Shown here piece by piece: positions 1 through 64,000 of a stretch of 64,000 nt of DNA. The notes below the pieces were generated by a model that was not told the origin of the DNA, made no database searches, and saw only the letters and a program-made list of their open reading frames with translations. This stretch comes from Bdellovibrionales bacterium (GTDB taxonomy: Bacteria; Bdellovibrionota; Bdellovibrionia; Bdellovibrionales; UBA1609). The stretch spans positions 192,001 through 256,000 of the forward strand of contig DAHVQG010000002.1 in assembly GCA_027317865.1 (NCBI GenBank). The letters are read 5' to 3'. Numbering within the stretch: position 1 is the first letter of the stretch; each line of letters starts with the position of its first letter. The position numbers were made by a program, and so were the translations under genes.

Positions 1-542
1 GCCATGAGCATTGCTAAAATGCCAGTTCCCGTACCGATATCAAGACCAGACTTACAGTGCGCGAACCGCTTTTGCTCTTGAATTAAAAATCGTGCGGCAA
101 GCTTTGTCGTTTCGTGTGTGCCCGTACCAAAAGCCATGCCTGGGTCGATACGAATAACACGCTCGGCCTGTGCGGGTGTCGGCCGCCAACTCGGGACAAC
201 CCAAATTGTTTGCTCGTCGTTGAGTGGAAAGGCTTCATATCCTTTCTTCCATTCTTCAAGCCAATCCTTCTGCTGTTCAACTTGCAAAGTGAATTGGGCA
301 CCACCGTACTTGATCTTGAGTTCCTCGATCCATTTGGCCGATGGTGGTGACTCAAAATAGACTTTCAGCGAAATTAAATCGTGCGGCAGCGGCACGGGTT
401 CGTACGTCTCGCCCGTTTGCGAAAAGGGCAAATCCTCTGTAACGCCACAGGCACCGTTATCAAACGCTACAGAAGTAAAAATGTCGCTTTCTAAAGGAGT
501 TAAACCGTCAACAGTCAAAATGAAAAAATTGTCGCTCGCCAT
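1..542 (-). CDS. prmA: Ribosomal protein L11 methyltransferase (partial; 3' end runs off the window)
   Basis: Not in the ORF track. Manual translation from the ATG at 542 gives MASDNFFILTV...KDWLEEWKK...WVVPSW...IDPGMAFGTGTHETT...LDIGTGTGILAM, which contains the PrmA signature and SAM motif I. Confidence 0.93.
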   Translation of the reverse strand, partial: MASDNFFILTVDGLTPLESDIFTSVAFDNGACGVTEDLPFSQTGETYEPVPLPHDLISLKVYFESPPSAKWIEELKIKYGGAQFTLQVEQQKDWLEEWKKGYEAFPLNDEQTIWVVPSWRPTPAQAERVIRIDPGMAFGTGTHETTKLAARFLIQEQKRFAHCKSGLDIGTGTGILAMLM

Positions 543-577
543 GGCGGGCCCACTCTAGCAAACTCGCGCTCTTATGG

Positions 578-1159
578 CTATGGCGCGATCGGAACTGTAG
601 CTTTCGCATCTGCAACTGTCGGCGATGTGGACTTTGGCCCCTTGATTTTTGCGCGCTTTGCACGGGTCTTTGCCTGAAGAGATGCAATAGCCGTTGCCAA
701 GACTGACTTTTGCACCTTCGCGTTTGAAATCGCTGCAGTTTTCACAGAACCCATATGCCCAGTTGATAGATCAACATGATCGCCAATCATGATCGAGTCG
801 TAATCAACGGCTGGACTATTTTCATAGTTAGCCAGTGCAACAACTCGCCCCACACTGAGATGATGTTGCACGTGAATGAGCCGGATTTTACCGACGGTAA
901 AGACAAGATTATTGAGCGCCTTATTATTATACGTGTCGTATAGGGTTTGTTGTCGTTGTATCGAGAGTATTTCGCCCACTTTTAAACCATCAATTGAACC
1001 CGCATTGATATAAATATCTTTTGGCGGATGCTCGTTGTTGGTCATGGCGATCGGCCGATGCTCAGCAAACACAATTACACTTTTTGCATGAGCAACTGTT
1101 GATGCATATGTTATAAATAGGGTAAATAATACGGTTCGTAGTGACGCCGGCATCGGCAT
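578..1159 (-). CDS. Secreted protein with a FlgT C-terminal-like beta domain
   Basis: Signal peptide ending AHA; IYINAGSIDGLKVGEIL...VGKIRLIHV...SVGRVV...IMIGDHV resembles the FlgT_C pattern; Lys/Ala-rich tail; lies directly downstream of the flagellar operon. Confidence 0.55.
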   Translation of the reverse strand: MPMPASLRTVLFTLFITYASTVAHAKSVIVFAEHRPIAMTNNEHPPKDIYINAGSIDGLKVGEILSIQRQQTLYDTYNNKALNNLVFTVGKIRLIHVQHHLSVGRVVALANYENSPAVDYDSIMIGDHVDLSTGHMGSVKTAAISNAKVQKSVLATAIASLQAKTRAKRAKIKGPKSTSPTVADAKATVPIAP

Positions 1160-1162
1160 ATC

Positions 1163-1192
1163 TAACCCTTCCCTGGTTATGGCCGTCCTGGC
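1163..1192 (-). promoter_or_regulatory. Tandem CsrA-type GGA hairpins, one over the RBS of the 578-1159 gene
   Basis: mRNA reads GCC-AGGAC-GGC, then UAACC-AGGGAAG-GGUUA ending 3 nt before the AUG. Confidence 0.6.
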
Positions 1193-1254
1193 GCATGTCT
1201 CATCGACAAATTATTGTTATACAGCCCTCATAGCTGCCACTGATTACAATGGAT

Positions 1255-1282
1255 GATTCGGATAATTGAAACGGCGACTTAA
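1255..1282 (-). promoter_or_regulatory. Candidate sigma28 (FliA) promoter
   Basis: TTAAG-N15-TCCGAATC compared with the consensus TAAA-N15-GCCGATAA, about 95 nt upstream of the 578-1159 gene. Confidence 0.35.
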
Positions 1283-1296
1283 GAGCGCGCTTTGCC

Positions 1297-1327
1297 AAAA
1301 TGGTCCAGTCGCGTTTATAGCCGGACC
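1297..1327 (-). terminator. Possible weak intrinsic terminator after fliW
   Basis: GGUCCGG-12 nt loop-CUGGACC followed by AUUUU just past the fliW stop. The large loop and short U tract make it weak. Confidence 0.3.
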
Positions 1328-1333
1328 GTTGTC

Positions 1334-1852
1334 TTATAATTCGGCGTCACGCTGAACGCGAACAACACCAATGTGTTGGGCTTGAGCTTTAAATGACGTA
1401 GCTGGATTTTGTACAATCCGCTGCTGAAGCTTTGAAAAAATCGGCTCGCGAATCGCAAGCGAGCTGTCTTGTAAAACGCATTGCCGTGCGATTTTCTTTT
1501 TGGGGTTTACAACAATCGGAGCCTTTAAGTTGGCCGTCATCTGCGTTGGATCGACGGGAATCGTGATAATAGTGAAAAATCGCGCCTCGTCCATCGACGC
1601 AAATCCTAGAGATTCGAAATCTGACTTTGAAAGATCAACAGTATAATGAGGCGAGAACATTTCTGGCTCTAAAACCGGAAACGCTATTTCTGAATCTTCG
1701 CAACTTTGAAGCCATGCAAAGATATCATCGTTTGGATCGTCCAAAAGTACAAACCGGCGCAGATGTCCAAAGCCGAGTAAGCCTTCGGCAAATTCAAGCA
1801 CGTCATCCTGAGTGACGGCCACATCCCCAAACCGTGTCGTTTGGATAGTCAT
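1334..1852 (-). CDS. fliW: Flagellar assembly factor FliW (CsrA antagonist)
   Basis: TTRFG...F.EGLLGF...WLQS...AF.V..P...TANLKAPIV.N motifs; adjacent to csrA; start moved to the ATG at 1852 behind a GGAGGGGG SD. Confidence 0.95.
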   Translation of the reverse strand: MTIQTTRFGDVAVTQDDVLEFAEGLLGFGHLRRFVLLDDPNDDIFAWLQSCEDSEIAFPVLEPEMFSPHYTVDLSKSDFESLGFASMDEARFFTIITIPVDPTQMTANLKAPIVVNPKKKIARQCVLQDSSLAIREPIFSKLQQRIVQNPATSFKAQAQHIGVVRVQRDAEL

Positions 1853-1938
1853 TCCCCCTCCATTTTCGAGGATGCCCTTAAAAATATGACACCGCAAGCC
1901 TAAATATAGGGAAAAATCTATCCCATTGGCGAGTTCAG

Positions 1939-2235
1939 CTACTCGTCGTCACTTGCTTTTGCGCTAATTGATATGCCTTTTTTTGGCGTAACACCGTCAG
2001 ATAAGGCGTCTGATTTCAACAGTTGCGAAACGGCACGCGTTGCGTCAGGGCGCGCAAGAGACGCGTCTTCATTTTGCTTTTTGATAGCTTGGTAGACCTC
2101 TTCACGGTAAATGCGCGTTTCTTTCGGCGCCTCGATACCAAGGCGTACCTGTTTGCCGCGGATTTTCTCAATCCGAATTTTAATATTGTCGTCGATTGTT
2201 ATACTTTCGCCCAGTTTGCGTGTGAGAACCAGCAT
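1939..2235 (-). CDS. csrA: Carbon storage regulator CsrA with the C-terminal extension of FliW-associated CsrAs
   Basis: MLVLTRKLGESITI...QVRLGIEAPK...IYREEVY..I...N..A. Confidence 0.97.
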   Translation of the reverse strand: MLVLTRKLGESITIDDNIKIRIEKIRGKQVRLGIEAPKETRIYREEVYQAIKKQNEDASLARPDATRAVSQLLKSDALSDGVTPKKGISISAKASDDE

Positions 2236-2354
2236 TGTGAAAGGTCTCCTTCAACATCCTAGTCAAAGACTATTCTGTGACCTTAACGGCAGCATCTTGC
2301 CGCCACTTTAGCTAAACTTTGGTGGGTAAAATGTCAAGGTTAACGCGATTGCCA

Positions 2355-3449
2355 TCACGTTTGTACAAAATCCATAAGACTTTTTTGCAGAATCTTACCG
2401 GACGTCTCGAGGGTTGCCTTGAGCGCGTCCTGTGCTTTGTTAATGTTACTTACGACATGAAATACATCAGCATCTTGAAGTTGCGAAATCGCTCCCTTGT
2501 CATCAACAAGATGCGTGTGCATGGAATTCAGCGTGCTGTTAATCGCTTTCATTCTAGAACCCAATGCTGAACGTGCAATGATCACTTGCTGTAAAGCATT
2601 TCCTAAATGATCAATCGACTCTTGAATTCCTTGTCGGTCATTTGTTGAAAGTGCGATTTGAAAATTCTTAAGCGCATTTAATACGTCCACTCCGTTTTTA
2701 GGTGGAATTGATTGATCTAATGGCGCGACATTTTCGCTGATTCCAATCGATGCCGGCCCTCGCGTTGATAGATCGGGTTGATTAATATCTCCACTGTTTT
2801 GTTTGCCGAACAGTTGGGGATCTTGTGTTTCTTGCTCTTTGAGTTGGCTGAGAGTTCGCGCCTGAGTCGGATCATGAAACCGCAAGCCGTCGGGCGAAAG
2901 TCCTTTACCCAAAAATGCGACTGACCCGGGCATATTCATGGCCATGTACGTGTCTTTATCGATATTGACTTTCATCTCGCCGTTATCGCCGCGATAGTAG
3001 CCATTCTGATCAAATGGCGGACGGGTGGTATCAAACCCGCCAAATATAAAACGATCGCCTAATTGCCGGTTACCAATTTGAATTGCCTCGTCATAAAGTT
3101 GTCGAACTTCGACGGCAACGCTCCGACGTGTCTCCGGGTTTGCACTGCCATCGTTAGACTGGCTAATTGCCAACTCTTTCGCGCGAATTAAAAGGTTAAC
3201 CAAATCTCCGAGCGACTGCGCAGAATATGCAAGAAAACTTTTAGCGTAGTTTAAATTTTTGATGAATTGCTGAGTCGCGCGCTCGTCAGTTCGCTCGCTC
3301 AACACTTGCGTAGCGGCGACCGGGTCGTCGGACGGCTTTGTCACTCGCAGCTGCGTAGCCGCTTCGTTTTGGTACTTTTCAAGTTCAGCCCGATTGCGGG
3401 CGATCCCGCGGTTGACTTGATCATAGGCCATAATATCGGCAACTCTCAT
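2355..3449 (-). CDS. flgL: Flagellar hook-associated protein 3
   Basis: Flagellin-like N-terminus (KPSDDPVAA), GN...GDRFIFGG, C-terminal QKSLMDF; follows flgK. Confidence 0.95.
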   Translation of the reverse strand: MRVADIMAYDQVNRGIARNRAELEKYQNEAATQLRVTKPSDDPVAATQVLSERTDERATQQFIKNLNYAKSFLAYSAQSLGDLVNLLIRAKELAISQSNDGSANPETRRSVAVEVRQLYDEAIQIGNRQLGDRFIFGGFDTTRPPFDQNGYYRGDNGEMKVNIDKDTYMAMNMPGSVAFLGKGLSPDGLRFHDPTQARTLSQLKEQETQDPQLFGKQNSGDINQPDLSTRGPASIGISENVAPLDQSIPPKNGVDVLNALKNFQIALSTNDRQGIQESIDHLGNALQQVIIARSALGSRMKAINSTLNSMHTHLVDDKGAISQLQDADVFHVVSNINKAQDALKATLETSGKILQKSLMDFVQT

Positions 3450-3474
3450 ACTCTAATAACTCTCCAATTGCTCA

Positions 3475-4896
3475 CTAATCTTTGAGATGCATTACCGTGT
3501 TCATCATCTCATTTGCCACGTTGATCAACCTCGCTGAAGCTTCAAACATTTTTTGATACTCAATCATTTTTTCTGTCTCTTCATCGAGGCTCACGCCGCT
3601 TATACTGTCACGGATATTTTTAATTTGATCCACGATATCTTTCTGTGAAGCCTTTTCTGAATTAGCGCGAGCCGAAGTCGCCCCAACGTCGCCGACAATA
3701 TTATCGTAGAACCCGTCGAACGTACTTTGGCCCTTGCCCATTGCATTTTGATACTCAAGAGATGATATGAGGTTCGCCACGCGGTTGTCGCCAGGAGCGT
3801 TCGGCTGCGCTGCCGCCACTAAGCGACCTGGATCTTCAAGTACAAGTTGATTAACGGCCATTCGCGAAGCGGCGCCCTTTTTATTACCGACGACGAATAA
3901 ATCCACCCCAGGGCGGTTCAACCGATCATAGCCAGACTTATGAATTTGGTTAATTTGAGTTGCGAGCGTGTAGGCAAGGTCATCGACTTTGTCGAGTGTG
4001 TGATTAATGAATTGATCGCGAACTTGTAACAGACCCCCTAACGAACCACCTGTGATTTGTTTTGTAACAACCACCGGCGTTCCGTCGTTAGTGGCCTGAT
4101 AAAATATATCAACGTCACCTTCGGCCTTGCCCTTGCGACCTGGTGTCGACTCAACGGTAAGATTGCGATGCATAGATCCTGATACTAATATCGCGGAGTC
4201 GCCGGCAGTTACGGTGAGTTCGCCGGTTTTACTTTCCGCGTAACGGATATTGATCATTTTGCCGAGTTCTCTAACGAGCTCATCGCGTCGGTCACGTTCG
4301 TCATTAGCCGTAACGCCGTCAATCTCGACCGCCGCAATTTTTTTATTAAGCGAAGCGATTTCACCAGTTATTTTGTTTACGTTTGCAACTTCGTTGTGAA
4401 TTTCAAAATCCGCTTCGCCTTGAATATGCTGGAGGCGCCCGCTCACACCGCGAAAATCTTGAGCCATGAATTTTGCTTGTTCTTTAACCTGATCGCGTAA
4501 CGCGACATTTTCCGGATCGTTTGACATTTCTCGATAGGCATTAAAAAAGGCGTCAATAGACTTATTAAGGCCACCGTGCTGTTGCTCATTAAATACCTGA
4601 TCGACCCGCCCCAATAAACTGGCCCGCGCGTCCCGCTCTCCCTCGACGTTAATCGCCTGTTGAAGTTGCTTTTCAATAAAAGGGTTATGGATTCGTACAA
4701 TTCGCTTTGCAACGGCTCCGTTACCGAGAAGCAAGCGCCCGTCGACCGTTGGGTTAGCCGTTTCGATATCGACTCGCTGGCGGGAATAACCGGCTACGTT
4801 TTTATTGGCGATATTATGGCTGATCGTCTGAAGAGCCGTTTGGCTATTCATCATCGACTGCTTGCCGATATCCATGATCGACCAAATTCGAGACAT
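3475..4896 (-). CDS. flgK: Flagellar hook-associated protein 1
   Basis: SHNIANKNVAGYSRQRV and SGVSLDEE...MIEYQ motifs; start at ATG 4896 behind CAGGAG. Confidence 0.96.
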   Translation of the reverse strand: MSRIWSIMDIGKQSMMNSQTALQTISHNIANKNVAGYSRQRVDIETANPTVDGRLLLGNGAVAKRIVRIHNPFIEKQLQQAINVEGERDARASLLGRVDQVFNEQQHGGLNKSIDAFFNAYREMSNDPENVALRDQVKEQAKFMAQDFRGVSGRLQHIQGEADFEIHNEVANVNKITGEIASLNKKIAAVEIDGVTANDERDRRDELVRELGKMINIRYAESKTGELTVTAGDSAILVSGSMHRNLTVESTPGRKGKAEGDVDIFYQATNDGTPVVVTKQITGGSLGGLLQVRDQFINHTLDKVDDLAYTLATQINQIHKSGYDRLNRPGVDLFVVGNKKGAASRMAVNQLVLEDPGRLVAAAQPNAPGDNRVANLISSLEYQNAMGKGQSTFDGFYDNIVGDVGATSARANSEKASQKDIVDQIKNIRDSISGVSLDEETEKMIEYQKMFEASARLINVANEMMNTVMHLKD

Positions 4897-4901
4897 CGTG
4901 T

Positions 4902-4939
4902 CTCCTGCCTTTTTTGCGAAATTCATCCGTGAATTTCGC
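4902..4939 (-). promoter_or_regulatory. CsrA-type hairpin plus GGA-containing SD in the flgK leader
   Basis: Perfect stem GCGAAAUUC-ACGGAU-GAAUUUCGC followed by CAGGAG overlapping the SD. Confidence 0.65.
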
Positions 4940-4972
4940 GCGCAAAATTCATTTTGCGCAAATATCGGGTTT

Positions 4973-5485
4973 CTATACCTCTTTACTTACCAATTGCCCG
5001 GAATCAGCCGGCGGCGCCACCATACCCCCCGATTTTCGGTAGGTGGGTTTATCACGCAGTTGATTACGTATGGAGCCAATTGCACCCGTGATATTTTCAA
5101 GGGCTGAATTTACCAACGCTTCATTTTGCTGATTGTGCTCACGTACACGACGTAACAGTAATTCCAATACCGATTGCCGACTACGTAACCGCTCGCCCGG
5201 CTCGCCGTCAAAATGCCGGGCAAAATCAATTAGTTTAGTTTGTTCTGGTAGGCCTTCAGCTTCGGCCAATAGGCGGGCTGCTTTTTGCCGCTCATCTTCA
5301 AGTTGACGGGCCTTAACCAACATTGTTTCTTTGGAATGATTGTTTTCGTTGAGCGCCTCTAGCTGCGCTGAAATTAAAATTTCGCGCTCTTGCCGAACAA
5401 CATTCAAAATCCCGCGATAAACTTTAATCAGATCGTCGAGAGACCGGTCGAGGTTTTCAAAAGCTTCTCGGGATTCTTCTTTCAT
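4973..5485 (-). CDS. flgN: Flagellar export chaperone FlgN
   Basis: Helical 170-aa protein between flgM and flgK; N..N..L...L pattern and terminal TY...G. Confidence 0.85.
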   Translation of the reverse strand: MKEESREAFENLDRSLDDLIKVYRGILNVVRQEREILISAQLEALNENNHSKETMLVKARQLEDERQKAARLLAEAEGLPEQTKLIDFARHFDGEPGERLRSRQSVLELLLRRVREHNQQNEALVNSALENITGAIGSIRNQLRDKPTYRKSGGMVAPPADSGQLVSKEV

Positions 5486-5503
5486 TTCTCCATCCGTTTT
5501 AAT

Positions 5504-5821
5504 CTAGTCCGAGTTGTTATTCATTTTTAAGTGTTCGTCGACCAACCGATCGGCGATCGCCGACGAATCGACATTATACTTGCCTTCATCTATCAACTTT
5601 TGCAGACGCGCCACTTTGGCCTCGTTGATACCGTTTGGGTTTGCGAGCATTTTTGCTTTTTGTAAGGCTAAACCGTCAGGCGACATTTGCACCTGCGCCG
5701 AATCAAGCCGGTCCGCAATTCCCGTCCGTTCTTTATTACGAGCATTTTTCATTTCAAGATCGCCAAGATTTTTCAAATGCGCCGACATCAAAGCTGAATT
5801 TTTCGTATTGTTTATTTTCAT
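5504..5821 (-). CDS. flgM: Anti-sigma28 factor FlgM
   Basis: C-terminal KVARLQKLIDEGKYNVDSSAIADRL matches the FlgM motif. Confidence 0.92.
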   Translation of the reverse strand: MKINNTKNSALMSAHLKNLGDLEMKNARNKERTGIADRLDSAQVQMSPDGLALQKAKMLANPNGINEAKVARLQKLIDEGKYNVDSSAIADRLVDEHLKMNNNSD

Positions 5822-5882
5822 CCCCGCTCCTTCTGCTATTACACCACGCGCCGAACTCGAGTTATCATCTTATAATATCGTA

Positions 5883-6563
5883 TCATACTGAGACATTGAT
5901 TTGCCATGCTAAACCTTGCGCTGTGGGAGCAAGAGTACCTAGCTTTTCGCCTGCACTCAGGCGTTCGCCCGGAACTAAGTCGCGACAATGCCCGACAAAA
6001 CTCAGAGTCGAGACAAGACCATTGTCGTGGGCGAGTTTAACCGTTTGACGGTCGTCATTGTGGCGAAAAGCCTGCAAAACCTCGGCGTCTAACGGTGACG
6101 TGACGTCACGAGACTCCAGTTTTGCGCCGTCATTCCACTCATATAAGAAGCTCAACTCTTTTTGCTTACTCGATTGCGGGGACGCCAGCGGTATGCCTAG
6201 AGGTTTTTTATTTTTTTCAATTTTGAACCGCACGTCCTTATTAATTGGAATCGGCCCCTTGATTGGTTGTACGGTGTTTGGGTCAAGATATCTATCTTTG
6301 AGTTGATTGTAGATCAATTGAGCAAGACCAACGCCACCCTGTTGGGACCATTTATCAACGTATTGCTGGTCCAATTGTTGACGGTAGAGCTGTTGGGCGA
6401 ATGTCGGCTTCTGGGCCGGCACAATCGTCTTACGCATGGCCTTAACCATTTCGTCAAGAAAGTATTCTTCATACTGCTTTGAAACGGCTCGCGCCCTGGC
6501 ATCTTCATTCTGCACGGGAGGCTGAAGAGACAATCCGTGCGCGACTTTAAAAACTTGGGCCAT
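5883..6563 (-). CDS. flgJ: FlgJ rod-binding protein with a degenerate M23-like C-terminal domain
   Basis: QYEEYFLDEMVKAMRKT...LDQQY...GGVGLAQLIYNQL is the rod-binding domain; no glucosaminidase domain. Confidence 0.85.
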   Translation of the reverse strand: MAQVFKVAHGLSLQPPVQNEDARARAVSKQYEEYFLDEMVKAMRKTIVPAQKPTFAQQLYRQQLDQQYVDKWSQQGGVGLAQLIYNQLKDRYLDPNTVQPIKGPIPINKDVRFKIEKNKKPLGIPLASPQSSKQKELSFLYEWNDGAKLESRDVTSPLDAEVLQAFRHNDDRQTVKLAHDNGLVSTLSFVGHCRDLVPGERLSAGEKLGTLAPTAQGLAWQINVSV

Positions 6564-6617
6564 ACAAGCCTCCGTGCGCCGGCTTTGTAACGCTGTCGCC
6601 GCCTCGCACTCTAGTTT

Positions 6618-6821
6618 AAAAAAATGAGGGAAAGTGAGTCAGGTGCTACGCGCATCCTGCGCGCTCTTCCAGCAAACTATCGGTAAACTTATCACCTAAA
6701 CATTTGCCCCATGTCTCCTGCCAGACATCTGGAATCTCTTGACCATCCATGGCCAAACGCTCTCTAACTCACTCCTCCCCCCGGGCGAAAAATCCACCAC
6801 ATCCATATGTCAGATTTTTCG
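6618..6821 (-). ncRNA. Putative CsrB/RsmZ-like structured RNA element (multiple GGA hairpins) in the flgI-flgJ spacer
   Basis: Hairpins carrying AUGGAUG (6786-6821 and 6739-6756), CAGGAG (6711-6728) and CAGGAUG (6649-6663); outer stem 6764-6782 pairs with 6626-6642 and is followed by U7. Confidence 0.55.
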
Positions 6822-6824
6822 TTT

Positions 6825-7832
6825 TCATATAACCTTCAACTCCGCCTGCAGTGCGCCTGCGGCTTTAATAGCTTCTAAAATTGTAATCAAATCTTTCGGC
6901 GAAACACCCATTTGATTCATCGCTTTTACAATGGCTCCGACGCTTGCCGAGTTGTTCAGCATAAACATTTTGCCGCCTTTGCCTTTGGATTTTTCCGAAT
7001 TGCCAACGCGAATTGACAAATTACCGTGCGAAATAGCAACGGGCGAAATTTTAACGCCGCTGCCAATCACAACAGTTCCCGTATTTTCATCCACCACAAC
7101 TTCAGCCTTCATATCAGGTGAAACATTCAAGTTTTCAATCGTTGCAAGAAGTTCAACACCTTTGCCTTCGTATGAAGGGGGCGTGATGAGATTAATCGTG
7201 CCCGCGTCAAGAGCCGAGGCATATTGGCCGCCGAGCTCCATGTTAATCGCTTTTACGATTCGAGCTGCCGTCGTAAAATCGGGATTGTGCAGAGTTAAAC
7301 GAAACATGTTTCGGTCGGCGAAATCGCTGCCGAGATCGCGCTCAATGATCGCGCCGTCGGGTATGCGCCCAACTGTTTCATGAACACCGCCTGAATTCGA
7401 CCCGACAAGAATTGACCCTTGTGCTACCGCGTAGGTTTGTTGATTGGCAGCACGTAATGGAGTTTGAACGAGCATTCCCCCACGCAAACTTTTCGCATCG
7501 CCGATCGAACTCACCGTTACATCAATTTGGTTGCCGGCGCGTGCAAAAGGCGGGAGTGTCGCAGTCACAATCACGGCCGCCACGTTTTTTGTGGCTAAAT
7601 TTTTATTATTTAATTTCATTCCTAATCGGTCGAGCATGCGACCGACGCTCGTATTCGTAAATGGCATTTTGTTGTCGCCGGTCCCAGCGAGGCCCACGAC
7701 GAGCCCATATCCCACCAATTGATTTGTTCGCACGCCACGGACATTCGCGATATCTTTTATGCGCTCCGCGTGAGCATTCAAGCCCAATGCGACAATTACA
7801 ATGAGTATTTGTAAAACGATAAATGCTCGCAT
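6825..7832 (-). CDS. flgI: Flagellar P-ring protein
   Basis: RIKDIA...GVR.NQLVGYGLVVGLAGTGD and KAAGALQAEL motifs; start moved to ATG 7832, which gives a signal peptide. Confidence 0.97.
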   Translation of the reverse strand: MRAFIVLQILIVIVALGLNAHAERIKDIANVRGVRTNQLVGYGLVVGLAGTGDNKMPFTNTSVGRMLDRLGMKLNNKNLATKNVAAVIVTATLPPFARAGNQIDVTVSSIGDAKSLRGGMLVQTPLRAANQQTYAVAQGSILVGSNSGGVHETVGRIPDGAIIERDLGSDFADRNMFRLTLHNPDFTTAARIVKAINMELGGQYASALDAGTINLITPPSYEGKGVELLATIENLNVSPDMKAEVVVDENTGTVVIGSGVKISPVAISHGNLSIRVGNSEKSKGKGGKMFMLNNSASVGAIVKAMNQMGVSPKDLITILEAIKAAGALQAELKVI

Positions 7833-7833
7833 G

Positions 7834-8586
7834 TCAGTAATCTCCCAGATCTGCGCCCTTTGCGCTGACAATGTCGAAGTTTCCGTTGAGGAGTTGGGTC
7901 GCGTCGATCCCCTGGTCGTTGAAATCTTCGGAGCGAACAATTCCCGAAACAATGACTTTATACTCGCGCGGCCCAATTAAAAATGTTTGCAAGCCGCGTA
8001 CGCGATAATTGCCATTCACCAATCGGCCAACAACGCGAGCTGGTACCATGTGAACCTTAAAGGCGTAGTTTGAACCGGGATTATTTAACGCCGGCGACTT
8101 CGCCGCTGCGCCTTTCGCACCTTTGACCGCAGTGTTGGCAGGTGCATTAGAAGTCGACGAAGGCGCACGTAAACCGACTATCATCCGCCGCCTTGCCGCC
8201 AACTGCGCCAGCAACTTTGCAATCACTTGCGCCTTAGCAGCAAGCTGAGCCTGAGGGTCGCCGTTAAGTATGATCGGAATCGGATCCCCGACCATGTGTA
8301 CAGTATTTTGCGAAAATAAGTAGGCGCCTTGACCTTGCATCACCCAAAGCGATCCGGCATCACTGCCAAGATGCGCCTGGTGTTCAAGATCTGCAGCCGT
8401 CACATGATGGTATTGCCGATAAATGCTTGGTTCGACATTATTTTGTTCGTTGTAAGTAAGTGGTTGGGGCGCCGCTGGAGCTGGCGAAACTCCGCCATTC
8501 ACAAAATTTCTCCACCGCTCACCGAGTGTCGTGCAATTCGTCAGAGAAAATAAAAATAAAGCAAGCATTATCGCTCTGACGGTCAT
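7834..8586 (-). CDS. flgH: Flagellar L-ring lipoprotein
   Basis: Lipobox LTNC; GSLW...VGD, NGNY.V.G and SGIVR.ED motifs; lies between flgA and flgI. Confidence 0.88.
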   Translation of the reverse strand: MTVRAIMLALFLFSLTNCTTLGERWRNFVNGGVSPAPAAPQPLTYNEQNNVEPSIYRQYHHVTAADLEHQAHLGSDAGSLWVMQGQGAYLFSQNTVHMVGDPIPIILNGDPQAQLAAKAQVIAKLLAQLAARRRMIVGLRAPSSTSNAPANTAVKGAKGAAAKSPALNNPGSNYAFKVHMVPARVVGRLVNGNYRVRGLQTFLIGPREYKVIVSGIVRSEDFNDQGIDATQLLNGNFDIVSAKGADLGDY

Positions 8587-9512
8587 TGCAACTCCACAAG
8601 TCCCGGCCCGACGACGCGGGCTGCGAAAACTTTTTTTGTTTCAATGTTTTTTACGTTAACAAAATCACCGACAAAACCCGCTTGCTCGGCTTTAGCTAGA
8701 AGACTGACCCGCCAAGAGCCGACACCGGACCTGACTCGCACGATCTGGCCGTATTGAACCGCCTGCTCTCTCACTAAAGAACTGCGCCAAATAATCTGGC
8801 CGGCGTTCATCATTGCCGCTATTTCGTGACCAAGCATTTGTTTCGCGTTAGGTGTGTTGTCTGTTGCATAGGTGACATTGCGCCATTCAAATCTGAAGTC
8901 ATCAGCCGTAATCCGCATTCCACCGTAAAGGCTGCGGGTGAGAACCGGAACGCGCTTTCGAATTTCTAATTCGCCATTTATCCAATAAATCGCGGGTTCA
9001 TGGGTTGCCGTCACAAAAATCAACTTTTGCGCAAAATGACCGCGCGGTACTTGATCGGGCTGCTCCAAAATCCATTTATCGTTGGCATACTTAGGTGAAA
9101 TCACCGGCATCTGAAGCTCTTTAATAATTAGCCGGCAATGGTCGCAAAGAGGCTGCCAGGCGGCCAGAAGCTTTTGCCGTATGGTCGACGCGTTTGCGGT
9201 ATATCCGTTGTTTACAACGGTAATGCTATGGGGAATTTGAAAATTGAACTTTCGTAAAGCGGGATGAATGCGAATGGCCATTGCCAATTTTTGAGCAGTC
9301 AATATGCGCTCGGCTCCCAATTTTGGAGCCCTACCTAATTTAACAGACTGAAGCGCTGCAACTGTTTCAGGGCTAAGGCCGTCCGATGAAACAAGATCGT
9401 TGAGAGAAATGATCGCCTTTTTTGTGACTTGATTATAAGGCCTCACCGAAATCACTTGCGCAAAAGCGACACTACTTAAAAATAAAACGATAACAGCTAA
9501 ACGAATTCGCAC
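8583..9512 (-). CDS. flgA: P-ring assembly chaperone FlgA
   Basis: Signal peptide, SAF-like region, C-terminal AEQAGFVGDFVNVKN...ARVVGPGLV. Confidence 0.9.
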   Translation of the reverse strand: MRIRLAVIVLFLSSVAFAQVISVRPYNQVTKKAIISLNDLVSSDGLSPETVAALQSVKLGRAPKLGAERILTAQKLAMAIRIHPALRKFNFQIPHSITVVNNGYTANASTIRQKLLAAWQPLCDHCRLIIKELQMPVISPKYANDKWILEQPDQVPRGHFAQKLIFVTATHEPAIYWINGELEIRKRVPVLTRSLYGGMRITADDFRFEWRNVTYATDNTPNAKQMLGHEIAAMMNAGQIIWRSSLVREQAVQYGQIVRVRSGVGSWRVSLLAKAEQAGFVGDFVNVKNIETKKVFAARVVGPGLVELQ

Positions 9513-9516
9513 AAAA

Positions 9517-10305
9517 CTACCTCAATGTGTTTACAGCTTGTAGCATTTGATCGGCGGCTTGAATCACTTTGCCGTCGGTTTCAAATGCTCTCTGCGCTGT
9601 GATCATGTTGACCATTTCATCCACAATATTTACGTTACTGCCTTCAAGTTGGCCCTGCGCAATCGTACCCAAACCGTTTTGGCCAGGTACGGCTTGCTGT
9701 GCAATACCGCTGGAATTCGACGGCACATACAAGTTGTCGCCGATGCTTTTTAACCCGGCCGGATTTATGAAATTCACAATCTGAATTTGACCGACGTTTT
9801 GCGGATTAATGTTGTTTGGGAGTGTCACCTGAACCATGCCATCGCTGGTGATCTGAACTCCGGTGGTATTTTCTGGTATGGTAATTTCGGGTTGCAAAAC
9901 ATTGCCGTTGTCATCTTGCAACCGGCCATCCGCGCCTTTTTTAAATTCACCGTCGCGAGTGTAGGCCGTTTGACCGTTGGCCATTTGCACTTGAAAAAAT
10001 CCTGGTCCTTCGATTTCCATATCAAACGGAGCATTCGTGACCTTCGACGGCCCTTGCGTAAATGTCTTTGTCACCGCCGCAGTTTTTGTCCCAAGGCCAA
10101 TTTGAACTCCTGTCGGAGAAACAGAATTGGCGCCGGTCGCCGTACCTGGGTCTTTGATGTTTTCGTAAAGCAAATCTTCGAACTCAGCACGCGCGCGTTT
10201 AAAGCCAACAGTTGAGACGTTCGCAATATTGTTGGCAATGACATCAATGTTGTTCTGCTGGGCCTTCATGCCGGTTGCAGCAGTGTTGAGTGCTTTAAAC
10301 ATCAT
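9517..10305 (-). CDS. flgG: Flagellar distal rod protein FlgG
   Basis: ANNIANV.T.GFK..RAEFEDLLY; LEGSNVNIVDEMVNMITAQRAFE. Confidence 0.97.
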   Translation of the reverse strand: MMFKALNTAATGMKAQQNNIDVIANNIANVSTVGFKRARAEFEDLLYENIKDPGTATGANSVSPTGVQIGLGTKTAAVTKTFTQGPSKVTNAPFDMEIEGPGFFQVQMANGQTAYTRDGEFKKGADGRLQDDNGNVLQPEITIPENTTGVQITSDGMVQVTLPNNINPQNVGQIQIVNFINPAGLKSIGDNLYVPSNSSGIAQQAVPGQNGLGTIAQGQLEGSNVNIVDEMVNMITAQRAFETDGKVIQAADQMLQAVNTLR

Positions 10306-10317
10306 AGCTCCTTATCA

Positions 10318-11130
10318 TCACGGCGACACCACCTTCGGAACATCGTTATCAAGTTCACCCTCCATTTGATCAAAGGTGTGCATGGCATTTCGATTTGCTT
10401 GAAATGTCCGGGTCGCCTCGATCATTTTGGTCATTTCGTTCACAATGTTGACGTTACTCATTTCAAGATAGCCTTGATGTATCTTAAAATTGTTTGCCTG
10501 GTGTGGCGTTTCTTTGTAATTGGGCTTTAGGGTGTATAAACTGTTGCCAACTTTCTGGAGCGCGTCCGTATCTTTGACATTGACCACCGCCAATTTGCCA
10601 AGTGGATTATCGTTCTCGAAAATATCTCCGGAATATCCGATCGTAAGGTTACCGCTTGTTAAATGAATAATTCGATTGGAGGGATTGCTATTCCCGGCAC
10701 GTAAAACAGGATAACCGTCTGACGTAACGAGCTCGCCTTGCGCGTTAATCTTAAAAGCACCGTTGCGCGTAAGTTTTACTCCTGAAGGAGTTTGAACTTC
10801 AAAAAATCCGTGACCTTCGATCGCGACGTCCAAAGGGTTTCCGGTAATTTTTAATGCGCCCTGACCGAAATCGGTAAATGTCCCGTGTGAATCGACGTAA
10901 GCTGTTTCGGTGCCTTGAGTGTTGTAAAAACTGTTAACTGAGGCTGTTATTCTTGGAACGGTATTGGTCTCTATGGGTTTTTGCTCAACTGTCACGTAGT
11001 CGCTAAACACCTGGCCGTCCTTTTTGAATCCGGTTGTGTCGACGTTTGCAATATTGTTGGCAATTGTGTCGAGCCGTTGGCTTTGCGCCATTGCTCCACT
11101 TAACGCCGCATATATTCCGTTACCGCTCAC
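10318..11130 (-). CDS. flgF: Flagellar proximal rod protein FlgF
   Basis: ANNIANVDTTGFK, TGNPLDVAIEG.GFF and GYLEMSNVN motifs; upstream of flgG; GTG start with GGAGG SD. Confidence 0.9.
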   Translation of the reverse strand: MSGNGIYAALSGAMAQSQRLDTIANNIANVDTTGFKKDGQVFSDYVTVEQKPIETNTVPRITASVNSFYNTQGTETAYVDSHGTFTDFGQGALKITGNPLDVAIEGHGFFEVQTPSGVKLTRNGAFKINAQGELVTSDGYPVLRAGNSNPSNRIIHLTSGNLTIGYSGDIFENDNPLGKLAVVNVKDTDALQKVGNSLYTLKPNYKETPHQANNFKIHQGYLEMSNVNIVNEMTKMIEATRTFQANRNAMHTFDQMEGELDNDVPKVVSP

Positions 11131-11152
11131 CTAGACCTCCAACTTATAAAAA

Positions 11153-11168
11153 AGCAACGAGCATGCCA
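11153..11168 (-). promoter_or_regulatory. sigma54 (-24/-12) promoter of the flgF operon
   Basis: TGGCATG-CTCG-TTGCT, one mismatch to TGGCACG-N4-TTGCW, with correct GG-N10-GC spacing, 22 nt upstream of the flgF start. Confidence 0.75.
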
Positions 11169-11393
11169 CATCACTAAAAACTCGACCTTCGCTTTGTCTG
11201 CCTATTGGTCTAAGACACGTTTTTTTTAAAATTTCTCTGTAGTTATTTTAGAATTTTGCCGATGAGTCGCCGCTCAGACATTAGCCGGCCCCCGGTCATT
11301 CTAGTCTGAAGTCGAGTAAATTCCGCCAGAAACCTGACGCTAAACCATCGTCATTTTGACTGCGCAACAACTGAAGTTTTAAAATAAAAGTTC

Positions 11394-12371
11394 GTGAAAC
11401 GCTTATCTTTAAGTTACTTAACAATTTTGGCCACGGGCATTTGCACATCGTGGTGCGTATTCGCTTCGGTGAGTTTGGCCGCACCCACTTATCCGCTTCT
11501 GGCGCCTCCGCCGATACCTGTTCAACGGCAATTGAGAAGACGAAGTGAGTTTTCGGTAAACGGACCGTATTTCAATTTGCCTGTCACTTATAATTCAAGA
11601 GTCAAACAATGGATACAGTACTATCAAGGTCCCGGCCGGCATATTTTCAAAATCTGGCTTGATCGGTCATATCGTTATTTACCAAGAATCAAGCCGGTAC
11701 TTATCGCGCGTGGGCTCCCAAGCGATCTTGCTTATCTGGCTATGATTGAAAGCGGCTTCTCGCGCTTTGCCGTCAGTTCGGCTAATGCGGTTGGCCCATG
11801 GCAATTTATAAAATCAACGGCAAGGCGCTACGGCTTACGAGTGAGCTGGTGGATTGACGAACGTCGCGACGTCGTCAAAAGTACGATTGCCGCGGCAACC
11901 TACTTAAACCATCTCCATGTGATGTTTCACTCGTGGTATTTAGCGGCGGCCGCCTACAATATGGGTGAGCGTCGCGTTCAAGAGTTGATCGCGCGTTATC
12001 ATACCGACAATTATTGGATCTTATCGAAAAAGCGCGATTTTCCGCTCGAGACGGAACAATATATTCCCAAATTGATTGCGGCTATGCTGATAGCCAAGGC
12101 GCCCGGTTTATACGGTTTTCGCGATTTGGATCCGCTTTTACCGTTACGGTACGACGTTTTTAACGCCCCAGGCGGAACCGACCTCGTTTCGCTCGCTCGT
12201 TATTTGGGGTTGCCTAGCAATGCGATTACACATCTTAACCCTGAAATAATTAGAGGATTTATCCCCTATACCCTCCGTTCATTTAAAATACGAATTCCAA
12301 TCGGCGATCTGGCTAAGGCGCGCCGTTTCGCTCAATCACGATTTGCAATGACGGACGTAGCGACGGAATAG
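11394..12371 (+). CDS. MltD-like lytic transglycosylase (SLT domain)
   Basis: LAMIESGF, A.GPWQFI..TARRYGL, LAAAAYNMGE and ET.QYIPK motifs; N-terminal signal; LysM-like C-terminal remnant (HLNPEI). Confidence 0.92.
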   Translation: MKRLSLSYLTILATGICTSWCVFASVSLAAPTYPLLAPPPIPVQRQLRRRSEFSVNGPYFNLPVTYNSRVKQWIQYYQGPGRHIFKIWLDRSYRYLPRIKPVLIARGLPSDLAYLAMIESGFSRFAVSSANAVGPWQFIKSTARRYGLRVSWWIDERRDVVKSTIAAATYLNHLHVMFHSWYLAAAAYNMGERRVQELIARYHTDNYWILSKKRDFPLETEQYIPKLIAAMLIAKAPGLYGFRDLDPLLPLRYDVFNAPGGTDLVSLARYLGLPSNAITHLNPEIIRGFIPYTLRSFKIRIPIGDLAKARRFAQSRFAMTDVATE

Positions 12372-12417
12372 CGTCGCAGTTGCAATATTGTTCAACTTGT
12401 TCTACAGCCACAGTCAA

Positions 12418-13620
12418 ATGCCATCACAACTCTTTGTTTTGAAATTCGGCGGCTCAAGTCTTGCGACACCTGATAAGATCCAGTCAGTTGCCGAACGAAT
12501 AGCAACCATGGCAAAAATGGGCCGACAACTTGTCGTCGTCGTAAGTGCCATGGGTGAAACAACCAACGACTTGCTTCAACTTGCTCAAAGGGTGAGCCCA
12601 CATCCCAACCGTCGTGAACTTGACATGCTTCTCACTACCGGGGAGCGAATTTCAATGTCTCTCCTCTCAATGGCGCTGCACGATCGCGGATGTTCATCAA
12701 TCAGTTTCACCGGAAGCCAGGCTGGTGTTCTGACCGATGGCGCGTTTTCAAATGCCGATATTTTAGATATTCGCCCGATTCGTGTCGCACGCGAATTACG
12801 CCGCCGCCGCGTTGTCGTGCTGGCGGGTTTTCAAGGCGTTGATCCGAAAACGAAAGAAATTACCACTCTCGGTCGTGGCGGAAGTGATACGACTGCAGTC
12901 GCAATGGCTTCGGTATTGAAAGCGCGAAGTTGCGAAATATATAAGGACGTCGACGGTGTTTTAGGCGCCGACCCCAAAATTATTCCGAATGCACCACTGT
13001 ATAAAACTATCCCGCTAGATATTCTTCATGAGTTTTGTAACTGGGGAGCTAAAATTTTAAACGTTCGCTCCGTCGAATGGGCAATTCGCGGCCGTGTGCC
13101 TATTTCGCTCGGCCGTTCGAGCGATTTCGTGCTTGGTACCAAAGTTACAAACGATCAACGACGCAACCCCAATTCTCGCACCAATTTAAACGGCAAAATT
13201 ATCGGCGTTCACTCCCATTCCGATGTCGCAGAACTTTTCGTTAAGCGCCGAACCCAATCGCTTGCCGTGAAAACATTATGCCATGATCTCACGGCGCACT
13301 CATTGCCAATGCCAAAAATTCTCTATGCTCAAGACGAGAAATCGGGCGTGCGTCTATTTGTCACTCTTGACTCGGAAACACTGGCGCAAATCGTCCACGC
13401 GATACGAACCTCAAAGTCCATTGAACTTCAACGCGACGACCTTTCGTCAGTTGCGCTCACGCGGACACATTCTAAACGGCACGGTCAGCCTGCCGAAATC
13501 AAAAGTAATCAAGCCGTCTATTGTTTTAACACTCAATGGAGCGAGATTTCTATTCTACCTCGCTCCGAAAGAATTGATTTTATGAAATATGTCGGCGACA
13601 CGGTTTTTGCAAAACCGTAA
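12418..13620 (+). CDS. lysC: Aspartate kinase
   Basis: VLKFGGSS, VVSAMG.TT, TTLGRGGSDTTA and DVDGV..ADP motifs; C-terminal regulatory region divergent. Confidence 0.92.
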   Translation: MPSQLFVLKFGGSSLATPDKIQSVAERIATMAKMGRQLVVVVSAMGETTNDLLQLAQRVSPHPNRRELDMLLTTGERISMSLLSMALHDRGCSSISFTGSQAGVLTDGAFSNADILDIRPIRVARELRRRRVVVLAGFQGVDPKTKEITTLGRGGSDTTAVAMASVLKARSCEIYKDVDGVLGADPKIIPNAPLYKTIPLDILHEFCNWGAKILNVRSVEWAIRGRVPISLGRSSDFVLGTKVTNDQRRNPNSRTNLNGKIIGVHSHSDVAELFVKRRTQSLAVKTLCHDLTAHSLPMPKILYAQDEKSGVRLFVTLDSETLAQIVHAIRTSKSIELQRDDLSSVALTRTHSKRHGQPAEIKSNQAVYCFNTQWSEISILPRSERIDFMKYVGDTVFAKP

Positions 13621-13627
13621 CTACAAT

Positions 13628-14668
13628 TCAAAGCCCGCCAAAGGGCGTGTAAACATGCATTGTATAACCCGAAAAGACCATGTCGCTCGGCGCGCAGATC
13701 GTTCCGTAAAAATCAACGCCGTTTGAACGCAGGTTTTGTTCGACCCGAGAGCGATCGGCCATGCACTCACCAAAAGTTTGATAGCGTATCGTGTCGGCAT
13801 CAATATCTTCGTCCACGCCGTTGGCGTACTTACCAATTGCAACAAGCTGATATTGAGCGGAATTGTCTTCATGACAAATCACATTCACGTCGGCCCTCTT
13901 GAAAGTGTTAAATATCATGTGCGCTTCTGGCAGCTGTACTTGACACTGCGATAGCTTATTAAAAAATGGGCCTGTCATATCCGAAATTTGCTCACCGATC
14001 GACGAATAGTAAAAGACAATCCGATTGTTATCAAAAACCACATGCCCACCGTATTTTTTGATCATAAGGCTTGCGGAGTGAACGATGTCAGAAACCGGCG
14101 CGCCAAAGCTCTCACTTGAAAATTGAAACGGTTTAAACCCATAAAGGTAAGCTTTCGATTGGCCGAAACCGTCGATCACAAGTGACCAACTTGCGTTGGT
14201 CAAATCATTACCCGAATCACAGCGGGCGTCGACTGCCTTAAGCCCCGAGTACCGCTCGAAATAAACGAGTTGTTGAGCGCGAGCCGATAAGCAGGCCCGA
14301 TAGGATGAAAAAAGGCCGCCTGAAACAGTCGAGCCGCCTTCAAAATCAATCCCACCAAAAATTGTTTTGTACGGAATCAATTGCCCGCTAGCCCTGTAAT
14401 TGACGACGACGACGTATTGCTTATAATTTTCGCCGAGATTACTGAGATTCTGCTCTGCCTGGCAAGAGCCCACCACGTCTTGGGCGTGTGTCGCGGCCAA
14501 GAATTTTTTTGCTAAGCTTTGCGCGGCGCTTTGACACGAAACTCCGTTGGCAGGAATCACAACCCGATAAGAATATGCGCTAAGTGATTGAGCTCGCGCA
14601 TTTGGAATGCTCGCACTAGCTACGACCCCAAACGAGATTGCCGCTAAAATTATTTGAAATGGCTTCAT
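13628..14668 (-). CDS. Secreted Cys-paired repeat protein, function unknown
   Basis: Signal peptide ending ARA; about four repeated segments each with two Cys; GGGGGA SD, 28 nt after the recA stop. Confidence 0.75.
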   Translation of the reverse strand: MKPFQIILAAISFGVVASASIPNARAQSLSAYSYRVVIPANGVSCQSAAQSLAKKFLAATHAQDVVGSCQAEQNLSNLGENYKQYVVVVNYRASGQLIPYKTIFGGIDFEGGSTVSGGLFSSYRACLSARAQQLVYFERYSGLKAVDARCDSGNDLTNASWSLVIDGFGQSKAYLYGFKPFQFSSESFGAPVSDIVHSASLMIKKYGGHVVFDNNRIVFYYSSIGEQISDMTGPFFNKLSQCQVQLPEAHMIFNTFKRADVNVICHEDNSAQYQLVAIGKYANGVDEDIDADTIRYQTFGECMADRSRVEQNLRSNGVDFYGTICAPSDMVFSGYTMHVYTPFGGL

Positions 14669-14696
14669 GATTCCCCCCTTATTTGTGTCTTAAGGC

Positions 14697-15827
14697 TTAA
14701 TGTTTCTTCGGCGCTTTCTCCACAGTTTTTTCAACTCTTTCGGCTGCCACGGCTTTTGCGGCCGGTTCTTCTTGAGCCGCTTTGTCTTTGTGAATCGTGG
14801 CGCTTAAAATTTGCGCCCGCAAATCTTGAGTCACCTTAGGATTTTCTTTCAAATACCGAATCACTTGTTCGCGACCTTGTCCGATGCGCTCACTTTTGTA
14901 CGCATACCACGCGCCTGATTTGTCGAGCAAACTGTGTTTGACGCCAAGGTCGACAATATCTCCCTCGAGTGAAATGCCGTCGCCGTACATCAAGTCAAAT
15001 TCGACTTTTGCAAAAGGTGGCGCCATTTTATTTTTTACCACTTTGACAGCGGTTCGCGAACCTACGACATCTTCGCCATTTTTGATGGCACCGATACGAC
15101 GCACATCAAGCCGTACTGACGAATAAAATTTCAGCGCATTGCCGCCGGTCGTAGTTTCAGGGTTGCCGAACATCACGCCGAGTTTCATGCGAATTTGATT
15201 GATGAATATCACAAGTGTATTCGATCGTGCGATCGCCGCTGTGAGTTTGCGTAAAGCTTGCGACATCAGCCGCGCATGTAACCCCATGTGGGAGTCACCC
15301 ATTTCACCCTCAATTTCGGCTCGTGGTGTCAGCGCCGCAACGGAGTCAATAACCATAATGTCAACCGCTCCCGAACGCACGAGAGTTTCGGCGATCTCAA
15401 GTGCCTGCTCGCCGGTATCGGGTTGCGAGATGAGCATTTCTTTTGTGTTCACACCAAGTTTGTGAGCATAACCGGCGTCGAGCGCATGTTCGGCATCGAT
15501 AAACGCCGCTGTGCCGCCGGCTTTTTGCGCTTGTGCAATGGTCGAGAGAGCAAGCGTCGTTTTACCTGAACTTTCAGGTCCGAACACTTCAACAATACGG
15601 CCGCGCGGGAGGCCACCGATTCCAAGAGCAATATCGAGGCTCAAAGCGCCAGTTGAAATGATCGGCACGTTTTCAAACAAGCTTTGACCACCGCCGAGTT
15701 TCATGATGGAGCCTTTACCGAATTGCTTTTCAATTGCGGCAAGCGCGAGCTCCAACGCTTTAGCTTTGTCGTTGTCAGTGGTTCGATCTAATTTTTCTGT
15801 GTTGCGAGATTGCGAAATTGTGGACAT
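14697..15827 (-). CDS. recA: Recombinase RecA
   Basis: [43 protein letters not shown]. Confidence 0.99.
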
Positions 15828-16082
15828 TTTGCCTCCTTCTTATAAGCCTCATTTATCTCAACTGTTAGACACAAAAACCGTAGCAGTTCAGCCCACCCTT
15901 TGCAAAACGGCGTGCCGCCGTGAGCTGCAAATTGCGTCGTTGACAGTCTATTGCTTGTCCGCATAGATCCGGCTTTCGACCTCGTGCTGTGCATTTCCGG
16001 CTCAATGACTAAAGGCAGAGCCAAAGGATTTAGAAAAAATGACTTCCCAATTGGCACCAAGTCGGCGAAATCTCAAGCGTTT

Positions 16083-16832
16083 ATGAAAGCAAATAAGATC
16101 ATAGAGGCTCTCGTCCTTACCATTGCCCTGTCTCTTGGGATGGTTGCCGCAGCAGCTCCCAAATTACCGCCTGGCCGCGACGGAACAAAATGTGCGGCTG
16201 AACTGACGCAAAAACCCGCGCTTACCGTTGTAACCGACGCCTTTGCAAAGGTGGCGCGCGATGACCGATTTTTAAATGAACCCGTTACGGTTGCACTTAT
16301 CGTACCCACCCAGTGGGAGAGCGAAACAATGGCCACCCTTCGAAAACGATTATCCGCGCCAAACGGCAACCTTTTATTCTTTGACCTTGCGTTTTCATTT
16401 GATAACGAGACTCTGATTTATTTGCACTTGGACGGCCGGGATTTGCGCTACATTGCGCCTTATCCTGACGCTGCGGCGGTTGGCCTCGGGCACGTTCGAG
16501 CCTTTGATATCGAATTTGAAAGTAAGGTGAAGCTCGGACTTGATCCGTTTTTTTCTAATCACAAATTAAGTCCTGATCTTTTGAAATTTAATGCACGCTT
16601 ACTTGATCCGCTTATGCGATTTCCTGACTCGCAATTTCGCGTTCTTGTTGGCACCCGCAAAAAGGATTTTACCAAACTTGCCGAACGCCTGAGACAGCTT
16701 CATGAATTTGAAATTTTAGACCACAATGTCGGTGGTTTTGATCAATTTATACTTTTGCGCGGCAGCGGTGAAAACCTACTGAAATTGCGGGCCGTACGCT
16801 CCGTCACTTCGGTCGAGCCGGCACACAAGTAA
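16083..16832 (+). CDS. Secreted hypothetical protein, possibly two subtilase-propeptide (I9)-like repeats
   Basis: The ATG at 16083 gives a signal peptide; C-terminal LLKLRAVRSVTSVEP resembles the end of I9 propeptides. Confidence 0.55.
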   Translation: MKANKIIEALVLTIALSLGMVAAAAPKLPPGRDGTKCAAELTQKPALTVVTDAFAKVARDDRFLNEPVTVALIVPTQWESETMATLRKRLSAPNGNLLFFDLAFSFDNETLIYLHLDGRDLRYIAPYPDAAAVGLGHVRAFDIEFESKVKLGLDPFFSNHKLSPDLLKFNARLLDPLMRFPDSQFRVLVGTRKKDFTKLAERLRQLHEFEILDHNVGGFDQFILLRGSGENLLKLRAVRSVTSVEPAHK

Positions 16833-16842
16833 AATTTAATAT

Positions 16843-17379
16843 TTAAAAGCCCAACAATGTTTCGAGTGCAAAAACGACCGAATTTTGTTGTATTAGCTCG
16901 CGCGAAACTGCCGGCTCATCTGGTGGAGAAAAATATTGGGTTGCCGTCTCTGAAACACCAGGACCAACAAAGCCGAAACAAACCATCCCCACCGGCTTTT
17001 CCTTTGTGCCGCCGGATGGCCCCGCCACGCCAGATACTGAAACAGCCCAAGTGGAACCCAGCGCTCGTTTCACGCCTTGTGCCATTCCTAAAGCCACAGG
17101 CGTGCTTACTTCGCCTAGCACTTCAATCGTTGGCATCGGGACATACAAAATTTTATTTTTAACACTGCGATGATAGGAGATGACGGCACCCAGATAAAAA
17201 CTTGAAGCTCCAGGTAAACTCGCTAGTGATGCTGACAGAAGTCCGCCTGTGCAACTTTCAGCAAATGCCAGGGTTTCGCCATGGTCATCAAAGCGTTTTT
17301 TCAAATGAATTAACAGTGGTCGGATCGACTCAAAAAAAGCGCTTGGAGCAAAGGTGGGTTTTACGTCAGGTGCATCCAT
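16843..17379 (-). CDS. cinA: CinA C-terminal / PncC nicotinamide-mononucleotide deamidase
   Basis: AESCTGGLL, SGVAGPSGGTKEKPVGMVCFG; no N-terminal MocF-like domain. Confidence 0.9.
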   Translation of the reverse strand: MDAPDVKPTFAPSAFFESIRPLLIHLKKRFDDHGETLAFAESCTGGLLSASLASLPGASSFYLGAVISYHRSVKNKILYVPMPTIEVLGEVSTPVALGMAQGVKRALGSTWAVSVSGVAGPSGGTKEKPVGMVCFGFVGPGVSETATQYFSPPDEPAVSRELIQQNSVVFALETLLGF

Positions 17380-17849
17380 TGCGCTCCCAACCAATGTGTT
17401 TGTGTATAAACAAACTGTAAAACCAAATTGGCGATCACGCCGGCCACAATGTCGTCTGTCACCGTTCCAAATCCGCCCTTCGCCCGTCGATCAATGGCGC
17501 TGATCGGAAACGGTTTGATAATATCGAGCACGCGAAATAATACAAATCCAGCCAAAAACGCCTGCCAGGTCAGCGGCAACCAAAACATTGTAATAAGAAA
17601 TCCCACGACTTCATCGATAACAATTTCTTTCGGGTCATGGTTTTGCACCGCTTGTTCATATTGTTCAGCAACATAAATGGCTATAAGCGCAAAAACAAAA
17701 ACGGCGCCCATATAACCGTATAATCCGAAGAGAGAAAATAAAAATACCAACGGGATGGCGCCCAACGTGCCCACAGTGCCCGGCATAGCCGGGGCCCGAC
17801 CGAGGTAGAAAAACGTCGCCAAAAGTTCGTTGATGCGTTGCCAACTCAT
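17361..17849 (-). CDS. pgpA: Phosphatidylglycerophosphatase A
   Basis: PGTVGT, DPKEIVIDEVVG, FRVLDIIKPFPI and GG.G...DD..AG motifs. Confidence 0.96.
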   Translation of the reverse strand: MSWQRINELLATFFYLGRAPAMPGTVGTLGAIPLVFLFSLFGLYGYMGAVFVFALIAIYVAEQYEQAVQNHDPKEIVIDEVVGFLITMFWLPLTWQAFLAGFVLFRVLDIIKPFPISAIDRRAKGGFGTVTDDIVAGVIANLVLQFVYTQTHWLGAQWMHLT

Positions 17850-17908
17850 AGTTTTCCCTAAGTGATTTGCCGGTCAGAGCCTAGTGAACTTGACGAACAT
17901 CGGGGTTG

Positions 17909-17936
17909 TCAACTGTTCGCACGTAAATACCGATAG
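17909..17936 (+). promoter_or_regulatory. Candidate sigma28 promoter for the pilT-like gene
   Basis: TCAAC-N15-ACCGATAG about 65 nt upstream of ATG 18001. Confidence 0.4.
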
Positions 17937-18000
17937 TTAAACAGTAAGGGAGGGCTGAGCCGCAACCGCACATGTCGTGCGGGGTTCATATGCAAGGTTT

Positions 18001-19287
18001 ATGGGAATTACTTTAGACGATATTTTGCGCTTAGCGACTCAAAAAGGCGCCAGTGACGTGCATTTAAAAGCTTGGATTATTCCCGTAATCAGAAAGCACG
18101 GGCATCTTCGACCGCTCTCCGCTTCTTTACCTGCCCTTTCCGGTAAAGAAATCGAAGACATGGCTTTTCAACTTATGGACGAGCAGCAGAAGCGCATATT
18201 TCTAGAAAAAAAAGACATCGATCTATCGTACGGCCTTTCGGGCGTCGGCCGATTCCGTATCAACGCATTATTTCAACGCGGAACAGTCCGACTGGTAATT
18301 CGCAATATTCCGGATCAAATCTTAAACTTTGAACAGCTCAACCTACCGCCAATTATAGAAAAAATCGCGCAGCGCGAGCGCGGATTGGTCCTTGTAACAG
18401 GTGCGACCGGCTCCGGTAAAAGTTCAACACTTGCGGCGATGGTCGATTATATCAATCGCAATTACAGTAAGCACATTTTAATGATTGAAGATCCGACTGA
18501 ATTTTTAATCAAAGACCGCCGCAGCATTATCACTCAACGCGAGCTTGGTAGCGACACGTTAAGCTTTGCCCAAAGTTTACGCGCCGCTTTGAGACAAGAC
18601 CCGGACGTAATCTTAATCGGCGAAATGCGCGATCGCGAAACAATTGAGATTGCTCTTTTAGCTGCCGAGACGGGTCATTTGGTCCTATCAACCCTTCACA
18701 CACTGGACGCACAAGAAACAATCAATCGTATTCTCGCCGTGTTTGAACCGCACCAACAAATGCAGATGCGCATGCAATTGGCCTCGACACTTGCTTCTAT
18801 TGTTTGCCAAAGGCTTTGCGCGCGAAAAGACGGCAAGGGTTACGTTCCTACCCTTGAAGTTCTAATCAACAATGCCCGCATATCTGAACTCATCGCGCGA
18901 CCTGACGGCCTATCTGAAATTCGCGCGGCAATGGAAGAAAGCCAGGCCGTTTGGGGCATGTGCACATTTGATCAATCCCTCATGGATCTAATCGCCGCCG
19001 AAAAAATCTCGTACGAAGAAGCATTAAAGGCTTCAAGTCAGCCAGAAAACTTTGCCGTTCGTTACAATGGCGTTTCTCATATGGATGGGAAAAAATGGGG
19101 AGATCCCAATTACTTCGGCCGCCGGGCCGCACAAGCCTGGCAAGACCTTTCAACCATGGAAGTTGAAAACACAACGGGCAACCACCGTTTGCACAGTGAC
19201 AAAGCGGTCAAATTGCGCGACAAAAAAGGCCATGAAAAAAAGCCCTCAACATTCGGCCCCTTGGGGCTTTTCAAAAAAGCAAAATAG
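18001..19287 (+). CDS. pilT: Type IV pilus retraction-family ATPase (PilT/PilU-like)
   Basis: ASDVHL, Walker A GATGSGKS, IEDP.E, LRQDPDVILIGEMRD and AETGHLVLSTLHT motifs. Confidence 0.9.
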   Translation: MGITLDDILRLATQKGASDVHLKAWIIPVIRKHGHLRPLSASLPALSGKEIEDMAFQLMDEQQKRIFLEKKDIDLSYGLSGVGRFRINALFQRGTVRLVIRNIPDQILNFEQLNLPPIIEKIAQRERGLVLVTGATGSGKSSTLAAMVDYINRNYSKHILMIEDPTEFLIKDRRSIITQRELGSDTLSFAQSLRAALRQDPDVILIGEMRDRETIEIALLAAETGHLVLSTLHTLDAQETINRILAVFEPHQQMQMRMQLASTLASIVCQRLCARKDGKGYVPTLEVLINNARISELIARPDGLSEIRAAMEESQAVWGMCTFDQSLMDLIAAEKISYEEALKASSQPENFAVRYNGVSHMDGKKWGDPNYFGRRAAQAWQDLSTMEVENTTGNHRLHSDKAVKLRDKKGHEKKPSTFGPLGLFKKAK

Positions 19288-19753
19288 TCCGCACGTAAGC
19301 AGCGACGAAGCCCGCGCCTTTGAAAAATGTATGCGTCTTCTCGCGCGGCGCGACCATTCTGTAAAAGAACTGCGCGAGAAACTTTCACCGTTTTATACCA
19401 ACGAAGTCATTGAGTGCACGCTTACAAAACTAAATGCGCTTCGCCTTTTGAAATCTCCTGAAGAACTATCTCGATTGTGGAGCGAATCCCTTCATCGCCA
19501 AGGTAAAAGTTATCGCCAAATTGAAAATAAACTGCACCGGTTGAATTTACCGAGCACCCCCCGCGACAAAGAGCTAGAAAAAGAAAAATGCCTAAAACTC
19601 ATCGAGCGCCGTTTTAGTAAAAGTATGCAGCACACAGGCACACCGCATATCACTTTCGAAGACAAAGTGAAAATAAAGCGTTATTTGCTCTACCGCGGAT
19701 ATGATCATGAAACTATAATGAGTGTTTTGCGAGGACTTGATGAAAAGCGCTGA
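19232..19753 (+). CDS. recX: Regulatory protein RecX (start uncertain)
   Basis: RLLARRDHSVKELREKL and KIKRYLLYRGY motifs; directly upstream of alaS. Confidence 0.85.
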   Translation: MKKSPQHSAPWGFSKKQNSPHVSSDEARAFEKCMRLLARRDHSVKELREKLSPFYTNEVIECTLTKLNALRLLKSPEELSRLWSESLHRQGKSYRQIENKLHRLNLPSTPRDKELEKEKCLKLIERRFSKSMQHTGTPHITFEDKVKIKRYLLYRGYDHETIMSVLRGLDEKR

Positions 19754-22472
19754 AATCCGATCTCTTTTTTTGTCCTACTTTCAAAAAAATGGCCATCGCA
19801 TAGTCCCCAGTTCAAGGCTCATTCCTGATGGCGATCCAACGCTATTGTTTACCAATGCCGGAATGAACCAATTTAAGAATGTGTTTTTGGGCCTTGAAAC
19901 GCGCGATTATAAACGGGCGACCAGTTCACAAAAATGCGTGCGTGCCGGCGGCAAGCACAACGACCTCGAAAATGTCGGTTTCACAGCACGCCACCATACG
20001 TTTTTTGAAATGCTCGGTAATTTTTCGTTCGGCGACTATTTCAAAAAAGAAGCCATCCATTATGCTTGGGAGCTTGTAACAAAAGAATACCAACTTGATA
20101 GGTCGCGCCTCTACGTCACGGTTTTTCAAGACGATGACGAAGCCGCCGACATTTGGCACAAACAAGAAGGCGTCGATCGCGAACGCATTTTTCGCTTTGG
20201 TGAAAAAGATAATTTCTGGCGAATGGGCGCATCCGGACCGTGCGGGCCGTGCTCTGAAATTTTTTATGATTTTGATCCTAACGGTAAAACAAGCGCTTAC
20301 GATGAAATTAAAAACGGTACGGATCGTGTTGTCGAATTTTGGAATCTTGTTTTTATGCAGTTTAACGAGAGTGAAGACGGCAAACGCACGACGCTGCCCA
20401 AGCCGTCTGTTGACACGGGCTCAGGGCTAGAGCGTATGGCCACAATCCTTCAAGGTAAAACTTCAAATTATGACAATGATTTGTTTCAAGCCTTGATCGG
20501 CTCAGTTGAAAAAGTAACCGGTCTTGAATATGTACGCGAACGCAAACCTTCGGCTGAAGACGAACTGCGAAATGTCGCCATGCGTGTTCTTGCCGATCAC
20601 GCCCGGGCCTCGGCCTTTCTTGTAGCCGACGGCGTGCTGCCTTCTAACGAAGGTCGCGGATATGTATTACGCCGAATCATGCGACGGGCGCTTCGCTATG
20701 GCCGCAACCTTTCGGTTGAAAAAAGCATTCTCCCCTCAGTTGTTGAGCGCGTAATTGAAGAGATGAGCGAAGCGTATCCCGAACTTCGCACCCGACGGGA
20801 GCACGTTCTGTCGACAGTTCGAGACGAAGAAAAGAGATTTTTTTCTACTCTTGACCAAGGCATTCAGATTCTTGAGTCGGAGTTTACTGAAATGAAAAAA
20901 CGCGGCAGCCAAATTGTCGATGGTAAATTCGTGTTTAAATTGTACGACACGTTTGGCTTTCCGGCTGATCTGACGGCTCTCATGGCGCGCGAACGCGGAT
21001 TTCAAATCGACGAAAAAACGTTCGAGCGGCATTTAGAAGACGCGCGCGATTTAGCCCGCTCTTCGTGGAAGGGTAAAGGACTCTCAACAAGCGAAGCGCA
21101 TCTTATAAAAGTAACTCAAAATATCGCAAAAAAATCGGGACCAACCATTTTTACCGGTTACCATGGCGTTGTTAGCGATCAGGGCCATGTGCTTTTTCTT
21201 TCAAATGGATCTAATGAAGTTCCAGCGCTCTCACCGGAGCAAACGGGAGTTATTGTACTTGACCGAACTTGTTTTTACGCCGAAAGCGGCGGCCAAGTCG
21301 GCGACGTGGGCCAAATTGCCGGGGCTCGGGGTCTTGCTGAAGTACTCGACACGACAAAGCTGAATGACATTTATTTACATCACGTGCGGGTTGTCGACGG
21401 CGAGTTTAACATTTCAGATGAAGTACAAACCAAAGTCGACGCAGTAAAGCGCGCGGCAACCGCCAACAATCACTCCGCAACTCACCTTCTGCACGCCGCT
21501 CTAAGAACTGTACTCGGTACGCATGTATCGCAAGCTGGGTCACTCGTCGCGCCTGACAAATTGCGTTTTGATTTTACTCATAATAAGCCCATGAGCGCTG
21601 AAGAACTCAGCACCGTCGAAGCTATGGTGAACGAAGAGGTCGCGCGTGCACGAGTTGTTGAAACCACGATAATGACCCCCAAAGAGGCCATTGCGGCGGG
21701 AGCGATGGCACTATTCGGAGAAAAATACGGCGAAAAGGTGCGCGTTTTGAAAATGGGCGACTTCAGTATGGAGCTATGCGGTGGCACACACGTCGACAAT
21801 ACCGCGCAAATTCGCTTTTTCAAAATTGTGAGCGAAAGCGGGGTTTCTTCAGGAGTTCGGCGCATCGAAGCCATTACCGGAGAAACTGCTGCACGATTTT
21901 TAATGAAGCACACGCGCGAAAATACAGAAGCCCGCACGGCATGCGGACTTCACGAAAACTGGCAACAATTTATGCAGTCGGATTCACGAGTTGCTCTTTG
22001 GGTCGAACGTGCTAAAGAGCAGCAACGCCTGCTCGAGCGCGAAATTCAATCGCTAAAGGGCGCAAAAATTAACGTCGATGAACTTTTGACGTCGGCGGTA
22101 GCCTTTAAAATTGCTAATGCGAAAAATGCGAGCGAAACCCTCCACGGGCGGTTGGTGTTTGCCAATCTTGAAATCAATGACCGCGCGCTGTTAAGTCAAA
22201 TTAGCGATCGACTTCGCGATAAAATTCAATCTGGAGTTGTCGTTTTGATCGGCCGCGCCAGCGAAGACAGTGGTCGTGAGGGCGCTCATCCGATCATAGT
22301 GACTGTAACCAAAAATCTTGTGCCGACATTAAACGCGGGCAAAATTTTGGGGGCTGTTGCTACTGCGATGGGCGGAAAAGGTGGCGGCCGTCCCGATTTC
22401 GCCCAAGGCGCTGGCCGCGATCTATCAAAAGCTAAAGAAGCTTTGGGTGCCGTGAACGCTTTTTTAAAATAG
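19740..22472 (+). CDS. alaS: Alanine--tRNA ligase
   Basis: LLFTNAGMNQFK, HHTFFEMLGNFSFGDYFK, HSATHLLH, ELCGGTH and GGKGGGRPDFAQG motifs. Confidence 0.99.
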   Translation: MKSAEIRSLFLSYFQKNGHRIVPSSRLIPDGDPTLLFTNAGMNQFKNVFLGLETRDYKRATSSQKCVRAGGKHNDLENVGFTARHHTFFEMLGNFSFGDYFKKEAIHYAWELVTKEYQLDRSRLYVTVFQDDDEAADIWHKQEGVDRERIFRFGEKDNFWRMGASGPCGPCSEIFYDFDPNGKTSAYDEIKNGTDRVVEFWNLVFMQFNESEDGKRTTLPKPSVDTGSGLERMATILQGKTSNYDNDLFQALIGSVEKVTGLEYVRERKPSAEDELRNVAMRVLADHARASAFLVADGVLPSNEGRGYVLRRIMRRALRYGRNLSVEKSILPSVVERVIEEMSEAYPELRTRREHVLSTVRDEEKRFFSTLDQGIQILESEFTEMKKRGSQIVDGKFVFKLYDTFGFPADLTALMARERGFQIDEKTFERHLEDARDLARSSWKGKGLSTSEAHLIKVTQNIAKKSGPTIFTGYHGVVSDQGHVLFLSNGSNEVPALSPEQTGVIVLDRTCFYAESGGQVGDVGQIAGARGLAEVLDTTKLNDIYLHHVRVVDGEFNISDEVQTKVDAVKRAATANNHSATHLLHAALRTVLGTHVSQAGSLVAPDKLRFDFTHNKPMSAEELSTVEAMVNEEVARARVVETTIMTPKEAIAAGAMALFGEKYGEKVRVLKMGDFSMELCGGTHVDNTAQIRFFKIVSESGVSSGVRRIEAITGETAARFLMKHTRENTEARTACGLHENWQQFMQSDSRVALWVERAKEQQRLLEREIQSLKGAKINVDELLTSAVAFKIANAKNASETLHGRLVFANLEINDRALLSQISDRLRDKIQSGVVVLIGRASEDSGREGAHPIIVTVTKNLVPTLNAGKILGAVATAMGGKGGGRPDFAQGAGRDLSKAKEALGAVNAFLK

Positions 22473-22487
22473 TCCCCCCGAAATAAC

Positions 22488-23453
22488 TCATCGGAGTTTT
22501 TTTTGTACCATCAGGCCCATGAGTTCAAACATGGTGTCAACAGCTGCGAGTGCTGTGATTTCGGCGTGATCAAAAGGGGGCGAGACTTCGACGATGTCGG
22601 CCCCCACGAGGTTTTGAATTTTCAGCGCACGCAAAATGCGCTGAGTTTCGTAGGTCGTAAGTCCACCCGGAACCGGCGTGCCGGTGCCCGGAGCGCAAGA
22701 CGGATCAAGACAATCAATGTCAAAACTAATATAGGTGGGCGGGCATTTTGAAGATTCATCGAAATTTGGCAAACCGGCAATAAACTTTTCAAGCCCCCCG
22801 ATGCGAATATCGTCAACCGTTGTGGAGCGAATTTTATAATCACGCGCAACTTTTAAATCATTTTCATCGACAAGGGGCCCGCGCAAACCAATTTGCAAAG
22901 TATGCTTCGGATCAATGAGCTTTTCGACCAGCGCGTGACGCACAAACGTGCCGTGATGGTATTCGCAATCCCACGCCGCGGGATACGTGTCGAGGTGCGC
23001 ATCGAAATGGATGAGCGCCAGTTTTCCGTATTTTTTGTGAAGTGCGCGCAACACCGGCAACGTCGTGGAGTGATCGCCACCGACTGAAACAAATCGCTTA
23101 TTAAGTTTCATGAGCTGCCCGAAAAACTTTTCGATCCGTTCGTAGGTCATCTCTTGATCGACCGGTACCGTCGGGCAGTCACCGATGTCAGCAAAACGCA
23201 GACTTGACCACAAATGTGTACCCCGCGCCCAATTGTAACCGCGCCCAACAGACGATGCTTGGCGCACAGCCGTGGGGGCAAAGCGCGCGCCCGGCCGGTA
23301 ACTCGTACCGCCATCGTACGGAACACCCATCAATCCCACGTCGTAATCGGCATCGACCGGAACATGCGGCAAACGAAAAAATGTTTTTATCGCTGAAAAC
23401 CTCGGGAACTCCCGCCCGCTGATCGGTTCATATTTAATGTCATCGCTTTTCAT
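22488..23453 (-). CDS. speB: Agmatinase (ureohydrolase family)
   Basis: GGDHS, HFDAHLD, HGT, SFDIDCLDP..APGTGTP and D.VEVSP motifs. Confidence 0.9.
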   Translation of the reverse strand: MKSDDIKYEPISGREFPRFSAIKTFFRLPHVPVDADYDVGLMGVPYDGGTSYRPGARFAPTAVRQASSVGRGYNWARGTHLWSSLRFADIGDCPTVPVDQEMTYERIEKFFGQLMKLNKRFVSVGGDHSTTLPVLRALHKKYGKLALIHFDAHLDTYPAAWDCEYHHGTFVRHALVEKLIDPKHTLQIGLRGPLVDENDLKVARDYKIRSTTVDDIRIGGLEKFIAGLPNFDESSKCPPTYISFDIDCLDPSCAPGTGTPVPGGLTTYETQRILRALKIQNLVGADIVEVSPPFDHAEITALAAVDTMFELMGLMVQKKLR

Positions 23454-23454
23454 T

Positions 23455-24102
23455 CTAAAACACTCCTAAATTGCCGCGTTGGCGTCCGCAATGCCATACA
23501 ATTTTTCGAACGACCTCAATGCGCGACGCTAATTTCAAATGTTTCACCTGTGCGCTCAAACCATGCGGAACGGGCGGGTCAACCAAAAATTTGCCGCTAG
23601 CCAACTGCTTCCGCTTTTGTAACGAAAGTTCAAGGTCTTGTTTTAGATGACCGTTTCGCCACTCATAAACAAACCATTTTTGCGTTTGAATACCTGTTGT
23701 TTTGTCAGGAGCCGCCCAAAGTTGAATTTCAATCAGCCGTCGCTTGCCAAAAGTTCTTAATCGCACAAAGCTCCACTGAACCTTTGGGCCAGCATCGGGG
23801 AGCGTAATTGTGTCGCGATGGCGCACGTCGTGGACTAAGATTTCATTTTGCCACACTTCAACATTAAAACCGTGATCATAAAACCGGCAATCTTTCAGAG
23901 CCCGCCATTTCTCGGCGCATATAAATGCGTAACGATGACTACGATGCACAAACATCGCCCGCCGACTGGTTTTTTTGACCAAAACAGCATGTGCGGTTGT
24001 CATGAATAGTGATGCAAAACATGAAACTAGTAACACCTTGACGGCAAAAGCTAAGGCTCGCGATACTATTTCGCACGGAGTTTGATTTGAACCCTGTTTC
24101 AT
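23455..24102 (-). CDS. Basic secreted hypothetical protein
   Basis: 215-aa ORF with a signal-like segment ending AHA; abuts speB. Confidence 0.6.
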   Translation of the reverse strand: MKQGSNQTPCEIVSRALAFAVKVLLVSCFASLFMTTAHAVLVKKTSRRAMFVHRSHRYAFICAEKWRALKDCRFYDHGFNVEVWQNEILVHDVRHRDTITLPDAGPKVQWSFVRLRTFGKRRLIEIQLWAAPDKTTGIQTQKWFVYEWRNGHLKQDLELSLQKRKQLASGKFLVDPPVPHGLSAQVKHLKLASRIEVVRKIVWHCGRQRGNLGVF

Positions 24103-24217
24103 CTATCGTAAAATTAAGCTCTGTCTGGTCAATCAGCAAGCCCGAAAGCGTCGAGCCGAAAACGATACGCGCAGACGGCACGCGAAGACGGCAGTCGTAA
24201 GCGAGTCGTGAGGCAGA

Positions 24218-26455
24218 ATGAACGTTCAAAAGCGGATTGAAGATTGGTATCTTGAAAACAGGCGCGATTTGCCGTGGCGCCGCGACCGCGATCCATATCA
24301 AATTTGGATATCTGAAACTATGCTCCAACAGACCACTGTTACGGCCGTTATTCCTTACTACGAGCGATTCTTAGAAAAATTCCCAACCCTTTATGATTTA
24401 GCAAATGCAAAAATTGAAGACGTTTTACGTTTGTGGGCGGGGCTAGGTTATTATTCACGTGCGCGAAATTTGCACGAAGCCGCAAAAATCTTGGCCAAGC
24501 AAAAAAGCTTTCCGCGTACCTATAGTGAGCTCATAAAATTACCGGGGTTCGGGCCGTATACCGCGCGTGCCGTTAGTAGTCTTGCCTTTTCTGAACCCGT
24601 GGGAGTTCTCGATGGTAATGTAATTCGCGTGTTAACGCGCCTCCATTCACTGCGATGGCAGTGGTGGCGGCCGCAAATGCGCTCGCAATTACAAAGATTG
24701 GTTGACCAATTCATCGCACCAGGCCCCGTAAACATCCTCAATCAAGCTTTAATGGAACTTGGATCGCAAGTCTGCACTTCGAAAAATCCAAAATGCCGTC
24801 AGTGTCCGCTAGCTAAGGATTGCCTGGCACAAAAAAACTCCTTGTGGGGTGTATTGCCTCTAAAAAAACCACGAAAAGCCGTTGAAATATGGCAATGGAC
24901 CGCAATGATCGAAATGCGTGACGGCCAAGTACGACTCACTAAAAACGAGGCGCCGTTTTTGCACGGCCACTGGCTTTTACCGGGGCTGGCTAAAAAGTTA
25001 AAAAAGGCGCCTAAAAATTTTGATTTCCGTCATCGAATTACCCATCACGACATCTATGCAACAGTTCAACAGTTGGCGCGCCCGGATCGGCAAAAGTCAC
25101 GCTCCCAAAAAGATAAGGCATCGCGCTGGGTTTCAATTCAAGATCTCGATGCCGTTTCCCCATATTCACTAATGAGAAAAGCTTGGATGAGCCAGGCAAA
25201 GTTAAACCGGATATCCGGCAAAGCTACCTTGCGCGTCGTTATGTTCGCTTGGTTTATAACTACGATTTTAACGGCGCTGTTACTCATGTTTGCAGGTTGC
25301 CAGTCGATTAAAGTTGCGCCGATTTCGGCGAAGCCTTCACGCCCCGCCGAAAAAGTCGGCACCTACACGTTACTTACTCAACAGGGTGTGAATCGCACCC
25401 CGCGATTGTCGCCGAACGGGAATCGACTGCTCTACGTGAGTTCAAAACGCCGATCGCACAGAAACCCCCAGTTATATGAACTCAACCTCAAAACCGGAGT
25501 CGAAAACCGGCTGACATTTCAAGATGGCGAAATTTTTGATGGTGTTTTTAATCGAACGGGTAGACGGATCATCTACTCAAGCAGCACTGATGAAATTAAA
25601 GAAAATCCAGTTTATTTGATCGAAGCCATCGATCAGTTCAACAATGGCGGAGAACCGTTGAGCCCCGAAGAAATTCAGTCCGATGATTTGGCTGACCCAA
25701 AAAATTTTTGGGGCGCTAAACTCCCACCGACGGACATATACGAATCTATGATCGATGGCAGCCACCTCCTTCGTTTTACGCGAACCGACTCGTTCGATGG
25801 CGAAATAAGCGCCAATCCCCAGTCGAATGAAATTGCGTTCGTCGCGTACCAAAATAATCGGCTTGTACTTTACCGAATGAATTTGAGAACCCGCCGAATA
25901 AATAAATTATCGCCGATTCCCTCTTCGATTGCGACGGTGCATTCGGCCGACGAATGGCCGCGGTTTAGCCCGGATGGGCGAAAGTTAGTATGGGTTCATG
26001 AAATCGGACCGAAAAAAACCGCGATTTGGATCGCCAATGCGGACGGTTCAGACTCGAGACGACTGATTGGCGGTAACGCCATTTACTGGACGCCGACATG
26101 GCTATCTAAAAACAATGAAATATTATTTTCTTCAAACCGCAGCGACCCTTCAATATTTGAACTCTACGTTGTGAAGACCGACGGCTCCTGTTTGCGGCAA
26201 ATTACGAGAAACTCGAAATTGCATAAGTTTTTTCGAATGTGGCAGGCTGAAATCGATCCGAAAGAAGAACACATTTATTTTACTTCTGATGTAAGCGGCA
26301 CAGACCAAATTTACAAATGGACTTTGAGCAAACGAATACAATCAATTATAAATCATCCGTGCCCGCCGGCCGCGTCACCTACAAAGGCTCCAACCGCTGC
26401 AGCTACCGCCGCTTGCACTCCACCAGCGTCATGTGTACCATCAAAGGCGAAATGA
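24218..26455 (+). CDS. mutY: A/G-specific adenine glycosylase MutY read through in frame into a TolB-like beta-propeller lipoprotein
   Basis: RDLPWR, ISETMLQQT, GLGYYSRARNL, LPGFGPYTA, LDGNV.RV and Fe-S motif C-x6-C-x2-C-x5-C. From about aa 320: signal peptide with lipobox FAGC (Cys361), then PD40 repeats (PRLSPNG, PRFSPDG, FSSNRS). Confidence 0.85.
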   Translation: MNVQKRIEDWYLENRRDLPWRRDRDPYQIWISETMLQQTTVTAVIPYYERFLEKFPTLYDLANAKIEDVLRLWAGLGYYSRARNLHEAAKILAKQKSFPRTYSELIKLPGFGPYTARAVSSLAFSEPVGVLDGNVIRVLTRLHSLRWQWWRPQMRSQLQRLVDQFIAPGPVNILNQALMELGSQVCTSKNPKCRQCPLAKDCLAQKNSLWGVLPLKKPRKAVEIWQWTAMIEMRDGQVRLTKNEAPFLHGHWLLPGLAKKLKKAPKNFDFRHRITHHDIYATVQQLARPDRQKSRSQKDKASRWVSIQDLDAVSPYSLMRKAWMSQAKLNRISGKATLRVVMFAWFITTILTALLLMFAGCQSIKVAPISAKPSRPAEKVGTYTLLTQQGVNRTPRLSPNGNRLLYVSSKRRSHRNPQLYELNLKTGVENRLTFQDGEIFDGVFNRTGRRIIYSSSTDEIKENPVYLIEAIDQFNNGGEPLSPEEIQSDDLADPKNFWGAKLPPTDIYESMIDGSHLLRFTRTDSFDGEISANPQSNEIAFVAYQNNRLVLYRMNLRTRRINKLSPIPSSIATVHSADEWPRFSPDGRKLVWVHEIGPKKTAIWIANADGSDSRRLIGGNAIYWTPTWLSKNNEILFSSNRSDPSIFELYVVKTDGSCLRQITRNSKLHKFFRMWQAEIDPKEEHIYFTSDVSGTDQIYKWTLSKRIQSIINHPCPPAASPTKAPTAAATAACTPPASCVPSKAK

Positions 26456-27006
26456 ATAACGGGTTGAAAAAACGGCTTCTTATTGGTTTAACTATTTTGA
26501 TTTCATTCTTAATGGCGCCAACAGTCTTTGCCGCCCCAATGCCGCTGACTTCGTCATCTATTTTTATTTCTGGTAAAAATGGCGTTTTTTATTCGCCGCT
26601 TGGTTTCAGCCTTAACGCTGCTAATACCGACTGGGATCTAACGCCAAAGCCAAAAAATAATCGTTTTATCAAAACGATTTATCGGTCACCTAATGACCCG
26701 GAAGCCTTGCTTACCGTACGCGCTGACAAAATTGCCCGACCGGTAAATGTCGTCCAATATGCGAAAAAATGGTTAAATGATTACCCGCGGTTTGGCTTTC
26801 AAGTTTTGCAAGCAAAGCGCGTGAAAGTCTCGGGTCAGCCCGCCTATCTGGTCGATCTCTTGAGCCATGAGAGCGGAAAGCAGCTCCGGCAAGTTTTGTT
26901 TGTCAAAGGCGATACTGCAATTACGCTTACGTGTCGCGATAGCATCAAACATTTCGGCCAGACGCTAAAATCTTGCGATAAAATCATTCGCACTTTTCAG
27001 TGGTAA
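26452..27006 (+). CDS. Secreted protein, PsbP/DcrB-like fold
   Basis: The ATG at 26452 overlaps the upstream stop; signal peptide; V.GQPAY...QVLFV...AITLTC...F......I..TF pattern. Confidence 0.6.
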   Translation: MNNGLKKRLLIGLTILISFLMAPTVFAAPMPLTSSSIFISGKNGVFYSPLGFSLNAANTDWDLTPKPKNNRFIKTIYRSPNDPEALLTVRADKIARPVNVVQYAKKWLNDYPRFGFQVLQAKRVKVSGQPAYLVDLLSHESGKQLRQVLFVKGDTAITLTCRDSIKHFGQTLKSCDKIIRTFQW

Positions 27007-27022
27007 ATTGTCTTCATGGTTA

Positions 27023-28693
27023 TTACTTAAATATTCGTCGAAAAAAGCCTTTTACTTTTGCCACCATACCGTCGGGGTGGGCATTATTCGATTCAACTGC
27101 TGCCGTCATCGGAGCCGTGCGCGCTGCAAACGATGTGCGATGTTGATTCGCCGCAGACTCAGGTCTGACTTGAGCTTTTGAATGCGGACGATGGGTATAA
27201 CCCGTTTTTTGAAAATTGGATTTTGGCCGAGAGCGATGGCCCGCATTTTGAACCGCTTTCGGTCCGCCTTGTTGAGCCCCGCCTTTTTGTGTTCTTCGAC
27301 TTCGATCTTGGTAATTTCGATCCTGGCCGTTTCGATCCTGGCTTTTTCTATTTTGAAAATCCGCAGGTCGGCGACCGCGCGAAATACCATTTGGCCGTTG
27401 ATCACGAACGGGCTGCCAGGAACTTCGCTGATGCGTTGTCTCACTTATGAATGGTTTATATTCTTTAACAATATCCGAATCTTCAAGCCAAGCAATCGTC
27501 ACTTTATGACCCAAATAGCTTTCGATTCGTTGTAGAGCCTCGACGTCACGATCACTGACTAAACTGAATGCTCGCCCATTGGCACCGGCGCGACCGGTGC
27601 GGCCAATTCGATGCACATAATTTTCAGCATCATCGGGGAGTTCAAAATTGATGATCATGTCGACGCCACGGATATCGAGCCCGCGGGCCGCCAAATCAGT
27701 TGCAACTAAAACATTACGATCATTGCCTACATCTTTAAACATACCCATTATACGCGTGCGCTGTGCTTGCGAAATAAGGCTTGAAATGCCCAATGCAGGT
27801 ACACCGTTTGCAGTTAAAAACTTCGTCACCCGATCAATGTTATGTTTGAAATTGCTAAACACGATGACTTGCTTAGGTTGATATTTTTGAATCAATGACA
27901 AAAGAAATTGCGGCTTTTCGTTCTGCCCAATGTGAAAAATTGCGTCGTCAACGTTTTCCGCCTTAGCTTGATCGCGACTTACGTTCACTTCAACTGGGTT
28001 AGCTCCAAACTCATAAGCCGTGTTGAGAACATCAAAATTGAGTGTCGCGCTAAAAACCAGAAACTGCCGCTCTTTCGGAATCCGCCGCAAAATGTACTTC
28101 ATGTCGTCTTTAAAGCCCATGTCAAACATGCGATCGGCTTCGTCAAAAACAATGGCGCGAACCTGACTGAGATCAACTAAATGTTCTTTGTATAGATCAA
28201 TAAGCCGACCGGGCGTGGCCACAATAAACTCCACGGCTGATTTGAGCGCCGCTTTTTGAGCATCGTAACCTGTGCCACCGTAAATCGCCGACGCTCGTAG
28301 ACCCGCACGAGTGCCAAACAATTTAGCATTTTCGCAAACCTGCTCGGCCAGTTCGCGCGTCGGCACTAAAACCAAAATGAAGTTCGATTTTCGCCAATTC
28401 TTAAATATCGGGCGCGAGGTTTCTTCCTTAGTCGGCAGGCCTTCTTTTACCGGTGCTTCTACGACATCAGCGGTTGAAACATTTGCGGCGTCACGTGAGC
28501 GCAAAAGCCGGTCCATCAAAGGCAGTAAAAATGCGGCCGTCTTGCCGGTTCCGGTTTGAGCAAGGCCCGCGACATCATGGCCTTCTAAAATATGAGGAAT
28601 GGACGACTCTTGTATGGGGGTACATTCGACGAATTTCAATTCGTCAATCCCCGCCTGGATAGACGGGTGCAAATCCAAATCGCTAAAATTCAC
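27023..28693 (-). CDS. DEAD-box RNA helicase (RhlB-like)
   Basis: Q motif, AQTGTGKT, PTREL, TPGR, DEAD, SAT, ARGLD and HRIGRTGR motifs; disordered R/Q-rich tail. Confidence 0.95.
   Translation of the reverse strand: MNFSDLDLHPSIQAGIDELKFVECTPIQESSIPHILEGHDVAGLAQTGTGKTAAFLLPLMDRLLRSRDAANVSTADVVEAPVKEGLPTKEETSRPIFKNWRKSNFILVLVPTRELAEQVCENAKLFGTRAGLRASAIYGGTGYDAQKAALKSAVEFIVATPGRLIDLYKEHLVDLSQVRAIVFDEADRMFDMGFKDDMKYILRRIPKERQFLVFSATLNFDVLNTAYEFGANPVEVNVSRDQAKAENVDDAIFHIGQNEKPQFLLSLIQKYQPKQVIVFSNFKHNIDRVTKFLTANGVPALGISSLISQAQRTRIMGMFKDVGNDRNVLVATDLAARGLDIRGVDMIINFELPDDAENYVHRIGRTGRAGANGRAFSLVSDRDVEALQRIESYLGHKVTIAWLEDSDIVKEYKPFISETTHQRSSWQPVRDQRPNGISRGRRPADFQNRKSQDRNGQDRNYQDRSRRTQKGGAQQGGPKAVQNAGHRSRPKSNFQKTGYTHRPHSKAQVRPESAANQHRTSFAARTAPMTAAVESNNAHPDGMVAKVKGFFRRIFK
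27300..27344 (-). repeat. Three imperfect 15-bp tandem repeats encoding SQDRN/GQDRN/YQDRS in the helicase tail
   Basis: ttcgatc(c/t)tgg recurs at 15-nt spacing on the + strand. Confidence 0.6.
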
Positions 28694-28748
28694 TTTTCCC
28701 TTTCCAACCCAAAAATCAGATCGGTTCTATCGACTCTTGCGCCAAAAG

Positions 28749-29588
28749 TCAAAGTGACGCCAAGAATTCGTCTAAAACCGATATAAATCCTGAAGGATTA
28801 TCAAAATGCACCCAATGTCCAGCACTTGGCACCTCAACCCCACGAATATTGGGGTTATGCAATGCCAGTACTTTTTCAAATTCATCTTTCGGAAAGTCGC
28901 CAGAATGCTCTCCGCGAATAAATAGCGTTGGAATGGTTAAGTCACGAACAGCATCCCACCGAGGCTGAAAATGACCGAGGCGCAAACTGGATAAAATGGC
29001 ATCTTTTGAAAATCGCCAGCTTGCCGTACCGTCGGCACGCGATTCAATGTTGGTGTAAAAATACTGTGCCAAAATATGCGCACGCTGAACAGCATCTGGC
29101 CCTTTTGAATTTTCGGCTAAAACCCGTTCAAACTCGTTGTCGAAATATTGTTTCGCCGCAAATTTATTAGCAAAAGGTACAGGCACCATCTCGACCATGC
29201 GAATGGTCTTTTCCATCGCCGCAAAATTACCTTGTGGGCCTATATCTTCGATGACGAGCCCTTCAAGGCGTTGGGGATATTTTTGCGCAAAATGCAGAGC
29301 ATTTCGACCACCCATCGAATGGCCGATGAGCACGACTTTGTTCCAGTTGAGTTCATCCAAGATCATTTTAAGATCAAGCGAATAGTCTTCGGGAGCATAA
29401 CCCGATTTGGGCTTGAAACTCCAACCGTGCCCGCGTTGATCATAGGTAAGAATACGGTAAGTCTCTTGAAAGTGCGGTACGACTCGACGCCAGTTGGCAC
29501 CAGACCCCATAACTCCATGAAGAAAAACAAGCTTGCGCCCTTCTAGCGGGCCAGAAATTTCGTATTTGAAATTCTCCAGATAGCTCAA
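28749..29588 (-). CDS. Alpha/beta hydrolase (YbfF-like esterase)
   Basis: LHGVMG, DQRGHG, GHSMGG nucleophile elbow, AGHWVH. Confidence 0.92.
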   Translation of the reverse strand: MSYLENFKYEISGPLEGRKLVFLHGVMGSGANWRRVVPHFQETYRILTYDQRGHGWSFKPKSGYAPEDYSLDLKMILDELNWNKVVLIGHSMGGRNALHFAQKYPQRLEGLVIEDIGPQGNFAAMEKTIRMVEMVPVPFANKFAAKQYFDNEFERVLAENSKGPDAVQRAHILAQYFYTNIESRADGTASWRFSKDAILSSLRLGHFQPRWDAVRDLTIPTLFIRGEHSGDFPKDEFEKVLALHNPNIRGVEVPSAGHWVHFDNPSGFISVLDEFLASL

Positions 29589-29640
29589 GGACCTGTCCTC
29601 ATTTGACGCTCGCGTGAGTCGCGTTCATTATGCATGGGTG

Positions 29641-30933
29641 ATGCAAAAGACGCAAACTTCGTCGAAACCTCTTCGCTTGGATCACAAAGCCATCGACCCC
29701 GCCGCGCTTGCCATTGTCGATTCACTGCAATCCCGCGGGTTCACTGCCTATCTTGTTGGCGGCTGCGTGCGCGATTTACTGTTAGGTAAACGCCCAAAAG
29801 ACTTCGATATTGCCACAACTGCACTTCCGCAACAAATCCGCCGGGCTGTCCCCAACGCGTTTATTATCGGCAAACGATTTCGCTTGGTTCTCGTAAAGCG
29901 CGGAAATGTACAATACGAAGTGGCGACTTTTCGCCGCGATGCCCGGCCAAATGAAAACCTTGAAGAATTGCCTCCGGGCGACAACATTTTCGGCACTCCC
30001 CAAGAAGACGCCAAACGCCGCGACTTTACAATCAATGCGCTTTTTTACGACCCTCAATCTGAAGATTTGATTGACTACGCTGGGGGGCTAAAAGATCTCG
30101 ACGCCGGCATAGTTCGAATGATCGGCGACCCCAACGTGCGCCTTATAGAAGACCCGATTCGCATCCTGCGCGGCATTCGCCTTGCGCACATGATTCGTTT
30201 TCGTTTGGAATCAGGTCTTAAATCCTCGATGGGCAAAACCGCACCCGAACTCAAAAAAACCGCCTTACCAAGAAGGCGCGAAGAAATTCTGAAATTTTTA
30301 AGACTTGACGATCCCTCGCTGGCCTTTTTGACCGCCTACGATTTGGGCGTTCTCGCGTCTGTAAGCCCCACACTCGACAAATTTTTATCGCACGGTACTT
30401 ATGCCGAAACTTTCGTACAACATCTCTCCTCATTTCACGACCACGAACTGAGCACGCCGGTTGAACTTTTCGGCGGCATGATGTTGGCCTTTTTGCTCAC
30501 CGAAACAGGCGGCGAACTCGTTGGCCATTCGGGCGACGAATTCCGGGCTCGGGATATTCTCGAACACAAAACGCTACACCCGATGATGCAAACTGAACTT
30601 GGCATGTTTAAAAACGAACAAACCGTTTTTGCTAAAGCCGTGCAGCTTATGGCATTGCTAAAAAAACGCCGCGAATTTGAAAGACGCGGAGAACGTCGCC
30701 AAAAAGCGGTCGTTTTCAGCGAAGCCTTCCCGTTAGCGCTCAAGCTCGCGGAACATATTCACTGGCTTTCGCCAAGTGATCTGCATTTTTGGCGCGAAAT
30801 CGGCGCAAAGTCAGGACGAAGCCGACCGAAGCGACCGCGCAGAAGGCGCCGTCGTCATCCGCCAACGGCACCTGGCCCAGCTGCTCCAGCACCTGAAGGG
30901 GCGGAACACAAATCGTCAAAATCAACAGCATAG
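29641..30933 (+). CDS. pcnB: Poly(A) polymerase I
   Basis: LVGGCVRDLLLG..PKDFDIAT, the PAP-specific IIGKRFRLVLV motif, RRDFTINAL and EDPIRILR; Arg-rich tail. Confidence 0.92.
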   Translation: MQKTQTSSKPLRLDHKAIDPAALAIVDSLQSRGFTAYLVGGCVRDLLLGKRPKDFDIATTALPQQIRRAVPNAFIIGKRFRLVLVKRGNVQYEVATFRRDARPNENLEELPPGDNIFGTPQEDAKRRDFTINALFYDPQSEDLIDYAGGLKDLDAGIVRMIGDPNVRLIEDPIRILRGIRLAHMIRFRLESGLKSSMGKTAPELKKTALPRRREEILKFLRLDDPSLAFLTAYDLGVLASVSPTLDKFLSHGTYAETFVQHLSSFHDHELSTPVELFGGMMLAFLLTETGGELVGHSGDEFRARDILEHKTLHPMMQTELGMFKNEQTVFAKAVQLMALLKKRREFERRGERRQKAVVFSEAFPLALKLAEHIHWLSPSDLHFWREIGAKSGRSRPKRPRRRRRRHPPTAPGPAAPAPEGAEHKSSKSTA

Positions 30934-31976
30934 CCTTGAAGTCTCGCGTTGTTTTCAATCGTCGTGAAAAATCTCTCCCGCGAATCGTCGTCCTGAAACT
31001 TCAGTCCAATTTTGCAGGCATTTAAAGCCGCATCATGAAATTCCGTCGGAGTTAGGTCGAAAGCTTGCAGATTCTCATAGACTTGCATTGTCCCGTCGAG
31101 GTCCGAGGACGAATTATCAAGCAAAGTCTTATCAAGCGCGTTTAGATAAGCACCACGCACATCCGCATCGCTATGAATCGTTGCCTTGCCAAACTGACTG
31201 AAAAACGCAACCTTGGCCGGCCCCTGAACGGACGCGTTTTCGTTAAATGTATCAATTAATTCTTGATCGCTCAGGTTTCGCTCGGCTAACAGTTTTGCCG
31301 CGTAAATTTGCACGTTATTTTGCGGTATACGAAGGGCTCTCATGACTTCTTCATTCGACGCCTGGGCGACCGAAAAACCATTTGCTTCCGCATCATAAGC
31401 GTAGTTAAGCGCCCGCCACAAAATAGTTTCTAGCGGATGCTGCCCGTCGATCCTATAATTTGAACCCAGATCTTTCACGCCACAGGCCTTAGGAGCAATT
31501 AAACAGTTCGTAACGCTATTAATGAGTACTCCGGACGCTTTAACATATTGCTGAATATCATTGTAATTATCCTCGCCGAATAGCGACGAAAAATCTTCAC
31601 CTTTACCAAGAATTCCAAGAAAATTAACCACATCCGGGCGCGTGGCAAGCGACGCCAACACGGGATGGTCTAGAAGCTCGGCCACATATGTATTTTGATC
31701 GGCAACCGCGCGCGCGACCGATGTTGATATTCCACTACCGCCTTTTGCTTGGTTTTCAATCGGCGCATTTTTTGTAACTGCCGGCTGAACATTGTTTTTT
31801 ACTAAATATTTTTTATTTGAATCATGGCGCGGCGTTAACGGCGCACCTGTATTTCTAACTGTTTCCCTTGCTTGAGCCGATCTTTTAATAATTTGCCAAC
31901 TTGAAGCTCCCACCCAAAGGCTCAGCCCTGTGATTACGATTAATAATGTAATTTCAATCAGCGTCAGGTTTTTCAT
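30855..31976 (-). CDS. Membrane-anchored hypothetical protein (helical periplasmic domain)
   Basis: The ATG at 31976 is 8 nt after the upstream stop; single N-terminal TM helix; 3' end overlaps pcnB. Confidence 0.7.
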   Translation of the reverse strand: MKNLTLIEITLLIVITGLSLWVGASSWQIIKRSAQARETVRNTGAPLTPRHDSNKKYLVKNNVQPAVTKNAPIENQAKGGSGISTSVARAVADQNTYVAELLDHPVLASLATRPDVVNFLGILGKGEDFSSLFGEDNYNDIQQYVKASGVLINSVTNCLIAPKACGVKDLGSNYRIDGQHPLETILWRALNYAYDAEANGFSVAQASNEEVMRALRIPQNNVQIYAAKLLAERNLSDQELIDTFNENASVQGPAKVAFFSQFGKATIHSDADVRGAYLNALDKTLLDNSSSDLDGTMQVYENLQAFDLTPTEFHDAALNACKIGLKFQDDDSRERFFTTIENNARLQGYAVDFDDLCSAPSGAGAAGPGAVGG

Positions 31977-31984
31977 CTTCAATC

Positions 31985-33931
31985 TCAATTCGCGCCCGCA
32001 AGAGGCTGAAACCGGTCGGCCGGAGCCCAAAGAGTACTTGCGCCCGATTGCCCGACAATAATTTTCAACCACTTTGCGCCGGTCGATATATTTACAGTCG
32101 ATTTCAACACCGTCACAATTTGACCCGGCGAGAGGGAGACATACGAAGCCGTCGCAAGCGCGCTTGGCAAAGTTTTAGGAGTCACCTCACCTTTGCCGAT
32201 AACAAACGCAAGGTAGCTTTTTTTATTAGATGCCGTCGGCGGGAGCCTTTTAAGATCCGCCATTGGAACGAAAAAGTACGGCCCCTTACAAGCGTCGGCA
32301 AGGGCCGGAGGTTTGAAGAATGGTTGAAAAAAATTAGCCGCTGCGTACACGACCGTCCCGGTGTGATCGATCATTTTGTACCACAATCGTCCGTACTTAT
32401 CGGTTGCTGTCGAGACGAGTGCAAATGTCGGCGAATTTCGGCGCGCATCTCGGCGTGCAATATAGAGGACATTATTGTGACCGTAGCGCCTTGGTATACG
32501 CGGTGAGTTTCGTACGCGTACAGCCCAAATTCCTTTTTTGAGTTTGAGCATTGCCACTGTACCCAGATGAGCGAACGACACGTATTTGGGTAATTCAATT
32601 ACTCCCCAACCTTGTCGATCCGAGCCCGGCAATGTCGAAACAACTCGGACTCGCTCCCGTCCGAAGCCCGCGCTTGTGAGATATCCACAAGCGTATTTTG
32701 GTTTCGCGAGTGGGCCATAATAAATTGTGCTTCGGCCCCGGCGCAAAAAGTGGTTCGGAACGATCAGAGTTCGGCTGGGCATTGTCCATGTGCCATATGG
32801 GGTACTTGATGATTCTAATATTTTATCAAGAGCCGAATGGCGCTCCGGCACCATCTGGCGAGAAAATGCCGCTCTGAAATTTGCAACAATCTCGTTAAGA
32901 GCGTCGCGCTCAACTGAGCCCTCAGGCAAATATTTGTGCCATATACTTGAATCGTTGCGAACAATCGACATCAAGTCGTCATAAAATTGCGCATTTGGCC
33001 TGCTTACATCGCAAAGCGGTTGGCCGTTGTAAGTATAGCTCCAATCCGTGACGGCAAGACTCGCCCAAATCGCCGGTTTTGAATATCCCTCTGAAAAACG
33101 ATAAGGAAAAGGATTAGTAGGTCGAATACAGGAGAATTCTGGCGACATGAGTTTATCACGTAACTCCTGGTAGCCGGACCAAATATAGTCAATACCCGCA
33201 TCAATCGAACGATAAACATTCAAAAGAATGGTTGGGTCCATCGCGCCGGGGTGAAATCGCGCGTTCATTTGCATAATGCCGATATCACCGCTTTTCGCAT
33301 ATATCATTTGTTCAACATTGGGCGCGGCTTTGACATAGCGACAGTCTGGAATAAGCGGCCTCAATGGATTGCGGTAAATTGGCGCTAAAACCGCACGAGT
33401 TTCGGGTCCGAACTCGCGTCGACCTCCGAAACCAGCGAGCGAATTCGAAATTTGGCTGCAGTTTTGACCATCTGCTTGGCGAAAGTGTATACCGCGGCTT
33501 TCGTGTTGAACAATGGCAAGCGCCAGAACCAGAAAAGTATAATAAGAGTAATTTCTATTTGACCCGGCTTTATATCCCCAAAGTGGCTGGTAATGAATTT
33601 TTGCATCAGCTTGGCGAATGATATGCCGAAAAATAAGTTCGAAATAATTTTGCAGGGGGCCGTCGTCAAATAGAGGGCCTATAGCCTTTACATCGGGAGT
33701 GAACGTCAAATAATTGAAGACGTTCGGATCAACAGATATAGGAGCGAGCCTGAGTGTAAACCCTTTAGACATCGAGGGAGTATTTACGTATGCCACCGCG
33801 TTATTGCATAACGCAAAATTTGTCAGTGTAAACGCAGCCAAAATGACTGTTTTTGTCACCCAGCTTTGTCGCAAACGGCTTATTTTTTCGCTGAACTTAA
33901 AAACGCCCATTGACTTCAAGGTTATCTGCAA
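31985..33931 (-). CDS. Secreted lysozyme-like/SLT-motif protein with C-terminal SH3b-like repeats
   Basis: Signal peptide; AIVQHES...DIGIMQMN...N...GIDYI...YN resembles SLT motifs I-III; C-terminal VRVRNSP, WYKM...VYAAANF and WLKIIV...LWAPADRF resemble SH3b. Confidence 0.65.
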   Translation of the reverse strand: MQITLKSMGVFKFSEKISRLRQSWVTKTVILAAFTLTNFALCNNAVAYVNTPSMSKGFTLRLAPISVDPNVFNYLTFTPDVKAIGPLFDDGPLQNYFELIFRHIIRQADAKIHYQPLWGYKAGSNRNYSYYTFLVLALAIVQHESRGIHFRQADGQNCSQISNSLAGFGGRREFGPETRAVLAPIYRNPLRPLIPDCRYVKAAPNVEQMIYAKSGDIGIMQMNARFHPGAMDPTILLNVYRSIDAGIDYIWSGYQELRDKLMSPEFSCIRPTNPFPYRFSEGYSKPAIWASLAVTDWSYTYNGQPLCDVSRPNAQFYDDLMSIVRNDSSIWHKYLPEGSVERDALNEIVANFRAAFSRQMVPERHSALDKILESSSTPYGTWTMPSRTLIVPNHFLRRGRSTIYYGPLAKPKYACGYLTSAGFGRERVRVVSTLPGSDRQGWGVIELPKYVSFAHLGTVAMLKLKKGIWAVRVRNSPRIPRRYGHNNVLYIARRDARRNSPTFALVSTATDKYGRLWYKMIDHTGTVVYAAANFFQPFFKPPALADACKGPYFFVPMADLKRLPPTASNKKSYLAFVIGKGEVTPKTLPSALATASYVSLSPGQIVTVLKSTVNISTGAKWLKIIVGQSGASTLWAPADRFQPLAGAN

Positions 33932-33990
33932 ATACGACTCCGTTTATAGTTCATAAGATCTCGTAATTTCAGAGATAAAAAAGGAGCGCC

Positions 33991-34251
33991 ATGGGCGATT
34001 TTAGTATTTGGCATCTAATCATCATCGCGGGGATCGCTTTGTTACTTTTCGGCCCCAGCCGTTTACCAAAACTAGGTAAATCTCTTGGTGAAGCTATCCG
34101 TGACTTCAAAAAAGGTCTCAATGGTGACGAGATCGATGTCACAAGTACTTCGCAGCGCGACCAAATCCAAGCGCCTGATCAACAAACTGTTGGTAGAGAA
34201 CGACAAGCCAACTCTCAGCCGCAGACCGAACAAGATAAGCACAAAGTTTAA
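33991..34251 (+). CDS. tatA: Sec-independent translocase TatA
   Basis: IWHLIII...LLLFGPSRLPKLGKSLGEAIRDFKKG; AAGGAG SD. Confidence 0.96.
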   Translation: MGDFSIWHLIIIAGIALLLFGPSRLPKLGKSLGEAIRDFKKGLNGDEIDVTSTSQRDQIQAPDQQTVGRERQANSQPQTEQDKHKV

Positions 34252-36314
34252 ATCGTGCGAACAGCATCGGCGATTGAGTGAGCATCAAGCCGATGTTTAC
34301 GATAAAGGTCGGCGGCTTTGTACGCACTTTGACCAAATTCGCCGGTTACACCCAAAGAGCGAACACTAAGATTCTGCCCTTCACAAAGTAACTTTTGAAT
34401 TAAAATGCCCCCCATACCACAGATCAACTGATGGTCTTCAACTGTGATCAGACTCCCGCCCGTGTTTCGCAGACAGGCACGAAGAGTTGAAAGGTCAGGG
34501 TTGTTGATGCAAGACGGATTGACGACGCATACACCGATCTTTTCTTTCTCAAGCTCGTAGGCAGCCTCAAGCGCTTGATGAAGTAGCGGCCCCGCCGCAA
34601 CAATTGTCGCCTTGCCCGAACACTTATCGGTATTGTCGAAAACGACTTGCGCGTGCCCGAGTTTGTACGGGTACTCAGCAGGTAAATAACTGCGCGGAAA
34701 GTTTTCTCGGCCCAAGAAAAAAATCTGACTTCGTGGCACCCGGCCAGCTTTGCGATCTTCAGCGAATTTCAGTATCGCTTGTTCAACAAGAGCTTCGGCT
34801 TCAGAACTTGAAGTCAAACTGTAAACATCGCTCATCGGAATAGCCGATGTCATTGCAAAATAGGTAAGCGCCTGATGAGAGGCTCCGTCCGCCGCATCTT
34901 GAAAACCCGTGTGTGAAAAAAAGGCGATCATCGGTGCTTCAGATAACGATGCCATAATGAGCGGCAACGCGCCTTTGGTCACTCCAAACTGCGCAAACGT
35001 ATCGACTACAGGAATATACCCTTCTTTTGAAAGCCCTGCGGCCATGCTGATCATATTCGATTCAGCTACGCCGACATCTTGCGAAGAATTGCGAAATTCT
35101 TTTTGAAAAGAGGCAAGCCCGGTTGAACCGGGCAAATCGGCGGAGATAGAAATAAGTGGCAAACCCGCCTTTTTTATTTTTATCAGCGCTCGCCCAACAC
35201 CCGCCTGCACTTTTTCAGTTATGGCTATTGCTTCTGCGGTTGTTGCGGCGCCCGCCGCTGACGCCTTTTTAGCTTTTGATTGCTCAACAAGTTTGTCGCA
35301 CCAATCGTAAAATTCTTTTGGAACTGACCCCGCCTCGTCCGCTTCTTTTTTGTACTGATAAATTTCGTCAATGAACGCCTTTAGTTCTTCGGGGTTTGAA
35401 AGCGGAAAACCGTGCCCACCAGACGCGGACTTTTCTGTTTTCACCGTGCCATAACCTTTTATGGTGTGCGCATGAATAGCAACGGGCGTTCTCGGATTTT
35501 GGCGCGCTTGTGCAATCGCCGTTTCGATGACATCCATACATTTTTGCAGATCGTGGCCGTTTTCAATTTCAATTACCCTCCAGCCCAATACACTTAAGGA
35601 TGCAAATGATGGCTGCATAGAAAACGCGTCTTGATCGATCCGACCCGAAAGTTTGGTATTGTTGTCGCTGATAATGAGAACGTAAGGATTCATTTTGTCA
35701 TGAGCCGCTAGCCCCGGAATGGCCGCAAGCGCTTCTCGAGCTTCGCCCTCCATGCACGCGCCGTCAGAAATAGTGGTTACAGTTACGCGATCACGCACGG
35801 CTATCCGGTCGCCGAAACAAAGGCCCTGCGACTGCGGTAAACAAGAACCCAAAGGACCATTACTCAGATACACGGCCTGCGGGAAGAGATGAACCTCGCC
35901 ATGACCAGTGAGGCGACTATCAAGGGCGCGAAAACTTCTTAGTGTTTCTAACGACAAATCGGCAAAACCATAATTCGCCTTGAGCGCGTAGAGACCGTTT
36001 TCACAGTGACCCGCATCGTTAATTAAGTGAAAAAGTTCGTGCCACGGCCGACGTTTCGCGCGAGCCTCGTGAAAAACAATCCCGTGAAGAGCTGACATAA
36101 GTTCCGCAAGCGCAGATGGTCCGCCAAAATGTGAAGCGGCCCCGCCCAGCACCGCTTGCATATCCATAAGAGCGACCATGGCGCGTGTCGCGTTTGGATC
36201 AGCAACTTGAATTTCTTCGCCAGAACGCAGATGGACGTTAACAAAATAACGAGGTTCAGTTTTAGGCGTATCCGCGAGTTTGGTTTTGATCTGCAGCGGT
36301 GTAATAGCTTCCAT
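34248..36314 (-). CDS. tkt: Transketolase (single chain)
   Basis: SHFGG, AGH, TGH, GPLG, the TPP motif SDG..MEG...DNN, TIKGYG, SADL, GVAE.NM and DGASHQ. Confidence 0.85.
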   Translation of the reverse strand: MEAITPLQIKTKLADTPKTEPRYFVNVHLRSGEEIQVADPNATRAMVALMDMQAVLGGAASHFGGPSALAELMSALHGIVFHEARAKRRPWHELFHLINDAGHCENGLYALKANYGFADLSLETLRSFRALDSRLTGHGEVHLFPQAVYLSNGPLGSCLPQSQGLCFGDRIAVRDRVTVTTISDGACMEGEAREALAAIPGLAAHDKMNPYVLIISDNNTKLSGRIDQDAFSMQPSFASLSVLGWRVIEIENGHDLQKCMDVIETAIAQARQNPRTPVAIHAHTIKGYGTVKTEKSASGGHGFPLSNPEELKAFIDEIYQYKKEADEAGSVPKEFYDWCDKLVEQSKAKKASAAGAATTAEAIAITEKVQAGVGRALIKIKKAGLPLISISADLPGSTGLASFQKEFRNSSQDVGVAESNMISMAAGLSKEGYIPVVDTFAQFGVTKGALPLIMASLSEAPMIAFFSHTGFQDAADGASHQALTYFAMTSAIPMSDVYSLTSSSEAEALVEQAILKFAEDRKAGRVPRSQIFFLGRENFPRSYLPAEYPYKLGHAQVVFDNTDKCSGKATIVAAGPLLHQALEAAYELEKEKIGVCVVNPSCINNPDLSTLRACLRNTGGSLITVEDHQLICGMGGILIQKLLCEGQNLSVRSLGVTGEFGQSAYKAADLYRKHRLDAHSIADAVRTI

Positions 36315-36389
36315 GATTCATGCGTCGGCTCAACTTTGGCGACGCCTCCTCGCTTGATTAGTAAGTGCAAAGCACCTATACGTCAATAA

Positions 36390-37406
36390 ATGGAAAGCGA
36401 AACACACAAACAGCTTATTAAGTTACCTAAGGTTGAACTGCACCGGCACCTGGAGCTCTCAATTCGCCACTCCACCATCAAAGAACTGGCGCCGAATTTT
36501 GACATTGATCTTCCGGATGAGCAGACGTTTTTGGATCGTTTTGTTATTCGTGAGCCGATGCGAAATCTGGGCGATGTTTTGAATAAATTTTTAGATACTC
36601 AACTGCTTCTGGCCAGCGAAGAAATTTTGGACCGCATAACTTACGAAGCTTGCATTGACGCGTTTAACGAAGGCATCCGCGTCCTCGAGCTTCGCTACGC
36701 CCCCACATTTGTGCGCCATCGTCATGAAAGCATGAGTTTTCAGAAAATTCACAACGCAATTGTCAAGGGCATGCGCCGCGCTGAAAGCGAATGTGCCATT
36801 GCGGTTGGAATTATTTGTATAATCCAACGTATCCTCCCTGTTAAAGACGCAGAGGCGGTGACCGCGTTTGCTATTGAAAACAAAGACTCATTTATTGGGC
36901 TCGATCTAGCTGACAACGAAGATGGCTTTGACTCAAAACCATTTTCGCCGTTTTTTATGCGTGCGAAATCGGCCGGCCTTGGAATTACGGTTCACGCCGG
37001 CGAAGTCAATTTGCCCAGTTCTCCGCGAAATGTTAAAGACGCGATCGATTATTTGGGCGCGACCCGGATCGGGCACGGCGTGCGAATTTACGCCGACCCC
37101 GAGGTGATTCAGTATGTTCGCAACCGCGGAGTTGTTCTCGAACTTTGCCCAACGAGCAATTATTTGACTCAAGCAGTATCAGGCGGATTTTCGGATCTTC
37201 CGTACCGTCAGCTGTTTGACTCCGGAGTTCGCGTCACGTTCAATACAGATGATCCCGGCATTTTTGCGACTAACCTCGTTCACGAATATGAAATTTTGCG
37301 GGAGCATTGCGGGTTCACAATCGAAGATCTAAAACGCAGTAACGAAACTGCAAAATCCGCGAGTTTTATCTCCCAAAACAAAATTGCAAAAGTTTGGTCG
37401 CAATAA
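36390..37406 (+). CDS. add: Adenosine deaminase
   Basis: LPKVELHRHLE, ELRYAP, TVHAGE, RIGHG, CPTSN and NTDDP motifs. Confidence 0.93.
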   Translation: MESETHKQLIKLPKVELHRHLELSIRHSTIKELAPNFDIDLPDEQTFLDRFVIREPMRNLGDVLNKFLDTQLLLASEEILDRITYEACIDAFNEGIRVLELRYAPTFVRHRHESMSFQKIHNAIVKGMRRAESECAIAVGIICIIQRILPVKDAEAVTAFAIENKDSFIGLDLADNEDGFDSKPFSPFFMRAKSAGLGITVHAGEVNLPSSPRNVKDAIDYLGATRIGHGVRIYADPEVIQYVRNRGVVLELCPTSNYLTQAVSGGFSDLPYRQLFDSGVRVTFNTDDPGIFATNLVHEYEILREHCGFTIEDLKRSNETAKSASFISQNKIAKVWSQ

Positions 37407-37408
37407 GG

Positions 37409-38059
37409 TCACTGCTTGCTAATCACCCGGCCGTCGGCAATTTTAACGACGTGGCTCGCCAGCGCTTCAATGTCTGCCGGATCGTGTGACACGAGAAGAG
37501 TCGGCACTTTGTACTCGTTAACAACCGCTTTTACGAGTTCGCGTGCGTCTTGACGAAGTTCTATATCAAGAGCTGAAAACGGCTCATCCAAAAATAAAAA
37601 TCTTGGATTTCGAATTAGGGCTCGAGCCAGAGCCACGCGTTGCCGTTCGCCGCCAGACAGCACCGATACTTTTCTTTTTAATATGGTTTCGATTTGCAGT
37701 CGCGTTGCCAATCGATCGAGTCGCGAGCGGGCCTCGTCCGGCGAAAGTCTCTGTGCTTTGGCGGCAAATAGAATGTTGTCTCCAGCTGTCATATGTGCAA
37801 AGAGTTCGTAATTTTGAAACACCACGGCCAAATTCCGCTTTTCGACCGGTAGTTTGGCCAGATCTTTTTCGCCCTCCGGTGTTGAAACCATCCAACTTAA
37901 ACCAGGGCAATCTTCAAGGCCAAGCAGAATCCGAATCACCGACGTTTTACCGGAACCGGATCGACCCGAAAGTGCCGTTATACCCTCATCGGCAATTTTT
38001 AATTCAGGAATTTCAATATTAAATCCATCATAGGCTTTTTTTAAATTTCGAATGATCAC
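37409..38059 (-). CDS. thiQ: ABC transporter ATP-binding subunit (ThiQ-like)
   Basis: GRSGSGKT, LSGGERQR and LDEPF motifs; third gene of the thiB-thiP unit. Confidence 0.75.
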   Translation of the reverse strand: MIIRNLKKAYDGFNIEIPELKIADEGITALSGRSGSGKTSVIRILLGLEDCPGLSWMVSTPEGEKDLAKLPVEKRNLAVVFQNYELFAHMTAGDNILFAAKAQRLSPDEARSRLDRLATRLQIETILKRKVSVLSGGERQRVALARALIRNPRFLFLDEPFSALDIELRQDARELVKAVVNEYKVPTLLVSHDPADIEALASHVVKIADGRVISKQ

Positions 38060-38072
38060 TCGAATCTCCTAT

Positions 38073-39449
38073 TTAATTTTCAACGGCAAAAATGCGTCCC
38101 AACAAGTAACAAATGAAAAACACGAACCCGCCAGTCAGAAGCGAAAGCCAGGTCACGACTGTCGCAAGCTCCATCCGGTAGCCGCCCATCAAAGACTGCG
38201 CCGTAAGTGCGAGTGTGATATCTCTGCCGGCAATTAAAGTTGCAAATGCAAAATCGCCGCTTGCCCATACGGCCGCCAATCCGCAAACCCACATCAACTC
38301 ACGCGCGCGTTGGGGCCAAACAACTTGTCGAAAAATGAGCCAGGCACCCGCTCCTTCAATGCGCGCAATATCCATTTGCCCCTCGAGCGATTTTACCATC
38401 GAGCGCCCGCGCAAACGGTAGAGAGAAGGCAAAATCAAAACCGCAAAACCGACTGAAATCACAACAAGACGCTCGGGTATCGATAGAGTTTCGACCGGTA
38501 TCAAAAGATAAATAGCAAACCCGGTGAGCACGAGGCTCGGCGCAACGTAGCCGGCTAATATACGATCGACAATTTTATGAGAGGATAAAAGGAACACACT
38601 GACAAAAAACATCCCCGTAAGCAAACTGACCGCAAACGCCTCAAAAATCGTGCCCATAAACCGCGAAAAAATCTGTTCTTTCAATACATCTGCAGCAAGC
38701 AATTGTTTAATACCGACCGACAAGCCATGCAGCGACCCGGCGATTACGACAACCGATATAAAAAGTGTCGCAAATAACGCTTGGGGGAGAAAAACTCGTC
38801 GCAAAAACCGGGGTTGCCGTTCGTTTTGACTGTAGCCTACACTTAAAACAAGCGAAAACATAAATACCAGTGCCGCTTCAAACCCGGCTAAAAGTAATGC
38901 CCGTTTGATCGCAGCATGCTGAATGAATTCGCGATAAATTAAAACTTCAATCGTGGCCCCGGTCCGCGCGCCCAACACAAGTGGTATCGAAAAACTCGTG
39001 AAACACACGACAAAAAGAAAGAAGAATAAACCCGTGGCTTCGCCTTTTAATCCACGAACGCACTGCCATATGATCCGCCACTTCGACGCCCCTTCAATCG
39101 TCGCAATTTCGATGACACCACCTAATTTAGTTTCAAGTGCGCGAGCCAGCACAACCGCTATAATGCCAAAGTTAGCCAGAACGTGCGCAATCACCACGCC
39201 GTAAATCCCAAACGGAAAAGTCGTCAATGAGCCGACTATATTCAGAGTCGCAAGTATTACAAATAGCGCGGGCAATAGCCCTGGGAGCAAAAGTATCACC
39301 TCGCCCAAACGCCTCTGCATGCCCTGACGAAATCCGACGATTCCAAACGCGCCCAAAAAACCGACAAGAATTGCTATAGAAGCCGAGAGCAACGACTGTG
39401 CGAGTGAAAACGCAAAGACGCTCGAAAACTCATTCAGAAATTCTGCCAT
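38073..39449 (-). CDS. thiP: ABC transporter permease with two EAA-like loops (ThiP-like)
   Basis: Polytopic; IATIEGA and IARIEGA loops; SF.IPL.LG...TIEVLIY. Confidence 0.8.
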   Translation of the reverse strand: MAEFLNEFSSVFAFSLAQSLLSASIAILVGFLGAFGIVGFRQGMQRRLGEVILLLPGLLPALFVILATLNIVGSLTTFPFGIYGVVIAHVLANFGIIAVVLARALETKLGGVIEIATIEGASKWRIIWQCVRGLKGEATGLFFFLFVVCFTSFSIPLVLGARTGATIEVLIYREFIQHAAIKRALLLAGFEAALVFMFSLVLSVGYSQNERQPRFLRRVFLPQALFATLFISVVVIAGSLHGLSVGIKQLLAADVLKEQIFSRFMGTIFEAFAVSLLTGMFFVSVFLLSSHKIVDRILAGYVAPSLVLTGFAIYLLIPVETLSIPERLVVISVGFAVLILPSLYRLRGRSMVKSLEGQMDIARIEGAGAWLIFRQVVWPQRARELMWVCGLAAVWASGDFAFATLIAGRDITLALTAQSLMGGYRMELATVVTWLSLLTGGFVFFICYLLGRIFAVEN

Positions 39450-40477
39450 GCCTGAATCAGTTCATTTTGTTTATGCGCAAACTTACCGAGCCCTTCGCGC
39501 CCCAAAACCTTAACTTTCGGCAAATCCCGAAAGGCTCCGCTTAGCGGCACACCGGCGATTACGGGGTACATAAAGTTTTTTTCAGCTAGTACCTTTTGAT
39601 TTTGAACCGTCAAAAGGTCGCGGACAAAATCTTTTGCCGTTGCGCAGTCCCAGCATGAATCAGGAACAAAAGCATATTCAATCTGCGCAGGCTGCCCTTC
39701 TTGAAACGGCATAAATTGATATCGATGATCTTTTTCAACCTGCCAATGATATACAAGAGAAGTCAGATAACTAAATGCGATTTTAGCTTGGCCGCTTTTA
39801 AATAATCCGTATGCCATTGACCATGTTGGCGCGACTGTTTCGGTCACTCGACGCAAAGACTGAAGCGCACCACGAACATTTGTTTGCGTTCGAAAAATCC
39901 AATACAACCACTCAAGCCCCGCCGAGCTAAGCCCTGGATCTTCTAGCACCAACGACTTTGCTGGCGCCATTTTTAAGAATTCCGCAAGGCTTTTAAACGG
40001 TTTTACTTCGCCCCGGCGATAAACAAAACCCATTGGCGACCAGTCGTACGGAACATAACGGGGGAAGACCATTGTATGAACTTCTTTTCGAAAGTTCTCA
40101 TTAGGCAACATCACTTCTTGGGTCGGAATCGATTTCGAAACGTTTTCCAGATCGAGCAGGTCGACACCCAAAACCACATCGACCCGGCGAGTTGGGTCGA
40201 GTTTCATTTTGTCGATAGCTGTTTGAGCGCCTCCCATATCGACGTAGTCAACCGTACAACCACACGTTTTCTCAAAATTCTTCTTTATTTCTTCACCGGG
40301 CCCAAACGAACTTATGAAACTTTTAGGCGCATAAACAATAAGGCGAATTTCGTGTTTTTGGGTTTCATGTTGCATGATCGTTTGTCTAAAAAAATAACCG
40401 ATGATTGCCGCAAAAATACCGACTACAATAAACATTAAAATCAGCGAAATTTTCGATATATTCAGCTTCGAATTCAT
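39434..40477 (-). CDS. thiB: Thiamine ABC transporter substrate-binding protein
   Basis: SF.S.FGPG..IK..FEKTCGC, DVVLGVD, PYDW, WSMAYGLF..G and SY.TS motifs of TbpA/ThiB. Confidence 0.88.
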   Translation of the reverse strand: MNSKLNISKISLILMFIVVGIFAAIIGYFFRQTIMQHETQKHEIRLIVYAPKSFISSFGPGEEIKKNFEKTCGCTVDYVDMGGAQTAIDKMKLDPTRRVDVVLGVDLLDLENVSKSIPTQEVMLPNENFRKEVHTMVFPRYVPYDWSPMGFVYRRGEVKPFKSLAEFLKMAPAKSLVLEDPGLSSAGLEWLYWIFRTQTNVRGALQSLRRVTETVAPTWSMAYGLFKSGQAKIAFSYLTSLVYHWQVEKDHRYQFMPFQEGQPAQIEYAFVPDSCWDCATAKDFVRDLLTVQNQKVLAEKNFMYPVIAGVPLSGAFRDLPKVKVLGREGLGKFAHKQNELIQAWQNF

Positions 40478-40498
40478 TTCAACCCTTCAGGCCAATTT

Positions 40499-40981
40499 TT
40501 ACCACCATAGTCCCCGCTGGCGCTTATAAAAGTAATAATCGAGACCGAAACAGCGGCCCGCGCCCACCCAGAACATAACGACAAACAAAGCAAGATAGGT
40601 TTGCTCGAGCACCGTCAAATTTGGGCCGCCAATGTAAATAAAATTAAGCGTTAGTAAAATTCCGAGTAAAGACGCCGGTCGGACAAAGAGCCCTATTAGA
40701 AAACAAATTCCAATAATGAACTCGCAGTAGGTAATGAAATAGGCAAAAATGCGCCAATCGGGGACGACAACGTATTGCAAGAAATTGGCGTACCAACCCG
40801 GCAGGTTGCGCTGTGGTAGGTTATCCATAATCATCGCGGCGAGCTTTGGCTGCGTTAAAAAATTACCGCTGAGTCGAATGAGCGCCGAACTCAAAAAATA
40901 ATACCCAAGAAAAATCCGCATTAGCGCGATCGGGTAAAGATGCCCGACATATTTTGCGCTTTCGAAAAATGAAACAAACAT
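40499..40981 (-). CDS. DoxX/DoxD-family membrane protein
   Basis: RIFLG, E..IG...L.GLF.R and GAGR.FGLD motifs. Confidence 0.85.
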   Translation of the reverse strand: MFVSFFESAKYVGHLYPIALMRIFLGYYFLSSALIRLSGNFLTQPKLAAMIMDNLPQRNLPGWYANFLQYVVVPDWRIFAYFITYCEFIIGICFLIGLFVRPASLLGILLTLNFIYIGGPNLTVLEQTYLALFVVMFWVGAGRCFGLDYYFYKRQRGLWW

Positions 40982-41007
40982 GAGGCACAACCCCCTGATT
41001 TCAGAGT

Positions 41008-41658
41008 TTAAATTACGCCAAGTTTCGGGCAAATGTCATTGAGAAAGCATCCGTCGCAATTTGGCTTGCGCGCCTTGCAGACACCCCTTCCGTGAAGAAT
41101 AAGCCAATGCGAAAAATTCACCCAATGCCTTTTCGGGATGAGGTCATTTAACTCCTCTTCAATAGCTTCGGCCGTTTTACCTTTCGAAAGTGCCAATCGA
41201 CAGCTAAGGCGGGTCACGTGGGTGTCAACGACAACTCCGGACGCGATACCAAACGCATTGCCCAAAACAACATTTGCGGTTTTTCGGCCAACACCGGGCA
41301 ACTCCACGAGCGCCTCTATCGTTGAGGGCACCTGGCCGCCGTGTTCAGTCACAATCGAACGGGCTGCGGCTATGATATTTCGGGCTTTATTTTTATAAAA
41401 ACCTGTCGAACGAATGTCCTGCTCCAGTTCGCTGTGTTTAGCGTCAGCAAACGCCTGTATTGACGGGTATTTTTTAAACAACGTTTTTGTCACAATGTTG
41501 ACACGTTCGTCGGTGCACTGTGCGCTCAGAATTGTTGCAACTAAAAGTTCACCGGGATTTGTATGATGAAGCGCACACTCGGGATGCGGCATTCTTTTCT
41601 GAAACCTTTTGATGATTTCACGAACACGCCTCCGTTTTTGGTCTAGGCTTTCTCGCAT
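41008..41658 (-). CDS. nth: Endonuclease III
   Basis: LSAQCTDERVN, LPGVGRKTANVV, VDTHV and the Fe-S motif C-x6-C-x2-C-x5-C. Confidence 0.97.
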   Translation of the reverse strand: MRESLDQKRRRVREIIKRFQKRMPHPECALHHTNPGELLVATILSAQCTDERVNIVTKTLFKKYPSIQAFADAKHSELEQDIRSTGFYKNKARNIIAAARSIVTEHGGQVPSTIEALVELPGVGRKTANVVLGNAFGIASGVVVDTHVTRLSCRLALSKGKTAEAIEEELNDLIPKRHWVNFSHWLILHGRGVCKARKPNCDGCFLNDICPKLGVI

Positions 41659-41778
41659 AATTCTCCTTGAGCATGATGCTTAAATTGTCACACGGACTCT
41701 CGACCAGTTGGTACTAGAAAGACGACGGCAACGTCCACAGAAATTGTTACACTTAAAAGGTGTTCAAAGGAGCCGATT

Positions 41779-42876
41779 ATGTCGAATGATGAACCGCGCG
41801 CGCCGCTTGAATCTGAGGTGCCTGAAGTCATTGGGTTTCTCGATCATTTGTTGCGCCCAGAGCGCAATTGGTCGATCGCCGCCGAATACCCCCAAGTTTT
41901 CACCGCCCCCAATCGCGAGAATTTGCGGATTATAAAGCACAACGGGCCGATCATTGCCCATGCGGCAACCAAGTTTTTAATTATCAAAACTCACTTTGGT
42001 TTATTCAAAGTAGCCGCCATAGGCAGCGTCGTAACAGACCCTAATCATCGAAATCTTGGGTATAGCCGCAGCATCATGAATAGTTGTTTACAAATTGCCG
42101 AAGAGGGCTGTGCCGACTTTGCCATCTTATGGAGCGACCTCTACGATTTTTACGGCAAACTAGGGTTTGAATTGGCAGGACGCGAGATAAGCTTTGTAAT
42201 CGACCAACTGCCAGATCTTGCAACCAAGTCTGATCTTTTGCCCATGCATGAATTGCGCATTGTTCAGTCGCCTAAGGTGGCTCCAGAGGCTATTCTCCGT
42301 CTTTACGGACAACACCCCTGCGGAACAGTTCGGACAGCCGAAGATATTCGGCGGCATTTGACTATTCCGAACTCGCGCGTCTACACAGCATGGGACCGCA
42401 GCAATCAACTTCGTGCTTACGCCGTCGAAGGTAAAGGCGGGGATCTTAAAGGCTATATTCATGAATGGGGTGGCGGCGTTTCTGCACTTTTGCCGCTTTT
42501 TGCCCACATTCGCCGCGAAGCCGGTCAACCCATTACCGTGATCGCTCCGTCACACGCCGAAAATCTCATCCGCCACCTAAAAGAATGGCCAACGCTTGTT
42601 CACGAGGGTTTTCTTGGTATGATTCGAATTATAAACAGGCGCAATTTATTTTTAAAAATCACCCGGCGCGCGAAACAATTAGGGCTCCACGATTTTGTGA
42701 TTGAATCCGAAGGCGATCAAGTCAGAGTCGGAACCGCCACAGATCTTGTGACTCTTTCAACGCCCGCCGAAATTACCCGACTCATCTTTGGCCCCCACCC
42801 TTTAGGGGCGCTGAACCCGGCGTACAAAGAGTTATTCCCGATCCCAATGTGGATCTGGGGATGGGATTCGGTATGA
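41779..42876 (+). CDS. GNAT acetyltransferase (Eis-like architecture)
   Basis: IGSVVTDPNHRNLGYS acetyl-CoA motif, FYGKLGFE; C-terminal aromatic/Asp end. Confidence 0.85.
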   Translation: MSNDEPRAPLESEVPEVIGFLDHLLRPERNWSIAAEYPQVFTAPNRENLRIIKHNGPIIAHAATKFLIIKTHFGLFKVAAIGSVVTDPNHRNLGYSRSIMNSCLQIAEEGCADFAILWSDLYDFYGKLGFELAGREISFVIDQLPDLATKSDLLPMHELRIVQSPKVAPEAILRLYGQHPCGTVRTAEDIRRHLTIPNSRVYTAWDRSNQLRAYAVEGKGGDLKGYIHEWGGGVSALLPLFAHIRREAGQPITVIAPSHAENLIRHLKEWPTLVHEGFLGMIRIINRRNLFLKITRRAKQLGLHDFVIESEGDQVRVGTATDLVTLSTPAEITRLIFGPHPLGALNPAYKELFPIPMWIWGWDSV

Positions 42877-43712
42877 ACGGTTCGCTTGCGTTATTTAGTT
42901 TGCTGACTGCGGCTTTATTAACAGGTTGCATGGGAACTCATATAAAAGCTCGCAATGCACCACTCGGCAAAGAAGCATCCGCAAGTGCCGTTTTGAGCGC
43001 CTATGAACAAGCAACCAGCGGGATAAGCATTGCAAACGCAAAAGTGGGATCGTGCGCCACTTATGAATTAAATTATCGCATCAACGCCGACCCCGTGATT
43101 ATGTCCCAGTTGGTGAAATATAAATTGTTGGGAATAAGCGCGGCAGCGCAATCAGTTGTATTTAATGTTTTTGAAGACTCTTACGATTTCTTCCCGTCAG
43201 GAGCTATAAAAAATCAAGTTCATCGCCAACTGTCATTGGCATTTCAAACGAATTCGATCCGGCCCTTATTTACCGCACCGACCAGCCAATGCAACGGCAA
43301 GGTTCGCGACGACGGTGATGGAATAAAATATGACTGCGTACGATACTATAATCTTAAAACAGACGATGTGCCCGTCCCGGCGCCACTCGCTGTCCAAGAA
43401 AAACCCGACTGTCTTGGATTTGCCGGATGTAATATTCCGGTTCATCACATCAGCTTTGATGCCGTTAAATTTCTTCACGGTAAAGAAGTCAACAAGACGA
43501 CAGTGGACGCGCGATTTTCAACGGCTATACCGGATCTATTTTACTTACCACAACCCGACGGCTCCTACGTCTACACACAAGCATCGACCAGTTTTTGCAC
43601 AACAACTGTTGAGACGGGTCCGGACAATAGTAATTACATGGTGCGATTTTGCTCCGTGTTGCGCGATATGCAACCCGACGGCAACGGCGACTGTTTTCCG
43701 CCCACTCCCTAA
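42873..43712 (+). CDS. Cys-rich lipoprotein, function unknown
   Basis: Lipobox LLTGC; ATGA overlap with the GNAT stop. Confidence 0.75.
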   Translation: MNGSLALFSLLTAALLTGCMGTHIKARNAPLGKEASASAVLSAYEQATSGISIANAKVGSCATYELNYRINADPVIMSQLVKYKLLGISAAAQSVVFNVFEDSYDFFPSGAIKNQVHRQLSLAFQTNSIRPLFTAPTSQCNGKVRDDGDGIKYDCVRYYNLKTDDVPVPAPLAVQEKPDCLGFAGCNIPVHHISFDAVKFLHGKEVNKTTVDARFSTAIPDLFYLPQPDGSYVYTQASTSFCTTTVETGPDNSNYMVRFCSVLRDMQPDGNGDCFPPTP

Positions 43713-43819
43713 CAGTAGAGCCGCCAATGATCGGCACTTTGATCCACTTTATTAGGCCTGTTTAAATATCGAGATCAATTTATCCTGGCTGGCTAATCGA
43801 CGAAGTTCGAAATAGCCTG

Positions 43820-44647
43820 TTGCCAATGAGGGCCTGGCGACTAGGTAAAATTTTATTCGTAATTTTAATTTTTTTGCCGGCAACGGCATCAGCCAAGGTA
43901 CCGCTCGCCTCGCCGGCGTGGGATTTAGTACCAAGAATTTTCGATAAGTCGTTGGGTAATTTCATAGAAAATGATTATAAATCTCAAGAATGTCCGATTG
44001 GTTTTATCGAAAATTACATCGGCAAGATGGCTGAACAGATCGATCACATCGCGCGGACCCACTCGTCGCACGATGTTCATCTTCTCAGTTCAGATATTCC
44101 AGTCGCCTTCTCGCTCCCTAACGGCACAATTTATATCAGCGTGGAAATGCTAAAGCTGTTCGACTCCGAATCGGAACTAGCGAACATTGTTGCCCACGAA
44201 GTCGCGCACTCCGTCTATCGAACGTTTTCCTCTGGAATCGTCATTTTAACAGGAACCTATGGAGCGATATTGGCCACGCAACTTTTACTGAAGCAACCCA
44301 TTGACCGCACAATCTTAAATGGGCGTTTACTGGCGGCAACGGTAGCGCTCTTAGCTTACGATATTCGTGATGAGGCACGTGCTGATAAATTTGCAATATA
44401 TACAGCTGCCCGCGCCGGATACGATCCTTATGGCATGTACCGCGCATTCTCGGCTTTAAAACTCTGGTTCAATCTGTACCCTGAAGAAAAGCATTTTGAT
44501 ATATTTCACCCTCCGCTTAACTTAAGAATTCGCAATTCGTTGAAGTTCGCTCAACAACTCGCCCCCCGGCGAGAGCGAGAGTATCCAAATTCTTGGCGAT
44601 TTAATGTAATGAAACGAATGCTTTCTCTTTGCGTGCCGACTGATTAG
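43820..44647 (+). CDS. M48-family zinc metallopeptidase
   Basis: AFSLPNG.I, ELA...AHEVAH, E.RAD, AGYDP and HPP...RI motifs; signal peptide. Confidence 0.9.
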   Translation: MPMRAWRLGKILFVILIFLPATASAKVPLASPAWDLVPRIFDKSLGNFIENDYKSQECPIGFIENYIGKMAEQIDHIARTHSSHDVHLLSSDIPVAFSLPNGTIYISVEMLKLFDSESELANIVAHEVAHSVYRTFSSGIVILTGTYGAILATQLLLKQPIDRTILNGRLLAATVALLAYDIRDEARADKFAIYTAARAGYDPYGMYRAFSALKLWFNLYPEEKHFDIFHPPLNLRIRNSLKFAQQLAPRREREYPNSWRFNVMKRMLSLCVPTD

Positions 44648-44662
44648 AACAAGATTTGCCAA

Positions 44663-45349
44663 TTAGCTTTTCGATAAAAGCGAGCGATGAATATCCTTGG
44701 CCGCAATAAAGCGAAATCCACAACCAAATCGACCAGAAAATCGGCCCGTTGCGGTTGTCCAAATGACTTTGGCGTTAAAGGTATATTCGCTGTTTGTGTC
44801 GCTTAAGAAAATTTTGAGGCGAACGACATCGCCAACGGCTAAAAGACTGTTTGATTCAAACTCACAATAGGCGCCGCCTTTTGAAAGGTTGTACATACTC
44901 GTCAGAAGATTATCACCGTCGTCTAAAGATTCGATTTGCGCAATTTGGTTCGTGTTGAAACGCCGAAAAACTTGTTTCGGTACACGTTTTGCGACGAGCA
45001 GCTTGCGCACAAGCCCCACGACATTCCGATTGGTAACAGGGCGCACAAGCGTGTGCACGTCTGACATATATTTGACCTTCTGAACCGTTTCGCTACTCGA
45101 AGTATCGGTAATAACTACGATTGAAAAGGAGTAATGGGCATTGCGAAGACGATCGATCAAAAACAGGTCGTCATTCTCTAAATTCGATTTGACAACAACC
45201 ACCGCACTGAAAACAAGTTGCTCAATCTGAGCTTTTAAATCATCTTCATTACTTGCTTCAAAAATTTGATACGGCAATTCGCGTTCAATCATTTGTCGAA
45301 CTTCCGGCGCACCGTCCTGACGACTGCCGAAAACTAAGATTTTTTGCAT
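44663..45349 (-). CDS. Degenerate receiver domain + PilZ domain protein
   Basis: N-terminal REC-like fold lacking the acidic pocket; C-terminal RRF...NLSKGG...AKVIW...GFRF PilZ pattern. Confidence 0.8.
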   Translation of the reverse strand: MQKILVFGSRQDGAPEVRQMIERELPYQIFEASNEDDLKAQIEQLVFSAVVVVKSNLENDDLFLIDRLRNAHYSFSIVVITDTSSSETVQKVKYMSDVHTLVRPVTNRNVVGLVRKLLVAKRVPKQVFRRFNTNQIAQIESLDDGDNLLTSMYNLSKGGAYCEFESNSLLAVGDVVRLKIFLSDTNSEYTFNAKVIWTTATGRFSGRFGCGFRFIAAKDIHRSLLSKS

Positions 45350-45376
45350 GTCCTTTTGCCTCCGCTTTTATAAAAC

Positions 45377-45405
45377 CTTTCGGCAAAAGGTCGTGAAGCG
45401 CTTAA
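45377..45405 (-). promoter_or_regulatory. Candidate sigma28 promoter for the PilZ gene
   Basis: TTAAG-N16-GCCGAAAG ending 27 nt upstream of the ATG. Confidence 0.35.
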
Positions 45406-45522
45406 AAGACGCGGAAAATGTCTAATGTTTGACATTTGGGAGGCAAAATTTCGAGATGAGACGCAATGTTTTCGCAGATACGCCGTCTCAAAATAAGACG
45501 ACAATAATTTCGACGAAAAAAT

Positions 45523-45900
45523 TCAGTTACCGCACTGTGCGCTTGCGCCGTCAGTGGTCAATAGCTGCACATTGTACTGCGTCTGCCTTTGCGTACCTTT
45601 GCGGCCGCTCGAAACCAAGCAAAAACGCGCTATATATGAACCCGCTTGATATTGTGGGCACTCAGCTCCGAATGATTCAATTGGGGCCATAAGCAACGTG
45701 CGCCCATATGGCGCCTTTGTTCCTACGCCGACGATTTCATTCAATAAAACCGTATGACCAGTCAGCTCGACCGAATAGACCGGCGCGAGCAGGCCAGCGG
45801 TAGCACCTTTAAAAACTGGTGCGCCACAGCTGTAGATTGTTGATGCAAACGACGAAGCGCTTATTCCCAAGACGGCAATCAAAACAAACAATTTTCTCAT
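45523..45900 (-). CDS. Small secreted protein with four Cys
   Basis: Classical signal peptide (SFA), GGAGGG SD. Confidence 0.75.
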   Translation of the reverse strand: MRKLFVLIAVLGISASSFASTIYSCGAPVFKGATAGLLAPVYSVELTGHTVLLNEIVGVGTKAPYGRTLLMAPIESFGAECPQYQAGSYIARFCLVSSGRKGTQRQTQYNVQLLTTDGASAQCGN

Positions 45901-46020
45901 TTTCGCCCTCCGCGATTAGGGATCGCCGAATTATTCGCGATGAGCGCTAAAAACGCAAACTGATTCGCCAGGGTTGCAAATTTTATCAAACATTAATGCA
46001 ATCTGTTCTCGACTCGGGCA

Positions 46021-47148
46021 TTAAGGATACTTCAAACCCTGCTTGCCAACCCACTTGCCACGCGGACGATAAATCCGGTTATTGCCGTACTGTTCAAATA
46101 CGTGCGCAAGCCAACCGCTCACACGCGAAACCGCAAATATAGGCGTGAACAAATCAGTAGGTATGCCCATGCTGTAATACACGGTCGCGGAATAAAAATC
46201 GACATTGGGCAGAAGTCCTTTTTCCCTTTGAACAGTGTCATCAATCATAGCGGACATCTGATACCAATGCGGTTCGCCAATTTTCTTTGTGATTTCTTCG
46301 CTCATTTTGCGAAGTATCTTGGCGCGAGGATCTCCGTTTTTGTAAACACGGTGACCAAATCCCATTACCTTTTCTTTGTTCGCTAGCGCATTTTCGATCC
46401 ATTTTTTAGCCGCATCTACAGAACCGATTTTTTTCAACATGAGCATAACCTGCTCGTTAGCGCCGCCGTGTAGCGGCCCTTTTAGCGTGCCAATGGCGCT
46501 TGTGATGTCAGAATAAATATCGCTTAAAGACGACGCGGTCACACGGGCTGAAAATGCCGAACAATTAAGTTCATGATCGGCATGTAAAATTAAACAGACG
46601 TCAAAAATGTGCACGATGTCCGCATCCGGTTCTTTGCCGAATAACATGTGCAAGAAATTCCAGGCGATCGATTTTTCAGGATTGGCCGGCACAAAAGGTT
46701 GGCCCTTTCGCGTCCGTTCAAATAATGCAACAAGAGGCCCCATTTTCGCGACAAGGCGTTTGCCGATACGGCGCTGATTTTCAACATCGAGTTTTTGTGA
46801 ATCTTGATCCCATAGCGCAAGACTTGAAACTGCGGTTCTTAGCCATGCCATCGGATGAACATTTTGAGTTGGGAGCCCCTGCAAGTGTTTGACCAGATCA
46901 GGTGCCAGCGTCATCTCCGCGAGCAACTCTTTTCGAAACTGCTTAAGTTCGTCTTTGTTGGGGAGTTTGTCGTTCCATAGCAAGTAAATAACTTCTTCAA
47001 AGGTGGATTTGGCGGCAATATCTTCAATTGTATAACCGCGAAAGCACAACGTCGCATCGACGATCGAAGATATGCCGGTCGTGCATGCCACAACTCCTTC
47101 GAGACCTTTATCTATCGCGCCTTCATAGATTTCGACTGGAGCGGACAT
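46021..47148 (-). CDS. Citrate synthase / 2-methylcitrate synthase (short dimeric type)
   Basis: GLEGV, DHELN, GPLHGGA, GFGHRVYK.GDPR and PNVDFYS motifs. Confidence 0.93.
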   Translation of the reverse strand: MSAPVEIYEGAIDKGLEGVVACTTGISSIVDATLCFRGYTIEDIAAKSTFEEVIYLLWNDKLPNKDELKQFRKELLAEMTLAPDLVKHLQGLPTQNVHPMAWLRTAVSSLALWDQDSQKLDVENQRRIGKRLVAKMGPLVALFERTRKGQPFVPANPEKSIAWNFLHMLFGKEPDADIVHIFDVCLILHADHELNCSAFSARVTASSLSDIYSDITSAIGTLKGPLHGGANEQVMLMLKKIGSVDAAKKWIENALANKEKVMGFGHRVYKNGDPRAKILRKMSEEITKKIGEPHWYQMSAMIDDTVQREKGLLPNVDFYSATVYYSMGIPTDLFTPIFAVSRVSGWLAHVFEQYGNNRIYRPRGKWVGKQGLKYP

Positions 47149-47241
47149 GTTAAATACCTCCTCGTATTTTGGTTCGTTGACTGACACTCACCTATTTGAT
47201 TTAGATCAATAGTGTAACGAATCAGCGCCCAATTCGGTAGA

Positions 47242-48135
47242 TTATTTTTTGGCTAGTTTTATTACCTTATCTTTCACTTCCGCGACGATAACAGTTTGGT
47301 CGCGTGGCGGCTCGACTCCGGCGGTAAATTCTTGTAACCGGTAAAAAATCTGATTGCGCAGCTCGTGGACTCCTTGGCTGGCAAACTCCAAAATAGCTTG
47401 ATAAAGGCGGTCTTCACCAAACTGATGGCCATCTAAATCCTTCGCCTCGACGACACCGGGCGTACAAAAAATAAGTTTGTCGCGCGGGTTCAATTCGACG
47501 GACTGCGCTCGAATCGGCGCATCAAACGCAACTTGAATTGCCGGCAATTCTGATTTCAACAGGCGAAGTTCGGAATTCGAGCTGTCATAGTGCAACGCCC
47601 TAATGCCACCCAGCTTAACGTAGTTAAGTGAAAATTGCCGGCGATCAAACACTCCATAAAATAGATCGGCAAAATCTTGAGGAGCGCTTGCGGGTTTAAT
47701 TTCACGCACAATTTTTTCAATGAGACTGGATGGGTCAGATTGTCTTCTCCCCTCCATACGTCCCGTCATCTTAAGCAAAATAGAAAGAAGTAGCGCCGAC
47801 ATGGCGTGCCCGGACCCCGCCGCAACAATGACACCAAATCGCGAACGATCTTCGTGTTCAAATATATCGAAATAGTCACCGCCGCGTTGAAAACTTGCTA
47901 AAAATTTTGATGAAAACTCAAAACCCTGAATTTGTGGAATTTCAGTCGGCACCAAGTGCTTTTGAATCAAATGAACCAGCCGCAACTCTTGATTGAGTTT
48001 GCCGATGAGCGATTCAAGCCGCTGGTTGGCTTGACTGAGTTCCCGCCGAAATACGGCGAGATCTTTTTCGCGCTCGGAGACTTCGAGTTCGAGCTCCACA
48101 ATTCGCGCTCGCAATTGTTCAATATTTTCTGCCAT
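47242..48135 (-). CDS. Coiled-coil + PP2C/SpoIIE-family phosphatase domain, apparently degenerate
   Basis: IQ..L.P, GGDYFD and FGEDRL retained; the DVSGHG and TDG motifs are altered. Confidence 0.85.
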   Translation of the reverse strand: MAENIEQLRARIVELELEVSEREKDLAVFRRELSQANQRLESLIGKLNQELRLVHLIQKHLVPTEIPQIQGFEFSSKFLASFQRGGDYFDIFEHEDRSRFGVIVAAGSGHAMSALLLSILLKMTGRMEGRRQSDPSSLIEKIVREIKPASAPQDFADLFYGVFDRRQFSLNYVKLGGIRALHYDSSNSELRLLKSELPAIQVAFDAPIRAQSVELNPRDKLIFCTPGVVEAKDLDGHQFGEDRLYQAILEFASQGVHELRNQIFYRLQEFTAGVEPPRDQTVIVAEVKDKVIKLAKK

Positions 48136-48237
48136 AAAACTATTGTCGAATCCGTGACATGCTTAGTCAACAGTTCGCAATGCTTGAAAATCGGCTGACG
48201 GTTACGTACGAAAAAGCTCGAGGGGGCGTGCAGCATA

Positions 48238-49020
48238 ATGTCTTTGGACTTTGATAACTCGCGATTGATTGATTCTCCGTTGAGCGCCCTGGTTTGGATT
48301 AATCAATCGCTTAGGTCAAACGACAGCACAAATTCAACCGATGCCGATTACCTTTTGCGGCCGGTCAACTTCATGTACTACGAACTTGCGAGTTTGACCT
48401 CGGGCCTGCCTGACGACGAACTTTTTGCGTCCCTCAATCACTATTTGTTCGATACCAAAAAATTTCAGATCGCGGCAGCACCGGTTTTACTCGACGAAAT
48501 CCTGGCGGATCGTCGGGGTTGCTATTCCGCAATTGCTTTACTGTACATGCATTTGGGTTGTCGGCTTGGTCTTAAAATCGATTTCTTGCGTTGGCCCAAC
48601 CGCGCCATTCTTAAATGGGAATGCCAAGGGAGATCTCGATACGTCAATCTTGAAGAGTGTGGCCGCTTTTTGACTGAAGATGAGCTTTTAAATATTTTAA
48701 ATAACGAGCGAAAGGATTCGATCGCCTCGCTCAGTTTACAAGAATCCGTCGTCCAGTATCTTACCTACCTCTCTTTTTATTACCGGCAATATGCGGACAC
48801 CGATCGTCTACATAAAACTTTCGGAATGATCCTTTCATTTGAACCAGACAACATGCGGATTTTAGCCGAACGCGCACTCTTGCGGCGCGATCTTGGTCTT
48901 TTGAAAGACGCCCTCCAAGACATGAAACGATATTTCTCATTTAACGAAAAAGTGAATTCTAATTCGGATCTCGCACTCGTTTACGAGGAGCTCAAATCAC
49001 GGGTTTCGCCGCCCTTGTGA
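48238..49020 (+). CDS. SirB1 / transglutaminase-like + TPR protein
   Basis: LN.YLF, L...RRG...IALLY and a C-terminal TPR-like ERALL...A..D...Y. Confidence 0.7.
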   Translation: MSLDFDNSRLIDSPLSALVWINQSLRSNDSTNSTDADYLLRPVNFMYYELASLTSGLPDDELFASLNHYLFDTKKFQIAAAPVLLDEILADRRGCYSAIALLYMHLGCRLGLKIDFLRWPNRAILKWECQGRSRYVNLEECGRFLTEDELLNILNNERKDSIASLSLQESVVQYLTYLSFYYRQYADTDRLHKTFGMILSFEPDNMRILAERALLRRDLGLLKDALQDMKRYFSFNEKVNSNSDLALVYEELKSRVSPPL

Positions 49021-49637
49021 GCGGCCCCGGTCGTGACATACACATCGTATCGCACCGATTTGCCAATCAAAGAGTGACTGGGCTTTTGTCCGGCAAGCCA
49101 TGGCGCATGTTTAGGTCGTTTTACAATGACCCGAAATTGCGCCACATTAAGTGCGGCCAAGAGCAGCTGCCGTTCATCCTCTTGTGTCGGCGGCGGCTCA
49201 AGCAGTTGTAAAAGGCGCGTTTCTTTACTGGCGGCTGCCGACTTTTTCTTCTCCGGAAACATCGGGTCCAAGTATACGATATCAGGGCGTAGGCGGTCGG
49301 GCTCCGATCCAGCTTGATTCGACAATTGCTTTAGCCAAGTCACCGCTTCGGCGTGAATTAAATTAAAATTACTTGGCTGGCGAATCCCGCTAAATGCGCG
49401 AAACAATTTTTCGTTTCGCTCGATCGCCACAACTCGACAGCCGAGGGCGATCAGGTGCATGCTGTCACGGCACAAACCGGCGGTCGCATCGATAACAAAT
49501 GGTTTTTGTTTATTTTTAGCCGGGCGCCCCAAGGCTTTAGATAAAAGATCGGTTTTGACGCCGACGAGGCGGCGATGCTTAAACTCTACGGATACTTTTA
49601 GGGTTTTATCGCCGTCCAAAACTTCTAGATACATCAT
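48981..49637 (-). CDS. rsmJ: 16S rRNA m2G1516 methyltransferase
   Basis: IDATAGLCRD, IER, DIVYLDPMFP, RVIVKRP and GKSVRYDVY motifs; ATGA overlap with the upstream gene. Confidence 0.88.
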   Translation of the reverse strand: MMYLEVLDGDKTLKVSVEFKHRRLVGVKTDLLSKALGRPAKNKQKPFVIDATAGLCRDSMHLIALGCRVVAIERNEKLFRAFSGIRQPSNFNLIHAEAVTWLKQLSNQAGSEPDRLRPDIVYLDPMFPEKKKSAAASKETRLLQLLEPPPTQEDERQLLLAALNVAQFRVIVKRPKHAPWLAGQKPSHSLIGKSVRYDVYVTTGAAHKGGETRDLSSS

Positions 49638-50755
49638 AAAATTGCGAATCCGATCACAATGATCCCGCAAATTAAGTGAACGATAAGAGTTTCTTTTAAA
49701 ATGTTCGGAAGAGACGAGGCAAGTGGTGAACTTGTTCGCCAAATTCTAATTGCTAGACCTAAATTTAAAATCAGCATTAGAGCTGCCGCAAGCACCCACC
49801 ACGGCCAATGCATCGCAACTAAGAAAAGCGTGAAACAAAGTCCTGCCAAGACAAACAAACATGCTACGAAACGCTTTGAGCGATCAAAACCAAATTCGAC
49901 CGCAAGTGTGCGCAGTCCCGCCACGTCATCCACTACAACACTTATAAGATGCCGAATTTCAACATACGAAACGGCAAGTATTCCAAAACCGCTGCCCAAT
50001 AAAGCACATCTACCAAAGGGCAGCGGATCATGCGCAACAATATTTGCACCAAAAGTTAGCAGCGGTCCCAATGCGAAAAATAAAGACAAATCACCGGCGA
50101 TCCAATTCGCACTCGTTCGCCTTAAGCCACTTTCAAGCTCCCGACCACGGCGAAGTGCCGAATAACCTATTATTCCAATTCCGCCACCTAAAGCAGAAAG
50201 CCACACTAAGTTCAATGAATTAACGAGGACGGGCAAAGAAAAAATAACGGCCAAGACAAGGAGCGCGCGAGACAAGCGGCGGACAGTCACCGCACGAATC
50301 CAACCGTTTTGTATAACGCGACTTCCGCCTTTTTCGTTGAGCCTGTCAATACCGCTTAGATGATCGACAAAGTCATTGCGGCAGTAGATCGCGCCGTGCA
50401 AAAACAGAAGCGACAAAAGCGCGAAGCTCGCGTGCTCAATCAAAATACCGGATTTTTCAAAAAATACGGTAACCACCGGCAACAATGTGAGCCCCACCAA
50501 ATCAAGCCGCATAAGCCGCGCGAGAACTTTGAGTAACGACGGCTTTTTTACTTCATCGCGATTTAAAATCTGAAACGTTATTTTCTCTTCACGCGAATTA
50601 ATATGGAGCGACTGAATAGGCAACGCCACCTGAGCGTTTGGGAGTTCACCTAATAAATATTTTTGAAAATCGGGATGAGTTCGATCAATAGTCAGAAATG
50701 AAGGCTTTGTTTTCGGCGGGTCTTGTAGACTCATGAAATTTAAACTTTTCGCCAA
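49634..50755 (-). CDS. UbiA-family prenyltransferase, divergent MenA paralog
   Basis: NDFVDHLSGIDR...GSRVIQ first motif, D..AG.RTLA; polytopic; soluble N-terminal extension. Confidence 0.75.
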   Translation of the reverse strand: MAKSLNFMSLQDPPKTKPSFLTIDRTHPDFQKYLLGELPNAQVALPIQSLHINSREEKITFQILNRDEVKKPSLLKVLARLMRLDLVGLTLLPVVTVFFEKSGILIEHASFALLSLLFLHGAIYCRNDFVDHLSGIDRLNEKGGSRVIQNGWIRAVTVRRLSRALLVLAVIFSLPVLVNSLNLVWLSALGGGIGIIGYSALRRGRELESGLRRTSANWIAGDLSLFFALGPLLTFGANIVAHDPLPFGRCALLGSGFGILAVSYVEIRHLISVVVDDVAGLRTLAVEFGFDRSKRFVACLFVLAGLCFTLFLVAMHWPWWVLAAALMLILNLGLAIRIWRTSSPLASSLPNILKETLIVHLICGIIVIGFAIL

Positions 50756-51672
50756 TACAAAATACCCGGCAATGATTTAAAATCGGAAACGACTCCTTGA
50801 ACATCGCCCGGCAGAATTTGCGCCAGTTGTTCGCAGTGGTGTTCAAATAGCTCGATCACTTTTCGGTTATGCTCATCAAACTGCTCAAGTTTCGAAAAAA
50901 AGCTTTCTTCTCCAACGACGCTATAGACTTCTTGCTTTGTCTTGCAGTCGCGAAACCGAGCCTTTTGTTGTTCGCTCATGTCGCGAGTGAGAAACGTCGC
51001 AAATGAATTCATATACCCCGATTGCAAATCACCTAAAATTGCTTTGCCTTCATAATTACGTATATCGAAATCCAAAAGATCGTCGCTTCGCTGAAAGAGC
51101 AAGCCGAGTAAACTGCCCATCTCCTCCAAACAACGATGTAGATCAGCCACGTCGTTATGAGCCGCAATAAACGGCGAGCGGATGCACCATTTAAAAAGTG
51201 AGGCCGTTTTTAGATCGTGAACGCGGTCAAGTTGCAAAAGACTCACGTCCCAGTCTTCGATCAATGAATCCTGAATCCATTCGCCTTCAAGCAAATCCGA
51301 GATGACCTCGGCCGTGTATTGAATCAGTGCCAAATTGCCATGCCGAGAAAGATTCACCATTACGCGCGCGAGAAGATAGTCGCCTGCCAATACCGCATAT
51401 TCGGGCGTATACTTGAGCCATGCCGCCGTTTTTTCACGGCGAAGCGGCGAGCGGTCGATCAGGTCATCGTGCAAAAGCGAAGCGTTGTGAATGAATTCAA
51501 TCGTTTGCGCGAGCAGATGTACGGTTTGATCCGGCAAGCGCAAGTGCCCCGATATCCTTTGAATCAATTTAGCCCGAAAACCCTTACCATGCGAAAAAAG
51601 ATCGTCGTAAAGTGCATTCAGCTTTGGTAAATAGCTTGGAAAGTCGTCTGGAGCGTAAACTTTAAGGTTCAT
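50740..51672 (-). CDS. Polyprenyl diphosphate synthase
   Basis: GKGFR, ASLLHDDLID...RR, AVLAGD, KTASLF and FQ..DDLLD motifs. Confidence 0.93.
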   Translation of the reverse strand: MNLKVYAPDDFPSYLPKLNALYDDLFSHGKGFRAKLIQRISGHLRLPDQTVHLLAQTIEFIHNASLLHDDLIDRSPLRREKTAAWLKYTPEYAVLAGDYLLARVMVNLSRHGNLALIQYTAEVISDLLEGEWIQDSLIEDWDVSLLQLDRVHDLKTASLFKWCIRSPFIAAHNDVADLHRCLEEMGSLLGLLFQRSDDLLDFDIRNYEGKAILGDLQSGYMNSFATFLTRDMSEQQKARFRDCKTKQEVYSVVGEESFFSKLEQFDEHNRKVIELFEHHCEQLAQILPGDVQGVVSDFKSLPGILYWRKV

Positions 51673-51743
51673 ACCGACAAAGAGCGTTACTGACTCGCAA
51701 CAAGCGTGTCAAGAAACAAGCGACGGATTTAGCTACAGGATAA

Positions 51744-52157
51744 TTGATGGCACAGTTACTTTTTGAAAAAAGCATCACCGTCCATTTTGGTGATACCGAC
51801 CCCCAAGGGATATTGTATTTTGCCCGGGCATTTGAGTTGGCCCACGAAACCATTGAAGATTTTTGGGCAGCCAATTCACTTGGATGGGCCTTTTGGTTTC
51901 AAAACTCTGATTTTACCGTGCCGTTGCGCCATGCCGAAGCCGATTTTCAAAAGCCGGCACGAGCGGGCGAAATTTGCTCAGCGCAACTCTACTTAGTTCG
52001 TGTCGGCAATACATCGGTCGAATTTCAGGTTGAACTATATGACTCATCCGGAAGCCTTTTAACTACAGTGAAAACGATTCACGTTTTTGTCGATCGACGT
52101 TCCTTAAAAAAAATGAACGTTCCGGATCGTATACGCGAACAACTGGAGCGAAATTGA
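51744..52157 (+). CDS. 4HBT-family acyl-CoA thioesterase, probable DHNA-CoA hydrolase
   Basis: VHFGDTDPQGILYF motif; embedded in the men cluster. Confidence 0.8.
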   Translation: MMAQLLFEKSITVHFGDTDPQGILYFARAFELAHETIEDFWAANSLGWAFWFQNSDFTVPLRHAEADFQKPARAGEICSAQLYLVRVGNTSVEFQVELYDSSGSLLTTVKTIHVFVDRRSLKKMNVPDRIREQLERN

Positions 52158-52158
52158 A

Positions 52159-53316
52159 CTACGGCAGCCCCAGTTGTTTTTTTAATTCGGCGATTCGAAC
52201 TTTGCCAAGTTCCGTTTTTGGAATTTCACGCACAAAATAAACCGATTGAATTTTTGCAACAGGCAACACTTGAACATTAAATTCATTCACAAAAGATTCG
52301 TGTCCGCGAAAGCAATCAAGCGGTAACACGAGCGTAATCTCATGGCCGCGCCTGGCATCTAATGTGGGTAAAATCGCAAAATCGATCGCGCGCCGATGAT
52401 TTGATAAAATACGAAAAAACAATTGCGTGAGCTCGAGCAAGTTGACTGCCTCACCTGAAACTTTCACTATATCGCCAACTCGCCCTTTAGGAGTGAGCCA
52501 AATACGCTCTGGATCGCGCTCGTCAAAACTGAGTTCAGCGCGATCTTTCATGACGTACCACTCCCCTGCCCGCCACAATACGTCAGTCGCTTCGGTTGTA
52601 ATATCCGCACGAACCGAAAACAACGCTGAACTCTGAATTGCCAGCCGGTCATCTTCCATCAGCTTAACCTCTATATGCGGCAAAACACGAAGCTCGGGAT
52701 AAGCGTCACCAGAAAGAGAACTCAGTTCAGCAGTTGCAATTTGCGAACAAACTTCTGTCGCGCCAAAAGTCGGCAAAACCGGAAAACCCAACTCACGAGC
52801 CTGAAAATAAAGCTCTTCAGAAAGAGCCGCACTGCCAACAATAACCGCACGTAGCGAGTGCGGAGCTTTACGGCCTAATTTTACTAAATCAAATACTTGT
52901 GTGGGTACGATAGCCGCCAGCGTCGCCTGCGATTCGTTAACCCAAGAATGAAATTTATCGGCACCCCACTTATCAAAACTTCGATCGATCACCGTTTGAT
53001 GGCCCAAAAACGCACGCGCCAAAATGCTCAACCCGCCCGCATGAAACACCGGAAGAGTTAATATCCACTTGTCATTCATTGTAACGTCAAGATGCCGATT
53101 GACCGCTTCGGCGCCGATCAAAATCGCGGTTTTTTTTAAACCATATAAAGTAATCGAGCCAATTGATGTCGTGCCCGAAGAGCCCAACCAAATAACGCCG
53201 CCCATTTTAGGCAGGCGATCCAGATGAACCCGCGATTTCAGTTCCGCCGGCAAACGTGGGTTGAGCAGAACGTATGATTCAGAAGAGGACCAGTCAATTA
53301 GCTGAGCTCGATCCAC
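52159..53316 (-). CDS. menE: o-Succinylbenzoate--CoA ligase
   Basis: SSGTT, LPVFHAGG, FGATE.CSQIAT, GR.GD..KVSGE and PKTELGK motifs; GTG start at 53316 with a GGAG SD. Confidence 0.88.
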   Translation of the reverse strand: MDRAQLIDWSSSESYVLLNPRLPAELKSRVHLDRLPKMGGVIWLGSSGTTSIGSITLYGLKKTAILIGAEAVNRHLDVTMNDKWILTLPVFHAGGLSILARAFLGHQTVIDRSFDKWGADKFHSWVNESQATLAAIVPTQVFDLVKLGRKAPHSLRAVIVGSAALSEELYFQARELGFPVLPTFGATEVCSQIATAELSSLSGDAYPELRVLPHIEVKLMEDDRLAIQSSALFSVRADITTEATDVLWRAGEWYVMKDRAELSFDERDPERIWLTPKGRVGDIVKVSGEAVNLLELTQLFFRILSNHRRAIDFAILPTLDARRGHEITLVLPLDCFRGHESFVNEFNVQVLPVAKIQSVYFVREIPKTELGKVRIAELKKQLGLP

Positions 53317-54311
53317 TTTTGACTCTCCAAAAGACGATCGAAACCAAATCCGTGCCCGTCCGGCGGCACAATGTGCGGACCGTCGTTTTTTATCGCCTCT
53401 TGAAATGTCGGCGATTGATAAACGTCGTGTTGCTGCAACCCACACGAAAGAAGTCTTTCACCAAGAAGCGGCGCCACCTTCTGCGCGCTGTAGTAGGCCG
53501 CCATCTGCCCGAGCGGGAAGTCCAAATATTGCGTGACCACGAACTTTTTCTTTTGATTATGTTCCGAGCGTACAATTTGCATTTCATCTTCAACGGCCGG
53601 TTTGACGATCAAAATACTGGCACCCTCGGCGGCGAGTTTTACTTGAAGTGGCGCAAAATCAAGAGCTAGTGGAATATTCCAATGCTCGCTGACTTCACGC
53701 CATTCTCGATGATCATAGGCAAACGGATCTTCAAAAAATTCGACCCGCGATCTTAACCACCCTTGATTTTTTTCAAACCAGTAAACAAAACGCTCGCGTC
53801 CGAGACTCATGTTAAAATCAAGCCGAAAACGCAAACGATGGCTCGAACGCGCGCACAGTTGGTCAAGCCGCTCGGTCTCCGCTTGTAAATCCCAACCCAT
53901 TTTTACTTTAATCTCGGTATAGCCGGCGGCTTCGAGTTGGGCGACTCGCACCAGATCAAACCGCAAAATATCGTGAATTAAAAAATGATTCTTTATTCGC
54001 ACACACTCAGTCCCCGTTCGATTTGAATCTTCGTCAAAAAGACTGCGCTCCTCGCTTCGAGCAACCGCATCGATTCGGGCAAAATGAAGAGAGCGCTCTC
54101 CAATCGCGCTTGGATTAAGTCCGACTAAATCTTTAAGTTCGCGCTCAAGGGGACGGTCACCCATTTCAGCAAACGGGCATAAATCGCTAAAGCCTGTTTT
54201 ACCGTCGTCAAAGCGCACTCGCAAAATTGCGCCGTTACGAAACTTCGTTTTGGCGCGGCTGTTAATCACGCTTCGCGGGACGAGTTGATATGATGAATAC
54301 CAAATTTTCAT
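53298..54311 (-). CDS. menC: o-Succinylbenzoate synthase
   Basis: Enolase-superfamily KVK, RLDFN, FEDP, LALD and KP motifs. Confidence 0.85.
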   Translation of the reverse strand: MKIWYSSYQLVPRSVINSRAKTKFRNGAILRVRFDDGKTGFSDLCPFAEMGDRPLERELKDLVGLNPSAIGERSLHFARIDAVARSEERSLFDEDSNRTGTECVRIKNHFLIHDILRFDLVRVAQLEAAGYTEIKVKMGWDLQAETERLDQLCARSSHRLRFRLDFNMSLGRERFVYWFEKNQGWLRSRVEFFEDPFAYDHREWREVSEHWNIPLALDFAPLQVKLAAEGASILIVKPAVEDEMQIVRSEHNQKKKFVVTQYLDFPLGQMAAYYSAQKVAPLLGERLLSCGLQQHDVYQSPTFQEAIKNDGPHIVPPDGHGFGFDRLLESQKWIELS

Positions 54312-55204
54312 TTGGTTAAGAATATTAGCGAAAGAATAGCACCATAGCCAGCATGGAGTGCCGCTGCATGCGCTAAATATTGATTATATGCCTCAGAAGG
54401 CTCCGTAGCATACACTTCGCGCACAATTTTAAGCGCAAGTGGTAGAAGCACAAAGGGAGCCAACATCAAAAATCCCGGCCACATCTTCATCCAATAAACC
54501 TGCAACGCGAAAGGCAAAAAGGTGAGTACCAAAATTTCAGCACGGGCAAATTTGACACCAAAGCGAACGGCTAAAGTTTTCTTCTGAACTTTTTCGTCTT
54601 GATGAACGTCGCGCAAATTATTAATGGCAATCAAAACTGTCGAAAGAAAACCGATTTGTAAGCCCAGAATAAGTGCTGAAAAACTATAGGTGCCGGTTTG
54701 CAAGAAAAATACGCCCCCCACGGCGATGAGACCAAAAAATAAAATCACAAAAAGATCGCCGAGCCCCAAGTAAGCAAGTGGAAATGGCCCTCCGGTATAA
54801 CTGTATGCCATTAATATTGATACGATGCCGATAGCTAAAATATAAGAACCCCCATGCGCGACGAGCGGAATACCCGCGGCAACCGCTATGGCGATCATGA
54901 CCGCAGCGGCTTGGCGCACGCGAACGCGGGAGACAAGTTGACTTTGCGTCACGCGCTGAGGACCAATGCGTTCGTGTGTGTCAGCACCTTTTTCAAAATC
55001 CAAATAATCGTTAATAAAATTAGTCGCAATTTGAATAGCCAATGCCGAGATCAGTGCAAATAAAAAAATCCAAAGCAAAAAGGGCGCCGTCGTTTTAGCA
55101 AGAGCTGTCGCCACCACTACGGGCACAATCGCTGCCGTCAGAGTTTTCGGCCGGCTCGCTTGCAACCAGACTTTGCCACTTTTCGCTATCGCATCTAAAC
55201 GCAT
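54308..55204 (-). CDS. menA: DHNA polyprenyltransferase
   Basis: RPKTL, NDYLDFEKGADT..RIGP, YTGGPFPLAY.GLG and NNLRD...D....KKTLAV motifs. Confidence 0.95.
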   Translation of the reverse strand: MRLDAIAKSGKVWLQASRPKTLTAAIVPVVVATALAKTTAPFLLWIFLFALISALAIQIATNFINDYLDFEKGADTHERIGPQRVTQSQLVSRVRVRQAAAVMIAIAVAAGIPLVAHGGSYILAIGIVSILMAYSYTGGPFPLAYLGLGDLFVILFFGLIAVGGVFFLQTGTYSFSALILGLQIGFLSTVLIAINNLRDVHQDEKVQKKTLAVRFGVKFARAEILVLTFLPFALQVYWMKMWPGFLMLAPFVLLPLALKIVREVYATEPSEAYNQYLAHAAALHAGYGAILSLIFLTK

Positions 55205-55211
55205 GTCGGCT

Positions 55212-56042
55212 CTATGGGAGTCGCGGGAATTTTCTAAAGTCGGGCTTGCGTTTTTCAACAAAGGCATTCTTACCTTCTTTAGCTTCTTCTGAAAGGTAGT
55301 ACAATAACGTGGCATTCCCGGCAAAATCGAGAAGACCCATCTGACCGTCACAATCGGCGTTCATCGCGGACTTCAAACAACGAAGTGCCATTGGCGACAA
55401 CGCCATCATTTCGCGACACCATTTGAGGGTTTCTGTTTCAAGATTTTCGTAGGGCACAACCGTGTTGACAAGACCCATATCAAGGGCTTCTTTGGCGCCG
55501 TATTGCCGACACAAAAACCAAATCTCCCGGGCCTTTTTTTGACCCACAATGCGGGAGAGGTAACTTGAGCCAAGCCCTCCGTCAAAACTGCCAACTCGCG
55601 GACCCGTTTGACCAAAGCGCGCATTGTCGGCGGCAATTGTTAAATCGCAGACCACATGCAAAACATGGCCTCCGCCAATTGCGTAACCTGCGACCATAGC
55701 AACAACAGGCTTTGGTAAATAACGAATCATTTTTTGTAAATCTAAAACATTGAGCCGCGGCACGCCGTCATCTCCGACATATCCACCGTTGCCGCGAACT
55801 CGTTGATCGCCACCTGAGCAAAAAGCTTCGCGGCCTTCGCCAGTTAATATGACCACCCCCACTCCCGAATCATCGCGACAAATTGCAAATGCGTCTTTCA
55901 TTTCTTCAACGGTCAACGGGCGAAATGCATTGCGGACTTCGGGACGATTAATAGTAACTTTCGCAATCCCATCTTCAGTTCGTTCGAATTTGATATCGGT
56001 ATATTTTTTGACTGGTGTCCAAGTCTGCACGATGCCCTCCAT
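55212..56042 (-). CDS. menB: 1,4-Dihydroxy-2-naphthoyl-CoA synthase
   Basis: [24 protein letters not shown] and [13 protein letters not shown] motifs. Confidence 0.98.
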
Positions 56043-56109
56043 TCACGCGCATAAAAGCGCAATATTATTCTCTATAGCTTATTTCTATAGCTCAGCTTGA
56101 AACACGCTC

Positions 56110-56853
56110 TTACACCAAGTCGAGCTTTTGAACAAGTTGCCGCCCCAACTCTTCGGGATTGTCAAAAATGAGCCGATGCCCGGCATTTTTGATTATGCTC
56201 AAGTCCTCAATAAATCCCGCCGTTTTTAGATCTTCAAACAACTTTCGATAATTTGTGTCGTGTTCGCCCGCAAACCAATGCAGTTTCGGCTTAAGTGCAT
56301 TCAACTTTTCGGGGGCAAAGTCGTGCCGAGCTAGCGACCAGTTCACGAGCGCAAGAGCTAGCCCTTCACGATTCAAATCGCGGTCATCGCGAACCGGGTT
56401 TTTCGAGTGTACAAACACGGGTTGTGCGTTCCAGAGATTTACAACGTCTTGCCAAGGTAATTTAAGAAATTTTTCGGCCCACAACGCATCTGAACTTTGA
56501 CGCGCGATCCTTTGTTCTTCGGAGCGTAAACCAGGATGAGACGAAATCAGAACAACTTCATCCCACAGTCCCGGCTTATCGTAAATTGCCTGCAAAGCAA
56601 GGCGCCCCCCGAGCGAATAGCCCATTAAAATATTGCGCTCAAGATGCCGGTTTTTTTGTGAGTTGTTAAACCGTTTGGCCCATTCAGCCGCGCTTCGTTC
56701 TTTCACATTTGGCATTTTTGAAAAAAGACCGACTGTTTGAAATTTCACTTGAGGCGCAAGTTCTTTAAGCTTTCGTCTCACCGGGCCCCAGTCTTGCGGC
56801 TGCCCTAAAAATCCGTGAATTGCAACAATTCGTGTTGAAACCGGCTCAGACAT
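56110..56853 (-). CDS. menH: SHCHC synthase
   Basis: HGFLG, GYSLGGR, R..SD..WA, W..QPVF and AGH motifs; lies between menD and menB. Confidence 0.9.
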   Translation of the reverse strand: MSEPVSTRIVAIHGFLGQPQDWGPVRRKLKELAPQVKFQTVGLFSKMPNVKERSAAEWAKRFNNSQKNRHLERNILMGYSLGGRLALQAIYDKPGLWDEVVLISSHPGLRSEEQRIARQSSDALWAEKFLKLPWQDVVNLWNAQPVFVHSKNPVRDDRDLNREGLALALVNWSLARHDFAPEKLNALKPKLHWFAGEHDTNYRKLFEDLKTAGFIEDLSIIKNAGHRLIFDNPEELGRQLVQKLDLV

Positions 56854-56856
56854 TAT

Positions 56857-58485
56857 TCACCCTTGAGTCGCGGAGCGACTCCACTGCCGCCAAAATTCTG
56901 CGCTTTCTGTTTCATCCGATAAAAGTTCAATTATCGTACGCTGGCCGAGGTTCGAAAAAACCCGCTCGGCGAATACGTTCGCGCACCGCAAATATTCAAA
57001 ACCAAACATTTCAGCCCAATGAGAAAACGCAAAACGATGTGAGTTCAGAAATTTATCACTTCGAAAAAGCCGCGAAAAAATCTGCCCGCCGTAATTGTTA
57101 ATGACAACAATTCGAAGCTTTTCGTCGGGGCTTGCGATGGCCAACGCATTGAGATCGTAAAGCGCGCTTAAATCGCCAAGAATAAGCCAACTTTCTTTCT
57201 TTGCTGTGGTGGCCACACCCAAAAATGTACTGATGAGGCCATCTATACCATTAGCTCCGCGATTGGCGAAAATTTCTGGATGAGCAACCTCATAGGATGC
57301 GGCAAGATCCCATTCGCGGATGGGCAGACTATTACCCAAGAAAACCAATGCTGTTGACGGTATCAACTCACTTAGGCGCCTCACCATTGCAACTTCTGAA
57401 TGCTTAAAGTTTGAAATTAAATTTTCGAGCCGGTTCATGCCTTTCTCATCGTCTTGCAATGCATTTTCGCGCGAGACATCGTCGGCATGTTGTCGAGTTA
57501 TTGTCTCGCGGCTTTGAAAGCTAAAAAAACTTGCAAAATTAATTGCCGGCGTCTTTTCGCGTGCCAAACCCGAAAACGGCAAATCATGAACTGACAGAAC
57601 CGGAACATGCTGCAAACTTAAATCAAGATCGCGCCACAAACGGAACGTTGGAACAGAACCCATGCGCAAAACACCGTCAAATGAACGTTCGAATTCTTTG
57701 GCACTTAGGCCGTCTGAACCGGACCGTAGTTTTAAGTGAGCAAGCCGAGGGTCTTCTCTAATCCCCGATGGCGCTTCAAGGTAAACCGGCGCTTTTAACG
57801 ATAATAAAAACTCCAGCGTCGCGCCTCTAGTTTGCGGCAAAAGGCCGCCAACGATGACTAGCGGTCTTTTCACATGAGAAAAAAATCGCTCAATCCGAGA
57901 AGACTCGATATCGCTTAGATTATTTTCACATGGGCCGGCCACACTTTTCGCCTGGTTCAATTTTTGTCGGCCATAAGAAAAGTCCAGGGTTTCAACCGAT
58001 CCGTCAATCAACGGTTCAGAGAAGCAAATATTTATGTGTGTTACACCCGCTTGCGCGATATTAAGCGTGGCAAAATCAAATGGCGCTTCGATGTCATATA
58101 CGATTTTTGTGTACGCCGAAAAAATTCCAACCTGTTCAATTGCTTGAGGAGCTGCCGAACCACGATATGCGCGTGGTCGGTCGGCTGTAATTAAAACCAA
58201 CGGTTGACCTGAGTAATAAGCTTCAATAACCGCCGGTAATAATTCGGCAACAGCTGTACCGGACGTTGTAATGACGGCCGCCGCTTCGCCACTTTGCTTA
58301 GCCATTCCCAACGCAAAAAAACCGGCGGATCGTTCATCAAAAAAACTTTTCTGAAATATCCCGCGGGAGTGATCCAGAACTTCTATGAGTGGGGCATTTC
58401 TCGCTCCTGCACAAAAACAAAACCGACTCACGCCAATCGACACAAGTCTTTCAATTAAAACTTGCGCCATTTCAATATTTTTCAT
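56857..58485 (-). CDS. menD: SEPHCHC synthase
   Basis: G.RNAPL, DERSAGFFALG, TSGTA, TADRP, NRGANGIDG, GDLS..YD.N and NN.GG.IF motifs. Confidence 0.96.
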   Translation of the reverse strand: MKNIEMAQVLIERLVSIGVSRFCFCAGARNAPLIEVLDHSRGIFQKSFFDERSAGFFALGMAKQSGEAAAVITTSGTAVAELLPAVIEAYYSGQPLVLITADRPRAYRGSAAPQAIEQVGIFSAYTKIVYDIEAPFDFATLNIAQAGVTHINICFSEPLIDGSVETLDFSYGRQKLNQAKSVAGPCENNLSDIESSRIERFFSHVKRPLVIVGGLLPQTRGATLEFLLSLKAPVYLEAPSGIREDPRLAHLKLRSGSDGLSAKEFERSFDGVLRMGSVPTFRLWRDLDLSLQHVPVLSVHDLPFSGLAREKTPAINFASFFSFQSRETITRQHADDVSRENALQDDEKGMNRLENLISNFKHSEVAMVRRLSELIPSTALVFLGNSLPIREWDLAASYEVAHPEIFANRGANGIDGLISTFLGVATTAKKESWLILGDLSALYDLNALAIASPDEKLRIVVINNYGGQIFSRLFRSDKFLNSHRFAFSHWAEMFGFEYLRCANVFAERVFSNLGQRTIIELLSDETESAEFWRQWSRSATQG

Positions 58486-58506
58486 TTGAAGCCCCAAAGC
58501 ATAACC

Positions 58507-59604
58507 TCACAGGCCCAGCAACGCGCGCACAGAATTGCGCTTAATTTCAAGTTCTTGCCACTCATTTTCAAACTGGCTTTGTTCCACCACGCCGCAGCCC
58601 GTTCCCAACAAAAGCTCATCGCCACGCCACTGGATATTGCGTATAGCAACTAGCGCCTGGGAACTCCCTGCAGATTGGAGAAACCCAAACGGTGCGCCAA
58701 ATCTTAAGCGATTTTCTGTTCCATCGCATTTTTTCAAAAACCGCCAATCGGCATTATTGGGTGAAACCCCGAGCGCAGCTGTGGGATGCAAAAGCGCACA
58801 CATTTCAGTAAACGAATTTTCTGCAGTCGGCGGCCGGTCGAATTCTACGCTGATATCCGTTCGAAGGTGCGATATGGGGCCCAAATCCCAGACATAAGTG
58901 GGCGAAACTTTAAGGTCGCCAAACGGCTTTAATTTTTCTTTTAGACCTTTAATGACGAGATCGTGCTCAAACATTTCTTTCGGATCATTGACCAGCGATT
59001 TAGTCGCCTCAAGCGCCGAAGAACGTGTGCCCGCAAGAGCCATTGTTTCGAGTACGCCTTCACGGACGTTATAGTTGAACAGTTTTTCGGGAGTTGCGCC
59101 TAAAACACCTTCTTCAGGAGTCCAGAACCCATACGGTATTGGTTTTTTCGCCTGTAAAAGCAGGCTGCGGATGGCTTTGGCGCGCATCGAGGCCGTGAGA
59201 GTCACTTTCGCGTGGGCAAATACGACTGGTACAGCTTTTCGAATTATGTTTTGCCGAATTGCATTTTGTACGAGTTCAAATTTTTCTGCAAATTCCGAAC
59301 GCCCGGGGGGCTGCCAACGAATGTCAAGCTGCGGTTGATTTGAAAATTCAGAAAGTAACGTGGCTAAGTGGTCACGACGGGTGATTGCCATATTTTCAAA
59401 CCGAGCCCACGGTTTTGCATCCTCAAGATAAAAATCGGGCACGTAAAATGCGGCATCGTTACTGTTAGGAGTGTTACTGTTTGCCAAGTTAAACCGCTCG
59501 GGTTCACCCCAAGCCACAAGACACTTTTCAAGTCCAAGCCCCAAAAGCGCTCCAAACCGTAAAAACAAGCCCGCTTCTGAAATTGTTAGGTCTCGGTTCG
59601 TCAT
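58507..59604 (-). CDS. menF: Isochorismate synthase
   Basis: GATPE, ALAGT, KE..EH..V, HL.T.I, LHPT.A.G, IR and G.GVV..S....EW.E...K motifs; ATG 59604 behind GAGG. Confidence 0.92.
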   Translation of the reverse strand: MTNRDLTISEAGLFLRFGALLGLGLEKCLVAWGEPERFNLANSNTPNSNDAAFYVPDFYLEDAKPWARFENMAITRRDHLATLLSEFSNQPQLDIRWQPPGRSEFAEKFELVQNAIRQNIIRKAVPVVFAHAKVTLTASMRAKAIRSLLLQAKKPIPYGFWTPEEGVLGATPEKLFNYNVREGVLETMALAGTRSSALEATKSLVNDPKEMFEHDLVIKGLKEKLKPFGDLKVSPTYVWDLGPISHLRTDISVEFDRPPTAENSFTEMCALLHPTAALGVSPNNADWRFLKKCDGTENRLRFGAPFGFLQSAGSSQALVAIRNIQWRGDELLLGTGCGVVEQSQFENEWQELEIKRNSVRALLGL

Positions 59605-59702
59605 TCGATCCTCATTTGCGCGATGCGACGCACAACTTGCGGGTATTTCATAGCTGAAAAAGAATAGAGAAGTAAGAACTTTTGCGCTATCTTCCACCGA
59701 AA

Positions 59703-60506
59703 ATGAGTCAAGACACAAAACCGATCCGCGTGGGCGGAGTTGAAATTGGGGGCTCTGCCTTCGTTGTAATGGCCGGACCATGTTCCGTTGAGTCCTTGCC
59801 GCAATTTGCGCAGACAGCCGACGTTGTTAAAAAGGCGGGTGCCGTCATTTTGCGCGGCGGAATGTTCAAGTTGCGCACAAATCCCGACAGCTTTCAGGGA
59901 ATGGGACAAGATGCGTTTTCGATCGTTCGTGAAGTCAAAGCGCGTACTGGGCTACAATTTGTTTCTGAAATCACAGATCCAAGACAGGTCAGCGATTTCA
60001 CGGGACTCGTTGATATGTTTCAAGTCGGGTCCCGCAACATGCATAATTACGCTCTTCTAAAGGAACTGGGACAAGTTCAAACGCCCGTCTTACTTAAACG
60101 CGGATTTTCGGGCTTGATTAGTGAATGGTTACAATCAGCCGAATACATTATCAAATATGGCAACCCAAACGTTGTTTTGTGCGAGCGTGGTATTCGCACT
60201 TTTGAAACCGCAACTCGTAACACGTTTGATCTCAACGCTATTGCGTATGTGAAAGAACATACGAGTTTTCCGGTCATTGCTGACCCCTCACACGCAACAG
60301 GCGCCGCATCTCTTGTCACTCCAATGGCGCTCGCGGCGGCCGCGGCCGGTGCAGACGGAATAATTGTTGAAGTGCACCCCGATCCAACAATTGCGCTATC
60401 CGACGGATTTCAAGCGCTGACACCTGATATGTTTCGAAATTTGATGGCCCGACTTGAACGAGTTCTTGCGGCGCTCGATCGCGGCTTGGCGAAAGTGAAT
60501 TCATGA
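59703..60506 (+). CDS. aroF: DAHP synthase, type I-beta, catalytic domain only
   Basis: [40 protein letters not shown] and EVHPDP..ALSDG motifs. Confidence 0.92.
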
Positions 60507-61258
60507 AAACAGAGTCTATGAACTCCGCTGGGTTCATCCGAACGGGACCGGCTTCTGACGAAATTAAAAATCTATTTTCGTCAATTGCAAGCAAGTACGA
60601 CTTGGCAAACGACATTATTACGTTTGGAATGGCCCGCCGCTGGCGCCGCAATCTAGTTCGATGGAGCAGCGAAGGTTTGTCAGCGATTCAACGCGTTCTT
60701 GATTGCGCGACTGGTACCGGAGATATCGCGTTTGAGTTTGCGCGCACTTTTCAAAACGCTGAAGTCATAGGTTGTGATTTTTGTGAACCGATGCTTAAGG
60801 TTGCAAGCAATAAAATAACCCGGAAATTTACCGACGCCGCTGAACACATTCGATTTGAGCTCGCCGATACGATGTCACTCCCTTATAGAGACGCGCAATT
60901 TGACGTTTCGTCGATTGCCTATGGCATTCGAAATGTAAAAGATGTCCCGCAAGCCCTAGCAGAAATGGCGCGAGTCACTCGACCCGGCGGTTACGTGATG
61001 ATCCTTGAAACAGGCGTTGTCGAAAATAGATTCTTGCGCGCCTTTGTGCATTTACACTTTCAAGCCGTTGTCCCCTTTTTAGGCGGCCTCATTTCAGGGC
61101 GACAATCCGCCTACCAATACCTGCAAAAATCATCGAGTGAATTCCCATCGGGAGATACATTCTGCGATGTTCTTCGTTCTGTTAACCGGTTTTCAAAAGT
61201 GGAATATCGACCGCTTTTGGGCGGCGCAAGTTACATTTATCGCGCACAAGTTCGTTAA
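60503..61258 (+). CDS. menG: Demethylmenaquinone methyltransferase (UbiE/MenG)
   Basis: [28 protein letters not shown] and AY.YL..S motifs. Confidence 0.93.
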
Positions 61259-61713
61259 TGCGGTCGTTCGCCGCGATTGATTGAATAACGATATTCAATA
61301 TAGGCGCCCAATAGCTTATCTCGCGAATTTATGTTCGGAGAGTTAAGCTCTCCGTCTAGTTTCGCTAATATTTTTGCCGCGCCATTATCGAACAGCGCGA
61401 ACCGAAAAAGAAGATCAACCGCGTGCTTCGATTGATCAAGACCATCTCCGATCACATTTTTTTCAGCAATTCGCGCCAGAACATTCACCATATCTTCATC
61501 TGGAATTTGAAACTTAATGCAAAACCGCGCCTTTTTAGCCCAATCCTTGGGAATTATAATATTCGTATTCACCGGCCTTTCTTCCGGCGCATCTTCGATT
61601 GGGATCTCACGCACCAAAGTCGCTCCGCAACCTTCGGCATAGACGGTCGTGCGTATTCCAATGAATGTCATAAGTGCAATCGCAAGAATCATCATTTTTC
61701 GATAAATTTGCAT
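61255..61713 (-). CDS. Secreted hypothetical protein
   Basis: Signal peptide ending VYA; no recognisable motif. Confidence 0.6.
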   Translation of the reverse strand: MQIYRKMMILAIALMTFIGIRTTVYAEGCGATLVREIPIEDAPEERPVNTNIIIPKDWAKKARFCIKFQIPDEDMVNVLARIAEKNVIGDGLDQSKHAVDLLFRFALFDNGAAKILAKLDGELNSPNINSRDKLLGAYIEYRYSINRGERPH

Positions 61714-61895
61714 CGGTACAATTATAATCGGCGCATCTATTTAGAAAAAATGAAATCCGTGAATTTGAAATATTTTATTGTTTGTACAATTTCATGGCGT
61801 TAAACGACGTGTTCACAATTTTGACAGCCATGAATCTATTTCGCGTTGATCATTAAATTCTTGTGGAGAAGCCGAATTTCCTTACAATTGTCGCC

Positions 61896-62408
61896 ATGAA
61901 AAAATCAATTATTTTGAGTGCCCTACTGTTGTCTTTCACATGTTTTTCAAATTCTTCTGCGATTGCAGCCGCACCGATTGTTTCTAGTTTGCCGAGTGGT
62001 TCTATAGAAGGCGCCATCGAAAAGAGCGGATGCAATATCTCTGGTTCACCGTGTGTTTTGCCCGGTGATCGTGTGAAAAATGTAAAAATGGAGAATGGTT
62101 TTATTTCGGCGCAATTTTTAATTAACATCCCTTCGGTTGGCGGTTTTCACGATTGGTTTGCACCCGGTTATAACGAGAAAGTTTGGGCTAAAAAATATGC
62201 CGGCCAATTTATTAAAAACCTGTGCCAAGCTTTTGCCGGAGAGCCCCAAGTACCAATGATAAAAATCTTGAAAACCAATGATTGCTGCGGAAGCGGTTCG
62301 TTTTCTGTCAGCGACTACCCGATTGATCATGTTACGAGTTACAGTTCAGACTCATTTAATTTTACAATGAAAGCGGCGGTTCGGTGCTTACGCGAGAACA
62401 GTAATTAG
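61896..62408 (+). CDS. Secreted Cys-containing hypothetical protein
   Basis: MKKSIILSALLL signal peptide from ATG 61896. Confidence 0.65.
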   Translation: MKKSIILSALLLSFTCFSNSSAIAAAPIVSSLPSGSIEGAIEKSGCNISGSPCVLPGDRVKNVKMENGFISAQFLINIPSVGGFHDWFAPGYNEKVWAKKYAGQFIKNLCQAFAGEPQVPMIKILKTNDCCGSGSFSVSDYPIDHVTSYSSDSFNFTMKAAVRCLRENSN

Positions 62409-63409
62409 TTTCGATCGAGGCGGCGCCATAAAATATGGTCGGCCAAAACGAGATGAGCCATGGCTTCGATAACGGGCAAAGCTCGGAATAAAATGCATGG
62501 ATCATGACGGCCACGCTTTGCAATATCTAAAATTGATGACGTCGGCTTGAATGCGACTTTTAGCGAAATCAATTCCCCCGTTGAAATGCCCCCACGAATA
62601 CCCCCATAAACAGACTCATCGCTGATTACGTGGACTTCTTTTCCGTGTTTTGACGCGAGTGAAAATCCGCCGCCCAATTCGACACCCGTAACGGCGCCGA
62701 TAGACATCATGGCGCCCGCTAAATCTGATTTCAGTTTATGAAAAACTGGCTGGCCAAGACCACCCGGTGCATTTTCAATCTGTAATTCAGCTATTCCACC
62801 TACGCTGTCACCTTCTTCACGCAACTTGGTCATCATAGTTGCAACGTCATTCCACCGGCCTTCATTTATATAAAAGCGTGCGCTATCACTTAGGCATAGA
62901 TCTGAGTCTACTATCGCAATCTCACCGATTTGCCTCGGCAATGCATGAACAATCAGTTCAGGCGCCACATCGCTCAAAAACATTTGCGCAAATGCCCCAC
63001 CGATAACGCGCGCCAAAGTCTCGCGACCTGACGCACGTCCACCCCCGCGATGATCGACATAATCAAACTTCATTTTCCAAACATCGTCGGCATGCCCCCG
63101 CCGTGGCTCAGTCTTTATTTTCTCGTAATCGATTGATTTTGCATCGTGATTACGAACGATCACGACAATCGGCGTGCCTAGAGTTTTGTGGTCAAAAACT
63201 CCGCTTAAAATCTCGAAATCATCCGATTCATTTCGCGACGAGGTAACCAAATGCTGACCGGGCCGACGGCGTTTGAGCGCACTTTGTAATATTGAAGGAT
63301 CAAACGTTACACCAGACGGACACCCTTCAATAATCGCCCCCAGCGCTGGACCGTGGCTTTCACCAAAGCTCGTAATTTGAAAAAGATGGCCGAATCGATT
63401 TGCACTCAT
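62405..63409 (-). CDS. aroC: Chorismate synthase
   Basis: FGESHG, RRRPG, PR.GHAD, GGGRASGRET, GGI.GGIS.G, KPTSSI and GRHDPC motifs. Confidence 0.97.
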   Translation of the reverse strand: MSANRFGHLFQITSFGESHGPALGAIIEGCPSGVTFDPSILQSALKRRRPGQHLVTSSRNESDDFEILSGVFDHKTLGTPIVVIVRNHDAKSIDYEKIKTEPRRGHADDVWKMKFDYVDHRGGGRASGRETLARVIGGAFAQMFLSDVAPELIVHALPRQIGEIAIVDSDLCLSDSARFYINEGRWNDVATMMTKLREEGDSVGGIAELQIENAPGGLGQPVFHKLKSDLAGAMMSIGAVTGVELGGGFSLASKHGKEVHVISDESVYGGIRGGISTGELISLKVAFKPTSSILDIAKRGRHDPCILFRALPVIEAMAHLVLADHILWRRLDRN

Positions 63410-64000
63410 AGCTCACGCGCCCAAAATTCGCGTTGCGCTTCTGCTTGAAGCAAAAATACCTGCCGGCCGGAAAAATACCGCGCGCCAACCCGCAAAGCAT
63501 ATTCGAGCCCGGGCGAATCTTCAGTGTAATTGAGGTCGTAAACAAATTGCGGTCGCCAATCATCCGGGGGCCATTGGCTTGTTGCCATTCGCGATCGGGG
63601 GACTGCCCATATCAAACTTTGCGGCGAATTCATAGTTGTCGCTGCGACTTCTTGCTCAGGAGTCATCCAAATTGGCTTGGCTTGACGTGCAGAAAAAAAT
63701 CGTGCCTGCGGAAAAAGCGCGCGAAGCACAAGCCGTGTCCCACTGCCGCCCCATACAACTGTGTCATCCGTGAGCGACAGGTTATGAAACGCACGTGCCA
63801 ATCCAATTAGATCCGTATTTGTAGCGCACCACCCGGCCGAGGTTTTAACAATCGTGTTTATAGCCCCAACATCGGCGGCCTTTTTGTCTGTGTGATCGCA
63901 TACGCGTAGTGCCGCAATTTTTAACGGAGACGTTACCGCAGCGGCACGAAGCCCTATTCGCTCCAATATTCCAAGATTGAGCGACTGCAGCTCATCTTCT
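63406..64000 (-). CDS. aroE: Shikimate dehydrogenase (partial; 5' end beyond the window)
   Basis: VTSPLK, AINT, NTD..G, WGGSGT, DLNY and G...F..QA..Q...W motifs; the frame stays open to the window edge. Confidence 0.85.
   Translation of the reverse strand, partial: EDELQSLNLGILERIGLRAAAVTSPLKIAALRVCDHTDKKAADVGAINTIVKTSAGWCATNTDLIGLARAFHNLSLTDDTVVWGGSGTRLVLRALFPQARFFSARQAKPIWMTPEQEVAATTMNSPQSLIWAVPRSRMATSQWPPDDWRPQFVYDLNYTEDSPGLEYALRVGARYFSGRQVFLLQAEAQREFWAREL

What the first reader, a model, noticed from the sequence alone, without database searches (positions are those of the whole stretch)
6618..6821. CsrB/RsmZ-like GGA-hairpin RNA embedded in the flagellar operon that encodes CsrA and FliW
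Seen in sequence: most spacers in this operon are under 65 nt, but flgI-flgJ is 261 nt. On the coding strand it reads as follows: (i) CGAAAAAUCU...ACAUAUGGAUGU...GGAUUUUUCG hairpin (6786-6821); (ii) an outer stem of about 17 bp with G-U pairs and one bulge (GGGGGAGGAGUGAGUUAG / CUGACUCACUUUCCCUC); (iii) enclosed by it, UUGGCCA-UGGA-UGGUCAA, AUGUCU-GGCAGG-AGACAU, one GGA-free long hairpin, an unpaired CUGGAA and CGCGC-AGGAU-GCGCG; (iv) U7 right after the outer stem. Established: CsrA/RsmA binds ANGGA/CAGGA(U)G in hairpin loops. Gammaproteobacteria titrate it with multi-GGA sRNAs, whereas FliW-bearing bacteria (Bacillus, Campylobacter) use the FliW protein. Inference: this is either a processed or terminated sponge RNA, or a CsrA-responsive attenuator gating flgJMNKL-csrA-fliW. 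Either would combine RNA and protein antagonism of CsrA in one locus.
Basis: partly seen in the sequence, partly recalled or inferred. Interest (0 to 1): 0.82.

Follow-up and report, generated by a model that had tools for sequence, protein, structure and literature searches.

The report
Conserved GGA-hairpin small RNA beside csrA-fliW
The flgI-flgJ spacer encodes a roughly 205-base small RNA, conserved across predatory Bdellovibrio-like bacteria, that displays five protein-binding-type GGA loops and probably soaks up the regulator CsrA in a lineage thought to rely on the protein FliW for that job.

Summary
Window 6618-6826 (minus strand) folds into a 5' GGA hairpin plus a multi-branch domain closed by a 17-18 bp stem and U7 (-81.8 kcal/mol, z -6.0).

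It is single-copy, matches no Rfam family and is not chance. A covariance model finds it once per genome in 121 of 151 Bdellovibrionales genomes and in 0 of 127 genomes of other orders of the phylum. In the loci checked, flgI always lies upstream.

Of 46 modelled pairs, 29 show compensatory changes. GGA is kept in the five loops in 68-83 of 83 distinct sequences.

The homologue in genome G166 coincides with APsRNA1 of B. bacteriovorus HD100. That is a 207-nt primary transcript at about 50,000 RPKM in attack phase, against 8-15 RPKM for flgI and flgJ, with no function assigned (PMC3627812).

So this is a discrete sRNA gene, not mainly an attenuator. CsrA sequestration is the best-supported function, but binding is untested. 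It would be a new, non-homologous CsrA-sponge family coexisting with FliW.

The parts
6618..6826 (-). Predicted small RNA, about 205-209 nt, orthologue of APsRNA1. The 5' end is placed by homology; the 3' end lies in the U-tract.
   Evidence: Fold. CM R1 match at window 6615-6829, 128 bits. The homologue's mapped ends are 5 nt before the H1 stem and within the U-tract.
6786..6821 (-). H1: 10-bp lower stem and 4-bp upper stem, GGA at 6802-6804 in the context CAUAUGGAUGU.
   Evidence: All 12 pairs vary and 11 of the 12 show compensatory changes (helices 1-2). GGA kept in 82 of 83.
6764..6781 (-). 5' strand of the outer closing stem.
   Evidence: Helices 3-4: 16 pairs, 9 with compensatory change.
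6738..6757 (-). H2: 8-bp stem, loop UGGA (GGA at 6746-6748).
   Evidence: GGA kept in 82 of 83. CA(N)GGANG context in 63 of 83.
6711..6728 (-). H3: stem AUGUCU/AGACAU, loop GGCAGG. GGA at 6716-6718 straddles loop and stem.
   Evidence: GGA kept in 83 of 83. Stem support from the alignment is weaker (helix 8).
6671..6708 (-). Long GGA-free hairpin at the position where relatives carry H4 (loop AAGGAU). The GGA is lost in this species.
   Evidence: H4 GGA present in 68 of 83. Same-genus G005 and G006 still have it.
6668..6670 (-). Unpaired GGA in CUGGAA, between the H4 substitute and H5.
   Evidence: GCUGGA is kept in 8 of 13 close relatives.
6648..6664 (-). H5: 7-bp stem, loop GGA (6655-6657), context GCAGGAUGC.
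   Evidence: GGA kept in 81 of 83. Helix 11 is 99% paired, with 3 of 5 pairs compensatory.
6626..6643 (-). 3' strand of the outer closing stem.
6618..6624 (-). U7 tract. Together with the outer stem it forms an intrinsic terminator whose 'loop' is the whole multi-branch domain.
   Evidence: Read from the sequence. A U-run follows the stem throughout the alignments. The simple terminator scan misses it because it allows loops of at most 8 nt.
6827..6832 (-). Possible -10 box (TTATAT) overlapping the flgI stop codon. Inferred and weak.
   Evidence: Members with a free spacer carry TAnAAT 9-14 nt before H1, and HD100 has TACAAT 6 nt before its mapped start. No consensus sigma-70 promoter was found in the window.
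6825..7976 (-). flgI (P-ring protein), immediately upstream.
   Evidence: Pfam FlgI, 1.7e-117.
5883..6563 (-). flgJ (rod-binding domain), 54 nt after the U-tract.
   Evidence: Pfam Rod-binding, 2.9e-11.
1939..2235 (-). csrA (98 aa, with the long C-terminal tail of the FliW-partnered type). Its leader has GGA at 2257-2259 and in the Shine-Dalgarno at 2247-2249.
   Evidence: Pfam CsrA, 7.9e-25. Best PDB match 5dmb_D, aligned over residues 2-74. Leader read.
1334..1897 (-). fliW
   Evidence: Pfam FliW, 1e-37.
4916..4939 (-). flgK leader hairpin: 10 bp, loop CGGA. A second GGA follows in the Shine-Dalgarno (4903-4905). Likely an mRNA target of the same CsrA.

Best explanation
The spacer holds an independent small-RNA gene, the orthologue of B. 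bacteriovorus APsRNA1.

The transcript starts just before H1. In this genome that is at or a few bases after the flgI stop codon. It ends at the U7 tract after the long closing stem. The RNA presents four GGA hairpin loops and one single-stranded GGA in this species, and five GGA hairpins in most relatives. Most loops sit in the CA(N)GGA(N)G context that CsrA/RsmE dimers bind with high affinity.

Proposed mechanism (inferred): each RNA molecule binds two or three CsrA dimers. This titrates CsrA away from GGA-bearing leaders such as those of the flagellins, flgK and csrA itself. The RNA is made at very high level in the motile attack phase, when fliW mRNA is low. It would therefore act as an RNA antagonist of CsrA alongside the protein antagonist FliW encoded 4.7 kb downstream.

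Shown: the structure, its conservation and covariation, its synteny, and (in the orthologue, from a paper) a discrete, abundant primary transcript.

Inferred: CsrA binding, sequestration, and the division of labour with FliW.
For: Structure and conservation
- z is -5.99 for the window RNA and -3.92 for the HD100 orthologue, with the same architecture.
- CM R1 finds one copy per genome in 59 of 109 family genomes and 121 of 151 order genomes, covering all 13 families sampled.
- flgI lies upstream in 39 of 39 pattern hits and flgJ downstream in 38 of 39; the one miss is a locus cut short.
- On 83 distinct sequences, 89.3% of cells pair. 29 of 46 pairs and 417 cells carry double changes. 0 of 500 shuffles reach this, and slid controls give 38-52% paired.

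GGA loops
- They are the most conserved feature: H1 82, H2 82, H3 83, H4 68 and H5 81 of 83, while their stems covary.
- The CA(N)GGANG context occurs in 73, 63 and 79 of 83 for H1, H2 and H5.
- In the divergent G128 homologue (40 bits) the outer stem has decayed, yet four GGA hairpins remain.

Discrete sRNA
- G166:499368-499591 coincides with APsRNA1: 499,375-499,581, + strand, 207 nt, start set from TAP+/- data.
- APsRNA1 reads 50,451 RPKM in attack phase and 3,181 in growth phase (PMC3627812 Table 2).
- flgI reads 15 and 9 RPKM; flgJ reads 7.7 and 41 (Table S1).

CsrA system
- The window's CsrA keeps the canonical N-terminal and REEVY motifs and has the long C-terminal tail. FliW is present.
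- 117 of 121 RNA-positive genomes have a csrA hit.
- B. bacteriovorus CsrA represses a GGA-leader reporter (PMC13443453, passages).
- Leaders of flgK, csrA and flagellin genes in this genome carry a GGA hairpin plus a GGA in the Shine-Dalgarno.

Opposite regulation to fliW
- Bd0543 is FliW by Pfam. It reads 41 RPKM in attack phase and 3,077 in growth phase.
Against: - No binding, RIP-seq or genetic datum links this RNA to CsrA in any paper found. The case rests on motifs.
- The RNA is not homologous to CsrB, CsrC or RsmX/Y/Z.
- Five to six GGA sites are few beside the 22 of CsrB.
- The GGA of H3 lies partly in the stem.
- The phylogenetic profile does not separate a tie to CsrA from a tie to the flagellar locus. 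Of 30 RNA-negative genomes, 23 still have csrA. Some of these are filter misses (G128). Others (G010, G024, G027, G031) gave no FlgI hit. The four genomes lacking both RNA and csrA also lack FlgI.
- In this window there is no room for a free-standing promoter and none was predicted. Here the RNA might instead be cut from the flgFGAHI transcript.
- Only 54 nt separate the U-tract from flgJ, so a cis effect on downstream genes cannot be excluded.
- The RNA-seq runs that could be laid were assembled contigs, which show no ends or levels.
Confidence: 0.7

Rival explanations
1. A cis-acting, CsrA-responsive terminator or attenuator. Transcripts coming from flgFGAHI, or from the RNA's own promoter, either stop at the outer stem and U7 or read through into flgJ-flgM-flgN-flgK-flgL-csrA-fliW. 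CsrA bound to the internal GGA hairpins shifts that balance and so feeds back on csrA and fliW. This could coexist with a trans role.
For: - Only 54 nt lie between U7 and the flgJ start, and no promoter was predicted there.
- The terminator stem encloses all the GGA hairpins, so bound protein could affect its folding.
- In HD100 the ratio of flgJ to sRNA signal differs about 80-fold between phases: 7.7/50,451 against 41/3,181.
Against: - The HD100 RNA has its own primary 5' end and accumulates more than 3000-fold above flgJ.
- Downstream genes (flgM 92 and 1,344 RPKM; fliW 41 and 3,077 RPKM, attack then growth phase) change in the opposite direction to the RNA.
- HD100 has a second small terminator hairpin before flgJ.
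- csrA has its own sigma-28-like promoter in the window.
- No alternative anti-terminator pairing was looked for, so none is known.
Confidence: 0.12
2. A structured small RNA with another job, such as base-pairing with mRNAs (as the 2013 authors suggested for their attack-phase sRNAs) or binding a different protein. Under this reading the GGA loops are not CsrA sites.
For: - No CsrA binding data exist.
- The paper proposes base-pairing regulation in general terms.
- The GUGAGUUAG / CUGACUCA core of the outer stem is conserved in sequence beyond what pairing needs, which hints at a further recognition element.
Against: - Five separate hairpins keep the same trinucleotide in the loop while their stems covary.
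- The loop contexts match the consensus quoted for high-affinity CsrA sites (for CANGGANG).
- The gene sits in the csrA-fliW flagellar locus in every genome examined.
- No long single-stranded seed region is conserved.
Confidence: 0.13
3. Merely the 3' untranslated end and terminator of the flgFGAHI operon, with no function of its own.
For: In this window H1 starts 3 nt after the flgI stop codon and the element ends in a terminator.
Against: - A simple terminator needs no 140-nt multi-branch insert with conserved loops.
- The element is conserved order-wide with covariation.
- The orthologue has its own start and vastly exceeds flgI mRNA.
Confidence: 0.05

Closest known systems
APsRNA1 of Bdellovibrio bacteriovorus HD100 (Karunker et al. 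2013, PMC3627812, Table 2)
   Same: - Orthologue. The CM hit in G166 (499368-499591, + strand; 139.5 bits) overlaps the published 499,375-499,581.
- Same place between flgI and flgJ.
- Same fold: H1, then a closed multi-branch domain, then a U-run.
- csrA and fliW lie downstream in both.
   Different: - The paper gives no function, reports no homologues outside B. bacteriovorus and does not mention CsrA (0 occurrences of 'csra').
- In HD100 a 43-nt spacer with TACAAT precedes the RNA. Here flgI abuts it.
- HD100 keeps the H4 GGA hairpin (GAUCACGGAGUGAUC). This species has lost it.
RsmZ / RsmY / RsmX (Pseudomonas) and CsrB / CsrC (Enterobacteria): CsrA/RsmA-sequestering sRNAs
   Same: - Abundant, terminator-ended, non-coding RNA.
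- Several hairpins present GGA in the loop, in an organism that encodes CsrA.
- Size and site number are close to RsmY and RsmZ (recalled: about 120 nt with 7-8 GGA).
   Different: - No sequence or structure homology: no Rfam match even at E up to 10.
- Different architecture, with the hairpins enclosed by one long closing stem that is itself the terminator.
- No GacA/UvrY-type upstream box near it (the motif was recalled).
- Lies inside a flagellar gene cluster.
- The host is a Bdellovibrionota member with FliW. Such RNAs are described for Gammaproteobacteria, which lack fliW (PMC7652899).
flaA mRNA leader of Campylobacter jejuni and hag leader of Bacillus subtilis in CsrA-FliW circuits
   Same: - CsrA-FliW partner system tied to flagellar assembly.
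- RNA with GGA stem-loops that can titrate CsrA; flaA is shown to do so in PMC4894983.
- Flagellin leaders in this genome have the same layout of a hairpin plus a GGA in the Shine-Dalgarno.
   Different: - Those are coding mRNAs with two sites that probably bind one dimer.
- This is a dedicated non-coding RNA with five to six sites and its own terminator.

Membership tests
APsRNA1-type RNA of Bdellovibrionales (model R1 built here) | Significant match to the covariance model over its full length | tested here: met
   Window 6615-6829, minus strand: 128.3 bits, E 3.5e-34, model positions 1-214. The window sequence was in the seed, so the match is by construction. The independent support is that HD100, which was not in the seed, scores 139.5 bits.
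APsRNA1-type RNA of Bdellovibrionales (model R1 built here) | Position between flgI and flgJ, same strand | tested here: met
   39 of 39 hits have flgI upstream and 38 of 39 have flgJ downstream.
APsRNA1-type RNA of Bdellovibrionales (model R1 built here) | 5' GGA hairpin, closing stem plus U-run, and internal GGA hairpins H2-H5 | tested here: met
   H4 has lost its GGA in this species, and an unpaired GGA lies next to it.
CsrB/Rsm-type CsrA-sequestering sRNAs (functional class) | Several GGA motifs exposed in hairpin loops or single strands | tested here: met
CsrB/Rsm-type CsrA-sequestering sRNAs (functional class) | Homology to the Rfam CsrB, CsrC or RsmX/Y/Z models | tested here: not met
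   There was no match at gathering score over the whole window. No Csr or Rsm family appeared at E up to 10 on the element or on the HD100 locus.
CsrB/Rsm-type CsrA-sequestering sRNAs (functional class) | Direct, GGA-dependent binding of several CsrA dimers, and relief of CsrA repression in vivo | not testable with these tools
   Needs EMSA, RIP-seq and genetics. No such data were found in the papers searched.
CsrB/Rsm-type CsrA-sequestering sRNAs (functional class) | Discrete, abundant transcript with its own start and terminator | tested here: inconclusive
   This is met for the orthologue according to PMC3627812. It is not shown for this organism, where the promoter would have to overlap the end of flgI.
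CsrB/Rsm-type CsrA-sequestering sRNAs (functional class) | Transcription driven by a GacA/UvrY-type response regulator through an upstream palindromic box | tested here: not met
   No match within 3 mismatches lies near 6830-7000. The 13 matches in the window are no more than chance, which gives 16.9. The motif was recalled, and presence of BarA/UvrY homologues was not tested.
CsrB/Rsm-type CsrA-sequestering sRNAs (functional class) | Host encodes a CsrA with intact RNA-binding motifs | tested here: met
   csrA was found in 140 of 151 order genomes.
Transcription attenuator / leader | Mutually exclusive terminator and anti-terminator pairings upstream of the regulated gene | not tested
   Alternative pairings were not searched for. 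Expression data from the orthologue argue against a mainly cis role.

The most novel reading that the evidence does not exclude
Bdellovibrionales run a dual-antagonist Csr circuit. A dedicated sponge RNA (the APsRNA1 family), unrelated to CsrB or RsmZ and encoded inside the flagellar cluster, sequesters CsrA during the motile, non-growing attack phase. FliW, whose mRNA peaks in the growth phase, takes over during flagellum assembly. This would be the first case of an sRNA and FliW acting on the same CsrA, and the first dedicated CsrA sponge described outside Gammaproteobacteria. The GGA hairpin plus Shine-Dalgarno leader in front of flgJ in a sister order (G235) suggests the RNA arose from a CsrA-bound mRNA leader that acquired a terminator.
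Probability: 0.55. Interest if true: 0.85.

Novelty: new variant of a known kind. Interest (0 to 1): 0.78.

Why it matters
[quoted passage not shown] This RNA gives a concrete, culturable test case, because B. bacteriovorus HD100 has genetics, an RNA already detected at very high level, and a CsrA shown to be active.

- It assigns a testable function to one of the eight attack-phase sRNAs that have had none since 2013.
- It links CsrA to the attack-to-growth switch of a predator of interest as a living antibiotic. [quoted passage not shown]
- It provides a new RNA family for Rfam: 83 distinct sequences with a covariation-supported structure.

Tried and rejected
- Rfam at gathering and at E up to 10: only chance-level hits (Bacillaceae-1, snoZ242, FtrB and others).
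- REP-like repeat: rejected. There is one copy in the own genome, and the next-best hits have E of at least 0.6.
- Coding: no ORF of 60 aa or more lies in the spacer on the coding strand here. A 100-aa ORF overlaps the HD100 copy but is not conserved.
- Simple promoter and terminator scan: nothing found. The terminator is missed by design, because the scan allows loops of at most 8 nt.
- Loose genome-wide count of GGA hairpins (4-bp stems): not discriminating, with 50 windows at four or more. My first shuffle control for GGA in hairpins was also weak: real mean 4.7, shuffled mean 2.3, and 18% of shuffles reached four or more. I therefore rest on conservation and on the stricter scan.
- RNA runs: 14 RNA-seq runs hold the HD100 stretch, but all are kept as assembled contigs. 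Laying four of them showed presence only. In X10 the assembly breaks inside the RNA into short pieces of depth 2,200-7,100 against 459 for the flanks, which cannot be read as expression level.
- Phylogenetic profile against csrA: it cannot separate linkage to CsrA from linkage to the flagellar locus.
- Model R1 on flgI-downstream DNA of three genomes from other orders: about 10 bits, which is noise.
- GacA box: none.
- The paper's Fig. S1 (predicted sRNA structures, a PDF) and its .doc supplement could not be read. They may show the authors' fold of APsRNA1.

Full report
1. What is there

The window's first 11 kb carry one flagellar cluster on the minus strand. The gene order is flgF, flgG, flgA, flgH, flgI, flgJ, flgM, flgN, flgK, flgL, csrA, fliW (ORFs, Pfam). 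flgI ends at 6825 and flgJ starts at 6563. Those 261 nt are the longest spacer in the cluster; the next longest is flgL-csrA at 119 nt.

- H1, 6786-6821, loop region AUGG/A.
- A closing stem, 6764-6781 paired with 6626-6643.
- H2, 6738-6757, loop UGGA.
- H3, 6711-6728, loop GGCAGG followed by A.
- A GGA-free hairpin, 6671-6708.
- An unpaired GGA, 6668-6670.
- H5, 6648-6664, loop GGA.
- U7, 6618-6624.

Trimmed to 6618-6826, the RNA folds at -81.8 kcal/mol. Shuffles give -57.1 +/- 4.1, so z is -5.99.

2. Not chance, not a repeat, not a known family

The own genome (2.65 Mb, 42 contigs) has one copy. Rfam 15 gives nothing at gathering score across the 64 kb. Only chance-level hits appear at E up to 10 on the element.

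I ran a strict scan of the whole genome for hairpins with a stem of at least 5 bp, a 3-8 nt loop and A(N)GGA. It found 1,159 such hairpins. Only three 210-nt windows hold three or more. One is this element. One is the flgK leader in the same operon. One is an unrelated site on contig C40. A looser definition was uninformative.

3. Relatives

A DNA search of 40 related genomes found the spacer in all 6 genomes of the same genus (E 4e-34 to 3e-58) and, more weakly, in other genera of the family. In 12 such loci it lies between flgI and flgJ.

A pattern built from two conserved blocks retrieved 39 species-level genomes. All are titled Bdellovibrionales, Pseudobdellovibrionaceae or Bdellovibrio, apart from one titled only 'Proteobacteria bacterium'. 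flgI lies upstream in 39 of 39 and flgJ downstream in 38 of 39. The one miss is a locus with only 171 nt of flank.

A covariance model (R1: 43 sequences, 214 positions) gave these counts:
- 59 of 109 genomes of the family.
- 121 of 151 genomes sampled from the order, in all 13 families, and almost always exactly once per genome.
- 20 of 151 genomes sampled from the phylum. All 20 belong to the order, and 0 of 127 genomes from other families match.

Some misses are filter losses. G128 scored 40 bits once the filters were switched off. Other misses are genomes in which FlgI was not found.

4. Structure and motifs

The 99 matches (83 distinct) were aligned to the model, and an RNAalifold structure was computed on that alignment. 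Results:
- 89.3% of 3,707 cells form standard pairs.
- 29 of 46 pairs and 417 cells carry changes on both sides.
- No shuffle out of 500 reaches any of the five measures.
- Sliding the partners by 1-3 columns drops pairing to 38-52%.

H1, the H4 stem, H5 and the closing stem are best supported. H2 and H3 are less well aligned.

The alignment was fitted to R1's partial structure (25 pairs), which favours those pairs. H1's lower stem, H2, H3 and most of H4 were not in R1.

GGA is present at the aligned loop position in the following numbers of the 83 sequences:
- H1: 82
- H2: 82
- H3: 83
- H4: 68
- H5: 81

The context CA(N)GGA(N)G is found in 73, 63 and 79 of 83 for H1, H2 and H5. Dugar et al. 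name that context as the high-affinity apical-loop form (passage). The SELEX consensus I remember, RUACARGGAUGU, is recalled and not from a call.

In H3 the GA of GGA is usually paired.

This species has lost the H4 GGA that its congeners G005 and G006 keep. It does have an unpaired CUGGAA next to that position.

5. Identity with a published RNA

The CM hit in genome G166 lies at 499368-499591 on the + strand of a 3,782,950-bp contig. ORFs in that locus have exactly the coordinates that Table S1 of Karunker et al. 2013 gives for Bd0535 (flgI, 498,325-499,332) and Bd0536 (flgJ, from 499,642).

Table 2 of the paper lists APsRNA1 at 499,375-499,581, + strand, 207 nt. Its expression is 50,451 RPKM in attack phase and 3,181 in growth phase, a 16-fold difference. 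It has no FliA promoter. sRNA starts were set from TAP+/- 5'-end data and ends from coverage (I saw passages and the table, not the whole text).

The mapped start is 5 nt before the H1 stem. It lies 6 nt after a TACAAT box. The mapped end falls in the U-run.

flgI and flgJ read 15 and 7.7 RPKM in attack phase. The RNA is therefore a separate, very abundant transcript there.

The authors assign no function and report no homologues outside B. bacteriovorus. The word CsrA does not occur in the main text. 'APsRNA1' occurs in no other paper of the library.

6. The CsrA context

The window's CsrA (98 aa) aligns best with PDB 5dmb chain D over residues 2-74, including the C-terminal extension. It keeps the MLVLTRK and REEVY motifs. 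That 5dmb is a CsrA-FliW complex is my recollection, not a tool result.

csrA is found in 140 of 151 order genomes. Cross-tabulating the lists:
- RNA present, csrA present: 117 genomes.
- RNA present, csrA absent: 4 genomes, all fragmented assemblies.
- RNA absent, csrA present: 23 genomes.
- RNA absent, csrA absent: 7 genomes.

The profile is not decisive. The four complete or near-complete genomes that lack both also lack FlgI. Four genomes with csrA but no RNA gave no FlgI hit. The RNA therefore tracks the flagellar locus at least as well as it tracks csrA.

In G166 the ORF at 504,164-504,391 is CsrA. The gene listed as Bd0543 'putative transmembrane protein' is FliW. Its mRNA reads 41 RPKM in attack phase and 3,077 in growth phase, the opposite of the RNA.

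Leaders in this genome show the classic CsrA-target layout of a GGA hairpin followed by a GGA in the Shine-Dalgarno:
- flgK: hairpin 4916-4939, Shine-Dalgarno GGA at 4903-4905.
- csrA: GGA at 2257-2259 and 2247-2249.
- At least two flagellin genes.

A 2026 paper shows that B. bacteriovorus CsrA represses a B. subtilis hag reporter, and says little is known of its regulon (passages).

7. Mechanism

Best reading (0.70): a trans-acting RNA that sequesters CsrA.

Steps shown:
- The structure, its conservation and its covariation.
- Single copy and synteny.
- From the paper, for the orthologue: a primary, terminated, abundant, attack-phase-enriched transcript.

Steps inferred:
- CsrA binds the loops.
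- Two or three dimers bind per molecule.
- Binding relieves repression of flagellar and other targets.
- The RNA complements FliW in time.

In this window flgI's stop codon is 3 nt from H1. Any promoter must therefore overlap the end of flgI. TTATAT at 6827-6832 is a candidate. Members with a free spacer carry TAnAAT 9-14 nt before H1. Alternatively, the RNA here is processed from the flgFGAHI transcript.

Rivals:
- A CsrA-responsive attenuator of flgJ through fliW (0.12). It is possible as a second role, because only 54 nt separate U7 from flgJ. The expression data argue against it as the main role.
- Another sRNA function (0.13).
- A plain terminator (0.05).

8. Comparison with known systems, and novelty

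The RNA works like RsmY/RsmZ or CsrB but is not a member of those families: no model match, a different architecture, and no GacA-type box.

It resembles the CsrA-titrating flaA leader of C. jejuni in belonging to a FliW circuit, but it is a dedicated non-coding RNA.

The literature I could search describes sponge sRNAs for Gammaproteobacteria and FliW elsewhere. It calls the two anti-correlated and states that joint action is undetermined.

Searches for 'Bdellovibrio + CsrA' (13 papers), 'CsrA + FliW + sponge + sRNA' (12 papers) and 'APsRNA1' turned up no claim that this RNA binds CsrA. Kulkarni et al. 2006, seen only as a search listing, has no occurrence of 'Bdellovibrio'. The library covers open-licence PMC papers and bioRxiv only, so a subscription-journal report could have been missed.

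Verdict: a real, conserved sRNA gene. It is already detected but unexplained in the model species, and it is a strong candidate for a new kind of CsrA sponge working beside FliW.

Noticed in passing
window 4894-4939 (minus strand): The flgK leader has a perfect 10-bp hairpin with loop CGGA (context CACGGAUG). A GGA follows in the Shine-Dalgarno at 4903-4905. The likely true flgK start is the ATG at 4894-4896, not 4926 as the mechanical ORF list gives. This is one of only three 210-nt windows in the genome with three or more strict GGA hairpins.
   Followed up: partly
window 2233-2310 (minus strand): The csrA leader has a sigma-28-like promoter: TAAA at 2307-2310, 16 nt, then GCCGTTAA at 2283-2290. 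It also carries two GGA motifs, CUAGGAUG at 2257-2259 and the Shine-Dalgarno at 2247-2249. This suggests FliA-driven transcription and CsrA autoregulation.
   Followed up: no
L136 and L137 (own genome, contig C22:83046 and 84234, outside the window): Flagellin genes have leaders with a GGA-loop hairpin (GGUAACACGGAUUGUUACC; ACAUCAGGAUGAUGU) followed by a GGA-containing Shine-Dalgarno, as in B. subtilis hag and C. jejuni flaA. Two further flagellin genes (L139, L140) show FliA-type promoters.
   Followed up: partly
L144 (G234) about 2520-2890; L146 (G235) downstream of flgI: In a genome of another family of the phylum, the flgI-downstream spacer is about 370 nt and dense in GGA hairpins, yet model R1 does not match it. 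In another, the short flgJ leader has a hairpin with loop AGGAA plus a GGA at the Shine-Dalgarno. These are possible analogues or ancestors of the sRNA.
   Followed up: partly
L114 about 1795-1830 (G166): In the HD100-coordinate genome, a second small hairpin followed by a T-run lies between the sRNA's U-tract and flgJ.
   Followed up: no
L149 658-1185 (G166:504657-505184): The gene listed in the 2013 table as Bd0543 'putative transmembrane protein' is FliW by Pfam (4.2e-37). A 75-aa CsrA ORF (504,164-504,391) lies in the gap after flgL and did not appear among the table rows I saw.
   Followed up: yes
L010 (G006) and L011/L032 (G003): Lineage-specific insertions occur. G006 has 46 nt between H5 and the 3' closing strand. 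G003 has about 190 nt, flanked by an inverted repeat, between flgI and the RNA.
   Followed up: no
upstream of H1 in L041, L052, L057, L058, L100-L104, L114: A conserved T(T/G)GNCAC-like box sits about 10 nt upstream of the -10 element of the sRNA. It is too close to be a normal -35 box, so it may be a regulator site.
   Followed up: no
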